Counted from the stretch's first letter, positions 1 to 64,000 are shown. The stretch: 64,000 bases of DNA from Spirochaetaceae bacterium (GCA_051531975.1 JAOPTT010000002.1:153968-217967), one strand, 5' to 3'. The notes: generated by a model not told the origin, from the sequence alone. Numbers and translations are program-made.

Positions 1-2098
1 AATAACTTTTACACTTGTAAATATTTTTGTATTTACAATGGTTATAACATTAAATATTTATACATCTGGTAAAAAGATGCGACAAAATTTAGATAATCAA
101 CTGCAAGGAACAACAAACCTAGTATGTACTTTAATTGAGAGTACAGTTGATAATTTAGCTTACAGTTATTTGGCAGGATCAGGTAAAGCCACATTAAATA
201 CTTTAAGATCAGTTTATAATGACTTATCAAAAAAACAGAATCAAGAAACAGATATTAAAAAATCTTTACTCAATGTTATTAAAAAGATAGAAGTTGGCGA
301 AAATGGAATTGCATATATAACAGATCTCCATGGAAATATTATTTACCACCCGAAACAGGATAAAATTGGAACAAAAACAGCACAGAGTCAATGGATTATA
401 AATAATAGAGGTGAACAATTAGCCCTAACAAAATATGACAATAACGGTATAGATAGTATAATGATTAAGGTATTCTTTAATGATTATAACTGGCAAGTTT
501 TAATAACTGCTCCAATGGCAGATTTTACTGGACTTGTTAATATGAAGTTATTAAAAAAGGATATATTAAGTATTAAAATTGGAGAGTCAGGCTACCCTAT
601 AATATTAGATACAAATGGAAAAATAATGATTCATCCAACTGCTATAGGTGTAAACATAGACTCTTTAAAAGATGCTGATGGAAATCTTTTTTTAGAAGGT
701 GTTTATAAAAAACAAGAACCGGGATCTGTTAACTATAATTGGGAAGAAAAAAGTGGTGAAATTAGACAAAAATTCGCATACTACTCTAAAATACCACTAA
801 CCGGTTGGACCCTATTAACAACAGGTTATTGGGAAGATTTTACTAAAGATACAAAAGCTATACAGTTTAATCTAATTATCTCAGCAATAATTGCCATGAT
901 AATAAATACTATTGCAGTTTTAATAATTAGTGGAATTATTACAGGTTCTCTTAATAAATTATCAATAAGTCTAAAAGAGATTTCAGAGGGAGATGGAGAC
1001 TTAACCCGCCAGGTTAATGTTAATTCCAAAGATGAACTTGGTGCAATAGCCCAGGATTTTAATATATTTATTAAAAAACTTAGAGATATGATGATAAAAA
1101 TTAAAGCTTCAACTAACGACACCCTTGTTGTAAAAGACGAACTTACAACTGGAACAGCCGAAACTACTGCAGCTTTAACACAAATATCCCAGAACATGAC
1201 ACATATAGATCAAAAGATTTTAGAGTTAAATAACAATATGAACGTTTCTCATCATGAAATTGTTGAAATAACAACAAACATTAACGATTTAGATGGTTAT
1301 ATAGATTCACAAACCGCAATGATTGAGGAATCAACTGCAGCAATTACCCAGATGATCACCTCTATAGATAGTGTATCTCAGATAACTCAAAAAAAGAAAA
1401 AATCAGCAGAGAACCTTGTAAAAACAGCAAAAGAAGGTGGTGATATTGTTGATACTACCCATGAATCAGTATTATTAGTAAGCCAAGAACTTGAGAGTAT
1501 TAACGAAATGGCTACAGTTATATCCGATATAGCATCTAGTACTAATCTATTGGCGATGAATGCTGCAATTGAGGCTGCCCATGCAGGGGATGCAGGAAAA
1601 GGATTTGCAGTTGTTGCAGACGAGATTAGAAAATTAGCAGAGTCATCAAGCGAAAGTTCTAATAGGATTCAGGATATCCTTAAAAAGGTAACTATACATA
1701 TTAACGATTCTGCAGAAAAAAGTAAAAAAGCCAGTACAAGTTTTATGGTTATTGATAATGAAATAAACGGTTTAGTTGAAGCTTTTGACGAAGTTTTTAC
1801 TAGTACAGACGAGCTTCAGTTAGGTGGATCTGAGATTCTTGCAGCAGTAACCTCTTTACAGGAGTTATCAGGGACAGTACAACATAACTCAATTACTATT
1901 ACCCAAGCTGTAGAAAAGGTAAGTGTGGTAATGAATACTACAAGAAGTATTACAGAAGAAGTTGTAACAGATATTGGCGAGATAAACAGAGGAACTAAAG
2001 ATATCTCAAGCTCTATGAACAGTGTTTCCCAAAGTACACAGTTAATTTCAAAAGCTGGTGAATCATTAAATACTAATGTAAATAAGTTTAAAACTTAA
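1..2098 (+). CDS. Methyl-accepting chemotaxis protein (Cache sensor, HAMP, signalling domain); probably 5'-truncated by the window edge
   Basis: [34 protein letters not shown] signalling motif; HAMP GDGDLT...DELG; Cache-like [11 protein letters not shown]. The frame is open from base 2 ([12 protein letters not shown], hydrophobic) to the ATG at 38, so the true start is probably upstream. Confidence 0.93.
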
Positions 2099-4337
2099 AA
2101 GCTTCAACCTCTTTACTTAACTGGTTCATGTTATTTAGATTCTCACTGTTTATCTCTTCGATGGTAAACTGGGAATCTTTTATTATTCCTGCCTCTTTAT
2201 CAAGTGTATTAAACTCTAGGATATTCTTCTCTGCTACACTCTTCATAGGAGCCATCTGATTGTTTATATTTGAAATATGATCTACTACATCATGGGCACT
2301 TTCAGACAGGTTAATTGATATATCTCTAAGCCTTGTCATGGAATCTACAATTTCATTTGCCCCAACTTTTAACTCGTCTGAACTATTTACAATCTCATTA
2401 AAAGCCTGGATAAAATTATTAACTTCACCTGATATAGTATCGAATCTTTTAGTCATTGTTTTGCTTGATTCCTGAAGTCTGTTTATCTGATCAGATATTG
2501 ATTCTATTGATGAAGTTATACTATTAGAGTTAGCAGAAGTATTTTCTGCTAGTTTTCGGATCTCATCTGCAACAACAGAGAACCCTTTTCCAGCATCTCC
2601 AGCATGGGCAGCCTCAATAGCAGCATTCATTGCTAATAAGTTTGTATTAGATGCAATTTCGTTAATAATTACAGTTAATTCCGAAATACTATCAATACTT
2701 CCAGTAATTCCATTTATCTGCTCTGTCATATTTTCCATTTCGGAAATACCTTCATTAGTACTACTTGATAATGTTGCAGAAGCTGCTTTTTTATCATTGG
2801 CTATTCTAGCTACATTATCTATAGATGCTGACATCTGCTCTGTGGCTGCCGAAACCTCTGTAACTGAAGATGACTGTTCCACAATTACTTCTTGCTGAGT
2901 CTCTATTAACCCATTTATGCTTTCTATAGAAACTGATGTCTCTGTTACTTGGCTTATTAGGTGTTCCATATCATCTTTTATTTCTGCAAGAGAATTAGTC
3001 ATCTGACCAACATTATGCACAGATTCATCTACACCTTTTTTAGAACTAACAGCTAGGTCGTTACCTTTTAATACAAGACTATTAATTGAATTAAATATAT
3101 TTTTTATATTAACAACTAACTTATCATTTATCTCTTTTGTTAATAAAGAGACTTCACTTAATATAGAGTCATTTGTTGAGTTAATAGTAAAATCTCCAGT
3201 GGCTAGTTGCTCTACATCTTTAACTAATTTATGTATTGGTTTTGATACTATTCTTGATATAAAAAATGATAAAAACAGACCTATAATGGATATAACTAAC
3301 ATGTTTATATAGAAGTTTCTATTAAGTTTAATAAGGGGTTGTAATATTTCATCTTCACTTACAGATACACCAACAACCCATTTTCTACTTTCTAAATAGT
3401 TTGATACCGATACATATTTTTCAGATTCACCATCTTCATCTTTAATATAGGAGTGGTGAATTATATCCCAATCTGAATTATCAATTGACATCAATACCAT
3501 GTTTTTATATATAAATTCATCTTGGCTATTTTTTATATCAAATAACTTATCTCCACCTTCATTACCATCGGAATAGATAATGTCTCCAGTTGTGGAATAG
3601 ATAAATACATGTCCAGTTTTTCCAATTTTATATTCACCCATTTTTGCATTAATTCCAACAATAAAGTCGATCTCTTTTATACCAACAAAAAATACTCCAA
3701 TTATGTTTCCATCACTATCTTTAAAGGGTTTATATGCTGTTAAATACCAACCGTTAACAACATAAGCTCTACCAAAAAATGTTTCCCCACTCATTACAGT
3801 TTTATATACCGGGGAACTAGTAGGAATATAGGTATCAACAGCTCTGTTACCATCTAGTTTTTGAACATTTGTAGAAATACGTAATAAACCGTCGGGAATG
3901 ACTTGGAAAAGAGTAGTTGATAAGTTAAAAAGATCTAATATTCCATCGACATCAGGGTAGTAGTGATACTGATTTACTCCATTTAATTCCATAGTAGGAA
4001 GCAGTATATTTTTCTTTTTTTTATCAACCTGATTTATTATATCAACATTTAATAGTTGTTCTGAGTTTATATTAATAATTTTATCAGAAAAAAAGATATC
4101 AGAAGCAACCTTTACATCTGATGTAACTTTTTTCTGAGCAATATTAAAGGTATTACCAATTAACGATGTTACGAGGTTTAGACTATTTTCTAAGTCCTGA
4201 TCAACTTTATCAACAAATATTTCCTGCATTGGTCTTAATATAAATGTTGTTACACTTATTATAGGTAAAGCTATTAGAATTATTGAAAAAATGATTATAA
4301 TTGGACCTATCCCTATTTTTTTGTTTCTCATGATCAA
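2088..4337 (-). CDS. Methyl-accepting chemotaxis protein (Cache_3/Cache_2-type sensor)
   Basis: LLRISTNV...[16 protein letters not shown]ache motif, two TM segments, [17 protein letters not shown] signalling domain. Confidence 0.93.
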
Positions 4338-4378
4338 TACCTCATTGTCGTAAAATCAATGATAGCATAAAAAAATCG

Positions 4379-5020
4379 TTACTTCCAACTTCTTTTTATT
4401 ATAACTTCTGGTAAATTTTCAACATCATCTTCATGTATGCTCAACCTGATACAATCATGATCAAAAGAAGATATATGTATATTAGGAACAGAAACCTCTT
4501 TTTTATCAAATAGATGCCCTGTTCTCATAACTATATGAGAAATAAATTCACCATCAGCATCAACTATTAATTCATCAATATGTCCTAACTTCTTACCATT
4601 ATTATCTTTAACACACATACCCTTTTTAAGTTTAATCTCCCCAATAGGCATATCTTCCTTTCTCATCTCAATAACAGGTTTGCCATCGTGGATAACATAG
4701 GGAAACATAGTATAAGAGTGGCTCATAGCTGGATCTACTCCCCAATAAATAAATTCTGAATCGCTACTTGGTACACTAATGAATTCTTGAATAATAAATG
4801 GAGGAAATTTATTCAACTGATCTGCTGTTTTTTCAATTGTAATTACATCGTCAGATGTGTAATCAATAATATCTAATGGTATAATAACCTGCAGATTATT
4901 GTGTTTATTGTCAATTACAACATGGGTAACACTCTCTTTAATTGGATCAATAAGTAGTTCCTTGATGCTTCCAAACTCTCCATCTTTACAGATAACTTTC
5001 GCTTTTAATGGAATCTTCAT
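4379..5020 (-). CDS. PRC-barrel domain protein (two barrels)
   Basis: Repeated pattern V.ckDG.fG.i.elliDp...vThvv and GMCVKDNNGKKLGHIDELIVD...ISHIVMRTG; AGGAG RBS. Confidence 0.75.
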   Translation of the reverse strand: MKIPLKAKVICKDGEFGSIKELLIDPIKESVTHVVIDNKHNNLQVIIPLDIIDYTSDDVITIEKTADQLNKFPPFIIQEFISVPSSDSEFIYWGVDPAMSHSYTMFPYVIHDGKPVIEMRKEDMPIGEIKLKKGMCVKDNNGKKLGHIDELIVDADGEFISHIVMRTGHLFDKKEVSVPNIHISSFDHDCIRLSIHEDDVENLPEVIIKRSWK

Positions 5021-5060
5021 AACAATCTCCTTAATTATGATCTCATTATAATTATAATAC

Positions 5061-6242
5061 TTATTTAAAGAAAATATCCATTATAAAATGAAAAAAGTCA
5101 TTCTTAACAAAAGAAGATAAAAATTGACTACTCTGTACAATTCTAGGAAGGGTCCTATAACGATGATAAGTACTATGTTCTTTAAAAAAAAGATCTCTAA
5201 CAGCATCAATAAATTCGTCGGCTCTATATATTTTGTTTTTATCCATATCTAGGGTTCTAGCTATCTCTTCAAAAAAAGTTATGATAACAACTTCGTAGGA
5301 TGTATCTAAGCCCAGTTCTAAATATTCGGCTATTTGAGGTAATAGTCTCTCAAACATAAACCTTTTAGGGTTAACTTTTTTATATCCCATAACATGAGCT
5401 GCTCGAATTATCTTATCATCAGCCATGTGTAACATTTTTGATATATAAGAGAGATCTTCCGTTAAAGGTTTTATACAAAACTCTTTTCCTATATAACCTC
5501 TTAATGTTTTATAAGTATCAAAGTATCCTAAAATTAAGTTTTTTCTAGATCTATCTCTTTTAAAGTCAAGTGTTGATCCTAAATGTTTTGAAGGTTCAAT
5601 GTATGTAATATTAACATTAGGGTTATTATAAGACCTTGTTATGCCTACACCAAAGGTTCTAATTACAATTAAATTATTAATACCCCTTTCTGGTAACATG
5701 TTGAGAGGTAAATTATTTTTAAGCCCGCCATCAATAAATATTCCATCACTATTTTCCTCTCTTTGGAAAAGTGGGAAATTAGCACTAGCCATTAAATATG
5801 ACAACATTTCACCAACTTGAATCTGATCTTTAAATAGCTCTATAGTTTTAAAAGCTGGAAGTTTAACTGTAACGATTCCCAATTCAACCTTAGATTTCCG
5901 AAGTTTTTTTTCATCTAAAATAGTATAAAAAAGTTCTCGCATATTGTTTGTTCCAATACCACGTCCTTTTATAACATCCATAGCAGCAATAGCTGTGGCT
6001 TCAATATCATTTAATATACTTTCGTCGATACCATAAACTAGATGATTTGTCGCCTCATACCACATATCGTATGTTTTTTTCCAATCACCCTGGGCTATCA
6101 ATGCACCATTTACAGCTCCAATAGAGGTACCAGCAATACCATCAAATTTATATCCTAATTCATCTAATGCCTTATACGCACCCAAATGATAGGCTCCCTT
6201 AGCACCACCACCTTCTAAAACGAGACCTAACTTATTTTTCAT
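5061..6242 (-). CDS. Patatin-like phospholipase
   Basis: LEGGGAKG, GTSIG nucleophile elbow and DGG motif. Confidence 0.92.
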   Translation of the reverse strand: MKNKLGLVLEGGGAKGAYHLGAYKALDELGYKFDGIAGTSIGAVNGALIAQGDWKKTYDMWYEATNHLVYGIDESILNDIEATAIAAMDVIKGRGIGTNNMRELFYTILDEKKLRKSKVELGIVTVKLPAFKTIELFKDQIQVGEMLSYLMASANFPLFQREENSDGIFIDGGLKNNLPLNMLPERGINNLIVIRTFGVGITRSYNNPNVNITYIEPSKHLGSTLDFKRDRSRKNLILGYFDTYKTLRGYIGKEFCIKPLTEDLSYISKMLHMADDKIIRAAHVMGYKKVNPKRFMFERLLPQIAEYLELGLDTSYEVVIITFFEEIARTLDMDKNKIYRADEFIDAVRDLFFKEHSTYHRYRTLPRIVQSSQFLSSFVKNDFFHFIMDIFFK

Positions 6243-6993
6243 TTAAGACCCTACGACCTCCAGCTATTTTATAATATAGTTTTTTTGGCATAAACCTTAT
6301 AATATTATAAACTACTCTATTAAAAAATCCAGGAATAATTACAACCCTTCCAAACCCAATGCTTTTATAAGAATATCGAACAACATCTAAAGCAGACATC
6401 CACTTCTCTCTTTTTTTTATGCTACGCCCACGATGAAAATCAGTTTTAGTAAAACCTGGGCATAGAGATTGAACAATTATTCCATTTGGTTTTAATATCA
6501 TAGAGATGGATTCAGAATATGTGGATAAAAAAGATTTAGATGCTGCATAAAAAGGATCTGATAAAGATGGTAAAAATCCAGCTAAAGATGAAACATTGAT
6601 AATAGTACCTCTACCCTCTTTTTTCATACCAGGAACTATCTGATGAATTAGTCTTGTAGTTCTTTCAACATGAACATCAATCATTTTATAATTGCCTGAA
6701 TGTGGAGTATCAAAAAAATTAGTATGGTTCGAAAAGCCAACATTATTAACTAGAAAAAGAATTTTATTATTACAAACATTATGAAAAAATGAATCAAAAC
6801 TAGTAGCATCAGAGAAATCAACAATTATTGCTGTTACTTTTACATTAAACTCTTTTTGTATCTGTTTTGCGTTTTCATTTAATAGCTCACTTCGTCTACC
6901 TGTAATAATAAGATCCCAACCATATCCTGCTAAAAGCCTACTATATTCAGCTCCAATTCCACTTGTAGCCCCGGTTATTAATGCTAACCCCAT
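6232..6993 (-). CDS. Short-chain dehydrogenase/reductase
   Basis: TGATSGIG, NNVG, YAASK, LCPGFTKT. Confidence 0.92.
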   Translation of the reverse strand: MGLALITGATSGIGAEYSRLLAGYGWDLIITGRRSELLNENAKQIQKEFNVKVTAIIVDFSDATSFDSFFHNVCNNKILFLVNNVGFSNHTNFFDTPHSGNYKMIDVHVERTTRLIHQIVPGMKKEGRGTIINVSSLAGFLPSLSDPFYAASKSFLSTYSESISMILKPNGIIVQSLCPGFTKTDFHRGRSIKKREKWMSALDVVRYSYKSIGFGRVVIIPGFFNRVVYNIIRFMPKKLYYKIAGGRRVLNEK

Positions 6994-7631
6994 TGTATAC
7001 TCCCTCTTTTAACTTCTTCTAAAAAACTATTACATTTTGAAAAATGTGCACATCCAAAAAATCCCCGATATGAGGATAAAGGACTTGGGTGTGGTGCTTC
7101 TAAAACAAGATGTCTTTTATCTATAACAGATTTCAACTTTCTTGCCCCAGCTCCCCATAACATAAAAACTATGGGATTTGGACTTTCAGAAACCTTTTTT
7201 ATTGTATTTAAAGTAAACTGCATCCAACCGATATTTTTATGTGAATTAGGTTCACCCTTTCTAACAGTTAATACTCTATTTATTAAAAAAACACCCTGCT
7301 CTGCCCAATCTGTTAAATCTCCATGAACTCTATTTATATTAATATCAGTTGCGAGTTCTTTATATATATTCCTCAATGATGGAGGGATTTTATTATCTTT
7401 TTTTACAGAAAATGCCAACCCATGAGCTTCTTCTGGGTTGAAATATGGATCTTGTCCAACAATTACGCACTTTATATTATTAAAGGATGTTAGTTCAAAT
7501 GCCCTAAAGACATCTTCTTTTTTAGGGTATATTGTAAATTCTGACAATTCTTTTTCTAATTTCCTTAATAAAACCCTATAATATCCGGTATTTTTTTCAG
7601 TTTCTAAAAACTGTTTCCATTCAATATCCAT
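6984..7631 (-). CDS. ung: Uracil-DNA glycosylase, family 1
   Basis: GQDPY, AHGLAFSV, HPSPLS motifs. Confidence 0.96.
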   Translation of the reverse strand: MDIEWKQFLETEKNTGYYRVLLRKLEKELSEFTIYPKKEDVFRAFELTSFNNIKCVIVGQDPYFNPEEAHGLAFSVKKDNKIPPSLRNIYKELATDININRVHGDLTDWAEQGVFLINRVLTVRKGEPNSHKNIGWMQFTLNTIKKVSESPNPIVFMLWGAGARKLKSVIDKRHLVLEAPHPSPLSSYRGFFGCAHFSKCNSFLEEVKRGSIQWG

Positions 7632-7648
7632 TTAACCCCTTCTGTTTC

Positions 7649-7677
7649 TTGACAAGAAGCAACAAGAAAAGTATATT
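7649..7677 (+). promoter_or_regulatory. Sigma70-type promoter for the 64-aa gene
   Basis: TTGACA-17 bp-TATATT. Confidence 0.7.
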
Positions 7678-7737
7678 ACATAACTGATTATTCATAAATA
7701 ACTAATAGCTGATATAAATATCAGTAGGGGTGTATAA

Positions 7738-7932
7738 ATGTCAAAAGCTCATAGAGGCGCGGGAATCCGAGATCAAGTAAGAAGTGGTAGATCAAACTGT
7801 CCACTTTGTAAAAGAACAGCAATTAAAGCTGTTTATGAAAACGAACTTAACGAGAAAAAAGTTAGTATCTGTAAACAGTGTAACAAAGCTGTTAAGAACG
7901 GAAAAATGAAAGAAGCTATTGCAGCTCTTTAA
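7738..7932 (+). CDS. Small basic CxxC...CxxC (Zn-ribbon-like) protein of spirochaete type
   Basis: AGGGG RBS, own promoter and terminator; MSKAHRG start; CPLC and CKQC pairs; Lys/Arg-rich. Confidence 0.8.
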   Translation: MSKAHRGAGIRDQVRSGRSNCPLCKRTAIKAVYENELNEKKVSICKQCNKAVKNGKMKEAIAAL

Positions 7933-7939
7933 TTAAACC

Positions 7940-7968
7940 AAAAACCCTGTATTTTGCAGGGTTTTTTT
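7940..7968 (+). terminator. Intrinsic terminator, likely bidirectional
   Basis: AAAAACCCTG-tattttg-CAGGGTTTTTTT just after the stop at 7932. Confidence 0.85.
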
Positions 7969-7983
7969 GTTTATAACAAACAT

Positions 7984-8143
7984 TTCGGCGAGAAATTGTT
8001 TGTCCCACTTTTCGGCGAGAAATTGTTTGTCCCACTTTTCGGCGAGAAATTGTTTGTCCCACTTTTCGGCGAGAAATTGTTTGTCCCACTTTTCCGAAGA
8101 AAATGTTTGTCCCACTTTTCGAAAAGAAAATGTTTGTCCCTTT
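7984..8143. repeat. 27-bp tandem repeat: 4 perfect and 2 degenerate copies
   Basis: TTCGGCGAGAAATTGTTTGTCCCACTT at 7984, 8011, 8038 and 8065; degenerate 26-bp copies at 8092 and 8118; no spacers. Confidence 0.95.
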
Positions 8144-8169
8144 ATAAAAAATAGACCATAGGAAAAAAT

Positions 8170-9423
8170 ATGAATCAAATACAATTTACATTTATATATA
8201 TATCACTTTTATCATTAGAGTTTTTAACCCTATATACATTAATAATTTTAAATATAGGTTCCGTTCTAAAAAATAGAGATAAAGTACCAGACCTGTTTAA
8301 AGATTTAATAACCCCAGATATGTATGTAAAAAATGTGGCATATACAATTAAAAAAGAACACTTTTCAATTTTGAATATGATTGTTTCCACATTAATAACT
8401 CTGATTATTCTATTATCTGGAGTATTAGGCAGTGTTGAACAGTTTTTCATGGGCTTCTTTACAAATAAAACTATACTTGGTCTCTCTTTTATTGCAGGGA
8501 TATCTGTATTACAGTTTATTATAGATCTTCCATTATCTCTTTACAGTACATTTGTAATAGAAGAAGAATTTGGGTTTAATAAAATGACTCTAAAGTCATA
8601 TATCACTGATACTTTAAAACAGACAGTTCTTGGAATTATTATAGGTGGTATTTTATTAGCAGCTCTATTTTTCTTTATGGATAAAACCGGAGGAAATTGG
8701 TGGTTATGGGCATCAATATTTTTTATATCATTCCAATTAATCTTATTTTTAATCTACCCAAATTTTATTGCTCCTATATTTAATAAGTTCAAACCACTAG
8801 AAGATGGAGAATTAAAAGAAGCTCTTGAGACAATGGCCTCTAGTGCAAACTTTGCACTGAATGGAATATTTGTTATGGACGGTTCAAAAAGATCTGGTCA
8901 CTCTAATGCTTATTTTACTGGGATTGGAAAAAGCAAGCGTATAGTACTTTACGATACACTTGTTGAACAGTTAACAAACAGTGAGTTATGTGGTGTTTTA
9001 GCCCACGAGATTGGTCACTGGAAAAAAGGGCATATTAGAAAAAGACTTTTAACAACAATGTTAACTGTACCAGTAGCTTTTTATATTTTATCATTAGCTC
9101 TTAATTTTGATCCTCTGTTTTTAATGTTTAATTTAGAAACAGGGACATACCATGGAATGTTAGTTTTAATGTTAATGATTTCAAGCTCTTTTACATTCTT
9201 TTTAACACCTATCTCAAGTTATAGATCTAGAAAACATGAATTTGAGGCAGATGATTTTGCTAAAGAGATTACGGGAGAGAGTGATCCTTTAATACAGGCA
9301 CTGTTAAAACTCTCAAAAGATAATTTAAGTAACTTAACACCAGATAAAATATACTCTAGCTACCATTACTCTCATCCACCAGTGTCAGAGAGAGTTAACA
9401 ATTTAAATAGTAGTAATAAATAA
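8170..9423 (+). CDS. M48 family (Ste24-like) membrane metalloprotease
   Basis: DGSKRSGHSNAYFTG, HEIGH zinc motif, EFEADDFA, SHPP. Confidence 0.93.
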   Translation: MNQIQFTFIYISLLSLEFLTLYTLIILNIGSVLKNRDKVPDLFKDLITPDMYVKNVAYTIKKEHFSILNMIVSTLITLIILLSGVLGSVEQFFMGFFTNKTILGLSFIAGISVLQFIIDLPLSLYSTFVIEEEFGFNKMTLKSYITDTLKQTVLGIIIGGILLAALFFFMDKTGGNWWLWASIFFISFQLILFLIYPNFIAPIFNKFKPLEDGELKEALETMASSANFALNGIFVMDGSKRSGHSNAYFTGIGKSKRIVLYDTLVEQLTNSELCGVLAHEIGHWKKGHIRKRLLTTMLTVPVAFYILSLALNFDPLFLMFNLETGTYHGMLVLMLMISSSFTFFLTPISSYRSRKHEFEADDFAKEITGESDPLIQALLKLSKDNLSNLTPDKIYSSYHYSHPPVSERVNNLNSSNK

Positions 9424-10569
9424 TTATAGTGTTAGGCTTAAAGAGATATAGGATTGTTCAGAACCTGATATCTCTTTAACTTGAGACTCAAATCGAATAC
9501 CTACCTTAGAACACTCTTCTCCTAAATATGAGAGATAAAACATTCCCATATCAGAACCATCAGCTCCAGCTTTTCTATAAAACTCAGTCAAAGATTGTTT
9601 CTTGACCCTAGAAGACATCTGCTTATCTACCTGCTCTTTTAAAAGAGCCACTTCGGTATCTTTATTAAAAACAGCTACTTCAAATTTCCTTCTAGCACTT
9701 ATTTTTGTCTCTGATATATCGAATTTAAAACTCACTGAAAAATGAAGACCCTTCTCTTGCATCTCTTTTAGAAGACCAATTCGGGCATCTGGATCTTGTA
9801 GAATGTCTTTATATTGTAACGTTGGATAAAGCATCTTAGTATACTCTTTAAGGTTTCTATTTTCTGAGCTATTTAATAATTCCATTAACATTAAGGTGAT
9901 ATATTCGGATATTTTAGTTCTGCCCATAAACTCAATAAGAACTCTAGATATATCCATAATTAACAGTTCGTAAGTTGGTGCATCTTTAAATTTAGCTAAA
10001 ATGAACCATGAAAATGAACGTAATCCTTTTAAATATTCTTGGCAAAGAATTGCTTGACTATCGATCTCTTCTTCTGTTAATGATGAGTTGGAGGTCAAAT
10101 CTCTTTGAACTTCAAATGTTAAAGTCTCTTTTACAGACCTTACTACTTCTTTGTTTTTTTCTAAGATTTGTCTTAATACTGTTTCATTTATATTGGTTTT
10201 TCTATCTAAAATGGTTCCGTGATTATTCCTGTTCCAATTTTTAATCAGATCCGATTCCATAATAATATCAAATACCATTGCATCAAATCTCTGAACTAAA
10301 AAACCAAATACATTTCCTTTAGTTAAAGACATCATATCTTTTCTTTTAGAAGTAAATTCTGCTCTAGAAATTTCAATTCTAGAGAGATAACCAATTGAGA
10401 TCATATTTTTTACTGTATTATCATTATACTGATTAAGAGCAATACCATATTGGGTACTATTATCTGGCATTTTAAACTTATTCATAGGTTTTTTATTTTT
10501 TATAAAAAAATCTACACCAGAATCAGTAAATAGTAATTTTAAAGGCAGTTCAATTATTTTAGTTTCCAC
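9424..10569 (-). CDS. Hypothetical protein, possibly with a degenerate GHKL/HATPase-like C-terminus
   Basis: 381-aa ORF with GTG start; LMELLNSSE and SDMGMFYLSYL resemble N-box and G2-box remnants (weak). Confidence 0.7.
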   Translation of the reverse strand: METKIIELPLKLLFTDSGVDFFIKNKKPMNKFKMPDNSTQYGIALNQYNDNTVKNMISIGYLSRIEISRAEFTSKRKDMMSLTKGNVFGFLVQRFDAMVFDIIMESDLIKNWNRNNHGTILDRKTNINETVLRQILEKNKEVVRSVKETLTFEVQRDLTSNSSLTEEEIDSQAILCQEYLKGLRSFSWFILAKFKDAPTYELLIMDISRVLIEFMGRTKISEYITLMLMELLNSSENRNLKEYTKMLYPTLQYKDILQDPDARIGLLKEMQEKGLHFSVSFKFDISETKISARRKFEVAVFNKDTEVALLKEQVDKQMSSRVKKQSLTEFYRKAGADGSDMGMFYLSYLGEECSKVGIRFESQVKEISGSEQSYISLSLTL

Positions 10570-10587
10570 TTAAATACCACTAATTCT

Positions 10588-11100
10588 CTACCAATGTTCA
10601 TAGTTATGAATATCGTCAAAGGATTTCCTCTCTTTTATTTCTTCTGAATGCTCACCTTTATATCCTAATGCAAGTAGGCAATAGACTCTCATGGAGAAAG
10701 GGACTGTTAATACCTTTCTTAAAATCTCTTCATCGTAGGTTGTAACGACACATGATCCTAAACCTTCATGTTCTGCTTGCAACATCATAAAAGAAGTTGC
10801 AAAGGCTAAGTCTGCAGTATGTGCAAACTGTCCATTAGGCATTTGGTAATTTATATTTGTAGTGCATACAGCTATTACTTTATCGGCAGTTTCCATAACA
10901 TCTGCACCATAACAAGCTTCTTTTACTATTTTTTTTACTTTTTCTTCAGAGATAGTGATGAATCTCCAGGGTTGTCTATTTTTTGCTGAAGGAGCTAACC
11001 TTCCAGCCTCTACTACATTTTCTATAATTGATGTATCAATATTTTTAGCTATAAAATTTCTACACGATACACGATCTTTTATTAAACTAAGAATTTCCAT
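10588..11100 (-). CDS. Nitroreductase family protein
   Basis: RVSCRNF, APSAKNRQPWRF, GLGSC. The ATG at 11100 is preferred over the TTG at 11106 because it sits 6 nt after a -10 box. Confidence 0.92.
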   Translation of the reverse strand: MEILSLIKDRVSCRNFIAKNIDTSIIENVVEAGRLAPSAKNRQPWRFITISEEKVKKIVKEACYGADVMETADKVIAVCTTNINYQMPNGQFAHTADLAFATSFMMLQAEHEGLGSCVVTTYDEEILRKVLTVPFSMRVYCLLALGYKGEHSEEIKERKSFDDIHNYEHW

Positions 11101-11106
11101 GCCCAA

Positions 11107-11135
11107 AGTTTACCATAACTATTAAGTTGTTGGAA
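11107..11135 (-). promoter_or_regulatory. Promoter for a probably leaderless nitroreductase mRNA
   Basis: Minus strand TTCCAA-17 bp-(TGg)TAAACT-6 nt-ATG, with no SD. Confidence 0.55.
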
Positions 11136-11185
11136 ATGATTTCGGAAAAGTTGCCTATATTTTTAACGATTTTCTACTAACTTTA

Positions 11186-11214
11186 TTGACCTGTCACCAT
11201 ACTTCCCATATGCT
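11186..11214 (+). promoter_or_regulatory. Promoter for a probably leaderless membrane-protein mRNA
   Basis: TTGACC-17 bp-TATGCT-6 nt-ATG(11221), with no SD. Confidence 0.65.
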
Positions 11215-11220
11215 CAACTT

Positions 11221-12543
11221 ATGTTACGGAAAATTATTTTCATTTTACTAATTTTATATACAATATTACCAATATTCTCAAATAATAAGATAGTACTATT
11301 AACAAGTAACAATGATACATATAATCATATATCAAAACTCTTAAATAACAGTGATAATATAAATCTAACAGAAATCATAATAATAGAAGTAAATGACAAC
11401 CTAGAAATATCTGATTATTCAGGCTCTAAAGAGTATCTAGAAAAAGAGTTATTAAATTATCCTAGAGCAATAATTTATCTAGAAATAACTGAATCAGATA
11501 AAATAAATATTTATGGTTTCACCCCAGGACTTCTGCCTAATATTGAGATAACACAAAATATAATCACCAGTTTCAGGCTGGGAAAAGACGCAGCTAGGTT
11601 GTTTCCATTATATGTCACAAGATTGATACAATCCCATGGATTAGTTGATATATTTAATTCCCACGATATACCACTACTTCTGTTAAGTGGAAACATTAGG
11701 TTAGAGAGACTTGTAGATACTTTAAAGGTAAACCCCAAAAATATAAAAAATCCTTCTTTATATTATATTTTTTCTATTTTAAATAACACATATTTTATAG
11801 ATAGTAAGCTTCTATTTATTATAAATATAAGTTTTATAATATTGATAGTTTTATTGATTACTTTTTTTTCAAAAAGATTAAAGTTTCACATAAAATTAAA
11901 TAGGTATTACATATTAACTATTCCATTAAAAATACTATTTATTTTTATATTCTATTTCATTTCCACACTTGTCATTACTTTTATATCAGGATTAGCTGGG
12001 GATGGATTTATTGAAAAGTTTCCAAAAACTATATTTGTAATTAAAAACTTGATTCTATTTTTTATTTATGGGATTTCATTTCAGATAATTAAAGATGAAG
12101 GATTCTCAAAATCTCCATATTTCTACTCTTATATAAGCTTTTTTATATCTATATTTATATACTTTATATCTTGCATTATATTTTTACCATTAGGTTTATA
12201 TCAGATTTGGCCAATAATAATGACAATACTTTTTATACTTTTCAGATCGAATATAATAAAAAGTCTACTTTTATTGATATCCCCATTAATATTAATTTTA
12301 ATCTTTTCAAAGTTCTTATTACCTGGAAACAGCCAGGCATTACAGCTACTAATAAGCTCTAAATATACGGGAAACATACTATTAACCATAATTATTACGC
12401 CATACATATTTTTACAAGATAGTTATTATAGATTCTCCCACAGAAGACATAAATATTTAAGTAATAGTAAAGATATAATCATTAGTTTATTTACACTAAC
12501 ATTTACTATAACAATTACAGCAATTTTATTAGAATTACATTAA
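11221..12543 (+). CDS. Hypothetical polytopic membrane protein with an N-terminal extracytoplasmic domain
   Basis: Signal-peptide-like start, a soluble region, then about 8 hydrophobic segments. Confidence 0.7.
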   Translation: MLRKIIFILLILYTILPIFSNNKIVLLTSNNDTYNHISKLLNNSDNINLTEIIIIEVNDNLEISDYSGSKEYLEKELLNYPRAIIYLEITESDKINIYGFTPGLLPNIEITQNIITSFRLGKDAARLFPLYVTRLIQSHGLVDIFNSHDIPLLLLSGNIRLERLVDTLKVNPKNIKNPSLYYIFSILNNTYFIDSKLLFIINISFIILIVLLITFFSKRLKFHIKLNRYYILTIPLKILFIFIFYFISTLVITFISGLAGDGFIEKFPKTIFVIKNLILFFIYGISFQIIKDEGFSKSPYFYSYISFFISIFIYFISCIIFLPLGLYQIWPIIMTILFILFRSNIIKSLLLLISPLILILIFSKFLLPGNSQALQLLISSKYTGNILLTIIITPYIFLQDSYYRFSHRRHKYLSNSKDIIISLFTLTFTITITAILLELH

Positions 12544-12558
12544 ATTAAAAAAATATTC

Positions 12559-12587
12559 TTGACAAATCCAATATAAAAAGTGATAGT
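12559..12587 (+). promoter_or_regulatory. Promoter of the nrdR-nrdD operon
   Basis: TTGACA-17 bp-GATAGT. Confidence 0.55.
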
Positions 12588-12601
12588 TAATCAGACTAAA
12601 A

Positions 12602-12617
12602 ACACTACATGTAGTGT
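12602..12617 (+). promoter_or_regulatory. NrdR box
   Basis: Perfect palindrome ACACTACATGTAGTGT matching the NrdR consensus acaCwAtATaTwGtgt, directly upstream of nrdR. Confidence 0.85.
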
Positions 12618-12634
12618 GAATGAGAGAAATAAGT

Positions 12635-13084
12635 ATGAAATGTCCTCTATGTGGACTAATTCAGGACAAAGTACTTGAATCAAGACAAAATAGTAGTGGA
12701 ACCTCTATCAGACGTAGGAGAGAGTGTGCAGCTTGTAGCTACAGATTCACGTCATATGAGAAGATAGAAGAGATACCTTTAATGGTTGTAAAACATGATG
12801 GTAGACGTCAGCCTTTCGACATAAAAAAGATAGAAAGAGGACTTTCTAGGGCTGTAGAGAAACGACCAGTACCACAATTAACCATTGAAAAGACACTACA
12901 TGATATTGAAGACGAATCAGAACTTGGTGGAAAAGCCAGTCACGAGATTTCTTCTGATTTCCTCGGAGATCTGATTCTTCAAAAGTTATCAAGCATTGAT
13001 AAAGTTGCATATATTAGATTTGCATCTGTATATAGAAAATTTGAAAATGTTGATGAATTTATAGAAGAAATTGAAAAATTATAG
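12635..13084 (+). CDS. nrdR: Transcriptional repressor NrdR
   Basis: MKCPLC...ESR...IRRRRECAAC..RFTSYE zinc ribbon plus ATP cone ending VAYIRFASVY. Start moved to MKCP (track start 12620). Confidence 0.97.
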   Translation: MKCPLCGLIQDKVLESRQNSSGTSIRRRRECAACSYRFTSYEKIEEIPLMVVKHDGRRQPFDIKKIERGLSRAVEKRPVPQLTIEKTLHDIEDESELGGKASHEISSDFLGDLILQKLSSIDKVAYIRFASVYRKFENVDEFIEEIEKL

Positions 13085-13106
13085 AATAAAGTAAAAGGAG
13101 AGTTTT

Positions 13107-15200
13107 TTGGGAAGTATTGATTGGAATGAAATTTTAGGGGACAAAAAATTAACTATACCTAAAACTGGTATAAAAAAAATTATTAGACGTGATGGTACTA
13201 TTGATACCTATAAACCTGAAAAAATTGCGAATGCCATATCTAAAGCAATTGAAGCTGTACGGGGAGTTAACGACCCAGAATTAGATAAAAGATTAACTAC
13301 ATTAACCGAGGCTAAATTAGAGGAATTTCAACTTACAAGACATCCAAACTCAATACCTGCTATCGAAGAGATTCAAGACCTTGTTGAGACAGCTTTAATT
13401 GAAGCTAAAGAGGTAGATATTGCAAAAGCATATATACTTTATAGATCTAGACATGAAGCTATAAGAGATCGAGATAAATTACTTTTAGACATAGATGAAA
13501 CTATGGACGGTTACCTATCCCAATCAGATTGGAGAGTTAATGAAAATGCCAACGTAAATTTTTCATTAGGTGGCCTAATTTTACATAACTCAGGAACAAT
13601 AACAGCAAACTACTGGCTAAAAAATATATATACAAAAGATATATCCGAAGCACATAAATCAGGGGCGTTTCATATTCATGATCTTTCCATGTTCTCAGGT
13701 TATTGTGCTGGTTGGTCACTAAGACAACTAATAAAAGATGGTCTTGGTGGAGTTTCAGAAAAAATAACTTCTAAACCTGCAACTCATTTATCTACTTTAA
13801 TGTTTCAAATTGTAAACTTTTTAGGAATCATGCAAAACGAGTGGGCTGGAGCTCAGGCTCTTTCTAGTTTTGATACATTCTTAGCACCATTTGTAAGGGC
13901 TGATAAATTATCTTATAAAGAGGTAAAACAGGCAGTACAAAGCTTTATTTTTGGTGTAAATACTCCTTCTAGATGGGGAAGCCAAGCACCATTTACAAAT
14001 ATTACATTAGACTGGGTCTGCCCTAAAGATCAAATTGGAAAACCAGCTGTAGTTGGTGGTAAAGAACAAGACTTTACATACGACGATTGTACTAAAGAGA
14101 TGGAGATGGTTAACAAAGCATTTCTAGAACTTATGTTACAAGGTGATGCAAACGGTCGTGGTTTTGCATACCCTATTCCAACATATAATATTACCCCTGA
14201 TTTTGATTGGGATACAGAAAATGCAAAGATACTTTTTGAGATCACTGCAAAGTACGGTACTCCATACTTTCAAAACTTTGTTAACAGCGATCTGAATCCA
14301 GAAGATGTAAGATCTATGTGTTGTAGATTACAACTTGATAAACGTGAATTAAGAAAACGTGGTGGTGGACTATTTGGAAGTGATGAATTAACAGGTTCAA
14401 TTGGAGTTGTAACGATTAATCTGCCTAGAATTGGTTATTTAAGTAATACAAAAGAGGAATTCTACCAAAACTTAGGCCATATGATGGATTTAGCTGCAAC
14501 TTCTCTGGTTTTAAAACGTAAAGTTGTTAACAAAATGATGGAAAATGGTCTGTTTCCTTATACAAGAAAGTACTTAAAAAACATGAATAATCACTTCTCT
14601 ACTATTGGTTTAGTTGGTATGAATGAGTGTCTTAGAAACTATAAGTCCCTTGATCTAACATCAAAAGAGGGCCAGGATACTGCCAATGAGATTTTAATTT
14701 TCATGAGAGATAGATTAGCAGATTATCAGGAGAAAACTGGAGACCTTTACAACCTTGAAGCGACACCAGCGGAAAGTACAAGTTATAGACTTGCTAAACA
14801 TGATAAAAAATATTACCCAAATATAATTACTGCTGGAGAAAATGATCCATATTATACAAACTCAACACAACTTCCAGTAGATTTTACAAGAGACATCTTT
14901 GAAGCATTAGATCTACAGGATGCACTACAAACAAAATATACAGGTGGTACAGTTTTCCACGGTATGTTAGGAGAGGCTATAAAGGATTGGAAAGCGTGCA
15001 GAAAGCTTGTTAAAACGATTTCTGCTAACTACAGGTTACCATTCTTCTCAATTTCGCCGATATTCTCTATATGTAGTGTTCATGGTTACTTAGCGGGAGC
15101 ACATGATAACTGCCCAAAATGCAAAGATGAGGAAGCAGCAAAAATAAAGAAACAGATTGACGAGCTTAAACAACAAAAAATTACAAATGGAGAGAGTTAA
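13107..15200 (+). CDS. nrdD: Anaerobic (class III) ribonucleoside-triphosphate reductase, catalytic part lacking the glycyl-radical segment
   Basis: ATP cone, HIHDL, GYCAGWS, RSMCCRL finger loop, NLEATPAES, YTGGTVFH, CSVHGY...CPKC; no RxxGY motif before the stop; TTG start with AGGAG. Confidence 0.95.
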   Translation: MGSIDWNEILGDKKLTIPKTGIKKIIRRDGTIDTYKPEKIANAISKAIEAVRGVNDPELDKRLTTLTEAKLEEFQLTRHPNSIPAIEEIQDLVETALIEAKEVDIAKAYILYRSRHEAIRDRDKLLLDIDETMDGYLSQSDWRVNENANVNFSLGGLILHNSGTITANYWLKNIYTKDISEAHKSGAFHIHDLSMFSGYCAGWSLRQLIKDGLGGVSEKITSKPATHLSTLMFQIVNFLGIMQNEWAGAQALSSFDTFLAPFVRADKLSYKEVKQAVQSFIFGVNTPSRWGSQAPFTNITLDWVCPKDQIGKPAVVGGKEQDFTYDDCTKEMEMVNKAFLELMLQGDANGRGFAYPIPTYNITPDFDWDTENAKILFEITAKYGTPYFQNFVNSDLNPEDVRSMCCRLQLDKRELRKRGGGLFGSDELTGSIGVVTINLPRIGYLSNTKEEFYQNLGHMMDLAATSLVLKRKVVNKMMENGLFPYTRKYLKNMNNHFSTIGLVGMNECLRNYKSLDLTSKEGQDTANEILIFMRDRLADYQEKTGDLYNLEATPAESTSYRLAKHDKKYYPNIITAGENDPYYTNSTQLPVDFTRDIFEALDLQDALQTKYTGGTVFHGMLGEAIKDWKACRKLVKTISANYRLPFFSISPIFSICSVHGYLAGAHDNCPKCKDEEAAKIKKQIDELKQQKITNGES

Positions 15201-15201
15201 A

Positions 15202-15726
15202 ATGATTCAGACAAAAAGTAAAGTAGACGACAAGATTGAAGCTTTAGAGCAACAATTATTAACAGTGAAAGGTAGAGAAACTGAGAAGTATGCCAGAATA
15301 GTTGGCTACTACAGAGCTGTAAAAAATTGGAACAAAGGAAAAGCTGAAGAGTATAAATTTAGAGTAAGCTTTAGTGAAAAATCTTTTGAAAGATCCATAA
15401 ATGGTTCTGTCGAATCTAAAACTGAAACTCAAAAAACTGAATCTTTTAAAAACATTGCTCAGGCTGTTGGAGAGGTAGATAGCTATATGTTTTTTTATAG
15501 AACTACATGCCCTAACTGTCCTCCTGTAAAAGCAGTAATTAAAAACTTAATCTTAGCAGGTGAGAGTATTAATGCTGATAGTGCAAAAGGTTTTACTAAA
15601 GCTGCTATACATGAAATCTTTACTGCTCCAACTGTTGTACTTCTAGATAATAATAAAAAAGAGATCACTAGAACTTCTAATGTAACTGATCTTAAAATAC
15701 TACTAAAAGAACTAAATATTAATTAA
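15202..15726 (+). CDS. Stand-alone NrdD glycyl-radical domain fused to a thioredoxin/glutaredoxin-like domain
   Basis: TEKYARIVGYYRAVKNWNKGKAEEY is the NrdD C-terminal motif; C-terminal FFYRTTCPNCP...TAPTVV; own SD GGAGAG (15189-15194) and ATG 1 nt after the nrdD stop. Confidence 0.9.
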   Translation: MIQTKSKVDDKIEALEQQLLTVKGRETEKYARIVGYYRAVKNWNKGKAEEYKFRVSFSEKSFERSINGSVESKTETQKTESFKNIAQAVGEVDSYMFFYRTTCPNCPPVKAVIKNLILAGESINADSAKGFTKAAIHEIFTAPTVVLLDNNKKEITRTSNVTDLKILLKELNIN

Positions 15727-16400
15727 TGAAGATAAAATTAGGAGGGTTTATTCCAACGACCCTCTTAGACTACCCAGGGGAAATAGCATCTGTTCTATTT
15801 CTCCCTGGCTGTAATCTTAAATGCCCATACTGCCACAACCCATCTATAGTTAATCCACTAAATGATACATTAGACAATATTGATATAATTTTAGAAGCGA
15901 TTGATAAAAGAAAACATCTTATTAGTGGAGTTGTAATATCCGGTGGAGAACCAACCTTATACCAAGATTTAAATGAGTATATTACATACTTTCAGAACCT
16001 TGGATTAAAAGTAAAGTTAGATACAAATGGAACAAACCCAGATCTGCTTAAAAAATTAAAACCAAATTATATTGCCATGGATCTTAAAACCAGCTTAGAG
16101 AAGTATGTTGCTATCGGATATAAGGGTAGTTCAGAAATAAAAGAGAGTTTAGACTGGATTAAAAATAGTGGTATAGACTATGAAATAAGAACAACTGCAG
16201 CACCTATTATTTTTACTAAGGATGACCTAAAACAGATGTTACCACTTTTAAAAGATGTGAAGAATTATTATATTACTAATTTTAGAAATTCTGAGACCTT
16301 GGTGCCAGCGTATAATCTTAATACACCATATAGTGATTATGAGTTAGAAGAGTTTGTGAAAATCTGTAAGGATGCAGGAATTAACTGCACCCTTAGATAA
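15726..16400 (+). CDS. nrdG: Anaerobic RNR activating enzyme (radical SAM)
   Basis: TLLDYPG, GCNLKCPYCHN, SGGEPT, KLDTNG; TAATG overlap with the previous gene. Confidence 0.95.
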   Translation: MKIKLGGFIPTTLLDYPGEIASVLFLPGCNLKCPYCHNPSIVNPLNDTLDNIDIILEAIDKRKHLISGVVISGGEPTLYQDLNEYITYFQNLGLKVKLDTNGTNPDLLKKLKPNYIAMDLKTSLEKYVAIGYKGSSEIKESLDWIKNSGIDYEIRTTAAPIIFTKDDLKQMLPLLKDVKNYYITNFRNSETLVPAYNLNTPYSDYELEEFVKICKDAGINCTLR

Positions 16401-16835
16401 TTATTTTAATATTTGTAGGATTCGTTCAAGAACTTTTTTTCTATCAAGTGGTTTAACAATATAGTTTTTTGCACCTGCTAAAAGAGACTTTTTAACTAAC
16501 TCTTCTTTACCTAATGCACTAATCATTATAACCTTTGCTTCTTTATCAAACTCAATAATTTTCTCTAGGGAAGTTACACCATCCATCTTAGGCATAGTAA
16601 TATCCATAGTTACAAGATCAACGTTGGGATGATGTTGTTTATACATCTCAAGACCTTCAGCACCATCACAAGCTTGAGCTACAACCTCAAAACCCTCGCT
16701 GGTTAAAATCTGAGATATCTGCTTACGCACAAACATTGAATCATCTACTACTAGTACTTTATAAGATTGCCCTGTATCACTTAAACCATCAGGGGATTTT
16801 GTATTTATAGACGGGAAGTCAGAATTTGTCTTCAT
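16401..16835 (-). CDS. cheY: Chemotaxis response regulator CheY (spirochaete CheY3 type)
   Basis: Single receiver domain VLVVDD, DITMPKMDG, ISALG, IVKP, with the spirochaete N-terminal extension. Confidence 0.88.
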   Translation of the reverse strand: MKTNSDFPSINTKSPDGLSDTGQSYKVLVVDDSMFVRKQISQILTSEGFEVVAQACDGAEGLEMYKQHHPNVDLVTMDITMPKMDGVTSLEKIIEFDKEAKVIMISALGKEELVKKSLLAGAKNYIVKPLDRKKVLERILQILK

Positions 16836-16932
16836 CAGTTACTCCATTATTTTATTTATAATATATAGTTAGTTTAAACACCCATGGTACATTTAGCAAT
16901 AGAAAAAAATTATATTTTCCAATTGAAAAAAA

Positions 16933-16996
16933 CTTTCTACCCTTTGGTAGAATTTCTTTCTACCCTTGGGTAGAAAATCTTTCTACCCTATTGAGG
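16933..16996. repeat. 23-bp tandem palindromic repeat (2 full and 1 partial)
   Basis: CTTTCTACCCTTTGGTAGAATTT, CTTTCTACCCTTGGGTAGAAAAT, CTTTCTACCCTATTGAGG. Confidence 0.85.
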
Positions 16997-17047
16997 TTTT
17001 ATTTACTAGGAAGTATCTTTATTTTAATATAAATGAGAGGGGAAAAC

Positions 17048-18343
17048 ATGAAAATCCAAATAAAAAAATGGAAAGATATCCCAGAGGTAGATAAAAATAG
17101 AATATTTAAGCGTTCTGAGCAAAATATTGAAGATGTTCTACCTATTGTTAAGGATATTATAGCAGATGTAAAAAATAACGGAGACAAAGCGTTATTGCAT
17201 TATAATGAAAAATTCCATGGTATTCCCTCACATACAAATTATTTAAAAGTATTAAAAATCGAATTTGAAGAAGCAGAAAAGAATTTATCAGAAAAGGTAA
17301 AAGAAGCTATTAGATTCTCTATAGATAATATAAAAAAATTCCATGAAGCCCAAAAACCAGAAGCTATGTCAATGATGGAAACAACTCCAGGAGTTTTTGC
17401 AGGGGAAAGAGCTACACCAATAGATTCTGTAGGGTTATATGTGCCTGGAGGAAGAGGAACATTTCCATCAATGTTATATATGTTAGCGGTTCCTGCTGTA
17501 ATAGCTGGTGTAAAAAGAATATGTGTTACGACCCCTCCTAATTCAGAAGGATTTGCAGATAGTGGAGTACTATATGCCTGCTCTTTATGTGGAATAAAAG
17601 AAGTATATAAAGTAGGTGGCTCTGAAGCAATTTCAGCTCTAACTTATGGAACAGAAACAATTAAACCTGTGGTTAAAATATCAGGCCCAGGGAGTATGTG
17701 GGTAACTGCAGCAAAAAGACTACTATATAGCGTTGTAGATGTAGGTTTACCAGCAGGACCATCAGAATCTGCATTAATAGCAGATGAAACTGCTAACCCA
17801 TATAATATGGCTTTAGATCTGTTAGTAGAAGCAGAACATGGTTCAGATTCTTCTGCACTTTTATTAACAAACAGTTTAGAAAATGCAATTGAAGCAGCTA
17901 AATTCATGGAAGAGATGATAGAAGAACTTCCAGAACCAAGAAAAACATTTGTTACCGATGTTCTAGAAGGTTATGGTGGTGTTATTGTAACTAAGGATAT
18001 AGACGAAGCGTGTGAGATTTCAAATATGTATGCACCTGAGCATCTTTCATTACACACAGAGGAACCCTGGGATACATTAGGTAAAATTACAAATGCTGGT
18101 GAAATTATTTTAGGAGATACTACACCATTTTCTGCTGTAAACTACTCTGTTGGTCCAAATGCTGTAATCCCTACTGGTGGTAAAGCTAAAACATTCTCTG
18201 CAGTTGGTGTTAGAGATTTTATAAAATATTCATCGGTTATTTATTCAACTAAAAAGGGTTATGAAACCCTTAAAAAATATGTACCGGTTCTTGCAGAATA
18301 TGAAGGTTTTACAACTCATGGCAATGCATTTACAAAGCGTTAA
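17048..18343 (+). CDS. hisD: Histidinol dehydrogenase family protein with atypical active-site residues
   Basis: GLYVPGG, PAGPSE, EAEHG, APEHL, PTGG; ATG at 17048 follows GAGGGG. Confidence 0.85.
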   Translation: MKIQIKKWKDIPEVDKNRIFKRSEQNIEDVLPIVKDIIADVKNNGDKALLHYNEKFHGIPSHTNYLKVLKIEFEEAEKNLSEKVKEAIRFSIDNIKKFHEAQKPEAMSMMETTPGVFAGERATPIDSVGLYVPGGRGTFPSMLYMLAVPAVIAGVKRICVTTPPNSEGFADSGVLYACSLCGIKEVYKVGGSEAISALTYGTETIKPVVKISGPGSMWVTAAKRLLYSVVDVGLPAGPSESALIADETANPYNMALDLLVEAEHGSDSSALLLTNSLENAIEAAKFMEEMIEELPEPRKTFVTDVLEGYGGVIVTKDIDEACEISNMYAPEHLSLHTEEPWDTLGKITNAGEIILGDTTPFSAVNYSVGPNAVIPTGGKAKTFSAVGVRDFIKYSSVIYSTKKGYETLKKYVPVLAEYEGFTTHGNAFTKR

Positions 18344-19592
18344 CCAGGCATTCGAGTGGATGGTCTCTTTTACAAATTTGGAAAAAAAACCAGATCTGAG
18401 TAAAAGGGGTTACCGCCTGGATAAAATGGAACATCTGTTAGAACTATTTAATAATCCACAGGACTCTTACAATATTATCCATGTTGCTGGTTCTAAAGGT
18501 AAAGGTTCAACTTGTGGCTTTTTAGCATCTATATTAGATAGTGCTGGGTTAAAAACAGGTGTCTACTCATCCCCTCACCTATTGGATTATAGGGAAAGAA
18601 TAACTAATAACCATAACTTTTTCCCAGAAAACTGCTATATCCAAGTTATAAACTCAATAAAAACCACTGTTGATACCCTAAATGAAGATTCTCTTCCAGG
18701 TGGGATGCCAACAACATTTGAACTTATGACACTAGCTGCATTAATTATGTTTAAATCAGAAAAGTGCCAGTGGGTAATTTTAGAAACAGGTATTGGTGGT
18801 AGATTAGACTCTACAAACGTAGTGATTCCAAAAGCTTCAGTTATTACTCCTATCGAGTTAGAACATACCGAACTGCTAGGTGATACTATAGAGCTTATAG
18901 CTGGGGAAAAAGCTGGGATAATTAAATCAAACAGACCTGTTTTTACATCAAATACAGATTCTAAAGTTCTGGAAGTATTAAAAAAACAAGCACGCTTGTT
19001 ACATTCAAAATTATATACATGTGATAATTATAGTTACAACATAACTAACAAAGGAACATATCTAGAAACTAATAATATCTCTTATAAATTAGGGTTACAG
19101 GGTGCTGTTCAGGCACAAAATGCTCTACTTGCAAAAACTGTAATTGAAACAATACTGCCTAATATAGATAAAATAGATATAGAAAAAGGCCTAAAAAATA
19201 CAAAATTACCTGGACGTTTTCAAATTAAAGAGCTAGATAATCCAATAATATTAGATGGTGCACATACAGTCAGATCAATAACCGATACTGTAAATACTTT
19301 TAATGGACTATATAATCAAGGCACTATAATATTTGGTGTTCTTAAAGGTAAAGATATAATGGAAATTGTAAAAATTATATCAAAAAACTTTAGTAAAATA
19401 ATAATTTCTACCCCTGGGAACTTTAAAGAATCAGACCTGCATGAAGTAGAGAGTTATTTTAATATACTAAATTGCAAAACTGAACTTATAAAGTCTCCTG
19501 AATCAGCTTTAAATAGGGCTAAAGAATATAATAGACCAATTCTTGTAACGGGATCATTCTATATGGCTGGAGAGATAGCAAAACTTATCTAG
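18318..19592 (+). CDS. folC: Folylpolyglutamate synthase/dihydrofolate synthase
   Basis: HVAGSKGKGST, YSSPHL, ETGIGGRLDSTN, LPGRF, LDGAH, TGSFY; start probably at 18318 or 18324 rather than 18261. Confidence 0.93.
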   Translation: MAMHLQSVNQAFEWMVSFTNLEKKPDLSKRGYRLDKMEHLLELFNNPQDSYNIIHVAGSKGKGSTCGFLASILDSAGLKTGVYSSPHLLDYRERITNNHNFFPENCYIQVINSIKTTVDTLNEDSLPGGMPTTFELMTLAALIMFKSEKCQWVILETGIGGRLDSTNVVIPKASVITPIELEHTELLGDTIELIAGEKAGIIKSNRPVFTSNTDSKVLEVLKKQARLLHSKLYTCDNYSYNITNKGTYLETNNISYKLGLQGAVQAQNALLAKTVIETILPNIDKIDIEKGLKNTKLPGRFQIKELDNPIILDGAHTVRSITDTVNTFNGLYNQGTIIFGVLKGKDIMEIVKIISKNFSKIIISTPGNFKESDLHEVESYFNILNCKTELIKSPESALNRAKEYNRPILVTGSFYMAGEIAKLI

Positions 19593-19610
19593 TTTATGAT
19601 ATTATGAGCT

Positions 19611-19991
19611 ATGAATTATAAATTTCATAAACCAATTACAATACAACTTTATGGATACCTTGCTCTTATTCCTTTTATTTTTGCACTATTTCCAATTTTA
19701 GAATCAAAAAATAGAATAGATATAATTTTATATTCCATAGGAATATCTTTTATGCTTATAATATTGGTGTTAAATCACTTATCTCCAATGATTAGAGTTA
19801 CAAGTGAAAAACTAATACTATATAATACCTTTAGTAATAGACCTATAACACATCTAAGAAAGGATATTACCCAGATAAAAAAGATAAAAAATAGCTTAAT
19901 TTTACTTACAATTGGAACCAAGAGTATTGAAATACGACTTAGCAGTAAAAAGGCAAACAAACTAATAACAATACTGGAGGAAGCTTGTTAA
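19611..19991 (+). CDS. Small hypothetical membrane protein
   Basis: Two hydrophobic segments followed by a short beta-rich domain; overlaps the next gene. Confidence 0.6.
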   Translation: MNYKFHKPITIQLYGYLALIPFIFALFPILESKNRIDIILYSIGISFMLIILVLNHLSPMIRVTSEKLILYNTFSNRPITHLRKDITQIKKIKNSLILLTIGTKSIEIRLSSKKANKLITILEEAC

Positions 19992-20806
19992 AAAAAGCAA
20001 TTTTAATACTTATATTACCACTATATATTTCCTGTAACAAAGGAACCGATCCATTAATTGACTATAATACAAATATTAAAAACATTATTATAAATAGCGA
20101 AAAAATAGGCACTACCATCAAGTTAGATATTGCTACAGAAAGTGGGATATTTTTAAGTTACCCAGAACATGTAGTAGAGAGTTATTCATTAATAAAATTT
20201 CTTTCATCATTATTAAAAAAATATGGGGACGTTACAGTCTTTTTACCACAATACCCTAAAGGTGTAACTTCGGAATCTTTAATAGACATACTAAGAGTTG
20301 AAGCGCCTCTATTAGCGACAAAAGAAATTTTAGAACTTAGCCTTTATTTAGAAAAAGTAGATATTGAATTAACGGGAACATTAAGTAAAACAGATGGAAA
20401 AGTTATAATTTTAGCCCCAGAAGAACATTATAATGATCTAAAAAAACAGGTTTTAAACCATTTCCCAGCTAATGATCTTATTTATATGATAATGGTTGGA
20501 ACGGAAATTACATCGGAAGTTAAACCAATTATAAAATTGCTCCCAGAGGGGAAAAAAATATCTTCAATACCTATAAATGTCACAAAGTTTAGTAGTAAAC
20601 TTGATGACTTTGATATCTTAGTATTAATGGATGAAACAGATAAATATAATTTAGTTACACCTATAGAACTTTATAACCAGGGGAATTACCACTTAGCCCC
20701 GGTCGGTTTTTTAGATAATAACGATTCAATTTTTGAATCTTTAACCATAAAGAAGCTTAATAATGCTTTACCTAAACGAATAAAAAAATATGGAGAGAAG
20801 TTATGA
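19985..20806 (+). CDS. Hypothetical lipoprotein
   Basis: GGAGG RBS, TTG start, KK-hydrophobic-LYISC lipobox. Confidence 0.7.
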   Translation: MLKKAILILILPLYISCNKGTDPLIDYNTNIKNIIINSEKIGTTIKLDIATESGIFLSYPEHVVESYSLIKFLSSLLKKYGDVTVFLPQYPKGVTSESLIDILRVEAPLLATKEILELSLYLEKVDIELTGTLSKTDGKVIILAPEEHYNDLKKQVLNHFPANDLIYMIMVGTEITSEVKPIIKLLPEGKKISSIPINVTKFSSKLDDFDILVLMDETDKYNLVTPIELYNQGNYHLAPVGFLDNNDSIFESLTIKKLNNALPKRIKKYGEKL

Positions 20807-23388
20807 AAGAGATACTTTTAAATGATTACAAAAAACCGGATTTTATAATCCCTGAAGTAAACATAAATATAAATATTTTCGAGAAAGAGACAATAGTACA
20901 GACAGAGTTAACAATTATTAGACAGTGTGAGGATAAAACAACACCACTAATTTTAAATGGAGAAGATTTAATTTTAAATGCACTTCAGATAGATGGTTCA
21001 GATTTTTCAGACTACGACTATAAAGATAATTTATTAACAATTAACGGTGTTCCTGATAGTTTTGTTCTATTTTCAGAAGTTAAGATAGATCCAATCAATA
21101 ACAAATCTTTAGAAGGATTTTATAAATCTGGAGATATTTTATGTTCACAAAATGAAGCTGAAGGATTTAGACGAATAACATTCTTTTTAGATAGACCTGA
21201 TGTTATGTCTAAATATCTAGTTACCCTAGAAGCTGATAAAAAACAGTACCCATACCTTTTAAGTAATGGAAACTTAATTAAAAGTATAGATGTTGATAAC
21301 AATAGACATAGAAATACCTGGCAAGATCCATTTGCAAAACCATGTTACCTTTTTGCTGTTGTTGCAGGAGATTTAGAACTAACAACTGATAGCTTTAAAA
21401 CACAAAGTGGCCGAACAATAAATCTAGAAATATATACTGACCATGGTAAAGGATCTCAATCCATACACGCTATGGAATCTCTAAAAAAGTCTATGACATG
21501 GGACGAAGAAGTATTTGGCTTAGAGTACGATTTAGATATTTATATGATAGTTGCTGTAGACTCTTTTAATGCTGGAGCAATGGAGAATAAAGGTCTGAAT
21601 ATTTTTAATTCAAAATATGTATTAGCTGATCCAAATACTGCTACTGATTCAGACTTTGAAGGGGTTGAAAGTGTTATAGCCCACGAGTATTTTCATAACT
21701 GGACAGGAAATAGAGTAACCTGTAGAGATTGGTTTCAATTAACATTAAAAGAGGGTCTAACTGTTTTTAGAGACCATGAATTTTCTTCTGACATGACTAA
21801 TAGAACTATAAAAAGGATTTCTGATGTTTCAATTCTTAGGAATCATCAGTTCCCAGAGGACAAAGGACCAAACTCTCACCCTATAAAACCAGAATCTTAT
21901 ATCGATATAAATAATTTTTATACAGCAACTGTTTACGAAAAAGGTGCCGAAATAATCAGAATGATCCACACCATTATTGGTAAGGAGAAATTTAGAGATG
22001 GAATGGACTTATACTTTAAAAGACATGATGGAGATGCTGTAACTACAGAGGATTTTGTTGCAGCTATGGCTGATGCTTCCGGAATAGATATGACTCAGTT
22101 TAAACGTTGGTATAGCCAAGCTGGAACTCCAATAATCGATGTAGAATCATCATATGATAAAGGAGTTTTTACTCTAAAAATAAAACAAACTATTCCTAAG
22201 ACAACCTATAATGGAAAAAGAGAACCTTTATACATTCCATTTAACATTGGGTTATATACTGCCCAAGGTACAGACCTAACACCAAAAGATCAGAGGACTA
22301 TTATTTTAACAAAAGAGTCTGAAGTTTTTACTTTTAACACAGGTGAGAAAGTAATACCATCCTTGCTTCAAGGTTATAGTGCCCCTGTTATTGTAAACTA
22401 CGGGTACACTACAGAAGATCTATTAACCCTTCTAAATTTTGATATAGATAACTTTAATCGTTTTGATGCGTCTAGACGTTTAGCTATGATATCCATAACA
22501 AATATATTAGATAATATAAAAAGTGGAAAAGAGAGTGAAATAGACTCTAGAATAATATCTGTCTATAAAACACTTCTAGAGAATAAAGATCTAGAAAAGA
22601 GATATCTAGCAACACTGCTATTTATACCAGAAGTTAAAAATATTGCTATGTTAATGCCAGAATATGACTTTGTCTTAGCAAATATAGCCAGAACAAAATA
22701 TTTAACTCTACTAGCAACAGAACTTAAGGGAAACTTATTTAGAATATTTGAAGATAATATTAGAGATAAATATACATTTAATAAACAAGCTGTTGGAGAG
22801 AGAAGTTTAAAAAATAGATCTTTATACATTCTAAGTTATTTACACGATGATATTGCACAGATAGCTTTAAAACACTTTGAAACATCTGATAATATGACAG
22901 ATTATTTAGCTGCTTACTCAGCACTGCAAATGTGCTCAGACAGTATTAGAGTTAAGGCTAATGAACAATTCTTTTCAAAATGGAAAGACAACTTTTTAGT
23001 AATGAATAAATGGTTTAGTGTTCAGGCTTCCAGGGATGATGTAAAAGTATTAGAGGATATTAAAAAGCTTAGTAAACATCCTCTTTTTGATAAAACAAAC
23101 CCTAATAGTATCAGAAGTATTTATGGAGTATTTTCTAGATCAAATATATCCCAGTTCCATAGAACAGATGGTATAGGATATGAGTTCTTAGCAGATATAA
23201 TAATAGATGTTGATAGTTTTAACTCCCATATTTCATCAAATATGGCTGGTGCATTTCAGGATTATCAATACATCTCTTTAGAGTTATCAAAACTTATGAA
23301 GGTTCAGCTAACTAGAATATTAGAAAAAGATAAAATATCTACAGGTCTTTTTGAAATAGTTTCAAAAACCTTAAAAACAAGGTCATAG
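20803..23388 (+). CDS. pepN: Aminopeptidase N (M1)
   Basis: GAMENKGLNIFN, HEYFHNWTGNRVTCRDW, LKEG, YEKGAE. Confidence 0.97.
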   Translation: MKEILLNDYKKPDFIIPEVNININIFEKETIVQTELTIIRQCEDKTTPLILNGEDLILNALQIDGSDFSDYDYKDNLLTINGVPDSFVLFSEVKIDPINNKSLEGFYKSGDILCSQNEAEGFRRITFFLDRPDVMSKYLVTLEADKKQYPYLLSNGNLIKSIDVDNNRHRNTWQDPFAKPCYLFAVVAGDLELTTDSFKTQSGRTINLEIYTDHGKGSQSIHAMESLKKSMTWDEEVFGLEYDLDIYMIVAVDSFNAGAMENKGLNIFNSKYVLADPNTATDSDFEGVESVIAHEYFHNWTGNRVTCRDWFQLTLKEGLTVFRDHEFSSDMTNRTIKRISDVSILRNHQFPEDKGPNSHPIKPESYIDINNFYTATVYEKGAEIIRMIHTIIGKEKFRDGMDLYFKRHDGDAVTTEDFVAAMADASGIDMTQFKRWYSQAGTPIIDVESSYDKGVFTLKIKQTIPKTTYNGKREPLYIPFNIGLYTAQGTDLTPKDQRTIILTKESEVFTFNTGEKVIPSLLQGYSAPVIVNYGYTTEDLLTLLNFDIDNFNRFDASRRLAMISITNILDNIKSGKESEIDSRIISVYKTLLENKDLEKRYLATLLFIPEVKNIAMLMPEYDFVLANIARTKYLTLLATELKGNLFRIFEDNIRDKYTFNKQAVGERSLKNRSLYILSYLHDDIAQIALKHFETSDNMTDYLAAYSALQMCSDSIRVKANEQFFSKWKDNFLVMNKWFSVQASRDDVKVLEDIKKLSKHPLFDKTNPNSIRSIYGVFSRSNISQFHRTDGIGYEFLADIIIDVDSFNSHISSNMAGAFQDYQYISLELSKLMKVQLTRILEKDKISTGLFEIVSKTLKTRS

Positions 23389-23787
23389 ATGAAGGTATCA
23401 GCAAAAGGTAGATATGCAGTTAGATCTGTAATAAATTTATCAAGATCTACAAATGGACAGAAGTCAGTCCGGGAAGTTGCAAAAGAGGAGGATATCTCCT
23501 CTGACTTTCTAGAAAAGATATTCTCAAAACTAAAAAAACACGGAATAATAACCTCTGTCAGAGGAGCCCACGGAGGTTTTTCTCTAAATATTCCAGTTCA
23601 GGAGATTACTATTTTAAGTATCTTAGAAGCAATTGGGGAAGAGCTAAGTCCAACACCCTGCTCATCTGATAAATGTGGGAAAGAGTGTGATATTTCTTAT
23701 TTCTGGGCTATGACAAAAGAGCATATCTCACAATATTTTGAAAGAATTACAATTAGTGATATTATTAACAGAGAGATAAATATTTAA
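23389..23787 (+). CDS. Rrf2 family transcriptional regulator with three Cys (potential Fe-S)
   Basis: KGRYAVR, FLEKIF..LKK.G...SVRGAHGGF, CSSDKCGKEC. Confidence 0.9.
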   Translation: MKVSAKGRYAVRSVINLSRSTNGQKSVREVAKEEDISSDFLEKIFSKLKKHGIITSVRGAHGGFSLNIPVQEITILSILEAIGEELSPTPCSSDKCGKECDISYFWAMTKEHISQYFERITISDIINREINI

Positions 23788-23790
23788 CTA

Positions 23791-23831
23791 TACTTCAGAG
23801 ACTTGACTAATACTTCAGAAGACTCCAAGAT
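23791..23831 (+). promoter_or_regulatory. Promoter with a TACTTCAGA direct repeat flanking the -35 box
   Basis: TACTTCAGA at 23791 and 23811; TTGACT(23803)-17 bp-CAAGAT-5 nt-ATG. Confidence 0.5.
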
Positions 23832-23836
23832 AAGAT

Positions 23837-24739
23837 ATGTGGATAATTTTTAGTTTAATAGCAACTCTAAGCCAGGTAACCAGAAACCTGTTTTCTAAAC
23901 AATTAGTTTCCAGCTACCCGGTTATGGTTATAGCTTTGTCCAGATTTATATATGCTCTTCCTGTTGTACTTATTTCATACTTAACCCTGGCAAATATTAA
24001 AGGTTCAGTTAATATAGACTCCAGTCTATTTTTTTTATGGGCTTTGCTAATGGGAATATGTCAGATATTAGCAACATATTTTAGAGTCTCTCTATTTAGA
24101 TATAAAAGTTTTGCAGTAAGTTTAACTATTGTCCAGATAGATACAATAATAGTAGCAATAATTGGTGTCCTTTTTCTTAAGGAGTATCTGAATGTTTATG
24201 CATGGATAGGTCTATTAACTGCTACAACTGGTCTGATTTTAGCTTCATTTTCTAAAAATAGAGTAACACTAGAAAATATAAAAAATAGTCTATTTACAAA
24301 GTCATCTTTAATAGCTCTTTTAACTGGACTGTTTTTAGCCCTGGCAGGTGTATGTGCAAAACAGACTTTTAGCTATATATCAGGACCTAATAACATTTTA
24401 GAATCTCTTTTTTCACTAAGCTTTATCTTAATATCAGAAATATCAGTTCTACTTCCAATATCACTGTATAGAGAAAAATCATCGGTTCTTTTACTTTTTA
24501 AAAAGCCAATTAAACCTATGATAATTGGAATATGTTCTGGAATTGGCTCGTTTTGTTGGTTAACAGCCTACTCTTTAACTAATATTGCCTACGTAAGAAC
24601 CGTTGGGCAGTTAGAGTTTATTATTGCGACACTTATAACTGTATACTACTTTAAAGAGAAGATTTTTAAACTAGAGATAACAGGAATGATCATGGTATCC
24701 TTAGGAACATTAATACTTATATTTCTAAAGAATAGTTGA
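23837..24739 (+). CDS. DMT/EamA family transporter
   Basis: About 10 TM segments; LFLKEY and YFKEK repeat ends; AYVRTVGQLE. Confidence 0.88.
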   Translation: MWIIFSLIATLSQVTRNLFSKQLVSSYPVMVIALSRFIYALPVVLISYLTLANIKGSVNIDSSLFFLWALLMGICQILATYFRVSLFRYKSFAVSLTIVQIDTIIVAIIGVLFLKEYLNVYAWIGLLTATTGLILASFSKNRVTLENIKNSLFTKSSLIALLTGLFLALAGVCAKQTFSYISGPNNILESLFSLSFILISEISVLLPISLYREKSSVLLLFKKPIKPMIIGICSGIGSFCWLTAYSLTNIAYVRTVGQLEFIIATLITVYYFKEKIFKLEITGMIMVSLGTLILIFLKNS

Positions 24740-24785
24740 CTTCTGTATTAATTAAGAAGTAATTTACGTTCATAAGGAAATATAT

Positions 24786-26201
24786 ATGAAAAAAGATAAA
24801 TTTGAGAAATCAGAAATAAAAGGAATGTTTGAAGGACCACTGCCACCAGTAATTATGAAACTTGCTATACCAATTTTAGCAGGTATGGTATTTCAACTTC
24901 TATATACAATTGTAGATACAGCATTTATTAACTTTATAGATTCAAAAAATCCTGCAATATTAGGTGGAACAGGTTATATCTTTCCAATAAGTTTTGTTGC
25001 TATGGCTATTGCTAATGGACTATCTGTTGGTATGTCAGCTCTCGTTGCAAAAGGCATTGGTAAAAAAGATAATAACATTATTTATAAAACAGCTGAGTCT
25101 GGTCTTTTTCTAGCATTAATTGCTTCAGTATCTATTTATCTGTTTGGGTATATATTTGACGAAGAGATTGTCCATGCTCTAGGGGCAACCGGGGATTATT
25201 TCAAATATGGTTTAGAGTACTTTCAGTATATTCTTCCAGTAACAGGGATTATGTTTTTTGGTAGTGTTTTAGGTGGAATCTTACAGGGTGAAGGCCTAAT
25301 GAAGAAGTTCATGAAATCTATGATTATTGGAACTGTACTAAATATAATATTGGATCCTATATTTATATTTGAATCAATTGATCTAAAACTATTTACAATA
25401 CCTGGGTTAGGATTGGGCGTTAAAGGTGCTGCTATTGCTACGGTTATTGGGCAAGGATTTGCTCTAATATACACCCTGTCAGTATTTATCAGAAAACAGA
25501 CCTTAGTTGCTCTTGAATGGAAAATATCCCATATTTCTGCTACTATAATGAAAAGAATAGTTAAAATTGGTTTTCCACAGAGTTTTGGACAGTTAGTAAT
25601 GTCTGGGGCATTTTTAGTCATGAATAGAATCGCAACATCTATTGATCCTATAATTGTTACATCATCATCTTTGGTTGGTAGAATGGAGCAGTTAGTATAT
25701 ATGCCGATCTTTGCAGTCGCTGCAGCTACTATAACTATCGCAGGTCAAAATGTTGGTAGAAAAAATATGGATAGAGTTGAAAAAACATGGAAAACCAGTA
25801 TTGTACTAAGTGGAGCCATTGTTCTTTTTACTTCTACACTCTTTTTTATATTTGCGAACAGTATATATGGAGCATTTCAGCAGACAGATATTGTGACAAA
25901 TTATGCAGTAATGCAGACCAGATATATAATGCCATTTATGTTAATTACATCTGTTGTTATAATTACAAGATCTGTTTATCAGGCTATTGGTTACCCTATA
26001 CCTGGTTTAGTTATAACTTCACTTAGATTTTTTCTGATTGTTATTCCCGTAATGTATTTTATGGTATATGTATTAGATTTTGGTTTTAAAGGAATGTTAT
26101 ATTCACATATTATATCTATGTGTTCTACAGCAGTCGTTGCGTGGTTCTGGATGAAAAATACAATGAAGAAGTTAAAAGCTGGTACATTAAAAACAGTTTA
26201 G
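24786..26201 (+). CDS. MATE family efflux transporter
   Basis: LAIP...QLLYTIVDT, LNIILDPIFI, GVKGAAIAT, AGQNVG. Confidence 0.93.
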   Translation: MKKDKFEKSEIKGMFEGPLPPVIMKLAIPILAGMVFQLLYTIVDTAFINFIDSKNPAILGGTGYIFPISFVAMAIANGLSVGMSALVAKGIGKKDNNIIYKTAESGLFLALIASVSIYLFGYIFDEEIVHALGATGDYFKYGLEYFQYILPVTGIMFFGSVLGGILQGEGLMKKFMKSMIIGTVLNIILDPIFIFESIDLKLFTIPGLGLGVKGAAIATVIGQGFALIYTLSVFIRKQTLVALEWKISHISATIMKRIVKIGFPQSFGQLVMSGAFLVMNRIATSIDPIIVTSSSLVGRMEQLVYMPIFAVAAATITIAGQNVGRKNMDRVEKTWKTSIVLSGAIVLFTSTLFFIFANSIYGAFQQTDIVTNYAVMQTRYIMPFMLITSVVIITRSVYQAIGYPIPGLVITSLRFFLIVIPVMYFMVYVLDFGFKGMLYSHIISMCSTAVVAWFWMKNTMKKLKAGTLKTV

Positions 26202-26208
26202 TTTTATA

Positions 26209-26228
26209 GTCCCTATAGACATAGGGAC
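26209..26228. terminator. Hairpin between the convergent MATE and proB genes
   Basis: GTCCCTAT-agac-ATAGGGAC; weak U-tract. Confidence 0.5.
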
Positions 26229-26244
26229 ATAAACATAGAGACAG

Positions 26245-27012
26245 TTATTTTGCTTTAAACAGTGTCCGGGGTTCACTACCATCTATAATATTTTTTAATG
26301 GTCTATGTCCACTTCCTACAACTGTATCTATACCTGCATCAACACAAGTAACAGCCGCAGTAACTTTAGAAAACATACCACCTAGACCTAGTGAGTTAGT
26401 CTCTGGAGTTGCCATATTTTTGATTTCGTCGGTAATTTCATCAACCTGTTCTATAAATTTTGCATTACCATCTTTTTTAGGGTTACCATCATATAAACCG
26501 TCAACATCTGTTAACATTACTAATAGGTCGGCATTCAGTTCTTTTGCAACAAGTGACGCTAAGATATCATTATCAGTAAAAAGTCTCTCGTAATCCAACT
26601 CTTCTTTGTTTACGAGGTCATTTTCATTCATAATAGGCAAGATACCACGTTCTAGGTAAGCTTCTACAATGTTTTTAACTGATATCTTCTCTTTGGAAGT
26701 AGCAAAATTATGATGAGTTAATAATATCTGAGCAACAAAAACAGACTCATCTCTGAACCAGTTTCTATAAAACTCCATAAGTTTAACCTGTCCTTGCCCA
26801 GATAACAGTTGTAACTCTACAGTATCCTTTGGTCGAACTTTAACATTACGAACTTCCATTCCTGCAGCAACAGACCCAGAGGAGACAAGAATAACCTGAT
26901 GTCCATCTGCTATTAATTCTGAGATCTCTCTGATTTTATCACCTAACCAGTTGTAATTAATGCTACAACCACGGCTTATTAAGGCACTTCCTATTTTTAC
27001 TACAACTCTCAT
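26245..27012 (-). CDS. proB: Glutamate 5-kinase (no PUA domain)
   Basis: VVKIGS, VSSGSVAAG, NEND, DNDILA, TDVDGLY, GGMFSK. Confidence 0.95.
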   Translation of the reverse strand: MRVVVKIGSALISRGCSINYNWLGDKIREISELIADGHQVILVSSGSVAAGMEVRNVKVRPKDTVELQLLSGQGQVKLMEFYRNWFRDESVFVAQILLTHHNFATSKEKISVKNIVEAYLERGILPIMNENDLVNKEELDYERLFTDNDILASLVAKELNADLLVMLTDVDGLYDGNPKKDGNAKFIEQVDEITDEIKNMATPETNSLGLGGMFSKVTAAVTCVDAGIDTVVGSGHRPLKNIIDGSEPRTLFKAK

Positions 27013-27017
27013 TATAA

Positions 27018-27030
27018 ATCCTTATGGGTA
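27018..27030. repeat. Left 13-bp direct repeat (att-like) of the island
   Basis: ATCCTTATGGGTA, identical to 45790-45802; contains the proB SD (AAGGA on the minus strand). Confidence 0.85.
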
Positions 27031-27359
27031 GTCCATTTATACAGTGTTTCTAGGTTTTGTATCACTTGTATAAACACTGATATGATAAAGAGTAACATCA
27101 TTTTCACTCAATTTATCATAAGATAGTTATATCATTATTAGAAAAATATTACTATATTTAGCAAGCTGTTAAGTTTTTGGATTTAGTTCATGTTTTTTTG
27201 ACTCATATTAGTTATAAAATAAAAGGAAGTATCAGATGTAGAGTGATTAACATGTGAAGTCAATATTATGATAAATGGACTTAGTGTATGTTCTCAAATT
27301 TGATTACTTCCTTTTCTACAAATTTCGTAGACTATTTTTTTAAACAAATTCTTTCTAAT

Positions 27360-29636
27360 TTACCACTTAATATTACACCGTTGGACTTCTATTCTGGACT
27401 CTCCGTTAAACTTTATCTTTATAGGACCCTCTGCACCCTGTATTCTATATTCAATCAATTGGTTATTTTCCCACTCAATATCAACGATTAAATTACCCCT
27501 AGCCTTAAGCCCCTTAATACAACCACTACTCCATTCCAAAGGTAATGCCGGTAATAGTTCTATATAATCCATATGACTCTGCATTAGCATCTCAGCAATT
27601 CCAGCTGTTGCTCCAAAGTTTCCATCAATCTGAAAAGGAGGATGAGCATCAAACATATTAGGATATATAGACTTTGTTAACATGTCATTCAAATATTTAC
27701 CAGCTAACGTAGGTTCTTTTAACCTAGCATATAGATTAATAATCCATGCTAGGCTCCAACCAGTATGTCCACCACCATTTAGTAACCTTAGTTCTAGACT
27801 TCTCTTTGCAGCAGTAAATAACTCTGGTGTTTCATCATTGATTGCATTCCCTGGATATAAGCCATATAAGTGTGATACATGCCTATGTCCCATTTCAGAT
27901 TCTTCAAAGTCTAAATACCACTCCTGTAGCTGACCCTTTGCACCTATATTATAGGGATATAACTTAGGTAATCTGGTTGCTAATTGGTTCTCAAATGCCC
28001 CTGTTACACCAAGAATTTTAGCCACACTAATACATGTATTAAATACTTCTCTTATAATCGTCATATCCATAGTCGATGCTTTTGCAACAGAACATTCCGC
28101 CCCACCCTCCGTTAAGAAGGCATTTTCTGGGGATGTTGAAGGAGATGTCACGTAGTAACCTGACTCATCTTCCTGTAACCAATCGTAGCAGAACTTTGCA
28201 GACCCCTTCATCGTTGGGTATACAGATTTTAGGAACTCTATATCCTGTGTAAATAAGTAATGCTCATATAAATGACTTACTAACCATGGACCTGACATCT
28301 GCCAGTATGCATATCTAGCCATACCATCTATGACCGTTGATTTTCTCCATAAATCTATATTATGTGATCCTGTCCAACCACCACAACCATATTGCTCTTT
28401 GGCTGTTACTGCACCTGTTATAGATAACTCCTTAATCATATTAATTAGTGGCTCATGACACTCGGATAAATTGCAGTTTTCAGCTAACCAATAGTTCATC
28501 TGAATATTAATATTAGATGTATAGTTACTACACCAGGAAGGTCTAACTTCATAATTCCATATACCTTGTAGTGTTGCCGACTGACTACCTTTTCTAGATG
28601 ACGTTATGAGTAGGTATCTACCATAATTAAAGTATAGTGGTATTAGTGATAGATCACTCTTCCCTGCCCTTAAGTTCTCTAACCTAACATCTGTTGGTGA
28701 ATAACTCTTATCTTCAGTCTCAAGTGTGAATTCTACTTTGTTATATAATTTCTGGTAATCATCTTTGTGGTCATTATATAAGGCATCATAACCTTTTACG
28801 ATTGCCTTATTTACACGTTCACGAAGCACTGCAACAACTTTATCTATTTCTTCTAATTCTGCACTAAATCCACAGTATGTTGTCTCTGTTGCTGTAACAA
28901 TCAACACTTTGGTAGCGCCTGTTATTGAAAGTCCACCACCTGTTCTATATGTTGAACCATCAGTAATAACTCTTGTATAAGCTCCGAATTCTAGAGCAAC
29001 ATTCTCATCTTCCAAAGAATAAGCTATAGGTGACTCATTGTAGGTTCTATGAGACGGATCAACTCTCTCTGGTGCCCTACCTGTCATTAAAATTGCTGAA
29101 TCATTTTTACAAATCGTCTTATGTAATAACTTAGAATCCATACCAAGTTGCATATCGAATTCAGCTTCTGCCTCCATTTTATAGACACCAATCTTATCAG
29201 GATTACTGATAAAAGCTCTTCTAGTGTACTTAAAACCATCTATTTTGTATTCTATATAAGTTGTTGCATCAGTTAGATCAAGGCTTCTTTTATAACCTTC
29301 CTTCCTAAGGAAACCATCATATCTAAGCTGCATTCTAATATTACCAAGGGGTAAATAACTCTCTGAATATTCACCTTGCATTTCATGCTCTATTAGCTGT
29401 TGGGCTCCTAAGTATTCACCTTTATTAATTAACTCTCTAGCTTTTTCTAGATGATTATATGCTACTTTATTTTGATTTTCATTATGATAACCAGACCATA
29501 ACGTATCATGATTTAATTCTAAAAGTTCATCCCGGATTCTACCATATACCATCATTCCCATATGACCATTCCCTAAAGGTAATGCCTCTTCAAAAAGATC
29601 TGCTGATTGCCTGTACCACAATGTATTGTTGTCCAT
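27360..29636 (-). CDS. GH95 family glycoside hydrolase (alpha-L-fucosidase-like)
   Basis: EALPLGNG, YFNYGRYLL, YTSNINIQMNYW, SPEN, HRHVSHLYG, HPPFQIDGNFG. Confidence 0.95.
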   Translation of the reverse strand: MDNNTLWYRQSADLFEEALPLGNGHMGMMVYGRIRDELLELNHDTLWSGYHNENQNKVAYNHLEKARELINKGEYLGAQQLIEHEMQGEYSESYLPLGNIRMQLRYDGFLRKEGYKRSLDLTDATTYIEYKIDGFKYTRRAFISNPDKIGVYKMEAEAEFDMQLGMDSKLLHKTICKNDSAILMTGRAPERVDPSHRTYNESPIAYSLEDENVALEFGAYTRVITDGSTYRTGGGLSITGATKVLIVTATETTYCGFSAELEEIDKVVAVLRERVNKAIVKGYDALYNDHKDDYQKLYNKVEFTLETEDKSYSPTDVRLENLRAGKSDLSLIPLYFNYGRYLLITSSRKGSQSATLQGIWNYEVRPSWCSNYTSNINIQMNYWLAENCNLSECHEPLINMIKELSITGAVTAKEQYGCGGWTGSHNIDLWRKSTVIDGMARYAYWQMSGPWLVSHLYEHYLFTQDIEFLKSVYPTMKGSAKFCYDWLQEDESGYYVTSPSTSPENAFLTEGGAECSVAKASTMDMTIIREVFNTCISVAKILGVTGAFENQLATRLPKLYPYNIGAKGQLQEWYLDFEESEMGHRHVSHLYGLYPGNAINDETPELFTAAKRSLELRLLNGGGHTGWSLAWIINLYARLKEPTLAGKYLNDMLTKSIYPNMFDAHPPFQIDGNFGATAGIAEMLMQSHMDYIELLPALPLEWSSGCIKGLKARGNLIVDIEWENNQLIEYRIQGAEGPIKIKFNGESRIEVQRCNIKW

Positions 29637-29669
29637 ATAATGTATATCTCCAAAATCCGTTAGTTTTTT

Positions 29670-29712
29670 AAAAGAAAAGCTACCTTTTACAATATAAGGC
29701 AGCCTTTCTTTT
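29670..29712 (-). terminator. Stem-loop after the solute-binding protein gene (terminator or mRNA stabiliser)
   Basis: AAAAGAAAAGCTACCTT...AAGGCAGCCTTTCTTTT imperfect inverted repeat with T/A tails. Confidence 0.6.
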
Positions 29713-29741
29713 TAATTAAAAGTTGTATTAACTATTATGTT

Positions 29742-31292
29742 TTATTGACCTAAGTAAGCGTCAACTTGCATTTGTAATTTAGCAATAAATTCTTCAACAC
29801 CAGCTGAATCAAGTTTCTTAATAAATTCTTCGTAGTGTTTCTCATAATCATCGTCTGCACCAGAGTTTAATGGTTTTACAAACTCATTAACAACTGCGTC
29901 AATTTTAGCTTTATCTGAAGTAAGTTCAGCTAAATCAGGAACAAAACCAAATAATGGAGATTTTGTAGCTTGATTATTCCATTTAGTAAGTCTTGAATCT
30001 AAGAATAATTTAGATCTATCAGCACTGTTTCCAACGTTTCCAAGCACCCAGTCAAAAATACTGTAAGCTCCTGGCTTAAGAATTTTTGAAGGAATCTCTG
30101 TGTCAGAAGCACCTGGAACAGCTTCCCAGTGCTCACCTTCAATTCCTAGATGAAGAAGGTTGAACATTTCTTTATCAGTATTAATAATCTCAAGAAGCTT
30201 GATAGCTCTTTCAGCATTAGGTGTTTTAGCATTGATAAAGTTCATTGTAGCTGTACCTGCAGTATATGGTAGGTATAGCGGTGCTGTACGACCACTTATT
30301 ACCTCTTGAGTTGAAAATATATTGTTAAGTTCAAGGGTAAAATCATCAGGTGTACCAGTATTAGTAGTCATAATTCCATAAGTATTTAATCGATCATCGT
30401 CAATATTAGTTGGTAGTTGAGCTGATAACACATCTAATCGGATGAAATCCCTATTATACATATCTCTCATCCAGTCAATAAAGTCTTTATATTCCTGTGT
30501 TTTGAACATATTAACTAACTGAACACTATCATTATTAAACTTATCGATTACAGCAGGACTAACAATTGTCTCGTAGTCTCTTTCCATAATCATATTTTCT
30601 GTTACAGTTTTTTCAACCAAAAAGTAAGGATCTATTACTGAATTGATACCTGAATCCATTTCGTTTTTTAATATGTTAGCAAAATATGGTTCCATGCTTT
30701 TCATGATATCAATAGTTTTAATGCTTCTATCAAAACCATCTTTTTCTATTTGCTCATAATCAAGTCCATATTTTTCAGCCCAATCTTTTCTAGCAATATA
30801 TCCATAACCATTCCACAACTGTTGATAATTAGTAAGTCCATACATTTTCCCATCGTATGTACCAGTCTGGAAAACTGTTTCAGGTAATACTTCTTTTAAT
30901 TTTGGAGCATGGTTATCAATAAGATCATCTAAAGGCATAAACGCACCATTAGCAACTTTCTGAAGATAGTCTCCAGCCCAGCTTGAACACCACATGATAT
31001 CAAAATCTTCACCTGCAGTTATCATAAGCTCAATTCTGTCAGCATAGTTTCCAAACCCATAAGTTAATATTTTTAACTCAGTATTAGGTAGCTTATCTTG
31101 TAACTTTTTGTTAAATTCTTCCAACACCTTATCCATATCTGGTGTTTGGTCTCCAATAACAACCCAAGTAAGTGTTACAACTTCCGCATCTCCAGTAGCT
31201 TCCACATTTGATTCAGCTTGGTTCTTTGACCATGCGAGGGAAGAAACTGCCATAATTAACAATACTGCCAAGATTCTTTTTCTTGATTTCAT
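29742..31292 (-). CDS. Carbohydrate ABC transporter substrate-binding protein (LplA/DUF3502-like)
   Basis: Signal peptide, AGEDFDI, GIEGEHW, SPLFGF, LDSAGV...QMQVDAY tail. Confidence 0.9.
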   Translation of the reverse strand: MKSRKRILAVLLIMAVSSLAWSKNQAESNVEATGDAEVVTLTWVVIGDQTPDMDKVLEEFNKKLQDKLPNTELKILTYGFGNYADRIELMITAGEDFDIMWCSSWAGDYLQKVANGAFMPLDDLIDNHAPKLKEVLPETVFQTGTYDGKMYGLTNYQQLWNGYGYIARKDWAEKYGLDYEQIEKDGFDRSIKTIDIMKSMEPYFANILKNEMDSGINSVIDPYFLVEKTVTENMIMERDYETIVSPAVIDKFNNDSVQLVNMFKTQEYKDFIDWMRDMYNRDFIRLDVLSAQLPTNIDDDRLNTYGIMTTNTGTPDDFTLELNNIFSTQEVISGRTAPLYLPYTAGTATMNFINAKTPNAERAIKLLEIINTDKEMFNLLHLGIEGEHWEAVPGASDTEIPSKILKPGAYSIFDWVLGNVGNSADRSKLFLDSRLTKWNNQATKSPLFGFVPDLAELTSDKAKIDAVVNEFVKPLNSGADDDYEKHYEEFIKKLDSAGVEEFIAKLQMQVDAYLGQ

Positions 31293-31352
31293 TAAACTCT
31301 CCTTAAAATATTTGTTAAAACCCAGTATGTTTTTACATATACTGAGAAATTA

Positions 31353-32261
31353 CTACTTTGTAGATCCTACTGTCATACCCTTTGAAAAGTATTTTTGAAA
31401 GAAAGGAAATATAAACATCATTGGCCCAGCTGCAACTACTGCAATAGCCATTCGAACCGTTTCTGAAGGGAACTTAGATATTTGTTCCTGTAAAGCTGCC
31501 GGTAGAGATGCAAAATTCGATTTAAGAAAATCCATTTCAAGTAATATTTTTTGTAATAAATATTGCAATGAATACAGATCCTCATTATTTAGAAACATTA
31601 AGCTTGGGTAAAAATCATTCCATCGATTTAACAGAGTAAAAACAGCTACTGTCGCTAAAACTGGTGTAGATAAAGGTAGAACGATCTTAAAGAAAATTCG
31701 AATTTCTGAAGCACCATCAATTTTGGCTGCATCAAAAAGGGAACTAGGTAAACTCTTAAATGAAGTTAATATAATTATTACAAAGAATGGATCAATAAGT
31801 GGTACCATAAAAGAAAAGAAGTGAACCCACATTGTATCACCAAGATGTAAAAACTGTGTAACGAGTATATAAAAAGGAACCAAACTAACTCGGCACATTA
31901 AAGGGAATAATACAAAAAATGTAACACCCTTTCTGTACTTAAAATTAGCTCTTGATAGCGGATAAGCTAAAAGCGCCATTAAAAAAGTTCCTATAAATGT
32001 ACCTCCAAAAGCTGAAATGATATTCACCCCATAAGCATTCAGAATAGTTGCAGGATTGTAAAAAACATTAGCATATGCAGCAAAATCTATAACTTTAGGA
32101 AAAAAAGTATACCCATAAGTTCTAATCGTTTCACTGTTTGAAAGTGAAGTAACGATAACATACCATAAAGGTATAATACACAATAATGAATATATAAATA
32201 ATATAATATATATAACCGGACTAGTGGTCTTTTGGTTTAATTTATTTCTTTTCGATAACAT
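31353..32261 (-). CDS. Carbohydrate ABC transporter permease (LplC-like)
   Basis: EAA-type loop DAAKIDGAS; FPFFQKYFSKGMTVGS. Confidence 0.93.
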   Translation of the reverse strand: MLSKRNKLNQKTTSPVIYIILFIYSLLCIIPLWYVIVTSLSNSETIRTYGYTFFPKVIDFAAYANVFYNPATILNAYGVNIISAFGGTFIGTFLMALLAYPLSRANFKYRKGVTFFVLFPLMCRVSLVPFYILVTQFLHLGDTMWVHFFSFMVPLIDPFFVIIILTSFKSLPSSLFDAAKIDGASEIRIFFKIVLPLSTPVLATVAVFTLLNRWNDFYPSLMFLNNEDLYSLQYLLQKILLEMDFLKSNFASLPAALQEQISKFPSETVRMAIAVVAAGPMMFIFPFFQKYFSKGMTVGSTK

Positions 32262-32278
32262 AAGTAATAATTCCTCCT

Positions 32279-33256
32279 TTAGAATATTGCACTTTCTGGG
32301 CTCATTCTTTTAATAATAGAATTGGTGATCAGAACCAGAATCACACCTATAACTGTTTGAAACAGACCGACGGCTGATGACATCCCAATATCTCCTACCT
32401 GTACTGTAGCTCTATAAACATATGTATCAATTACATCTGTTGTACGATACAAAAGTCCTGAGTTTCGTGTTACTTGTAAAAATAGCCCTAAATCCTGCCT
32501 AATTACCGATGTACCTACAGCTATCAATGACATCGTTGCAATTACCGGAGCTATCGAAGGAATTGAGATATTCCATGCTTGCTGCCATTTATTCGCACCA
32601 TCTAACTCAGCAGCTTCAAACAATTCACTATTAATTTGCATTAACGCCGAATAATAAACTAATGACATCCATCCTACATTTTTCCAGGCATGAATTAGCG
32701 GTATTATTATTGGCCAGGCTGAAGCCTTGGTATACCAATCAAATACATCAAACCCCATACTTTTCTTAAAAGTATTTACTACACCAGATTGGGCATTTAG
32801 AAAAATATAAACGATAAAAGCAACCATAATCCATGAAAGAAAGTTTGGTAATATAACAGAGGTTTGTACTATTTTTAGTGCTATCCTATTTGTAAGTTGA
32901 TACATAAGCAGTGCCACTATCAATGCAAGAACTGTGTTACATATTATGAATACGACTCCATAACCGATACTATTTCTTGTGATTCTCCAAAGATCATTGG
33001 AAGTTAAAAGGAATTCAAAATTTTCGAATCCAACCCATTTACTTCCAAATATACCTAAATTGTATTTATAATCTTTGAATGCCAAAACTGAGCCAGCTAA
33101 TGGTAAATAATTAAATATAAATAGATAGGTTAGAGCAGGTAATGACATAAGGAAAAATACTAAACTGCCTGAAGATGAAAAAGGTTTCCGTCTTATGGAC
33201 TTTTTAGTAAAAAGAAAACGACCTTTTGTTTTAGGATTTTCTTGATTGTTGCTCAT
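32279..33256 (-). CDS. Carbohydrate ABC transporter permease (LplB-like)
   Basis: SKWVGFENF, EAAELDGA, DVIDTYVYR, AVGLFQ. Confidence 0.93.
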   Translation of the reverse strand: MSNNQENPKTKGRFLFTKKSIRRKPFSSSGSLVFFLMSLPALTYLFIFNYLPLAGSVLAFKDYKYNLGIFGSKWVGFENFEFLLTSNDLWRITRNSIGYGVVFIICNTVLALIVALLMYQLTNRIALKIVQTSVILPNFLSWIMVAFIVYIFLNAQSGVVNTFKKSMGFDVFDWYTKASAWPIIIPLIHAWKNVGWMSLVYYSALMQINSELFEAAELDGANKWQQAWNISIPSIAPVIATMSLIAVGTSVIRQDLGLFLQVTRNSGLLYRTTDVIDTYVYRATVQVGDIGMSSAVGLFQTVIGVILVLITNSIIKRMSPESAIF

Positions 33257-33293
33257 ACTTATAGACTCCTGTATTTGTTAAGTTGATATATTT

Positions 33294-33445
33294 ATTATGT
33301 AACGGTTTTTTACAGCTGCATACGCCATAATTTTTACCTAAGGACACGAATATTGCCCAGTTTTTATTCTTATTTATATCTATGGTGTTTATTCTGATTT
33401 ACTGATGTCAATATATGTGACTATTTGATTTAATGAATAATTATT
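33294..33445 (-). promoter_or_regulatory. Repeated promoter cassette, copy 1 (drives the ABC-GH95 operon)
   Basis: Minus-strand CATAAT -10 (33294-33299); core TACGCCATAATTTTTACCTAAGGACACGAATATTGCCCAG; TAATGAATAATTATT at 33431. Confidence 0.8.
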
Positions 33446-33576
33446 TTGGTGGGATAGAATTTATGAACCCACCTAAGTAATGATTTCGAATTCATCTTCT
33501 TAGATATATACTGGGCTGCACAATCATTATTATTACTCAAGTTTTTAGAATGTAAAAAATGATTCATGTCCCTTTT

Positions 33577-34398
33577 TTAGTTTACAGTATAATGGTACTC
33601 CTTAAGTTCCTGTACCACTTCGGGATATTCATTCCAGATATTCTTGGTTTCCCTACTATCATTTTCAATATTATATAGTTGCCCCCTCAGGACCTTCATT
33701 ATTATTATATCTTGCAGGTTCGCTGAACCCACCAGAACCTAATCCGGCTTTTATTACATCTGGCCACATAGCAAGGCAAGGTTCTTTATGTCCACCCTCA
33801 TAAATATAACCTTTCTGACCTCTTAAATTACCGATGGCCTTATGTCCATAATCTTTACCATTATAATTTAAAACACGAACACCATTGTCACTTGAAATAA
33901 TGACAAAAGTATTATCTTTCATACCATTTTCAGCAAGAGAATCCATTATTTCTCCAACCATATAGTCTACTACAAGTACCATATCACCTCTCAGTCCGGC
34001 AGTTGATTTACCTTTGAACTGATCGGGAGGAACACATGGTCTATGAGGTGATGTAGGAGTCACATGCATATAAAATGGTGTATCTTTTTCTTGTCCTCTT
34101 TCATTTATATATTCAACCGCTTTCTCGGTGAATTTCATATCAACATGTCTATCATCCCAACATTTTGACATCATTCCTTTTCGCTGCTGCGGATATTAGT
34201 TTGTTTTTTCTATATCTGGGATTGTTTCAGGTTCATTATTCTTGAGAAAACAATATGGAGGCATATCATGAAAAGTAACCCCTCCTGTGCCATACGGTCC
34301 ATATTAGGTGTTTTAAACTTTTCAGCGCCATAGCAACTCAAATCACCATAGCCCATATCATCAGCAATGATAGTAATTATATTTTGTCTTTTATTCAT
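33577..34398 (-). pseudogene. Arylsulfatase-like sulfatase pseudogene
   Basis: N-terminus [23 protein letters not shown], middle SPHRP/SSDNG/GQKGYIYEGGH and C-terminal QLYNIEND.RE..N lie in different frames; the CxPxR region is absent; only 0.8 kb remains. Confidence 0.9.
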
Positions 34399-34473
34399 AT
34401 TTATCTCCTTAAAAAATTCCTATTTAGTAGCTTTTATCTTTTCCAACCCTTCGACCGGTTAGTTTATGTAATT

Positions 34474-34717
34474 ATTATGTTCCGGTTTTTTACAGCTGCA
34501 TACGCCTTTATTTTTACTTAAGGTCACGAATGTTGACCAGTTGTATTATTTCTTAATCTATTGTTTTAATCGTGTTATAAGAATATTAAGATAAGTAACT
34601 ATTCATATATTATGAACAATTATTCTGAAGGTATGGTAAAGTTATTTATATTTACAGTTAGTTTAGTGGTTGTAGATCAACGGCAAAATGAAGCTAAAAC
34701 ATATGTATATTTATCTT
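34474..34717 (-). promoter_or_regulatory. Repeated promoter cassette, copy 2 (upstream of the sulfatase pseudogene)
   Basis: CATAAT -10 (34474-34479); core TACGCCTTTATTTTTACTTAAGGTCACGAATGTTGACCAG; TTATTCTGAAGGTATGGTAAAGTTATT matches the response-regulator leader. Confidence 0.8.
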
Positions 34718-35883
34718 GTAAGGACTAGAAACAACGATAAACCTAACATTACACAGCCAAGTAACACTTTGACTATTGTCATTCTTCGTTTCGTTATGCT
34801 TAATAAATTCTGCCATGTCAGCCCAAAAACAGATAGAACAATTATTATTAATAAAGGTAGTACAAATAAGAAGTTATAGAAAAGCAAGTATAAAAATCCC
34901 TTGGCTTTAAATCCAACTGTATTTGTCATTAATATAATTGTTGGTAAATAGACCTGTCCAGTACAGACTGCTTCCAACAGAGAAATAAGGAACCCTGTTA
35001 ATATGGAGCCAAGAACCAAACTACGGCCTTTCAAATTGTACCTTATGATTTTATGCATACTCTTTTTTATTGGAAGTGGTAATTGCACTTTGATCTTTCC
35101 AAGTTCGTCTAAGCGATAATAATTGAAAGCGTCAATAAAACATATAACACCTACAATGGCAGAAAATGCTATTGCAAGCCATTTTATTATTTCTGAAATG
35201 AGATAATAGTTTTGCAACATTGTAATTCCTTTAAAAGCTCCAAGTCCAAGTAAAAGGTATGTTAAATAAACACTAAAGGAAAAACACAATCCAACAATCA
35301 TAATTTCTTTTTTAGTCCTTTTTTTTGTCGATAAAAACGAGATTAAAAATATTATTGTCGCTATGGCACATGGATTAATTCCATCTATCAAACCGGCAAG
35401 GAAGATTCCCAAAAAAGTAAATGCTTGCAAATCTGCCTTTAGATAAGATTGTGTTTCATTTTCTTCAGTATTTAATACCAGGATTTTCCATTTCTCGTTA
35501 TCAGCCAAATAAGTTTCAATTATTGCGACCGCATTATCCATAATGTTTCTATATCCCGCAATATATGTATCTGCTACAACAAGAAATTGAGGATAAGACT
35601 TATCTAGATTGAATTCCTTTTCATATGCCTCTAGTAATAGATATCCTTCTTTATCTTGTAATTCATGAAAGGATAAATCAATTTGTTTGGGATATCTCAT
35701 TTTATATACAGAAAGGATCTCATTTTCAATTTTAAGGCACTTACTGCAAGAATCCGATCCGAAAAACTGGATCCTTAGTTTTTCAGTTCTGATTGTTTCA
35801 GAATTGAGCATACAAAGGCTACCAATAAAGAGTAATGTAATAATATGCAGTTTTTTTAGTTTGATAATAATCTTATACTCCAA
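34711..35883 (-). CDS. Thioredoxin-like (CxxC) domain plus CcdA/DsbD-like membrane domain protein
   Basis: FFGSDSCSKC; GLIDGINPCA; LLEAVCTGQVY; YNFLFVLPL. Confidence 0.82.
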   Translation of the reverse strand: MEYKIIIKLKKLHIITLLFIGSLCMLNSETIRTEKLRIQFFGSDSCSKCLKIENEILSVYKMRYPKQIDLSFHELQDKEGYLLLEAYEKEFNLDKSYPQFLVVADTYIAGYRNIMDNAVAIIETYLADNEKWKILVLNTEENETQSYLKADLQAFTFLGIFLAGLIDGINPCAIATIIFLISFLSTKKRTKKEIMIVGLCFSFSVYLTYLLLGLGAFKGITMLQNYYLISEIIKWLAIAFSAIVGVICFIDAFNYYRLDELGKIKVQLPLPIKKSMHKIIRYNLKGRSLVLGSILTGFLISLLEAVCTGQVYLPTIILMTNTVGFKAKGFLYLLFYNFLFVLPLLIIIVLSVFGLTWQNLLSITKRRMTIVKVLLGCVMLGLSLFLVLTR

Positions 35884-35978
35884 TTTCTTTTACCAGGATT
35901 AAAACAGTTATCGGTTATGATTGACTTTATTGCTTATTTCCTTGTTTTTTTACCATGGTTATAATAATAATATGCAAA

Positions 35979-36004
35979 AGGACTGTCTACTTTTGAGACA
36001 GCCC
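35979..36004 (-). terminator. Probable terminator downstream of the glycosidase-lectin gene
   Basis: GGACTGTCT-acttttg-AGACAGCCC preceded by AAAA on the plus strand. Confidence 0.5.
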
Positions 36005-36087
36005 AATAATTTTAAACTAGTAAATAGTTATCTGACTATCGGTGTAATAAAACCATACAGTCAGAAACTGTAATAAATAAGGGGATA

Positions 36088-38415
36088 TTAATTCCCGAAC
36101 ACCTGAACTTCCGCTAGGCTTAAAGCAGCGTCACCGTTCTGTATGATTTTCACATAACTACCAATAATGCCCCCGGCATTTACGGTTGTGGATGGATCGG
36201 GATATCCTGTCTGATAATTTTCCCAGATTACATCTCCGACTGCATCTAAGACTAGGATAGTATAGTCAGTGAGTCTTGACATATATTTTGTGTCAGTTCT
36301 GTTCCAGATAATGATATCACCAATACTATAGTTCTGTTCCAGGTCGACTTGCCACCAGGACCCACTCCCAGTAGCTTCTGTATGGGTTACAGAACCACTG
36401 GACCAGAGACCATCAGTGTTTCCATCAACTGCTCTGCTTGCCTCACCTTCATATGCTGTTGTGGATTGTTCCGTAGTTTTGCCATCAGAAATGTTTTCAT
36501 CTGGTTCTACTGGTGGATCAACATCCAATTCTTCATAGACCTGAACTTCCGCAAGGCTCAAAGGGTTTGCGCTGTTCTGTATGATTTTCACATATCTACC
36601 CGTGATACCCCCAGCATTTGCGGTTGTAAATGGATTGGGATATTCGGTCTGATCATCATCCCAGATTGCTGTTTCACTTGAATCTAGGATCTGTATAGTG
36701 TAATCACTGAGTCTGGACATATATTGTGTGTCTGTTCTGTTCCAGATAATGATATCACCAATACTATATTCCTCTCCAAGGTCTACCTGCCACCAGGAAC
36801 CACTCACTGCGTCTGTATGGGTTACAGAACCACTAGCCCAGAGACCATCAGTGTTTCCATCTACTGCTCTGCCTGCTACACCAGAATAAGCTGTTATAGA
36901 TTGTTCAGCAGTTTTGCCTTCAGCAATGTTACCACCTGGCTCAACTGGTGGAACAATAATAACACCGTCAGTTGTCAGTTTAATTACTGAATCCACCGAG
37001 TCCCATGAATCACTGGAATTAAGCGTTATACTTACCTGGCTCGATGTCTGAGAGAAGCTACAAGCGTTGCCTGTACGTAAGTTAACTGCAGAAGTGTATA
37101 CTCTACCGTCATCTGGAGTATTAATGGTGAGAGTTGTTCCAGAAAGAGATTTTAATACATGAAGATATTCAAAGTCACCATCGGCTGATCGGGTAGCAAT
37201 ACCCCAATCCAAATCGTTAATAGTTGTTCCTTCAGCTGTTGGCCATGAATCACTTGGGACCGTGCTTTTAATAGACTCACCCACTTCATCAATCATGCTT
37301 CCTAAACCTGTCATACCGGAGAGTATACCTTCATTCCAGGATACTGTAGTAGTTGGATATGGACCCATGGACCAAGCCACTCCACCACCTTCTTCGTTAA
37401 CTCCAGCTTGTAGAACTGTGTACTTATACATCATTTCACTTGTATAACGAATAGTTCCTGGTTCAGCAAACCAAGCACTGTCTGAAACAAAAGAAATCGA
37501 TCTCTCGTATGCAGGCCATGTTTCCTCATTAGCATTATCAATCACATAACCATCTCTTGAGAAAGTAACCGAGGGTACCTTAACCTCAACGGCACCAAAA
37601 TCTGCGCTTTCGTTAGCGAAAGTATTCGCTATCAATACGGCATCAGGAAGTATTGCTCTAATGGTTTCTCCTATACGAGCCGTATCTGTACAACCATAGG
37701 ACAAACCCTTATCAAACCAGAATCCTTTAACTTGTGCCTTATAGCGATTTGTCAATTCTGCGATCAGCTCATTAAGAAAGTCGTTGTAGGTTTCTGAGTA
37801 GGTGCTTCTATCAATGTAGCCAACTGCGGCTTGTTGTTCAGGAGAAAAGTTATGAGCTTCCGAAGGTTGAATATACCAATATACATCAAGATCTTCAGCT
37901 TCACAGGCATCTAATAATTCCTGTAATACATCACGCTGAGAACTATGAGGTTCACCTAACCAATCATCAATGACATCACTTGGGTATAATGGATACTGCC
38001 AACAATGCCACGCCGTAAAAATAAGATACTCTGGGCTCATTGCAACGATGTCGTCTACAAATCCTTGCACATCAAAATTATCAGCTACTTCATCTACGGT
38101 TTCTGGAATAGATCCATCTGGATATTGAGTAATAGAACATCCGTATTCGTCTGTAGCACTACCACCAAAGCCATAATGTACAAATATTCCATAACCTTTA
38201 TGACTATATTCCTCAAAAGCACTGGATGTATCAGTCACATTGTAATTAGATGTACTAGACACAGAACGATTCACACCATTATTTGCATCTTCAAGAACTT
38301 GTACTGGAGTATCATCTCCTGGCAAGCTACAAGAGATTGTAATCATTGTCATAAGGCATATGAATACAACACCTAGCAATATTCTTCTTTTTTTCTTCAC
38401 TGTTCGTTTTTTCAA
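36088..38415 (-). CDS. Lipoprotein: divergent GH29-like (alpha-L-fucosidase-like) barrel plus two F-type lectin/CBM47-like domains
   Basis: ITISC lipobox; YGIFVHYG, YLIFTAWH and GFWFDKG echo GH29 motifs; two C-terminal repeats RAVDGNTDG...THT...WWQVDL...WNRTD...SRL...LSLAEVQV; TTG start with GGAGGA. Confidence 0.8.
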   Translation of the reverse strand: MKKRTVKKKRRILLGVVFICLMTMITISCSLPGDDTPVQVLEDANNGVNRSVSSTSNYNVTDTSSAFEEYSHKGYGIFVHYGFGGSATDEYGCSITQYPDGSIPETVDEVADNFDVQGFVDDIVAMSPEYLIFTAWHCWQYPLYPSDVIDDWLGEPHSSQRDVLQELLDACEAEDLDVYWYIQPSEAHNFSPEQQAAVGYIDRSTYSETYNDFLNELIAELTNRYKAQVKGFWFDKGLSYGCTDTARIGETIRAILPDAVLIANTFANESADFGAVEVKVPSVTFSRDGYVIDNANEETWPAYERSISFVSDSAWFAEPGTIRYTSEMMYKYTVLQAGVNEEGGGVAWSMGPYPTTTVSWNEGILSGMTGLGSMIDEVGESIKSTVPSDSWPTAEGTTINDLDWGIATRSADGDFEYLHVLKSLSGTTLTINTPDDGRVYTSAVNLRTGNACSFSQTSSQVSITLNSSDSWDSVDSVIKLTTDGVIIVPPVEPGGNIAEGKTAEQSITAYSGVAGRAVDGNTDGLWASGSVTHTDAVSGSWWQVDLGEEYSIGDIIIWNRTDTQYMSRLSDYTIQILDSSETAIWDDDQTEYPNPFTTANAGGITGRYVKIIQNSANPLSLAEVQVYEELDVDPPVEPDENISDGKTTEQSTTAYEGEASRAVDGNTDGLWSSGSVTHTEATGSGSWWQVDLEQNYSIGDIIIWNRTDTKYMSRLTDYTILVLDAVGDVIWENYQTGYPDPSTTVNAGGIIGSYVKIIQNGDAALSLAEVQVFGN

Positions 38416-38586
38416 CTATATCCTCCGTATTTTAATGATAGGATCTGTAAATTCAGCTTTAATCCTTATCATAAACATAATTAAACATGGTGAAATAATA
38501 ATTTCTCAACCATGAAATTTAACTAAAAATAATTATTTGACTTACAGGTTTATTAATATCGCTAGTCAGACTTCAATTATTTTTTT

Positions 38587-38836
38587 CATCTCTCATTAGC
38601 ATCCACGTTCTTTCCAGCTCCCCAATTCTGATTACTAAATACATGATGCCAATCCATAGTTCTATAGCTATTTGCATCATCCACAAAATAAGAATAATAC
38701 AACCATACTTTACCCATCCCATAGATATTTATATGGAACTAATTTATAAAGATGTGTTCCAAGGAATATACAGCACTGATGAAAATACAAGCAGTATTCC
38801 TGTTAGTAAAATTTTAACTTGTTTATATAATTTAAA
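38587..38836 (-). pseudogene. Possible remnant of a secreted protein gene
   Basis: Minus-strand fragments KQVKILLTGILLVFSSVLY (signal-like) and GMGKVWLYYSYFVDDANSYRTMDWHHVF are interrupted by stops; family not recognised. Confidence 0.25.
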
Positions 38837-38847
38837 ATGATAAAAAT

Positions 38848-39200
38848 TTACATCTTTTTAGACTTCTTAGTAGAAAGATATTGACCTTTAGTTGTATAAC
38901 TTTCTTGGTTGTTGCTCAATTTATTGAAACTGTATTTGTTAGGTTGATATATTTATTATGGACCTGTTTTTTACAGACGTATACGCCATTATTTTTACTT
39001 AAGGTCACGAATATTGACAAGCTTTATTATTAATTCAACTTATGCTTAGAATTCTGATATACTTATATCAAAAGATGTGACCACTCATATGTAATGAATA
39101 ATTATTTATTAGGTGTGATAAATTTATTTACAGTAACAGCGTGTTTTAATGAGTGTAGGTCAATGGAGAGATGAAGCTAACACATTTGTATATTTATCTT
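38848..39200 (-). promoter_or_regulatory. Repeated promoter cassette, copy 3, with a fossil 5' end of the ABC permease gene
   Basis: CATAAT -10 (38955-38960); core TACGCCATTATTTTTACTTAAGGTCACGAATATTGACAAG; downstream TTG-SNNQESYTTKGQYLSTKKS versus permease MSNNQENPKTKGRFLFTKKS. Confidence 0.8.
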
Positions 39201-39374
39201 TAAATTGACCATAAAATGTTTTATTTTTAAATAAGTTATATATTGTGGATTTGTTTTTAATATCTTGTTTCAATATATCTGTATAATTTATCATCTCTTT
39301 ATATAGCTTTCAAATTACATCCATACGTCAAAGATTTTAGGATTCAAGATACCTATGATGTCATACTCCAACCT

Positions 39375-40359
39375 TCATTTATATTGTATGCTTCCAAGTT
39401 CATCCATTTGATTTAAAACAACATCTGTCACAATTGCATTTCTTAAGGAATCCTCATAAGTTACTAAAGGTTTTTCTCCCTCTAAAATACAACGTCCTAA
39501 CTGACTTACTTCCAGCTTATAATTATTCTCGCTGACTACTGAAATAGTTTCACTTTTATCATCTTTAATGATTTCGATTTTAAGTTCACCAGATCCATTA
39601 AAATTTAAGTTTCCCTCTATTCTTCCTTTTTTTCCCACCAAAGTATAACCGCTCCAGCTATATGTGTTCATGGCACAATACGAAACTGCTGTAATACCAC
39701 CTTCGAAAGTCATAAGTATCCAACTGTTTAAATCTACTTCAGTTTCGGAATCAATCTCACCAACTGAATGAATATTCTTAGGTTCAGATCCTACAAGATA
39801 TCTAATATTACTTATAGCATAGACACCTGCATCAAGGGTTGCTCCACCACCTAAAGCCTTGCGTACCTAATATTTGATCTGTCTTTCAAATTAAATGTAA
39901 AATGGGATTCTATAAATTTTAGCTGACCTATTACCCCTTCATCTAACAGGCTCTTAACCTTTATTAACATAGGATTATGCCTAGAAGCAAAGGCCTCCAT
40001 AAATAACAATCCTTTTTCATCAAATACACTTTTAATTTTTTAACCTCATCTGCTGACATGGCTAACAGCTTCTCACACAGAACATGTTTATTTTTTTTTG
40101 CCGCTTTAATTTCCCATTCAATATGTAAGTTGTTTGGTAATGGAATATAAACTGCATTTATATTTGGATCATCTAATAGTTCCTCATAACTCAAATATGT
40201 TTTAACTGGTTTGAATTTCTGGTTAAAAGCTTTTAGTTTTTCAATATTCCTACTAGTAAGTCCGTATAAAACTGCATTTTCTGACTCTAGAATACCCGAA
40301 ATTACACCATAATCAGCTATTCCTGCACAACTAATAACTCCCAGTTTATTTTTTTCCAT
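39375..40359 (-). pseudogene. Gfo/Idh/MocA oxidoreductase pseudogene
   Basis: YIPLPNNLH and HVLCEK in one frame; FMEAF and LGGGATLDAGVY in other frames; C-terminus in ORF 39375-39713; at least two frameshifts (near 40035 and 39862). Confidence 0.9.
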
Positions 40360-40389
40360 TTTATATCTCCTTTAATATATAACTCATTT

Positions 40390-41140
40390 CTAACTTATTA
40401 GTTTTAGTATTTTTTTTAATCCCTCGATCGGATTTTTTATAGGGAATATTCAAGGCCTATATATCCTTCATAATTTATCTCATCGAGTTTTTTAAATATT
40501 TCTTTATAGTTTATTTCACCCAAATATAGTTCATTACGTCCTGGATTACCTGCTGCATGGATATGCCCAATCAAAGGAATATTTTGGCATATATTATTCA
40601 GAATATTACCTTCTGAAACTTGCTGATGGTATATATCAAACAGAACCTTTAAGTAAGGAGAATTTATTTCTTCAATTATTTGAAAAGCATCGTTAGAGCT
40701 ATAGAGATATTAATCTTTGTGATCCACTAAAACATTTGGGGTTCAATCATCAATATAATACCTGCGTCCTCAAGTAATGGAACACATTTTCTAAGACCTT
40801 CGATCATATTGTTTCGCTGTGAAATTCTTGGTGATCCTGTATCATGTCCAACAAGACTTATAAGTTGCTTTACTCCAAACCTCTTTACTACATTAAGGCT
40901 GTCAGAAAGTTCACGCAAATAACTCTCATGTTGATCTGAATCAACTAAACTTGTGGATTTCGTACAAAAGGTTGAAATCTTCATATCAAGCTTATCAAGT
41001 TGAGCTTCAAGTATATCCAAGTCTTTATCGGACCAATCCCAAAATTCAATAATATCTATGCCACATTGTTTAACTTTTTTCATGCTTTCTGTCATGTCTT
41101 GACCACCAAAAATAGCATCCAAACAAACCGAGATGTCCAT
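40390..41140 (-). pseudogene. Hydroxypyruvate isomerase (Hyi)-like TIM-barrel pseudogene
   Basis: IEFW...LMIEP then a frameshift; downstream VDHKD*, LFDIYHQQVSEGN, GHIHAAGNPGRNE..GEINY, GLEY, PIEGLKKI; in-frame stop plus several frameshifts. Confidence 0.88.
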
Positions 41141-41157
41141 GTAAACCCCTATACTCT

Positions 41158-41967
41158 TTAAAGTGTCATTCCACAACTTTCAAGCAACTTAATAGTTGAG
41201 GGTAATTCTTTGCCGTTATTCAAATCTAGAAAATATTCTATGGCAACATTATGTTTGTATCCAATATTTTTAAGCATTTTTATACAAGCAGGTATATCCA
41301 AAGTACTTTTTTCTAGACCTTCTTGCATATTGTTTAAAGATGCACCTCTAATATGGCTGTGTACAACATACTTCATTACTGACCTTGATTGTTCCAAACT
41401 AATGCCCTGCATCTCTAAATGGCTTGGATCAAAAGTTAAACCCACTAAAGGGTACAATTCTCTCAATACGATTTCCACATCTTCAAGCCGTTCTAGTGTT
41501 GTCCCTTGATGACATTCTAAAGAAAAGCTAACACCATGCTTAGATGCTATTCTTGCCCATATTGGCAAACGTTTTAATAACAATGCAATATTAGGTTCAA
41601 CATCACTCTTACTTTGTATTGTCCCTGGACCGATTGTTATATTTCGAACTTTTAATATTGTTGCTAGCTCACAAACCTTCTCAAAGTGATTTGTTATTAT
41701 CTGAAATTCTTCTTCTGTTTTACAGGTTACTTGATGTATGAATCCACAATTAAACGAATCCACAGTCATCCCACAATTTTGTAAAACTACTAAAATCTCA
41801 GTAAAATAATTTATATCCATTAATCTAGAAGGGTATATCCCTTGCCATCCTTCAAGCATGGCCATATCCAGATACCTTGCTCCAAAGTCTGTCATTGTAA
41901 TAAAATTCTTAGACAAATCAGGATACTTATTTGATTCAAAATTCAATGATTGTATTGAAATATGCAT
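41158..41967 (-). CDS. Sugar phosphate isomerase/epimerase (xylose-isomerase-like TIM barrel)
   Basis: Metal-ligand pattern SLECH, FDPSH, HSHIR, IEY; GAGGAG RBS. Confidence 0.85.
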   Translation of the reverse strand: MHISIQSLNFESNKYPDLSKNFITMTDFGARYLDMAMLEGWQGIYPSRLMDINYFTEILVVLQNCGMTVDSFNCGFIHQVTCKTEEEFQIITNHFEKVCELATILKVRNITIGPGTIQSKSDVEPNIALLLKRLPIWARIASKHGVSFSLECHQGTTLERLEDVEIVLRELYPLVGLTFDPSHLEMQGISLEQSRSVMKYVVHSHIRGASLNNMQEGLEKSTLDIPACIKMLKNIGYKHNVAIEYFLDLNNGKELPSTIKLLESCGMTL

Positions 41968-42083
41968 TATTTTCTCCTCGTATTAATAAATTATAGGAAT
42001 ACTCAAATAGATATACTTTAATTATATCTGAAGATTTAATCATTATAATATTGTGCCTATAATAGTAGTTTAAGTTACCATTG

Positions 42084-42257
42084 ATTATAGCCTTATACTT
42101 TTCTGATAGATACGACATTATTTTTACTTTAGGGCACAAATATTGACCAGTTTTCTTTATTGTTTTACCTATGGTTTTTATGCTGTTATACTAATTTCAG
42201 GATATATATCTATTCATATTTAATGAATAATTATTCTGAAGGCGTGGTAAAGTTATT
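42084..42257. promoter_or_regulatory. Repeated promoter cassette, copy 4: intact divergent promoter between the isomerase operon and the two-component system
   Basis: Minus-strand TATAAT (42084-42089); core TACGACATTATTTTTACTTTAGGGCACAAATATTGACCAG; plus-strand TG-t-TATACT (42184-42192). Confidence 0.8.
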
Positions 42258-43871
42258 ATGCAATATAAGTTAGTGATAGTGGATGATGAGAAAACTATTA
42301 GAGAAGGATTGAAGAATTATGTAGATTGGATATCACTTAATTTTGAAGTTGTAGGTTGCTTCGAAGATGGAAAGGAAGCCATAGATTATATTGATGTCAA
42401 TGAGGTGAATGTTGTACTTACAGATATTAAGATGATTGAAATCTCAGGGATACAATTAGCAGAATACATTCATAATAAGAAACCCCAAATAAAGGTTGTT
42501 CTAATTAGCGGGTTTAAGGAATTTGAGTTTGCTAAACAGGCAATTGCCTTTGATGTAGTCGATTATATTCTTAAACCCATTAGAGTAATTGAGATCACCC
42601 GAATTTTTGAAAACATATGTAAAACTCTCACATTAGAAAAACACGATACTGAGCTTAAACTTAAAAAAGATAAACAAATAGATGAGGTTTTAGAACTATT
42701 AAAAGAACAATTTTTTAGAGATTTGATTTTGGGAGCACTTATAGACCCAGGTGAAATTGACAAAAAAATTAAACTCCTAGGCTTCGATAATGATGTTAAT
42801 AGATATGCATTAAGTATTATTGATATAAAACTTGAAAACTACAATGAATATATGCAAACAAAGTGGGAATATGGTAAAGATAGACTAGATAATGCATTAC
42901 GAAATATATTAGGTGGAGAAACCGAAAGTACCAAGTTTTTTACTCTTGTAACGACTCCAGGCTGTTTCAAAATAATAGCAATAGGAAATAGTAACTCATC
43001 AATACAAAGTATGAAAACTTATGTTCATGGTTATGTAAATACACTAAAAGAGAATATAATAAGCGTTTTTGATATGGAGTTGGAAATAGTTGAAATTAAA
43101 AGCTATTTAAATATTTTAGAACTCTCAAAAAGTACTGAAACCATAACAATTCCTGATACGGACTCCACAATTGATGATAATGGTATAGAGTTGATACTTA
43201 AAAATCCAACGCTTATTGAACAACGTAAAATATTCAAAGTTTCAATATTATCTGGAGATGCATCTTCTGTTTTTAGTCTCTTGAATAATATGGTTGATAA
43301 ATTAAAACTTTACCCTCCTAGTAGTATCCATAATTTTATAATTAATCTATTTATGGATCTATTTAATAGTTTGAGTACAATTGATATAAGTATTCAAAAA
43401 GTACGACAGGAAAAATTTGACTATAGTAAACTAATTAAAACAGAGAATATTGAAGGTATCAAAAAATGGGCAAGAGTAATGTCTGAGATGATAATGGAAC
43501 AGATATTACCAGATGCAGAAAATTCTAATAAATTGTTTATTAGAAAGGCATTAGAATACATTACAGAAAGATTCGACCAGGACTTGTCCCTAGACGAAGT
43601 TGCTTCCCATGTTTATTTGAGTCCTGCATATTTTTGTAGACTATTCAAACAGGAAACAGGAGAGAATTTTATTAATTATATAATTAAGATAAGAATTAAG
43701 AATGCTATTAAAATTATGAAAAGTTCAAACCATAAGATTTCGGAAATAGGGATAATGGTAGGCTATAAAAATAGTAAATATTTTTCTAGGGTTTTTAAAA
43801 ATCATACTGGATATACTCCTAGCCACTACCAGATGAAAATTATAAAAGAGGGTTTAAACTCCGATGAATAA
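42258..43871 (+). CDS. YesN-like response regulator (receiver plus AraC HTH)
   Basis: IVDDE, LTDIKM, YILKP; C-terminal LSPAYFCRLFKQETG...VGY....YFSRVFK..TGYTP. Confidence 0.95.
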   Translation: MQYKLVIVDDEKTIREGLKNYVDWISLNFEVVGCFEDGKEAIDYIDVNEVNVVLTDIKMIEISGIQLAEYIHNKKPQIKVVLISGFKEFEFAKQAIAFDVVDYILKPIRVIEITRIFENICKTLTLEKHDTELKLKKDKQIDEVLELLKEQFFRDLILGALIDPGEIDKKIKLLGFDNDVNRYALSIIDIKLENYNEYMQTKWEYGKDRLDNALRNILGGETESTKFFTLVTTPGCFKIIAIGNSNSSIQSMKTYVHGYVNTLKENIISVFDMELEIVEIKSYLNILELSKSTETITIPDTDSTIDDNGIELILKNPTLIEQRKIFKVSILSGDASSVFSLLNNMVDKLKLYPPSSIHNFIINLFMDLFNSLSTIDISIQKVRQEKFDYSKLIKTENIEGIKKWARVMSEMIMEQILPDAENSNKLFIRKALEYITERFDQDLSLDEVASHVYLSPAYFCRLFKQETGENFINYIIKIRIKNAIKIMKSSNHKISEIGIMVGYKNSKYFSRVFKNHTGYTPSHYQMKIIKEGLNSDE

Positions 43872-45663
43872 AAATAGAAGAATATGGCAGTTAATTTTAG
43901 ATTTCAAGTTCCAGAGTATTTATATAAGGAACTTATTAATAATAACTCTTCTTTTTATAATTCCACTTATAATTATAAACATTATCGTATTTGAATATTC
44001 CACTAGTTATGTAATGAAAGAAATTAAGACATTTAATACCAACAATGTACTAAGAGTTAGAGACTCTACAGATAACATATTAGTAGAGTCAAACAGAATT
44101 GCGGCTATGATCGTAAATATGGATAAAGTTAAATATTTTATCCCAAAATACAATTCAGAAATGGACTTGTATAATTCTGCCAATAGTATCCAGGATGATC
44201 TGCTACAATTTATATTGATTGAAGAATATTTACATTCTATATTTATTTTTTCTGAATTAAATGAAAATATTATTTCAAACTCGGATTTTGGTAATATTAA
44301 AACCTTTAACGATATGTCGTGGTATGAAAGCTATAATAAGAATAAAAACAATGAAAGCAGGTGGATTATATCTCGGAAATATAAGGATATATACCCTTAC
44401 CTTATGTCACTTATAAAACCCATAAGTACTACTGAAGGCAGAATTTTAGGTGCAGTTATTATTAATATCAATGCAGAAGTTCTAGGAAATATGTCAGGAG
44501 TGATAGACAATAGTTTTTCTGAAAATCTTAGTATCATAGATAATGATGGGTTAGTTTTATACAATAAAAACCTTAATTATATAGAAAGAAATCTAAAGAA
44601 TTTAGATGAGTTTAGAGGTTTTGATTATTTAGACAAAGAGAACCCCTCAAGCTACACAATTAACGATGAAAAAAAGGTAATAACTGTAGTGGACTCTGAT
44701 TTTGGTCCGTATAAATACATTTTATCCATACCTTTAAAAAACTTTGATAATGAGTACTCCAAAATGAGAAGGTATTTCATTATATTTGTATTAATAAGTG
44801 TTTTATTATCGGCTATTGCAACTTTTATTATATCTATTAGAACATATGAACCATTACGAAATATTTTGTCAATTATAGATGATTCTAAAGGTATACAAAT
44901 TCTTGCACAAGGAACAGGTGATCAGAAAAGTATTAATGAAACAAAGTATATTATAAACAGTATTTTGAAAACAGAAAAAATGAATCATGAGATGGAAAAG
45001 GAACTTTCATACAAATTATCCCTATTAAATAGGGCTCAGACTGTAGCATTACAATACCAGATAAATCCCCATTTTCTTATAAATACACTTGATACAATAA
45101 ACTGGACCGCTATTGGTCTCACTAATAGTGAAAATAAAGTTTCATCCATGGTTGCATCCCTTGCCGATCTATTTCGTTTGAGTCTAGACGCAAAAGATAA
45201 TCTAATTTCAATTGAAAATGAGCTTGAATATGTTAAAAAGTACCTCTTTTTACTTGAGATTAGGTATCCGGATAAGTTTAATGTTATCTGGGATATAAAA
45301 GATGAAGTATTAACATATAAGATAGTAAAACTGTCTATACAACCATTGGTAGAAAATGCTGTTTACCACGGTATTAAACCCAAAAGGCAAAAAGGTAATT
45401 TAACCATCAGATGTTTCTTAGATGGTGACAATATTTGTGTAGAAGTTGAAGATGACGGGGTTGGTTTAAACGAAAGTAAAGTCGATGAAATAAAAAAGTT
45501 GTTATCTCAAGATTATACTGTTGAAGTTGAACACATAGGACTATGCAATATAAATCAACGCGTAAAATTGATATTCGGTCAAGAGTTCGGTATTGCTTTA
45601 AAAAGTAACCGAAATAAAGGATCAGTTGTTAGTATAACATTTCCAGCTATCAACAAAGTGTAA
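43864..45663 (+). CDS. YesM-like sensor histidine kinase
   Basis: Two TMs around a Cache domain; LQYQINPHFL.NTL, QPLVENAVYHG, DDGVG, HIGL.NIN.R. Confidence 0.95.
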   Translation: MNKNRRIWQLILDFKFQSIYIRNLLIITLLFIIPLIIINIIVFEYSTSYVMKEIKTFNTNNVLRVRDSTDNILVESNRIAAMIVNMDKVKYFIPKYNSEMDLYNSANSIQDDLLQFILIEEYLHSIFIFSELNENIISNSDFGNIKTFNDMSWYESYNKNKNNESRWIISRKYKDIYPYLMSLIKPISTTEGRILGAVIININAEVLGNMSGVIDNSFSENLSIIDNDGLVLYNKNLNYIERNLKNLDEFRGFDYLDKENPSSYTINDEKKVITVVDSDFGPYKYILSIPLKNFDNEYSKMRRYFIIFVLISVLLSAIATFIISIRTYEPLRNILSIIDDSKGIQILAQGTGDQKSINETKYIINSILKTEKMNHEMEKELSYKLSLLNRAQTVALQYQINPHFLINTLDTINWTAIGLTNSENKVSSMVASLADLFRLSLDAKDNLISIENELEYVKKYLFLLEIRYPDKFNVIWDIKDEVLTYKIVKLSIQPLVENAVYHGIKPKRQKGNLTIRCFLDGDNICVEVEDDGVGLNESKVDEIKKLLSQDYTVEVEHIGLCNINQRVKLIFGQEFGIALKSNRNKGSVVSITFPAINKV

Positions 45664-45771
45664 TTACAGAACAATTTACCTCAAGATTATAAGGTTGAAT
45701 TATTCTGCAATCAAGAAAATATAAAAACCATATGACTCTATCTTAAAAAATCATAGCTCTTTTTCTTTAAA

Positions 45772-47052
45772 CTAAAGATTCGTATCTATATCCTTATGGG
45801 TAAATGTCTTTTTACCAGTAGCATAATCAGCGGCGATATCACCATTTCCTACAAGTTTATATTTATAGATTGTTAAACCTTCTAGACCTACTGGACCTCT
45901 GGAGTGGATCTTATTTGTTGAGATACCAACTTCTGCACCAAAACCGTATTTGTTTCCATCTGCAAAGCGTGTAGAAGCATTTAAAAATACTGAAGCTGAA
46001 TCTACATTCATTAAAAACTTATCCCAGTTACTACTGTTATTTGTAATAATACAGTCTGTATGACCACTACCATGCAAATTGATAAAATCTATAGCGTTAT
46101 CTAAACCGTCTACTATTTTAATAGAGAGAATTAGTTCGTTATATTCTGTATCCCAATCCTGGTCTGTGGCTTTTTTTATATCAATTATTTTTGAAGTTTG
46201 GGCACAACCTCGAAGTTCTACATCGTTATCTTCAAGTAGTTCCTTAATTTTAGGAAGAAACTCTGCTGCAATGGAACTATCAACTAAAAGTGTTTCTATT
46301 GCATTACAAACTGCAGGATATTGGCACTTAGAGTCTAAAGTTACTTTTAATCCTGTATCTATATCAGCATCTTTGTCCATATATAGATGACATATACCAT
46401 CTGCATGACCCATTACAGGTATTTTTGTATTATCTTTAATAAACTGAACTAGAGAGTTTGATCCCCTTGGTATCATTAAATCAATATATTTATCAAGACT
46501 TAAAATCTCTTTGATATCTTCTCTAGATTCTGCAAATTCTAAACTTGAAGCTAAAAGTTCTGAGACCGTTTCTACTGCCTCTTTAATAAGAGAAAATAGA
46601 GCTTTATTAGTATTTATAGCCTCTTTTCCACCCTTTAAAATACCTGCATTTCCAGATTTAATAAAAAGAGAAGATATCTGAACTAAAGCGTCTGGTCTAG
46701 ACTCAAATATTACTCCAATAACACCAATTGGTACTGAGAACCTAGTAAGAATAAGTCCTTTATCTAACTCTCTTTCTAGCTGAACAGAGCATAAAGGATC
46801 GTTAAGTTCTCTAACACTTTTTATTCCAGCTACAATGGATTTAACCTTATCCTCTGTTAATATTAGTCTTTTATATAAAGCGTTATTTAGTCCATCTGCT
46901 ACATCAAGATCTTTTTTATTCTCTGTTAATATAAAGTCTATATTTTTTAGCAGAGAGTCCTCTATGGATTTCAAAGCACTATTTCTTATTGAAACATCCA
47001 CCGATGACAATTTACTACTTATTGTTTTTAATCTTTTTACCTTATCTATCAT
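45772..47052 (-). CDS. proA: Gamma-glutamyl phosphate reductase
   Basis: GVIFESRPD, LKGGKEA, IPRG, YPAVCNAIETLL, NASTRFADG, GAEVGIST.KIHSRGPVGL. Confidence 0.97.
   Translation of the reverse strand: MIDKVKRLKTISSKLSSVDVSIRNSALKSIEDSLLKNIDFILTENKKDLDVADGLNNALYKRLILTEDKVKSIVAGIKSVRELNDPLCSVQLERELDKGLILTRFSVPIGVIGVIFESRPDALVQISSLFIKSGNAGILKGGKEAINTNKALFSLIKEAVETVSELLASSLEFAESREDIKEILSLDKYIDLMIPRGSNSLVQFIKDNTKIPVMGHADGICHLYMDKDADIDTGLKVTLDSKCQYPAVCNAIETLLVDSSIAAEFLPKIKELLEDNDVELRGCAQTSKIIDIKKATDQDWDTEYNELILSIKIVDGLDNAIDFINLHGSGHTDCIITNNSSNWDKFLMNVDSASVFLNASTRFADGNKYGFGAEVGISTNKIHSRGPVGLEGLTIYKYKLVGNGDIAADYATGKKTFTHKDIDTNL
45790..45802. repeat. Right 13-bp direct repeat (att-like) inside the proA 3' end
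   Basis: ATCCTTATGGGTA encodes (F)THKD of ProA on the minus strand; identical to 27018-27030. Confidence 0.85.
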
Positions 47053-47840
47053 TTTTGACCTAACTCGATACTTCTTTTAACTGTAGCATCCACAGTATTA
47101 TCTATTATAGAACCTATTTCAGAGGATTCTAGTACACCTCTACCTGCAATAGTTGTTCCCCCAGGAGAACTTACCATAGTAATTAAGTCTTCTATTACCA
47201 TGTCCTTCTCGATTAATAATTGAGCTGTACCTAAAAAAGTATTTAAAGTGAGACTTTTTGCAACATCTTCATCTAAACCTTGTTTAATACCTGCTTTAAT
47301 AAACTGATCCATAATTCTAGCTACAAATGCAGGACCTGAACCACTAATACCTGTAACAGCATCCATATGTTTCTCTTCAACTTCTAATGCTATACCAGAA
47401 TAAGATAAAAACTCTAATACTTCAGCCTTCTGGTTAACGTTCATAGACCCAGAAAAAGAGACTCCAGCAGCCATTTTACCCACTAAAGATGGAGTATTAG
47501 GCATAACTCGGGCAATTCCTGGATTAGGTAGCTCTTTAGTTAGATATTTAAGAGTAACACCTGCAGCAATTGAGATTATTATTTTGCTAAAATCTCTGAT
47601 TTCTGGCAGAATTTTTTCAATTATTTGTGGTTTTACAGCTAATACTATAATATCAGAATCCATAGTTAACTCTTTTATAGAGTTATAACATTTTGTCGAA
47701 CTAAAAGATTTTGTAAATAGATCTAAGCGATCTTTATTAATGTCATATATTCCTATTGGAATATTAGGATTCTGGTTGAATAGTGCTCCTGCCATTGCAT
47801 AAGCCATATTTCCAGCTCCAATAAAGCTAATAGTCTTCAT
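47049..47840 (-). CDS. proC: Pyrroline-5-carboxylate reductase
   Basis: FIGAGNMA, LAVKPQ, RVMPNTP, SGSGPAF, SPGGTT; ATGA overlap with proA. Confidence 0.97.
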   Translation of the reverse strand: MKTISFIGAGNMAYAMAGALFNQNPNIPIGIYDINKDRLDLFTKSFSSTKCYNSIKELTMDSDIIVLAVKPQIIEKILPEIRDFSKIIISIAAGVTLKYLTKELPNPGIARVMPNTPSLVGKMAAGVSFSGSMNVNQKAEVLEFLSYSGIALEVEEKHMDAVTGISGSGPAFVARIMDQFIKAGIKQGLDEDVAKSLTLNTFLGTAQLLIEKDMVIEDLITMVSSPGGTTIAGRGVLESSEIGSIIDNTVDATVKRSIELGQK

Positions 47841-47986
47841 AATCTCTCCAATTTTTTACTCATATATATAATGACTTATATTATTTTTTCTTTCAATATA
47901 AAAATCTTCCACAATTTATCAAAATATCGACTCTACTATTTGATCTTTTATTAATTTTAAGTCATATTGTTCACTAAGGTGAATTA

Positions 47987-48325
47987 ATGGAATTTAAAAA
48001 TAGAAAAGAAACTAGATTTATTGCTAACTTCGATGGGTTTTATAGATTAGAAAACACATATGAGTGGCTTGAATGTTATATATATGATATTAGTGAATCA
48101 GGGACTTTATTAAAAATAAAACAACCACTTTTTAAAGATGACAGAGTTGAAATATGTCTTAATACAGATGATACAGATGACATTATTACAGGTACTGTTG
48201 TAAATACAAAAGGTCAGATTGTAGGTATAGAACTTACAACAAAAAATGCTTCAGATATTATAAAGAGCTCAATTGATAGAGCTTTTGCAGGTGCTAGAAG
48301 TGCAAAAAAAAAGAGTGGCTTCTAG
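47987..48325 (+). CDS. Single-domain PilZ protein (c-di-GMP receptor candidate)
   Basis: RKETR (RxxxR) and DISESG (DxSxxG). Confidence 0.85.
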   Translation: MEFKNRKETRFIANFDGFYRLENTYEWLECYIYDISESGTLLKIKQPLFKDDRVEICLNTDDTDDIITGTVVNTKGQIVGIELTTKNASDIIKSSIDRAFAGARSAKKKSGF

Positions 48326-48333
48326 CCACTCTT
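48304..48333 (-). terminator. Intrinsic terminator for ftsH overlapping the PilZ stop codon
   Basis: AAGAGTGGCT-tct-AGCCACTCTT perfect 10-bp stem with an A-run on the plus strand (U-tract on minus). Confidence 0.8.
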
Positions 48334-48351
48334 CTATTCTAATTATATAAT

Positions 48352-50493
48352 TTATTTATCATTCTTATCAGATTTCTCATTCTTTTTAGTTGGATCTTTT
48401 AATTTAAGTTTTAATTCAACTTCATTTACAAATGGGTTCTCTTTTTTATGTTCTGCTTTTACAGTTGGTGGTTTATTCTTTTTAGCATCAATCATAGCCT
48501 GATTACGTTCTAAGATATCATCGTTTCGTTTTTTTCCTGTAATCTCAGCTCTCTCAGACGGTTTCATGTCTAAGCCTTCTCTTTCTAAGAAAGTTACGGC
48601 TCCAAGTTCATCGTCTTTTACTAGTTTCATAAAATCGACACTTGTAAGAACTTCGTCGTGCATTAATCTCTCAGTTATAGATTCAAGAAGAACTAGATGA
48701 CTTTTAAGAACATTCTGAACATGTTGGTAACGCTCTGCTAATATTCTAGATATCTCGTCATCTATATATTGCTGAGTAGTTTCAGAGTACTCTTTAGTAC
48801 TTCCACCACCTTGTAAATATGAGTTCTGTTGTACACTTAAAGCAACATTTTTAAACTTATCGCTCATTCCATATACAGTAATCATATTTTTAACTATCTT
48901 TGTTGCTCTTTCAATATCGTTAGAAGCACCTGTGGATAATTTGTTATATACTAATATTTCTGCTGCTCTACCACCTAAAAGAACATCAACCTCACCAATT
49001 AACTCCTCTTCGGTCATTAAATATCTGTCCTCAGTAGGTGTTTGCATAGTATAACCTAATGCACCAAAGCCTCTTGGTACTATAGATATTTTTTGTACTG
49101 GGTTCTGGTCAGGAGTAAATGCAGCAACTAATGCGTGTCCTACTTCGTGATATGCAACAATCTCTCTCTCTCTTGGATTGATTAGTCTATTTTTCTTCTC
49201 TAATCCAGCAACAGATTTTTCAATTGCTTCTGTAAAATCACACTGAAGAACAGTTTTTCTTCCAGCTCTAACAGCTAATAGTGCTGCCTCATTCACAATA
49301 TTTGCTAAATCTGCCCCAACAAAACCAGGTGTTGCTTTAGCTACATCTTTTAATGAAAGAATAGCATCTAACTTTACACCCTTTGAATGGATTCTTAATA
49401 TTTCTTCACGACCTAATAGGTCTGGTTTATCAACTAATACTTGTCTATCAAAACGACCTGGTCTTAAAAGTGCTTGGTCTAATATTTCAGGTCTATTTGT
49501 AGCTGCTAATAAGATTACACCTGTTTGAGTATCAAAACCATCCATCTCAACTAATAACTGGTTAAGTGTCTGCTCTCTCTCGTCATTAGTTGACATAGCT
49601 GCAGCTCTACTTTTACCAATAGCATCTAACTCATCTATGAATATGATCGACGGTGCTTTCTCTCTAGCCTGTTTAAATAGGTCTCTAACTCTAGCAGCTC
49701 CAACACCTACAAACATCTCTACAAAATCAGCTCCACTTAGTCTAAAAAACGTAACACCAGCTTCACCTGCAACAGCTTTTGCCATTAAAGTTTTACCAGT
49801 TCCTGGAGGTCCAACTAGTAGAACACCTTTTGGTATTTTACCACCAATCTCAGTATATTTTTTTGAGTTCTTAAGGAAGTCTACAACCTCTTCTAACTCA
49901 TATTTAGCTTCTTCACACCCAGCAACATCGTTAAATACAACTCCAGTATCGGTATCAAATAAAATTTTAGATTTATTTTGACCAAAGTTCATAACATTTG
50001 AACCACCCATGCCACCAATCTTTTTAAACATAAATCGCCAAATTAAAAACATTAATCCTAATGGAATAACCCATTGTAATATCATGCCAATTAACGGATT
50101 TGAATCGTCCGGAATAACTTCGTATTGTACTTGTGAATCTTCTAATAAGGTTGTAAAACCTGGATCTGTTAATCTAGGTAGAGGAACAGATCTAAATGAT
50201 GGGCTACCAGTTAAACCAGTTTCCTTTGGATTACTAGTATAACCCTCATAAACTCCATCAACTAATTTAACATATCTAATTTGTCCACTTGATACCATGC
50301 TTTTAAAATCACTAAGTGGTATTGAATTATTTGAAATATTAGAGAAGTAAGAATTTATTGCAAAAATAGCGATAACTACTCCTATCAGGTAGATTATTGG
50401 GAACTTTCCATTACCACCTTTTAGTTTTTTTAATATTTCGTCAAATTTATCATCATTTTCGTTATCATTATTATTTTTATCGGCACCTGCCAC
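48352..50493 (-). CDS. ftsH: ATP-dependent zinc metalloprotease FtsH
   Basis: [38 protein letters not shown] start at 50493 follows AAGGAG (track start 50520). Confidence 0.97.
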
Positions 50494-50555
50494 AATTAAC
50501 TCCTTAAGCTGTATAAACAATTTATGTATAAAAAAACAAAAAGTAAAGGAAATAC

Positions 50556-52223
50556 CTATTTATTTAATCCCATATTGGAGAAATTAATAAATTCCTCCCC
50601 ATTTAATGGTTTGCTATAATAGTACCCTTGTATAAGTGGACACCCTAGATCTTTAACAAAATCTTTCTGATCTAATGTCTCCACACCTTCTGCAATTACT
50701 TTTAATTTCAAATACTTAGCCAAATTAATAATAGTTTTAACTATTGCAACATCACCTGGTTCAGCAAGGATATTATCTATAAATGATTTATCAATTTTTA
50801 ATTTATCTATTGGAAATTTCTTCAAATAACTAAGAGATGAAAAACCAGTTCCAAAATCGTCTATTGCTAGTTTAAAACCCATATCTTTTAGACTAAACAT
50901 AGTTTTTATTGCTAAATCTATATCGTCTACAAATGCACTCTCTGTTATCTCAAGTTCAATTTTAGATGTATCTACTTTGTCGTAAAAAATATTTTTGATT
51001 AAAGGAATTAGTTTTTTGTCGTTAAACTGGACCCCAGAAATGTTAATTGCCATGGACATATCTTTAATACTATTTTCTTCCCAATGAACAAACTGATTAC
51101 ATGTATTCCTAAGAACCCACTCTCCTATTGGAATTATAAGCCCTTTTTTCTCTGCTATAGGTATAAATTTAGCTGGAGAGACAAAACCTCTCTCACTGTT
51201 ATTCCATCGAATTAGAGCTTCTGCCCCAACAGTTTTCTGAGTATTACTATCAACCTGTGGTTGGTAAACCATTGATAATTCATTTCTCTCAATTGATTTT
51301 CTAAGATCACCTAAAAGTTGGAATTGCTCTAATACCGATTCATTCATTTTAGGTTCATAAAAACTAAAGGTATTAAATTCCTCTTTTCTTGAATTAGTCA
51401 TTGCTGAATCTGCATTTTTAATTAGTTCCTCAGGTTCTAATCCATCGGTTATATATAAGGATATTCCAAGGTTTACAGACAAAAAGAATTCGTGGCCTTC
51501 AACAGTAAATGGTTCATAAAATGCATCAATTATTTCAAAGGCTCGATCTTTAATATCTTCTATCTCATTATAGTGTTGGTAGATAACAAACCTATCGGAG
51601 CCAAAACTAAAGATATTATCAGTTAATATTGTATCTTTTATTCGATTAGCTATATCTTTTAGAACCTTATCACCCTGGGTATGACCAAAGGTTTCAGGAA
51701 TAAGTGAAAAGTTATTAACATCCAGGAGAATAACAGCAACATGCCTTCTTTTTTCTTCTAAAAACTCCTCTAACTTCTTCTCTCCAAAAAATCTGTTAGC
51801 AATATTTGTACTCTGATCTATTTTCTCTAAATATTGTAGTTCTTGCATAGCTTTAAGCTTAGAAGTAACATCTGTAATAATACATAGATACTTTGTTTTA
51901 TTGTGTTCTTGAAAACTTATAATCTTCTGCTTCATTACAAAAAGAGATTCATCTTTTTTATTAGAATCCCAAGTTTCGTCTTCCCAATAGCCTTTAGATT
52001 CAACCTGCTCCCATAACCTTTCATAAAAGCCAGGGTCGTGCCAACCACCATGTACAGATGTTGGTATTGTATCTAAAACACTATTTTCTGTTAAACCTGA
52101 GATCTCCAAAAATCGATTATTAAAATAGGATATACGTCTATCGGCATTAAGTACAAAGACTCCTTCAGATGTTGAGTTTAAATAAAGTGTTATTAGTTTT
52201 TTGTCTACTTTAGTAAACTTCAC
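50556..52223 (-). CDS. PAS-GGDEF(degenerate)-EAL protein, probable c-di-GMP phosphodiesterase
   Basis: GGDEF site reads GSDRF; EAL motifs AEALIRW, ELEITE, DDFGTGFSSL, KIDKSF, AEGVE, QGYY are intact. Confidence 0.92.
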   Translation of the reverse strand: MKFTKVDKKLITLYLNSTSEGVFVLNADRRISYFNNRFLEISGLTENSVLDTIPTSVHGGWHDPGFYERLWEQVESKGYWEDETWDSNKKDESLFVMKQKIISFQEHNKTKYLCIITDVTSKLKAMQELQYLEKIDQSTNIANRFFGEKKLEEFLEEKRRHVAVILLDVNNFSLIPETFGHTQGDKVLKDIANRIKDTILTDNIFSFGSDRFVIYQHYNEIEDIKDRAFEIIDAFYEPFTVEGHEFFLSVNLGISLYITDGLEPEELIKNADSAMTNSRKEEFNTFSFYEPKMNESVLEQFQLLGDLRKSIERNELSMVYQPQVDSNTQKTVGAEALIRWNNSERGFVSPAKFIPIAEKKGLIIPIGEWVLRNTCNQFVHWEENSIKDMSMAINISGVQFNDKKLIPLIKNIFYDKVDTSKIELEITESAFVDDIDLAIKTMFSLKDMGFKLAIDDFGTGFSSLSYLKKFPIDKLKIDKSFIDNILAEPGDVAIVKTIINLAKYLKLKVIAEGVETLDQKDFVKDLGCPLIQGYYYSKPLNGEEFINFSNMGLNK

Positions 52224-54622
52224 TTATCCTCTTCTTTTGGTTCCTTTTCAGCTACGATAACAGTTTCAACCTCTTCTTTAGGTTCCTTTTCAACTACAGT
52301 AACAGTATCACCATCTATTTTTAAAGGTTTAGCATTACGACATTTAGGATATCCGCTGCAAGCTAAAAATGGACCACGCCTACTATTTTTAACCACCATA
52401 TCCGAGCCACACTTCTCGCATATTTCACCTTCTAATTCAGGTAGAATAACTGGCTTACCCTCTTTATCTATAGCTATTGTATTTTTACAATCAGGGTACC
52501 CGGAACATGCTAAAAATGGACCCATTCGTCCAACTTTAACTTCCATTTTTTTACCACATTTGTTACAGTCCATCTCTATTTTAGGAAGTTCTAAAATATT
52601 TCCATCGTTATCTAAAGATACAGAACCTTTACAGTCTGGATACTGACTACAAGCTAAGAATTTTTTACCATAACGTGTAGTTTTTAACAGTAGCTGACTG
52701 CTACAGATTGGGCATTTTTCATCTTTGTATCGCTCAGACTCTTCGTCATCCACGCCTTCACCAGGCATTGGAATCAGTCCCTTACATTCAGGATAATCCG
52801 AACAACCTAAAAATGCACCATTTTTTGAATACTTCATTACTAAATCTTTTCCACACTTAGGACATTTTTCCTCTCCTAAGTACGGTCGACCTTTTAATGG
52901 TTCTGCATGTTCTGTTGCAGAATCTACTGCTTCTATAAATGGTATATAAAATTCATCAATTAGTTTTACCCAGTTTTTATTACCTTGCTCTACTTCATCA
53001 AGGTCTGATTCCATCTCTGCAGTAAACTTTAATTCCATTATATTTTTAAAGTTATCTTGTAACATATCATTAACTGCAATACCAAGTTCTGTTGCATGAA
53101 AGGCCTTCTTTTCTAACCTTACATAACCACGTTCTTTAATAGTTTTTACAATTGGTGCATATGTAGATGGTCTACCAATACCCTCTTTTTCTAGGGCTCT
53201 AACCAGACTTGCTTCGTTAAATCTAGCAGGAGGTTTAGTAAAATGTTGGGTCTCTTCTAACTTTTTAAGGTCTACAGAGTCCCCTTCTGTTACACTTGGT
53301 AGAGGCTGATATTTATCTTCGTCTTTTTTGCTATCTTTTAGTAGAACTGTAAAACCATCAAATAAGGTAACTCGACCTTTAGCTTCAAAAATACCATCAG
53401 CTGCAACTATTGTTATTGTTGTTATATTATAAAGCGCCGGATTCATCTGAGATGCTACAAATCTATCCCATATAAGTTTATATAATTTATACTCTTCTGG
53501 TTTAACAAATGGTTTTATCTTCTCTGGTGTATTATAAACCGATGTTGGTCTAATAGCCTCATGGGCATCTTGAGCATTCTTTTTAGTACTATAAGTATTT
53601 TCTTTTGTCGGTAGATATTTTTTAGAGTATGTCTTTTCAATAAACTCTCTAACTTCTGCTATACCTTCTGGATCAATTCTTGTAGAGTCGGTTCTCATAT
53701 AAGTAATTAAACCTGTATGTACACCATCTTCAATCTCGGTACCTTCGTAAAGTTTTTGTGCAACTTGCATTGTTCTACTAGTTCCAAAACCTAAATTAGT
53801 ACTTGCTGCTTGTTGTAAAGTAGATGTAATAAATGGAGCTCCAGCTTTACCTTTACTCTCTTTACTTACTACTTTTTCAACTGAATATGAGCTATCCCGC
53901 AGAGTCCCAGCAATTTTTTTAACACTATCTTCTGTTCCAGCAACTTTGCTTCCAAGGGCAAATTTTGCACCTTTCCATTTTACAAGATCTGCCTGAAAGT
54001 CTATATCTTTATTTAATGATGCAGATATTTTCCAGAATTCCTCTGGATTAAATGCTTCGATTTCACGTTCTCGGATTACTACCATTTTAACTGCAACAGA
54101 CTGAACACGACCAGCACTTAAGTTTTTAGCAATTTTAGCCCATAAAAATGGAGATAGATTAAAACCTACCAACCTGTCTAATATTCTTCGACCTTGTTGT
54201 GCATTAACCCTATCCATATCTATTTTTGTAGGATTTGATACCGCATCTAATACAGCTTTTTTTGTAACGGCAGAGTATGTAACTCTATTTGCTTCTTCAT
54301 CTTTAAGACCTAAAGCTTCTTTTAAATGCCAGGCGATAGCTTCCCCTTCTCTATCGGGGTCGGGAGCTAAATATACAACATCAGCTTTTTTTGCTGCTTC
54401 TTTTAACTCTTTAACAGTTTTTTCTTTACCTTTAATAATAGTGTAATCAGGAGCGTAGTCATTATCTACATCGATACCAAAATTTTTTCCACGACCTTTT
54501 TTTAGGTCTCTAATATGTCCTACAGATGCTTTTACAGTAAAATCTTTACCTAAAAACTTCTTTATAGTTTTTGCTTTTGCAGGGCTCTCCACAATTAGTA
54601 GTTTTTTCTGTTTTGGTGCCAC
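52220..54622 (-). CDS. topA: DNA topoisomerase I with four C-terminal zinc ribbons
   Basis: IVESPAKAKTI, DPDREGE, SAGRVQS, ITYMRTDS, GIGRPSTY, repeated CxxC...FLACSxYPxC. Confidence 0.97.
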   Translation of the reverse strand: MAPKQKKLLIVESPAKAKTIKKFLGKDFTVKASVGHIRDLKKGRGKNFGIDVDNDYAPDYTIIKGKEKTVKELKEAAKKADVVYLAPDPDREGEAIAWHLKEALGLKDEEANRVTYSAVTKKAVLDAVSNPTKIDMDRVNAQQGRRILDRLVGFNLSPFLWAKIAKNLSAGRVQSVAVKMVVIREREIEAFNPEEFWKISASLNKDIDFQADLVKWKGAKFALGSKVAGTEDSVKKIAGTLRDSSYSVEKVVSKESKGKAGAPFITSTLQQAASTNLGFGTSRTMQVAQKLYEGTEIEDGVHTGLITYMRTDSTRIDPEGIAEVREFIEKTYSKKYLPTKENTYSTKKNAQDAHEAIRPTSVYNTPEKIKPFVKPEEYKLYKLIWDRFVASQMNPALYNITTITIVAADGIFEAKGRVTLFDGFTVLLKDSKKDEDKYQPLPSVTEGDSVDLKKLEETQHFTKPPARFNEASLVRALEKEGIGRPSTYAPIVKTIKERGYVRLEKKAFHATELGIAVNDMLQDNFKNIMELKFTAEMESDLDEVEQGNKNWVKLIDEFYIPFIEAVDSATEHAEPLKGRPYLGEEKCPKCGKDLVMKYSKNGAFLGCSDYPECKGLIPMPGEGVDDEESERYKDEKCPICSSQLLLKTTRYGKKFLACSQYPDCKGSVSLDNDGNILELPKIEMDCNKCGKKMEVKVGRMGPFLACSGYPDCKNTIAIDKEGKPVILPELEGEICEKCGSDMVVKNSRRGPFLACSGYPKCRNAKPLKIDGDTVTVVEKEPKEEVETVIVAEKEPKEEDK

Positions 54623-54737
54623 AAAACTCTCCTTTTTTTACGGATCACACTTATAAAAAATCAATGGATTCCATTTAGGGTATATGAATTAATAATAAAC
54701 CATAGCGTTTACGTCAAGAAAAATATATAATATTTTT

Positions 54738-56270
54738 ATGAAAAAAACGACTATTGAGCTAAAACTTCCAGTTAATTACACAAAACACGATCTTCTTATG
54801 TTATTAAAGAAGAAAGGGCATAAGGATATTAAGAATCTAGAAATTATTAGAAAAAGTCTAGATGCTAGGAAGAGAAATAACATTGTTTGGAACCTAAAAG
54901 TAGAAATAAACGGTATAGATATCAGTTTTACAAGGCGTTCAGAGTTAGCTTTGGATCTTCAACACTCAGATAGAGAGACACATGTAGTCATTGTTGGATC
55001 AGGTCCTGGTGGGATTTTTTCCGGGCTAGTATTATTAAGAGCGGGCTTTAAAGTAACCTTATTAGAAAAAGGGTCTAAAGTTGAAGATAGGAACATCCAG
55101 ATTGATGAACTTATAACAAATGGTATATTTAATGAGAACTCAAACTTCGCATTTGGTGAAGGTGGAGCTGGGACTTACTCAGATGGGAAACTAACTTCTA
55201 GAAATAAACATATATCTAAAGAGAAAGATTTTATATTATCAACCTTTATTAATAATGGTGCACCGGAAGAGATATACTCCATGGTTCACCCCCATGTTGG
55301 TAGCGATAACCTTAAAATAGTAGCAAAAAATATAAGAGGTGAATTTTTAGACCTAGGAGGAGAGATCTTCTTTGATACTGAGTTTATCACTTTTAATAGT
55401 TCTTTAGGTAAGATAAAGAGTGTAGAGACATCAAATGGTGTTATTGATTGTAACTATCTTTTATTAGCAACAGGACACTCTTCTATACCTACTTACAGAG
55501 AGTTAATAAAAAAAGGTGTTATTTTTAATTCCAAAAACTTTGCAATTGGTTTTAGAGCAGAACATCCACAAACTCTTATAAACAATTCCCAATGGGGCCA
55601 AGAAAAAATAAAAGGTTTAAAAGCTGCTGAGTACCGTTTAACAGCAAAAACTGATTCAGCAACAGTATTTTCATTTTGCATGTGCCCTGGAGGAACAATA
55701 GTTCCATCTGCTGCAATGCCTTTAACATCTGTTGTTAACGGTATGAGTAATTATAACAGAGATAGTGAATTTGCTAATGCAGCCGTTGTAGCTGGTTTTA
55801 ACTTCCAAACAGAACACAACAGAGAAGTACCACCATTAGAGGCTTTAGATATGCTTACAGAGCTTGAACAGCGTTATTTTAATGCAACAAAGGGTTATGT
55901 AATACCTTCTATGAAGATATCTGACTTTTTAAGTGGTAATTTAACTGGTAGTGTAGATAAAACATCATATCCCTTAGGTGTAACAGATTATGATTTAAAA
56001 GAACTTCTACCTAAGAGTATTATAGAGCCACTTAAACAGGGCTTAACTGAGTTTTCTAAAAAACTTAGAGGTTACGAAACTGGAAATATAATGGGTCTTG
56101 AGAGTAAAACATCCTCTCCAATTCAGGTATTAAGAGAGAAATCAGGTTTATGTCATAACTTTGATAATCTATATTTTGTAGGTGAAGGTTCAGGTTGGGC
56201 TGGTGGAATAATATCCAGTGCTGCAGATGGTATAAAAGGTGCCCTGGATATTATTAAAAGAGAGTCTTAA
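54738..56270 (+). CDS. FAD-dependent oxidoreductase (NAD(P)/FAD-dependent dehydrogenase family)
   Basis: VGSGPGG, FGEGGAGTYSDGKL, FSFCMCPGG, GEGSGWAGGIISSA. Confidence 0.88.
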   Translation: MKKTTIELKLPVNYTKHDLLMLLKKKGHKDIKNLEIIRKSLDARKRNNIVWNLKVEINGIDISFTRRSELALDLQHSDRETHVVIVGSGPGGIFSGLVLLRAGFKVTLLEKGSKVEDRNIQIDELITNGIFNENSNFAFGEGGAGTYSDGKLTSRNKHISKEKDFILSTFINNGAPEEIYSMVHPHVGSDNLKIVAKNIRGEFLDLGGEIFFDTEFITFNSSLGKIKSVETSNGVIDCNYLLLATGHSSIPTYRELIKKGVIFNSKNFAIGFRAEHPQTLINNSQWGQEKIKGLKAAEYRLTAKTDSATVFSFCMCPGGTIVPSAAMPLTSVVNGMSNYNRDSEFANAAVVAGFNFQTEHNREVPPLEALDMLTELEQRYFNATKGYVIPSMKISDFLSGNLTGSVDKTSYPLGVTDYDLKELLPKSIIEPLKQGLTEFSKKLRGYETGNIMGLESKTSSPIQVLREKSGLCHNFDNLYFVGEGSGWAGGIISSAADGIKGALDIIKRES

Positions 56271-57668
56271 TTAGGTTCCACAATAAGTTTTATATAAAGT
56301 ATCCACTTTAATCGGTGGGTCTTTATAATAATCAGGGGCATCATTTCCATATGGATTATCCAAATATTCAAGAAAGTTTTTAAAAGGTTCAAAATTCAAA
56401 TTATCACTAGCTTCTAATAATACTGCTTCAACAATGTGATTCCTTGGTAAAACAGTTGGGTTATTTTTTAACATTAAACTTTTATTAATATCTAATTTAT
56501 TCCAATTTCCAAACCAATCTTCTAATTCTTTATCACTATGTGCTATTAGTTCTAGGAAGTTATCTGATTCTAAAGCCTTAAATGTCTTTGTAAAATCGGC
56601 ACTATTATTCTCCATCCAATTTAATAGAGTTAATGTTATATCTTTATTAACTGTTTCAAGCCCAAGCTTTGAAGCCATCATTTCATGCCACTTTTTTGCA
56701 AATATAGGCTGATAACTAGTTATAATCTCATTAACTATTTCTAGAGCGACTTCAGAATCAGTATTAATTAGAGGTAATAGACACTCTGCAAACCGTGCTA
56801 TATTCCACTGCCCAATATTTTTCTGATTCTCGTAGGAGTACCTACCGCCACTATCTATAGAGCTAAAAACTGTTTTAGGATCATAGGTATCCATAAATGC
56901 ACATGGTCCATAATCTATGGTCTCTCCGCAAATTGAGACATTGTCTGTGTTCATAACCCCATGTATAAATCCAACTCTTAACCAATTAACAATAAGATCT
57001 ATTTGTCTATCCATAACAACTTCTAAAAGTGAAAGATAGGGATTCTTTTTGTCTATTAGTGGGTAATGCCTCTCTATTACATAATCTGTAAAAGTTTTTA
57101 GTAGGGATAAATCCCCTTTTGAGGCTACATATTGAAATGTTCCAACTCTAATGTGACTAGATGCTACCCTTGTTAAGATTCCACCTTTTTCAATTTTTTC
57201 TCTATATACATCTTCACCTGTTCCAACCACAGCTAAACTAAGTGTCGTTGGGATACCAAGGTTAAACATAGATGTGCTAATTAAATACTCTCTTAACATT
57301 GAATATAGAGTTGCTCTACCATCACCATTTCTTGAATATGGTGTACGTCCGGAACCTTTTAATTGAATATCGAACCGCTGGCCAGAAGGTGTTATATGCT
57401 CCCCTAACATTACAGCTCTACCATCACCTAATATGTTAAAGTGACCAAACTGATGCCCTCCATACCCCTGGGCAAATGGTATTGATCCCTCTTGGGTTTT
57501 ATTACCTGATAGGTATAAAGTAGGGTCTTTATCTTTTAAACCTAACTCTTTAGCAAGTTTTGTATTATATATATGTAGTTCTGGTAATTTTACTGGGATA
57601 GGAAGTAGTGTTGTATATAGTGAATCTGATAAGTTTGTATAACTGTTTTTAAAATTAAAAATATTCAT
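56271..57668 (-). CDS. selO: Protein adenylyltransferase SelO/YdiU
   Basis: YGGHQFG, LGDGRA, LKGSGRTPYSR..DGRA, HGVMNTDN, IDYGP, C-terminal TYCGT. Confidence 0.95.
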   Translation of the reverse strand: MNIFNFKNSYTNLSDSLYTTLLPIPVKLPELHIYNTKLAKELGLKDKDPTLYLSGNKTQEGSIPFAQGYGGHQFGHFNILGDGRAVMLGEHITPSGQRFDIQLKGSGRTPYSRNGDGRATLYSMLREYLISTSMFNLGIPTTLSLAVVGTGEDVYREKIEKGGILTRVASSHIRVGTFQYVASKGDLSLLKTFTDYVIERHYPLIDKKNPYLSLLEVVMDRQIDLIVNWLRVGFIHGVMNTDNVSICGETIDYGPCAFMDTYDPKTVFSSIDSGGRYSYENQKNIGQWNIARFAECLLPLINTDSEVALEIVNEIITSYQPIFAKKWHEMMASKLGLETVNKDITLTLLNWMENNSADFTKTFKALESDNFLELIAHSDKELEDWFGNWNKLDINKSLMLKNNPTVLPRNHIVEAVLLEASDNLNFEPFKNFLEYLDNPYGNDAPDYYKDPPIKVDTLYKTYCGT

Positions 57669-57739
57669 AATAAGCTCCTAGATAACTATACATTGTTTTA
57701 ACTTAGATGGATAGTTATCAGGAATGATTATTATTATGA

Positions 57740-59437
57740 TTAGTTAAAATTATACTCTGTTACTATAGGTTCACGGCCTAAATTAACATCAGTAAAATAT
57801 TCATATAAACTTATACCTAAAAATCCACCAGCAACATTGTAAACATCTTTAAAACCAAGGTTTTTAAGTGCTAAGGTTGCATTGTAACTTCTTTGACCAC
57901 TTCTACAGTGAATATATAGAGGTTTGTCTTTTGGTATTTCATCTAATCTATCTCTAAGCTGACTTAAAGGGATATTTATTGCTGTTTTAAGGTGAGATCT
58001 ATCAAATTCAGGAACTTCCCTAACATCTATTATTGTTGCATCAGATTCTGAAAGTTCTCTTACCTGATCTACATGAACCTGCTTATAATCACCTTTTAGT
58101 AGGTTTGTTGCTACATAACCTGCAAAGTTTACAATATCTTTACCTGTACCAAATGGAGGTGCGTAACACAGTTCTAGGTCTTTTAAATCGTAGATTGTTC
58201 CACTAAACTTAATTGCTGTTGCAATAACATCAATTCTCTTGTCGACATTTCCTTTACCAATTGCCTGCGCACCTAATATTTTACCTGTAGGAACTTCGTA
58301 AATTAGTTTAAAGTGCATAACTTTACTAGATGGCATAAGTCCAACTTTATCGCTAGGGATAACCCTAACTGTGTCGTATTTAATGTTCATTTTAGTAAAC
58401 TCTATAAAGCTCTCTGTTAAACCAGTAGATGCAGCATTATAATCAAAAACCTTTAAAATTGATGAACCGATGTAACCTCTATTATCAACAATCATTCCGT
58501 TAATATGGTCTGCAACACTTCTAGCTTGCTTTAGGGCTGGCCCTGCTAAAGGAAGCTTAAAAACGTCGTTAATTAGTGGATTGTAAACTTCTATTACATC
58601 CCCAACTGCATAAATATCTTCATCGTTTGTTTTAAAGTTCTGATCGACTTTCATAGCTCCAGTTTTACCTAGTTCTAAACCAGCACCTTTAGCTAAACCA
58701 GTTTCTGGTAGTACACCAATTGCTAATACAATTACTTCGCTATCTACGACCTTACCAGATTCTAATAAGATATTACTCTCTTTAAATGATGTAACTTTAT
58801 CGTTAACAATTAAATTGACACCCTGATCCATCATCTCTTTATGTAAGATTTGAACCATGTCTTCATCAAAAATTCTTAAAATCTGAGGCATCGCTTCAAT
58901 TAAAGTAACATCGTGTCCAGCTTCTTTTAAGTTCTCTGCAGTTTCTACACCGATAAATCCACCACCAATTACGGAAACCTTTTTATTAGAACCCTCTAAA
59001 GCCTTACTTAATTTAACAATATCTACAACATTTCTTATGGTATATGTATTTGCCTCTTTTATCCCTGGAATTGGAGGAACTATTGGTGAGCCTCCAGGGG
59101 ATAAAATTAGTTTATCAAAACTTTCTGTGTACTCTGTATTAGTTTTTAGATCTTTTATAGTTACTGATTTGTTTTCTCTATTTATAGAAAGTACTTCGTT
59201 TTCTGTTCTAACCTCAATATTATACTGAGACTTGAACTTCTCTGGGTACATCATTACTAATTTATCTGCGTTTGGAACCACACCACTTAAGTGATAAGGT
59301 AAACTACAGTTAGAAAATGAAACGTGGGGACCCTTTTCAAATACAATAATTTGATCCTCTTCACTATGTCGTCTAAGCCTTGCTGCAGCAGATGCTCCAC
59401 CTGCAACTCCACCTACTATTAATATTTTTCTTGACAT
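57740..59437 (-). CDS. CoA-disulfide/persulfide reductase with a C-terminal rhodanese domain
   Basis: GGVAGGASAAARLRR, SFSNC redox Cys, GGGFIG, LELCYAPPF, rhodanese HCRSGQRS. Confidence 0.92.
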   Translation of the reverse strand: MSRKILIVGGVAGGASAAARLRRHSEEDQIIVFEKGPHVSFSNCSLPYHLSGVVPNADKLVMMYPEKFKSQYNIEVRTENEVLSINRENKSVTIKDLKTNTEYTESFDKLILSPGGSPIVPPIPGIKEANTYTIRNVVDIVKLSKALEGSNKKVSVIGGGFIGVETAENLKEAGHDVTLIEAMPQILRIFDEDMVQILHKEMMDQGVNLIVNDKVTSFKESNILLESGKVVDSEVIVLAIGVLPETGLAKGAGLELGKTGAMKVDQNFKTNDEDIYAVGDVIEVYNPLINDVFKLPLAGPALKQARSVADHINGMIVDNRGYIGSSILKVFDYNAASTGLTESFIEFTKMNIKYDTVRVIPSDKVGLMPSSKVMHFKLIYEVPTGKILGAQAIGKGNVDKRIDVIATAIKFSGTIYDLKDLELCYAPPFGTGKDIVNFAGYVATNLLKGDYKQVHVDQVRELSESDATIIDVREVPEFDRSHLKTAINIPLSQLRDRLDEIPKDKPLYIHCRSGQRSYNATLALKNLGFKDVYNVAGGFLGISLYEYFTDVNLGREPIVTEYNFN

Positions 59438-59451
59438 AAAATCTCCTTGGA

Positions 59452-59616
59452 TGCATAGCCGAGCAGTATTCGTAGAATACGACCAGGCTTGATTGCATAG
59501 CCGAGCAGTATTCGTAGAATACGACCAGGCTTGATTGCATAGCCGAGCAGTATTCGTAGAATACGACTAGGCTTAGTTTCTAAGCTTGGTAGTATATAAA
59601 TAATACGACCAAGCTT
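59452..59616. repeat. 42-bp tandem hairpin repeat (3 copies and 1 diverged) in the leader of the CoA-disulfide reductase gene
   Basis: TGCATAGCCGAGCAGTATTCGTAGAATACGACCAGGCTTGAT at 59452, 59494 and 59536; related palindrome AAGCTTGGT...ATACGACCAAGCTT at 59582-59616. Confidence 0.93.
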
Positions 59617-59627
59617 GTTATTTCTAT

Positions 59628-59656
59628 AATATAATAAAGATTTTCAAATATATCAA
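59628..59656 (-). promoter_or_regulatory. Promoter for the CoA-disulfide reductase gene
   Basis: Minus strand TTGATA-17 bp-TATATT. Confidence 0.55.
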
Positions 59657-59687
59657 GTTTTCATATATAGTTTTTTGACAATATAGA

Positions 59688-60956
59688 TTAAATTTCTTCT
59701 GCTAGCCTCTTTCCTTCTTCAGTATCTACTTTTCTTAGGAAGATAAAACCTAATACAAACAGGATAACAATAGAGGCCATTCCAATTCGAACTTCTCCGG
59801 TTAGTTTAGTAACTATGGCAACTAAAAATGGTCCTACAACAGCTGCAAATTTACCTAACATATTATAGAAACCAAAAAACTCACCAGCTTTTTCTGCTGG
59901 GATTAGTCTAGTAAAATAACTTCTACTAGCAGCTTGGATACCACCCTGGAAACAACCTATTGCTATAGCTAAAATGTAAAAATGTATTTCCTTTTGCATA
60001 AAAACACCAGCAATTGTAATAACTCCATATCCAAAAATTGCTCCATATAGAGCTTTTTTAATACCAACCTTTCTACCAACCTTATTAAAAATTAGTACTG
60101 CTGGGAAAGCTATAAACTGGGTAATAAGTAGAGCAACAATTAGAGATTCAGATTTAAAACCTAAACTAGCACCAAAGTTAACTGCCATTTTTATTATTGT
60201 ATCTACTCCATCGATATATAACCAATATGCAACTAAAAATGTTGAAACAACTTTTAGTTTTTTAATTTCAGAGAATGTATCTTTTAATTGACCTACACCA
60301 GCTTTTATTGCCTCTATTATTGACATTTTATCGCTTACAGTTGGCTCTTTTACAAATATAAATAGTGGTATTGAAAAAACAGCCCACCAGATTCCAACAG
60401 AAATAAAGGACGCTTTAATAGCCTGAACACCATCTACAAAACCAAATGCACTAGGAAAAGAGAACATTAAAACATTAACTAAAAAGAGTAATCCTCCACC
60501 TATGTAACCAAGACCAAAACCAAAAGCTGAGATGTCGTCACATTTTTTCTCATCACCATCAGCAACTCCAATTATTAGAGAGTCGTAAAACAAGTTACCC
60601 CCTGCAAAACCGATAGAAGCAATAACAAAAAACAGAAGTGCAAACTGCCACATTCCTTGTCCAACTAAGGCTAAACAACCTGTCATTATTATTCCTAAAA
60701 ATGCAAAAAATATTAGAAACTTCTTTTTAGTGGAAGTTTTATCAGCTATAGCACCTAAAAAAGGAGATAAAACAGCAACGATTAATGACGCTGCAGAACT
60801 TGCGAGTCCTAGATAAAATGTAGAATCAACAGCATCACCTGTAGACCAGTAGGATTTAAAAAATGTAGGAAAGAATCCTGCCATTACAGTAGTTGCGAAT
60901 GCACTGTTTGCCCAATCATATAAACTCCAGCTCAGTACTTTTTTATCAATTTTCAT
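59688..60956 (-). CDS. MFS transporter (UMF1/Atg22-like)
   Basis: WSLYDWANSAFAT, DGVDTII, QGGIQAASRS, EFFGFYN. Confidence 0.92.
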   Translation of the reverse strand: MKIDKKVLSWSLYDWANSAFATTVMAGFFPTFFKSYWSTGDAVDSTFYLGLASSAASLIVAVLSPFLGAIADKTSTKKKFLIFFAFLGIIMTGCLALVGQGMWQFALLFFVIASIGFAGGNLFYDSLIIGVADGDEKKCDDISAFGFGLGYIGGGLLFLVNVLMFSFPSAFGFVDGVQAIKASFISVGIWWAVFSIPLFIFVKEPTVSDKMSIIEAIKAGVGQLKDTFSEIKKLKVVSTFLVAYWLYIDGVDTIIKMAVNFGASLGFKSESLIVALLITQFIAFPAVLIFNKVGRKVGIKKALYGAIFGYGVITIAGVFMQKEIHFYILAIAIGCFQGGIQAASRSYFTRLIPAEKAGEFFGFYNMLGKFAAVVGPFLVAIVTKLTGEVRIGMASIVILFVLGFIFLRKVDTEEGKRLAEEI

Positions 60957-61027
60957 TTATGCTCCTTTTAAAACTATCAATATATTATCATAAACATCGG
61001 AATTTTATACAACTAAATTGTTTATTC

Positions 61028-61072
61028 TTGATTAAATCATCTATTAACCGTATAGTTTAACCATATGGTTAA
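61028..61072 (+). promoter_or_regulatory. tetR promoter and palindromic operator overlapping the start codon
   Basis: TTGATT-17 bp-TATAGT followed by the perfect palindrome TTAACCATATGGTTAA (61057-61072). Confidence 0.75.
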
Positions 61073-61670
61073 CATAAAAAATAAAATATTAGATGCAGCC
61101 TTGAAAGAGTTTTTATCCCAGGGTAAGTCTGGAGCTAAAACTAAAGCAATAGCTGATAGTGCTGGTGTGAACAAAGCGATGATTCACTATTACTTCTCAA
61201 GTAAGGAGCTTCTTTTCCTAGAATGTGTAAAATATATTCTAGTACAAGTTGAAGGTACATTTCACACAACAGAGGTTCGTTCTATAACAGATTATAAAAG
61301 TTATATTACTGCACTAATAGAATCTTATTCCTCTTTTATACAGAATCACGATAAACAGATAACATTTTTATTATGGGAATACTTAAATGATAAAGAGTTA
61401 TTAACTCAGATTAAAAATATAATTGGCTCAGCCCACTTAATCGATTTTATTCAAAAAACAAAAAGGGCTACTAAAAACGGTATTATTAGAGATCTAGATC
61501 CATTAGATCTATACCTTAATTTAGTAAGTTTAATACTCTCAACATATATGATTCTTCCAATAACTTTATCGTTTTTGGGAGAAGATTCAGAAGATAAAAA
61601 AGTAGAAATTATGACAAAAAGAAAAGCAGAAATAGCACGATTGTTATGGAATGACATAAAAGGAGAATAA
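61065..61670 (+). CDS. TetR/AcrR family transcriptional regulator
   Basis: KILDAA..EF...G......IA..AGVNKAMIHYYFSSKE.LF. Confidence 0.93.
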   Translation: MVNIKNKILDAALKEFLSQGKSGAKTKAIADSAGVNKAMIHYYFSSKELLFLECVKYILVQVEGTFHTTEVRSITDYKSYITALIESYSSFIQNHDKQITFLLWEYLNDKELLTQIKNIIGSAHLIDFIQKTKRATKNGIIRDLDPLDLYLNLVSLILSTYMILPITLSFLGEDSEDKKVEIMTKRKAEIARLLWNDIKGE

Positions 61671-64000
61671 GTGGAAAGTTACAAATTAGGAATCGATATT
61701 GGTTCAACAACAGCAAAAGTTATAATATTAGATACAGATAATAAAATAGTCTTCTCTAAATATGAACGACATAATACTGAAGTTGTAGAGACAATTTTAT
61801 TACTATTAAATCAGGCTAAAGATCAACTTGGAGAACAAAAACTAACAGTTACTATTACGGGTACTGCAGGTATGGGTATTTCTGAGAAGACTGGTATCCA
61901 CTTTGTTCAAGAAGTATTAGCATCTGCAGAAGTTGTTAAGCAGCTTCACCCAGAAGTAAGAACACTTATTGATTTAGGTGGAGAGGATGCTAAAATAATC
62001 TTTTTTAACGAAGATGGTAAACCAGATATTAGAATGAATGGTAACTGTGCAGGTGGTACAGGAGCATTTATTGACCAGATGGCATCTTTACTTAATGTAA
62101 ATGTTACTGAGTTAAACGGTATGGCTGAAAAATATGAAGAGACCTATCCTGTAGCTTCCAGATGTGGAGTTTTTGCTAAAACTGACATACAAAACCTAAT
62201 AAGTCGGGATATTAAACCTGCAGATATTGTTGCTTCAATATATAAAGCTGTAGCTTTTCAATCTATAAACTCTTTAGCTAGAGGTTGTGACATAATTCCT
62301 AAAATTATGTTTACAGGTGGACCTTTAACTTTCCAACCAGAGCTTAGAAAACAGTTTTTAAATATTTTAGACATAGATGAGAAAGAGATTGTAACTGTTG
62401 ATTATGGAGAACTATTTCCAGCTGTTGGAGCTGCACTTCATAACGAAGATGTACAAATATCATCAATAGAAAACACAATTAATTTAATTGAAAATAACAG
62501 AGATGCAAGAGTTGATCTTGGGTCTAGACTACCTACTCTTTTTGATAACAAAGAACAGTTTGACGAGTGGTTAGAAAAAAAGAACAAACATAAAGTAGAA
62601 TATACCACTTTAAAAGATATGCATCAAAAGGATGTGTTTTTAGGAATTGATTCAGGTTCTACAACTACAAAAGTTGTTTTAATTGACGAAGAAGGTCGAA
62701 TTGGAGCACAACATTATAGTAATAATAATGGTAACCCAATAAAAGCCGTATCTGATGGTCTTAAAAAAGTATTTGATGAAATTCAGAAAGCTGGTGTTAA
62801 CATTAATATAAAAAGATCTGCTGTAACAGGTTATGGAGAGGATCTTATCCACTTTGCTTTTAGATTAGATGATGGTTTAGTTGAAACTATTGCTCACTAT
62901 AGTGCGGCAGCATTTTTTGACCCTGAAGTTACATTTATTATGGATATTGGTGGTCAGGATATGAAGGCTATCTACTGTAAAGGTGGAATAATAAATAACT
63001 TAGAGTTAAACGAAGCTTGTTCCTCTGGTTGTGGGTCGTTTATTGAAACTTTTGCTAAAAACTTAAATGAAAATGTAGCAGACTTTGCAGAATCAGCTTG
63101 CCATAGTAAAGCACCATGTGACTTAGGTACTAGATGTACTGTTTTTATGAACTCTAAGGTTAAGCAATCTTTACGAGAGGGAGCAACAAAAGGTGATATT
63201 AGTGCAGGTTTAGCAATTTCTGTTGTTAAAAACTGTTTTAATAAAGTACTTAAGATGACTGATTATTCAGTTTTAGGTGACCATATAGTTGTACAGGGTG
63301 GTACTTTTAAAAACCCTGCTGTATTAAGAGCCCTAGAACTTCACCTAGATAGAGAGGTTGTAAGACCAGACATATCTGAACTTATGGGAGCATATGGTTC
63401 AGCATTAGTTGCTAAGAAAAAATATTACGAAGAGAAATCAGAATCAACTTTTATCGGATTTGAGAACTTAGAGAGAGCTTCTGAATATACTAGAAAAGCA
63501 TCTATTTGTAAGGGTTGTGAAAATGTATGTACAGTAACAACCTTAAAATATGAAGGTAGTAAACCATTTTTTACTGGTAATAAGTGTGAAATGGTATTTT
63601 CTAACCGATTAAAAGGTACTCATAAAGGTGAAAGTCTTCATGAAATTAAAAAACAACTACTGTTTGATAGAAAATTAGAACCAGAGGGAACTCCACTACT
63701 TAATATTGGTATTCCTCGAGTTTTAAATATGTGGGAGGATTTTCCATTCTGGGCAACACTATTTGTTGAATCTGGAATTAAAGTAACTCTATCTCCTCCA
63801 TCTACTATGCCAATAGCTGAAAAAGGTTATGGTACAGTAATGTCTGAGAACATCTGTTTCCCTGCAAAAATAGCTAATGGGCATGTTATGGATTTAATTG
63901 AGAAGAAGGTTGATAGAATATTCTACCCAATGGTTAGATATAATAGAACTGAGAACGATACGGCAATAAATGACTATAACTGTCCTGTTGTTACAGGTTA
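61671..64000 (+). CDS. 2-hydroxyacyl-CoA dehydratase activator-related protein (tandem BadF/BcrA-type ATPase domains); runs off the window and is absent from the ORF track
   Basis: AGGAG RBS and GTG at 61671; translates to MESYKLGIDIGSTTAKV..., DLGGEDAK, RMNGNCAGGTGAFIDQMA, a second GIDSGSTTTK, DIGGQDMK, LNEACSSGCGSFIE. Confidence 0.92.
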   Translation, partial: MESYKLGIDIGSTTAKVIILDTDNKIVFSKYERHNTEVVETILLLLNQAKDQLGEQKLTVTITGTAGMGISEKTGIHFVQEVLASAEVVKQLHPEVRTLIDLGGEDAKIIFFNEDGKPDIRMNGNCAGGTGAFIDQMASLLNVNVTELNGMAEKYEETYPVASRCGVFAKTDIQNLISRDIKPADIVASIYKAVAFQSINSLARGCDIIPKIMFTGGPLTFQPELRKQFLNILDIDEKEIVTVDYGELFPAVGAALHNEDVQISSIENTINLIENNRDARVDLGSRLPTLFDNKEQFDEWLEKKNKHKVEYTTLKDMHQKDVFLGIDSGSTTTKVVLIDEEGRIGAQHYSNNNGNPIKAVSDGLKKVFDEIQKAGVNINIKRSAVTGYGEDLIHFAFRLDDGLVETIAHYSAAAFFDPEVTFIMDIGGQDMKAIYCKGGIINNLELNEACSSGCGSFIETFAKNLNENVADFAESACHSKAPCDLGTRCTVFMNSKVKQSLREGATKGDISAGLAISVVKNCFNKVLKMTDYSVLGDHIVVQGGTFKNPAVLRALELHLDREVVRPDISELMGAYGSALVAKKKYYEEKSESTFIGFENLERASEYTRKASICKGCENVCTVTTLKYEGSKPFFTGNKCEMVFSNRLKGTHKGESLHEIKKQLLFDRKLEPEGTPLLNIGIPRVLNMWEDFPFWATLFVESGIKVTLSPPSTMPIAEKGYGTVMSENICFPAKIANGHVMDLIEKKVDRIFYPMVRYNRTENDTAINDYNCPVVTG

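Follow-up and report, generated by a model that had tools for sequence, protein, structure and literature searches.

Glycyl-radical enzymes are taught as single chains that carry the radical glycine near the C-terminus, and the radical domain must leave the barrel for activation. A 2026 review describes spare-part proteins for formate lyases only and leaves it undecided if other glycyl-radical enzymes have them (PMC13450708). Among class III (anaerobic) ribonucleotide reductases (RNRs), finger-loop motifs fall into the classes MGCR, MCCR and SCCR, and double-cysteine loops combined with an active-site Glu go with thioredoxin-type reduction (PMC9669993). The SCCR form (Neisseria bacilliformis), which lacks the Met, marks thioredoxin as the only reductant, while the MCCR form, to which 83% of double-cysteine sequences in class III belong, could be served by either formate or thioredoxin and has an unsettled reductant (PMC9669993). 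A two-chain class III RNR was not found described in the literature searched.

The window analyzed here, a 64,000-nucleotide stretch from a marine Spirochaetaceae bacterium, probably encodes a class III RNR of two polypeptides in an nrdR-nrdD-(small gene)-nrdG operon, working by the mechanism set out below. Its gene structure, conservation, fold and predicted docking are established in this analysis.

Gene Organization

nrdR lies upstream and nrdG downstream of the nrdD/small-gene pair (Pfam, NCBIfam; Table 1). The small gene is read in the +1 frame relative to nrdD, and its TAA shares one base with the ATG of nrdG. It is translationally coupled to both neighbors, which suggests 1:1 synthesis. 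The promoter-like site upstream of nrdR is a consensus match only and weak alone, as a scan of the region returned 16 such sites against 20.0 expected from shuffles. Beside it, the perfect palindrome ACACTACATGTAGTGT resembles an NrdR box and is a candidate site. An RNA library from the same sample gave contigs that map to nrdD and span the junction of the small gene with nrdG (15528-15850), with DNA carry-over possible. The genome also encodes another NrdD, one-chain and of MGCR type, with an NrdG of its own, plus two class I/II genes, so the split enzyme is not its sole RNR.

Table 1. Features of the split class III RNR locus; positions are counted from the first letter of the window.
Feature	Position	Strand	Description
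Promoter-like site upstream of nrdR	12559..12587	+	TTGACA, 17 nt, GATAGT; 10/12 consensus matches
Perfect 16-nt palindrome	12602..12617	.	2 nt before nrdR start, read from sequence
nrdR, RNR operon repressor, 154 aa	12620..13084	+	Zn_ribbon_NrdR and ATP-cone; TIGR00244, 185.6 bits (cut-off 124.65)
nrdD core subunit, 697 aa	13107..15200	+	TTG start, TAA stop 15198-15200; ATP-cone, barrel, MCCR finger loop, zinc site
ATP-cone, residues 24-117	13176..13457	+	PF03477, 68.5 bits
Finger loop M404-C405-C406-R407	14316..14327	+	Double-cysteine type; invariant in 21/21 orthologues
Zinc site C656, H659, C669, C672	15072..15122	+	CSVH...CPKC; invariant in 21/21
NrdD C-terminal amphipathic tail helix, residues 673-697	15123..15197	+	Proposed docking helix; heptad conservation, co-fold contacts
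Shine-Dalgarno GGAGAG for small gene	15189..15194	+	Inside nrdD end, 7 nt before ATG
Small subunit gene, 174 aa	15202..15726	+	ATG; docking helix, glycyl-radical loop, disordered linker, thioredoxin-fold domain
N-terminal amphipathic helix, residues 2-20	15205..15261	+	Predicted structure; heptad positions 79-100% hydrophobic
Glycyl-radical loop, residues 28-47	15283..15342	+	NRDD 532-562; radical glycine G35 at 15304-15306
Variable, disordered linker, residues 60-93	15379..15480	+	Length and sequence vary; pLDDT <50 at 68-84, 86-88
Thioredoxin-fold domain, residues 94-174	15481..15723	+	Model, fold search; CPNC 15508-15519; conserved Pro143
nrdG, radical-SAM activase, 224 aa	15726..16400	+	TIGR02495 NrdG2, 175.5 bits (cut-off 131.15)

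The Core Subunit and the Displaced Radical Loop

The first-pass annotation had read the locus as a 697-aa NrdD with ATP-cone, finger loop and zinc site but without RxxGY, followed by a gene with its own Shine-Dalgarno sequence and ATG (15202) that supplies the missing glycyl segment and a CPNC thioredoxin-like domain, and then by nrdG. Open reading frames, Pfam and NCBIfam bear this out for NrdD, NRDD positions 532-562 and GGAGAG for the segment and its start, and the fold model and TIGR02495 for the redoxin and the cognate activase NrdG2. NrdD residues 146-677 match positions 1-532 of the 562 in the NRDD profile (Pfam PF13597; 576.9 bits, cut-off 26.2), and residues 26-57 of the small protein match positions 532-562 (28.2 bits, cut-off 26.2), the two genes meeting at one single profile position, 532. 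A whole-genome search repeats this division. The NrdD match ends at the zinc site, and the next gene supplies the last 31 positions, which include the radical glycine (RIVGYYR); the RxxGY motif, absent from the NrdD polypeptide, is hence present in the pair. NrdD also matches NF006126 (1066.7 bits, cut-off 548) and TIGR02487 (483.5 bits, cut-off 326.35), and its core aligns to Thermotoga maritima NrdD (4COI, 9.6e-35). The finger loop reads SMCCRL. E551 (NLEATPAE) is invariant in orthologues and aligns with T. maritima E495 (NIEQVPAE); the Glu at this position is presumably the proposed proton source. The description in PMC9669993 supports that role for the Glu.

In the small protein, E28, Y30, R32, I33, V34, G35, Y36, Y37, R38, N42, W43, N44, G46 and K47 are invariant in all 21 orthologues. 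The loop is predicted as a beta hairpin (30-33/36-39), and the motif TEKYARIVGYYRAVKNWNKGKAEEY is present as quoted in the first-pass annotation. The loop matches the NRDD tail only; a PF01228 (Gly_radical) match was absent in Pfam at E<=0.1. The C-terminal domain is modeled with pLDDT 89-95 per 10-residue block over residues 91-170, in the order beta-alpha-beta-alpha-beta-beta-alpha, and C103, P104 and C106 of CPNC (residues 103-106), together with P143, are invariant in the 21 orthologues. A fold search ranked thioredoxins at the head of 138 PDB matches with E<=0.001, and Pfam redoxin matches to the window's protein fell below cut-off (Thioredoxin_2, 15.5 bits against 27). Signs of redoxin subtype are mixed: relatives are labeled PF00462, PF13098 or PF13192, the fold search favors thioredoxins, and ∼80 aa is the size of glutaredoxin/NrdH.

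Conservation of the Split

The small gene is held by 29 of 41 related genomes, with an open frame of 162-249 aa wherever the whole query matched. In all 24 rows for full-length close NrdD orthologues, the window's among them, the open frame measures 696-746 aa and the alignment ends at or before query residue 697. Across the 21 extracted loci, NrdD always ends 23-34 residues past CPxC, and the small gene starts between -8 and +42 nt from the nrdD stop, with ATG in 20 and a TTG picked in one. A GGAG-like purine-rich stretch precedes the chosen start at most of 20 relatives' junctions, though not at the locus with the TTG (L031). The small proteins are annotated as hypothetical, glutaredoxin or ‘anaerobic ribonucleoside-triphosphate reductase’, and the core can appear truncated.

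Of 600 stretches matched when species genomes were scanned, 590 encode a relative. The 80 loci kept all come from spirochaete records, the cultured Treponema berlinense and T. pectinovorum among them; 75 are split, 5 lack upstream DNA and none is fused. The 75 split loci show all three frame relations (31/23/21) and all three stop codons (TAA 52, TGA 19, TAG 4). The first-pass annotation had proposed looking across genomes for a conserved split point, and all 96 spirochaete loci with both genes are split at the same point, again with every frame relation and stop codon. Their intergenic gaps are estimated, with starts picked by rule, at -41 to +346 nt, most <160 nt. In one genus the two genes are unlinked, ∼600 kb apart: genome G055 carries the core gene at 712 kb and the radical-part gene at 1316 kb, with nrdG (L121) beside the latter. 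Judged from these sequences, the two-gene arrangement is widespread.

Predicted Docking of the Two Subunits

Split forms have ∼46 extra residues at the break, forming one amphipathic heptad helix per side, which are absent from fused relatives. Of 51 one-chain relatives whose Gly motif was recognized, 50 have it 8 or 10 residues past the last CxxC, against a gap of ∼56 residues in the window's pair. Heptad positions are hydrophobic on both sides of the break in 89 distinct pairs, and on the NrdD side I/L/V/M/F makes up 98% at positions +11, +15 and +18, counted from the first Cys of CPxC.

Co-folding of NrdD with the small subunit scored 0.80 against 0.00 for the best of three controls. Of 157 solved complexes 116 attain this mark, as do 2 of 215 mismatched pairs; these counts apply only approximately, as the co-fold used alignments of our own. 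Three runs agreed in at least 70% of contacts, with partner pLDDT of at least 72, and predict a large interface of 159-170 confident contacts that includes no redoxin residues. Contacts to the small subunit recur with i, i+3/4 spacing along NrdD residues 672-694, residues 5-22 of the small subunit touch the NrdD tail, and the contacts 672~25, 680~15 and 684~15 describe an antiparallel helix pair. The score may be reached partly through likeness to solved one-chain NrdD, where the strand and loop contacts already exist within one chain; only the helix pair is new.

According to these models, the tail helix at the C-terminus of NrdD would pair, in antiparallel orientation, with the N-terminal helix of the small subunit, while a small-subunit strand (residues 27-31) would add to the zinc-ribbon strand of the core (652-656). 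NrdG would put the radical on G35, and the loop would sit in the barrel as in one-chain enzymes.

Radical Parts in Other Lineages and in Phages

Other spirochaete lineages have the radical part as a mini-protein of 50-70 aa. Some genomes hold several parts per core gene (three for one core in G199 and G182, two in G175), and four of five extra copies lie among phage-like genes (RecE-like, RusA-like, Mu B-like and Mu Gam-like ones among them). A mini gene without a truncated nrdD just upstream occurs in 33 of the best 80 viral-contig loci. All five viral records searched whole contain only profile positions 526-562 and no core, two of them being complete genomes of 99.7 kb and 81.4 kb with the radical part only. 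In one complete phage, a protein of 64 aa made up of helix and radical loop shares 48% identity with that of the window across 56 residues (3e-17), and its gene is directly followed by a thioredoxin gene (PF00085, 30.2 bits; cut-off 23.5). NrdG2 is absent from all five records, so the phage part would need host core and host activase.

The first-pass annotation saw the small protein as an exchangeable module, and such a class III counterpart of GrcA/YfiD, activated by NrdG off the core, swapped after oxygen cleavage at the glycine or supplied by phages, is a real possibility, if short of an even chance. Relatives point that way: several radical-part genes per core in the wider family, extra copies in prophage-like DNA, coreless mini genes in viral contigs and complete phages, and the phage 64-aa protein with its adjoining thioredoxin gene all speak for exchange. 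This genome itself gives no sign of it: there is a single copy, the coupling suggests equal synthesis and the predicted interface is large. Against exchange also count the one-chain P0121 and P0122 inside the split clade and the fact that phage and prophage copies are mostly of the helix-less mini type, not the window's.

A fission with no new ability gained, in which a one-chain NrdD-redoxin broke between zinc ribbon and glycine loop and the helices evolved later, can be entertained tentatively. Fused and split forms are closely related: P0121 and P0122, which carry the same redoxin, nest among the split forms in a quick tree (clade support 0.996, with 0.85 and 0.63 at inner nodes), so fusion or fission seems tolerated. 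Splits near the same point also recur in different forms (helix with redoxin, helix without redoxin, helix-less mini, and zinc-ribbon-plus-loop in viral contigs), and the window's genes are coupled. Yet the split is kept across an entire class of spirochaetes, where the kept loci include no fused form, and a radical part alone in phages makes sense only if it works in trans with a foreign core.

A broader reading, less than even in our judgment and drawn from these distributions, is that the glycyl radical may be a detachable protein cofactor in class III RNRs of spirochaetes and probably other phyla. A separately activated subunit would plug into a loop-less core, the window's type adding a coiled-coil dock and its own reductant; extra copies would be spare or alternative parts, and phages would bring a part of 50-70 aa, sometimes with a thioredoxin, to take over the host core for dNTPs. 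If true, a glycyl-radical enzyme other than pyruvate formate-lyase would for the first time have spare-part or trans-acting radical subunits. Stand-alone NrdD radical parts, coreless prophage and phage copies included, are concrete candidates that make the question raised in PMC13450708 testable.

The Redoxin as a Plausible Reductant

Activity, radical site, role of the redoxin and its electron donor are what we infer. The CPNC domain, on its flexible ∼35-residue linker, would re-reduce the active-site disulfide after each turnover and be reduced in turn by thioredoxin reductase or another donor; the genome has a thioredoxin reductase gene (403.9 bits, cut-off 343.45). Since the core combines an MCCR finger loop with the active-site Glu, the tethered redoxin is a plausible reductant brought by the small subunit. 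The same C-terminal CPNC domain occurs in one-chain relatives (P0121, P0122 and others). The window's core is MCCR, not the Met-free SCCR, and the retained Met makes formate possible as well. Many spirochaete lineages, genus g23 among them, have radical subunits without any redoxin, which makes the domain dispensable for a split enzyme.

It is improbable that the domain instead protects or repairs the radical or zinc site, or makes docking or activation redox-dependent. Such roles would fit its absence from the confident co-fold interface, the Met of formate chemistry kept in MCCR (PMC9669993) and the related subunits that do without it, but a redoxin recurs beside or fused to the radical part in spirochaetes, one-chain relatives and a phage, its CxxC and conserved Pro are invariant, and both the second cysteine of the finger loop and the Glu are present in the core. 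Taken as a reductant, the redoxin fusion is gene-level evidence for the use of thiol redoxins by MCCR-type class III RNRs.

A Probable Two-Subunit Enzyme

An artefact or decay as the source of the break, be it an indel from sequencing, a pseudogene, or one chain produced by programmed frameshifting or read-through, is next to inconceivable and was rejected: its sole point in favor is that the window's two frames lie 1 nt apart, against a split conserved with varied frames, stops and gaps, genes unlinked in G055, residues conserved on both sides of the break, and a junction bridged unchanged by a DNA contig. The possibility of a fusing indel had been raised at the outset; that public-run contig, possibly from the window's own sample and so not independent, spans 14451-15256 with no differing letter, no gap and a depth of 36.6. 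The split is no assembly error, and chance is excluded because the arrangement is conserved. The two-subunit RNR first proposed from the window is strongly supported as two separate subunits by the conserved split genes, the genus with unlinked genes, the split-only helices and the co-fold.

This places the glycine on a second, obligate polypeptide in a large bacterial group, against the single-chain textbook picture. A natural two-piece enzyme allows activation, docking and catalysis to be studied separately, and the helix pair provides a ready-made way of dividing enzymes of this kind.

Comparison with Known Systems

One-chain double-cysteine class III RNRs (T. maritima NrdD, 4COI/4U3E; N. 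bacilliformis NrdD) share with the window's the barrel, two-cysteine finger loop, Glu, zinc site, glycine-loop sequence and NrdG. Their glycine loop follows the zinc site on the same chain, which in T. maritima extends just 41 residues past CPVC, whereas the window has it on a second protein, with ∼46 extra helical residues at the break and a redoxin attached. One-chain NrdDs with a C-terminal redoxin (P0121, 849 aa; P0122, 885 aa, 131 member sequences; P0125/P0128/P0131, ∼855 aa) resemble the window in core and glycine loop, and in P0121 and P0122 the CPNC domain likewise follows a variable linker. They differ in being single chains with the glycine motif 8-14 residues after CPxC and no helix pair. 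Grx::NrdD fusions, with one Glutaredoxin:NrdD case listed, appear in Rozman Grinberg et al. (2018; PMC6187632), whose account of these fusions does not mention a split.

In a class I RNR with a redoxin fused to the radical-holding subunit, the redoxin has been demonstrated as RNR reductant, but there the subunit bears a metal-radical site, the fusion is N-terminal and the target disulfide is in NrdA. A split class II RNR, NrdJa/NrdJb of Pseudomonas aeruginosa, was reportedly described by Crona et al. in 2015. Thermus phage phiYS40 has a split nrdJ in two consecutive genes (PMC3653736). Both resemble the window in spreading the catalytic chain over two consecutive genes, yet lack a glycyl radical and break at another point. 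Phage nrdD interrupted by introns, inteins or homing endonucleases (six phage cases; PMC3653736) reflects mobile elements or recent fragmentation, whereas the window has no intervening element and a conserved, adapted small subunit.

GrcA/YfiD and phage T4 Y06I, spare parts of pyruvate formate-lyase, are also small stand-alone radical-glycine proteins that undergo cognate radical-SAM activation and insert in a large body, and this type has phage-encoded versions as NrdD radical parts do (PMC8683613). The comparison is one of analogous function, not family membership, GrcA/YfiD belonging to PF01228 and the window's small protein matching the NRDD tail. GrcA has neither redoxin nor coiled-coil dock, whereas the window's small subunit has a redoxin and a predicted helix dock. 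GrcA rescues an oxygen-cleaved full-length enzyme, while the window's core never has a loop of its own, which makes the small protein an obligate subunit.

An RNR divided between two genes

The class III ribonucleotide reductase (RNR) of the window is encoded by nrdD and a small gene, which lie with nrdR and nrdG in a row of four co-directional genes, as given by the ORF listing and the sequence. The first-pass annotation had described NrdD as split, and this observation is borne out: all the motifs that it named are present (SMCCRL, CSVH...CPKC, TEKYARIVGYYR and CPNC), and the Pfam NRDD profile of 562 positions is divided between the two genes, with positions 1-532 falling on NrdD residues 146-677 and positions 532-562 on residues 26-57 of the small protein. 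Against NCBIfam NF006126, NrdD scores 1066.7 bits. A GGAGAG stretch for the small gene sits 7 nt upstream of its start, within the 3' end of nrdD. The junction is bridged unchanged by a DNA contig from a public run, which may represent the source sample and so is not independent. RNA contigs leave 15180-15447 uncovered and are silent on one versus two transcripts and on relative expression.

A perfect 16-nt palindrome, ACACTACATGTAGTGT, occupies 12602-12617, between a promoter-like TTGACA/GATAGT site (12559-12587) and the nrdR start, which it precedes by 2 nt. It resembles an NrdR box, and such a candidate box would mean autoregulation of the whole nrdR-nrdD-small gene-nrdG operon. Promoter and terminator scans returned site counts not above the shuffle expectation.

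Coordinates of RNR genes, radical parts and an associated thioredoxin gene (L, extracted loci; G, genomes, G000 being that of the window; g23, a genus)
Feature	Location	Strand	Details
nrdR	12620-13084	+	From the ORF listing; NCBIfam name NrdR
nrdD	13107-15200	+	TTG start, 697 aa, TAA stop 15198-15200
Small gene	15202-15726	+	ATG start, 174 aa, frame +1 relative to nrdD
nrdG	15726-16400	+	ATG shares one base with the small gene's stop; NCBIfam NrdG2
One-chain class III nrdD	L034 (G000:C8) 1486-3750	-	754 aa; MGCR finger loop, RITGY glycine loop
nrdG of the one-chain enzyme	L034 (G000:C8) 966-1538	-	190 aa
Loop-less nrdD, g23	G055:C1:712268-713863
Radical-part gene, g23 (L121)	G055:C1:1315639-1315731		Helix and loop, no redoxin
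Extra stand-alone radical mini-genes	L125, L127 (G199); L128, L129 (G182); L131 (G175)		52-85 aa
Phage radical-part gene	L162 2959-3153
Radical-part gene, second complete phage	L148 2986-3189
Phage thioredoxin gene	L162 3150-3419		Directly after the radical-part gene, overlapping its end; PF00085 30.2 bits (cut-off 23.5)

Conservation of the split

The split point is conserved across genomes. Relatives of the small protein number 612 and span 95-305 aa; all 120 listed carry the NRDD tail, and the organism names given with them are all spirochaetal. Among 41 related genomes the small gene is present in 29, with an open frame of 162-249 aa where the whole query matched. In all 24 rows for full-length close NrdD orthologues, among them the window's, the open frame measures 696-746 aa and the alignment stops at or before query residue 697. 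Comparison of 21 loci (the window and 20 further extracted loci) places the NrdD end 23-34 residues past CPxC in every case and the small-gene start -8 to +42 nt relative to the end of nrdD, with ATG in 20 and TTG picked in one; a GGAG-like stretch stands just upstream of the small gene at most of these junctions.

A scan with one genome per species yielded at least 590 encoding stretches among the 600 matches listed. All 80 loci kept come from spirochaete records, and the scan includes the cultured Treponema berlinense ATCC BAA-909 and T. pectinovorum ATCC 33768. The genes are split in 75 of the 80, the other five having no upstream DNA, and none of the 80 is fused. The frame relations take all three values (31/23/21), and all three stop codons are used. 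Because the split is conserved across loci in every frame relation and with every stop codon, sequencing error, a pseudogene or recoding is ruled out as its cause.

The genomes of genus g23 are complete and ~2.8 Mb in size. In one of them (G055), the gene for the core, that is, NrdD without the glycyl-radical loop, lies ~600 kb from the radical-part gene, which nrdG adjoins.

Helices at the break and the predicted complex

Some relatives carry the same C-terminal CPNC domain on one chain, for instance the proteins P0121 (849 aa) and P0122 (885 aa, 131 member sequences). The glycine motif stands 8 or 10 residues past the last CxxC in 50 of the 51 one-chain relatives with a recognised motif. In the window this distance, summed over both proteins, is ~56 residues; the additional stretch makes up two amphipathic helices, one to either side of the break. 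Across 89 distinct NrdD/small-subunit pairs, NrdD tail positions +11, +15 and +18 are hydrophobic in 98% and +25 in 79%; small-protein positions -34, -31, -27, -24, -20 and -17 are hydrophobic in 79-100%, with clean 3-4 heptad spacing.

A co-fold of the small subunit and NrdD residues 125-697 scored 0.80, and the best of three controls scored 0.00; contact agreement between runs was at least 70% and the partner pLDDT at least 72. Of 157 solved complexes 116 attain this mark, as do 2 of 215 mismatched pairs, a rough calibration since own alignments were used. In the model, NrdD 652-656 is the pairing partner of small-subunit strand 27-31, and loop 32-37 of the small subunit rests against the barrel, contacts that could be remembered from solved one-chain structures. 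NrdD 672-694 also contacts small-subunit residues 5-25 in antiparallel orientation (672~25, 680~15, 684~15); this helix pair is not remembered from one-chain structures, because the T. maritima chain ends 41 residues after CPVC. The redoxin domain has no confident placement and falls outside the confident interface. With conserved split genes, helices at the break and the co-fold, the proposal of a two-chain class III RNR bearing its glycine loop on a subunit of its own is well supported.

The redoxin domain as probable reductant

The small subunit is modelled as a helix (2-20), a hairpin (30-39) with G35 at its tip, a disordered linker (pLDDT below 50 at 68-88) and a compact thioredoxin fold (94-174). 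A PDB fold search with it returned 138 matches at E<=0.001, thioredoxins first. C103, P104, C106, P143 and the entire glycine loop are invariant in 21 sequences. The core carries an MCCR finger loop and a conserved C200 on the first barrel strand, and its E551 aligns with T. maritima E495. According to one study, double-cysteine loops are associated with disulfide chemistry reduced by thioredoxin, the Glu is proposed as essential to formate-independent reduction, and MCCR enzymes retain the features that formate use requires (PMC9669993). A thioredoxin reductase gene is present in the window's genome. The MCCR loop, C200 and E551, read with the double-cysteine literature and the reductase gene, make the tethered redoxin the likely reductant of the split RNR.

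The same genome holds four RNR catalytic genes in all, which include a one-chain class III NrdD with no Glu at the position aligned with E551 and two class I/II genes (PF02867) on contig C6.

Radical parts in other genomes

A profile search found matches in 107 of 201 genomes of the phylum, falling into four groups: the full helix-loop-redoxin type (~29 genomes); genus g23 (5 of 5 genomes), which has the helix and the loop but lacks the redoxin; many genomes from other classes, matched by the loop alone in open frames of 50-100 aa; and one-chain enzymes, with the match inside frames of 710-850 aa. Of 18 loci fetched from this set, ten have nrdD (MCCRL, ~700-720 aa) followed by a mini gene of 50-66 aa and nrdG, three have a radical-part gene and a radical-SAM gene with no adjoining nrdD, and five are extra radical-part copies with no RNR gene nearby. 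By whole-genome search, a single core accompanies three radical parts in each of G199 and G182, and two in G175. Four of the five extra copies lie in prophage-like DNA, with RecE-like, RusA-like, anti-restriction, Mu B-like and Mu Gam-like neighbours.

A separate protein search gave 79 mini-proteins of 43-106 aa, some named Patescibacteria by NCBI. A metagenome scan with the relative P0210 gave five loci, though not P0210's own; of the three examined, two are fused and one is split (L119), its contig reading nrdR-nrdD-62 aa-nrdG with the 62-aa product as radical part. ESM Atlas holds Bacillota-dominated clusters of 133-142 aa with an NRDD tail and a glutaredoxin (scores 0.88-0.89), one with 460 members. 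As leads from the cluster listing alone, they suggest that a similar NrdD split may occur in Bacillota.

Among 156 close NrdD representatives, ~56, which are metagenome gene calls, end at most 50 residues past the zinc site and have no glycine loop; several end 0-3 residues past it and may be cut or intein-interrupted, and the count is only a hint. Many close relatives among P0144-P0292 are 1000-1900 aa long and match in 2-5 stretches. Two such proteins carry the intein domains PF14528 and PF14890, which makes this NrdD group an intein hot spot.

Phages and a possible exchangeable module

The best 80 viral-contig loci comprise 36 one-chain NrdDs, 33 mini genes without a truncated nrdD just upstream, six mini genes beside a truncated nrdD, four unjudgeable cases and one without the motif. 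Five of the 33 records were searched whole: all five hold profile positions 526-562 alone, with neither an NrdD core nor NrdG2. Two of these are complete phage genomes with terminal repeats (99.7 kb and 81.4 kb), and one complete phage encodes a 64-aa helix-plus-loop protein with 48% identity to the window's over 56 residues; the radical-part protein of the other complete phage has 67 aa. The phage radical part and thioredoxin correspond to the modules that are fused in the window, but as separate proteins; the thioredoxin has no significant similarity to the window's redoxin domain (E 0.54).

A core-less radical part can work only with another genome's core. Such parts thus lend indirect support, for the family, to the earlier suggestion of an exchangeable module; in the window's own genome, however, the gene is coupled and occurs once, and the predicted interface is large. 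Both ideas, the redoxin as reductant and exchange, are reasonable and now open to experimental testing. On three other viral contigs (L180, L210, L217), a CxxC...CxxC zinc ribbon precedes the glycine loop within small ORFs of 81-100 aa, an order that suggests a different break point, before the zinc site instead of after it.

Evolution of the split

A quick, midpoint-rooted FastTree kept 72 of 177 rows; 12 of the 21 close orthologues were left out, as were fragments and rows in which no zinc site was recognised. P0121 and P0122 nest within the spirochaete split clade, whose support is 0.996; another clade whose members have helical tails (0.91) joins other one-chain redoxin forms (0.933). Deep nodes are weak (0.20-0.66), and the tree is not taken to order the fusions and fissions. 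Fission or re-fusion probably occurred more than once, and P0121 and P0122, which have no helix pair, may be secondary re-fusions in which a deletion removed the two helices together with the stop codon and Shine-Dalgarno sequence.

Comparison with known systems

In the full-text literature searched, no class III RNR is described as having its glycine loop on a separate subunit; subscription-only papers and RNRdb were outside its reach, and prior notice is possible. Known neighbours of the two-piece RNR idea are split class II RNRs, phage nrdD genes interrupted by introns or inteins (PMC3653736) and fusions of Grx to RNR parts (PMC6187632). According to a 2026 review (PMC13450708), spare-part proteins are known for formate lyases only, and their existence for other glycyl-radical enzymes is undetermined; the same point is raised as speculation in PMC8683613.
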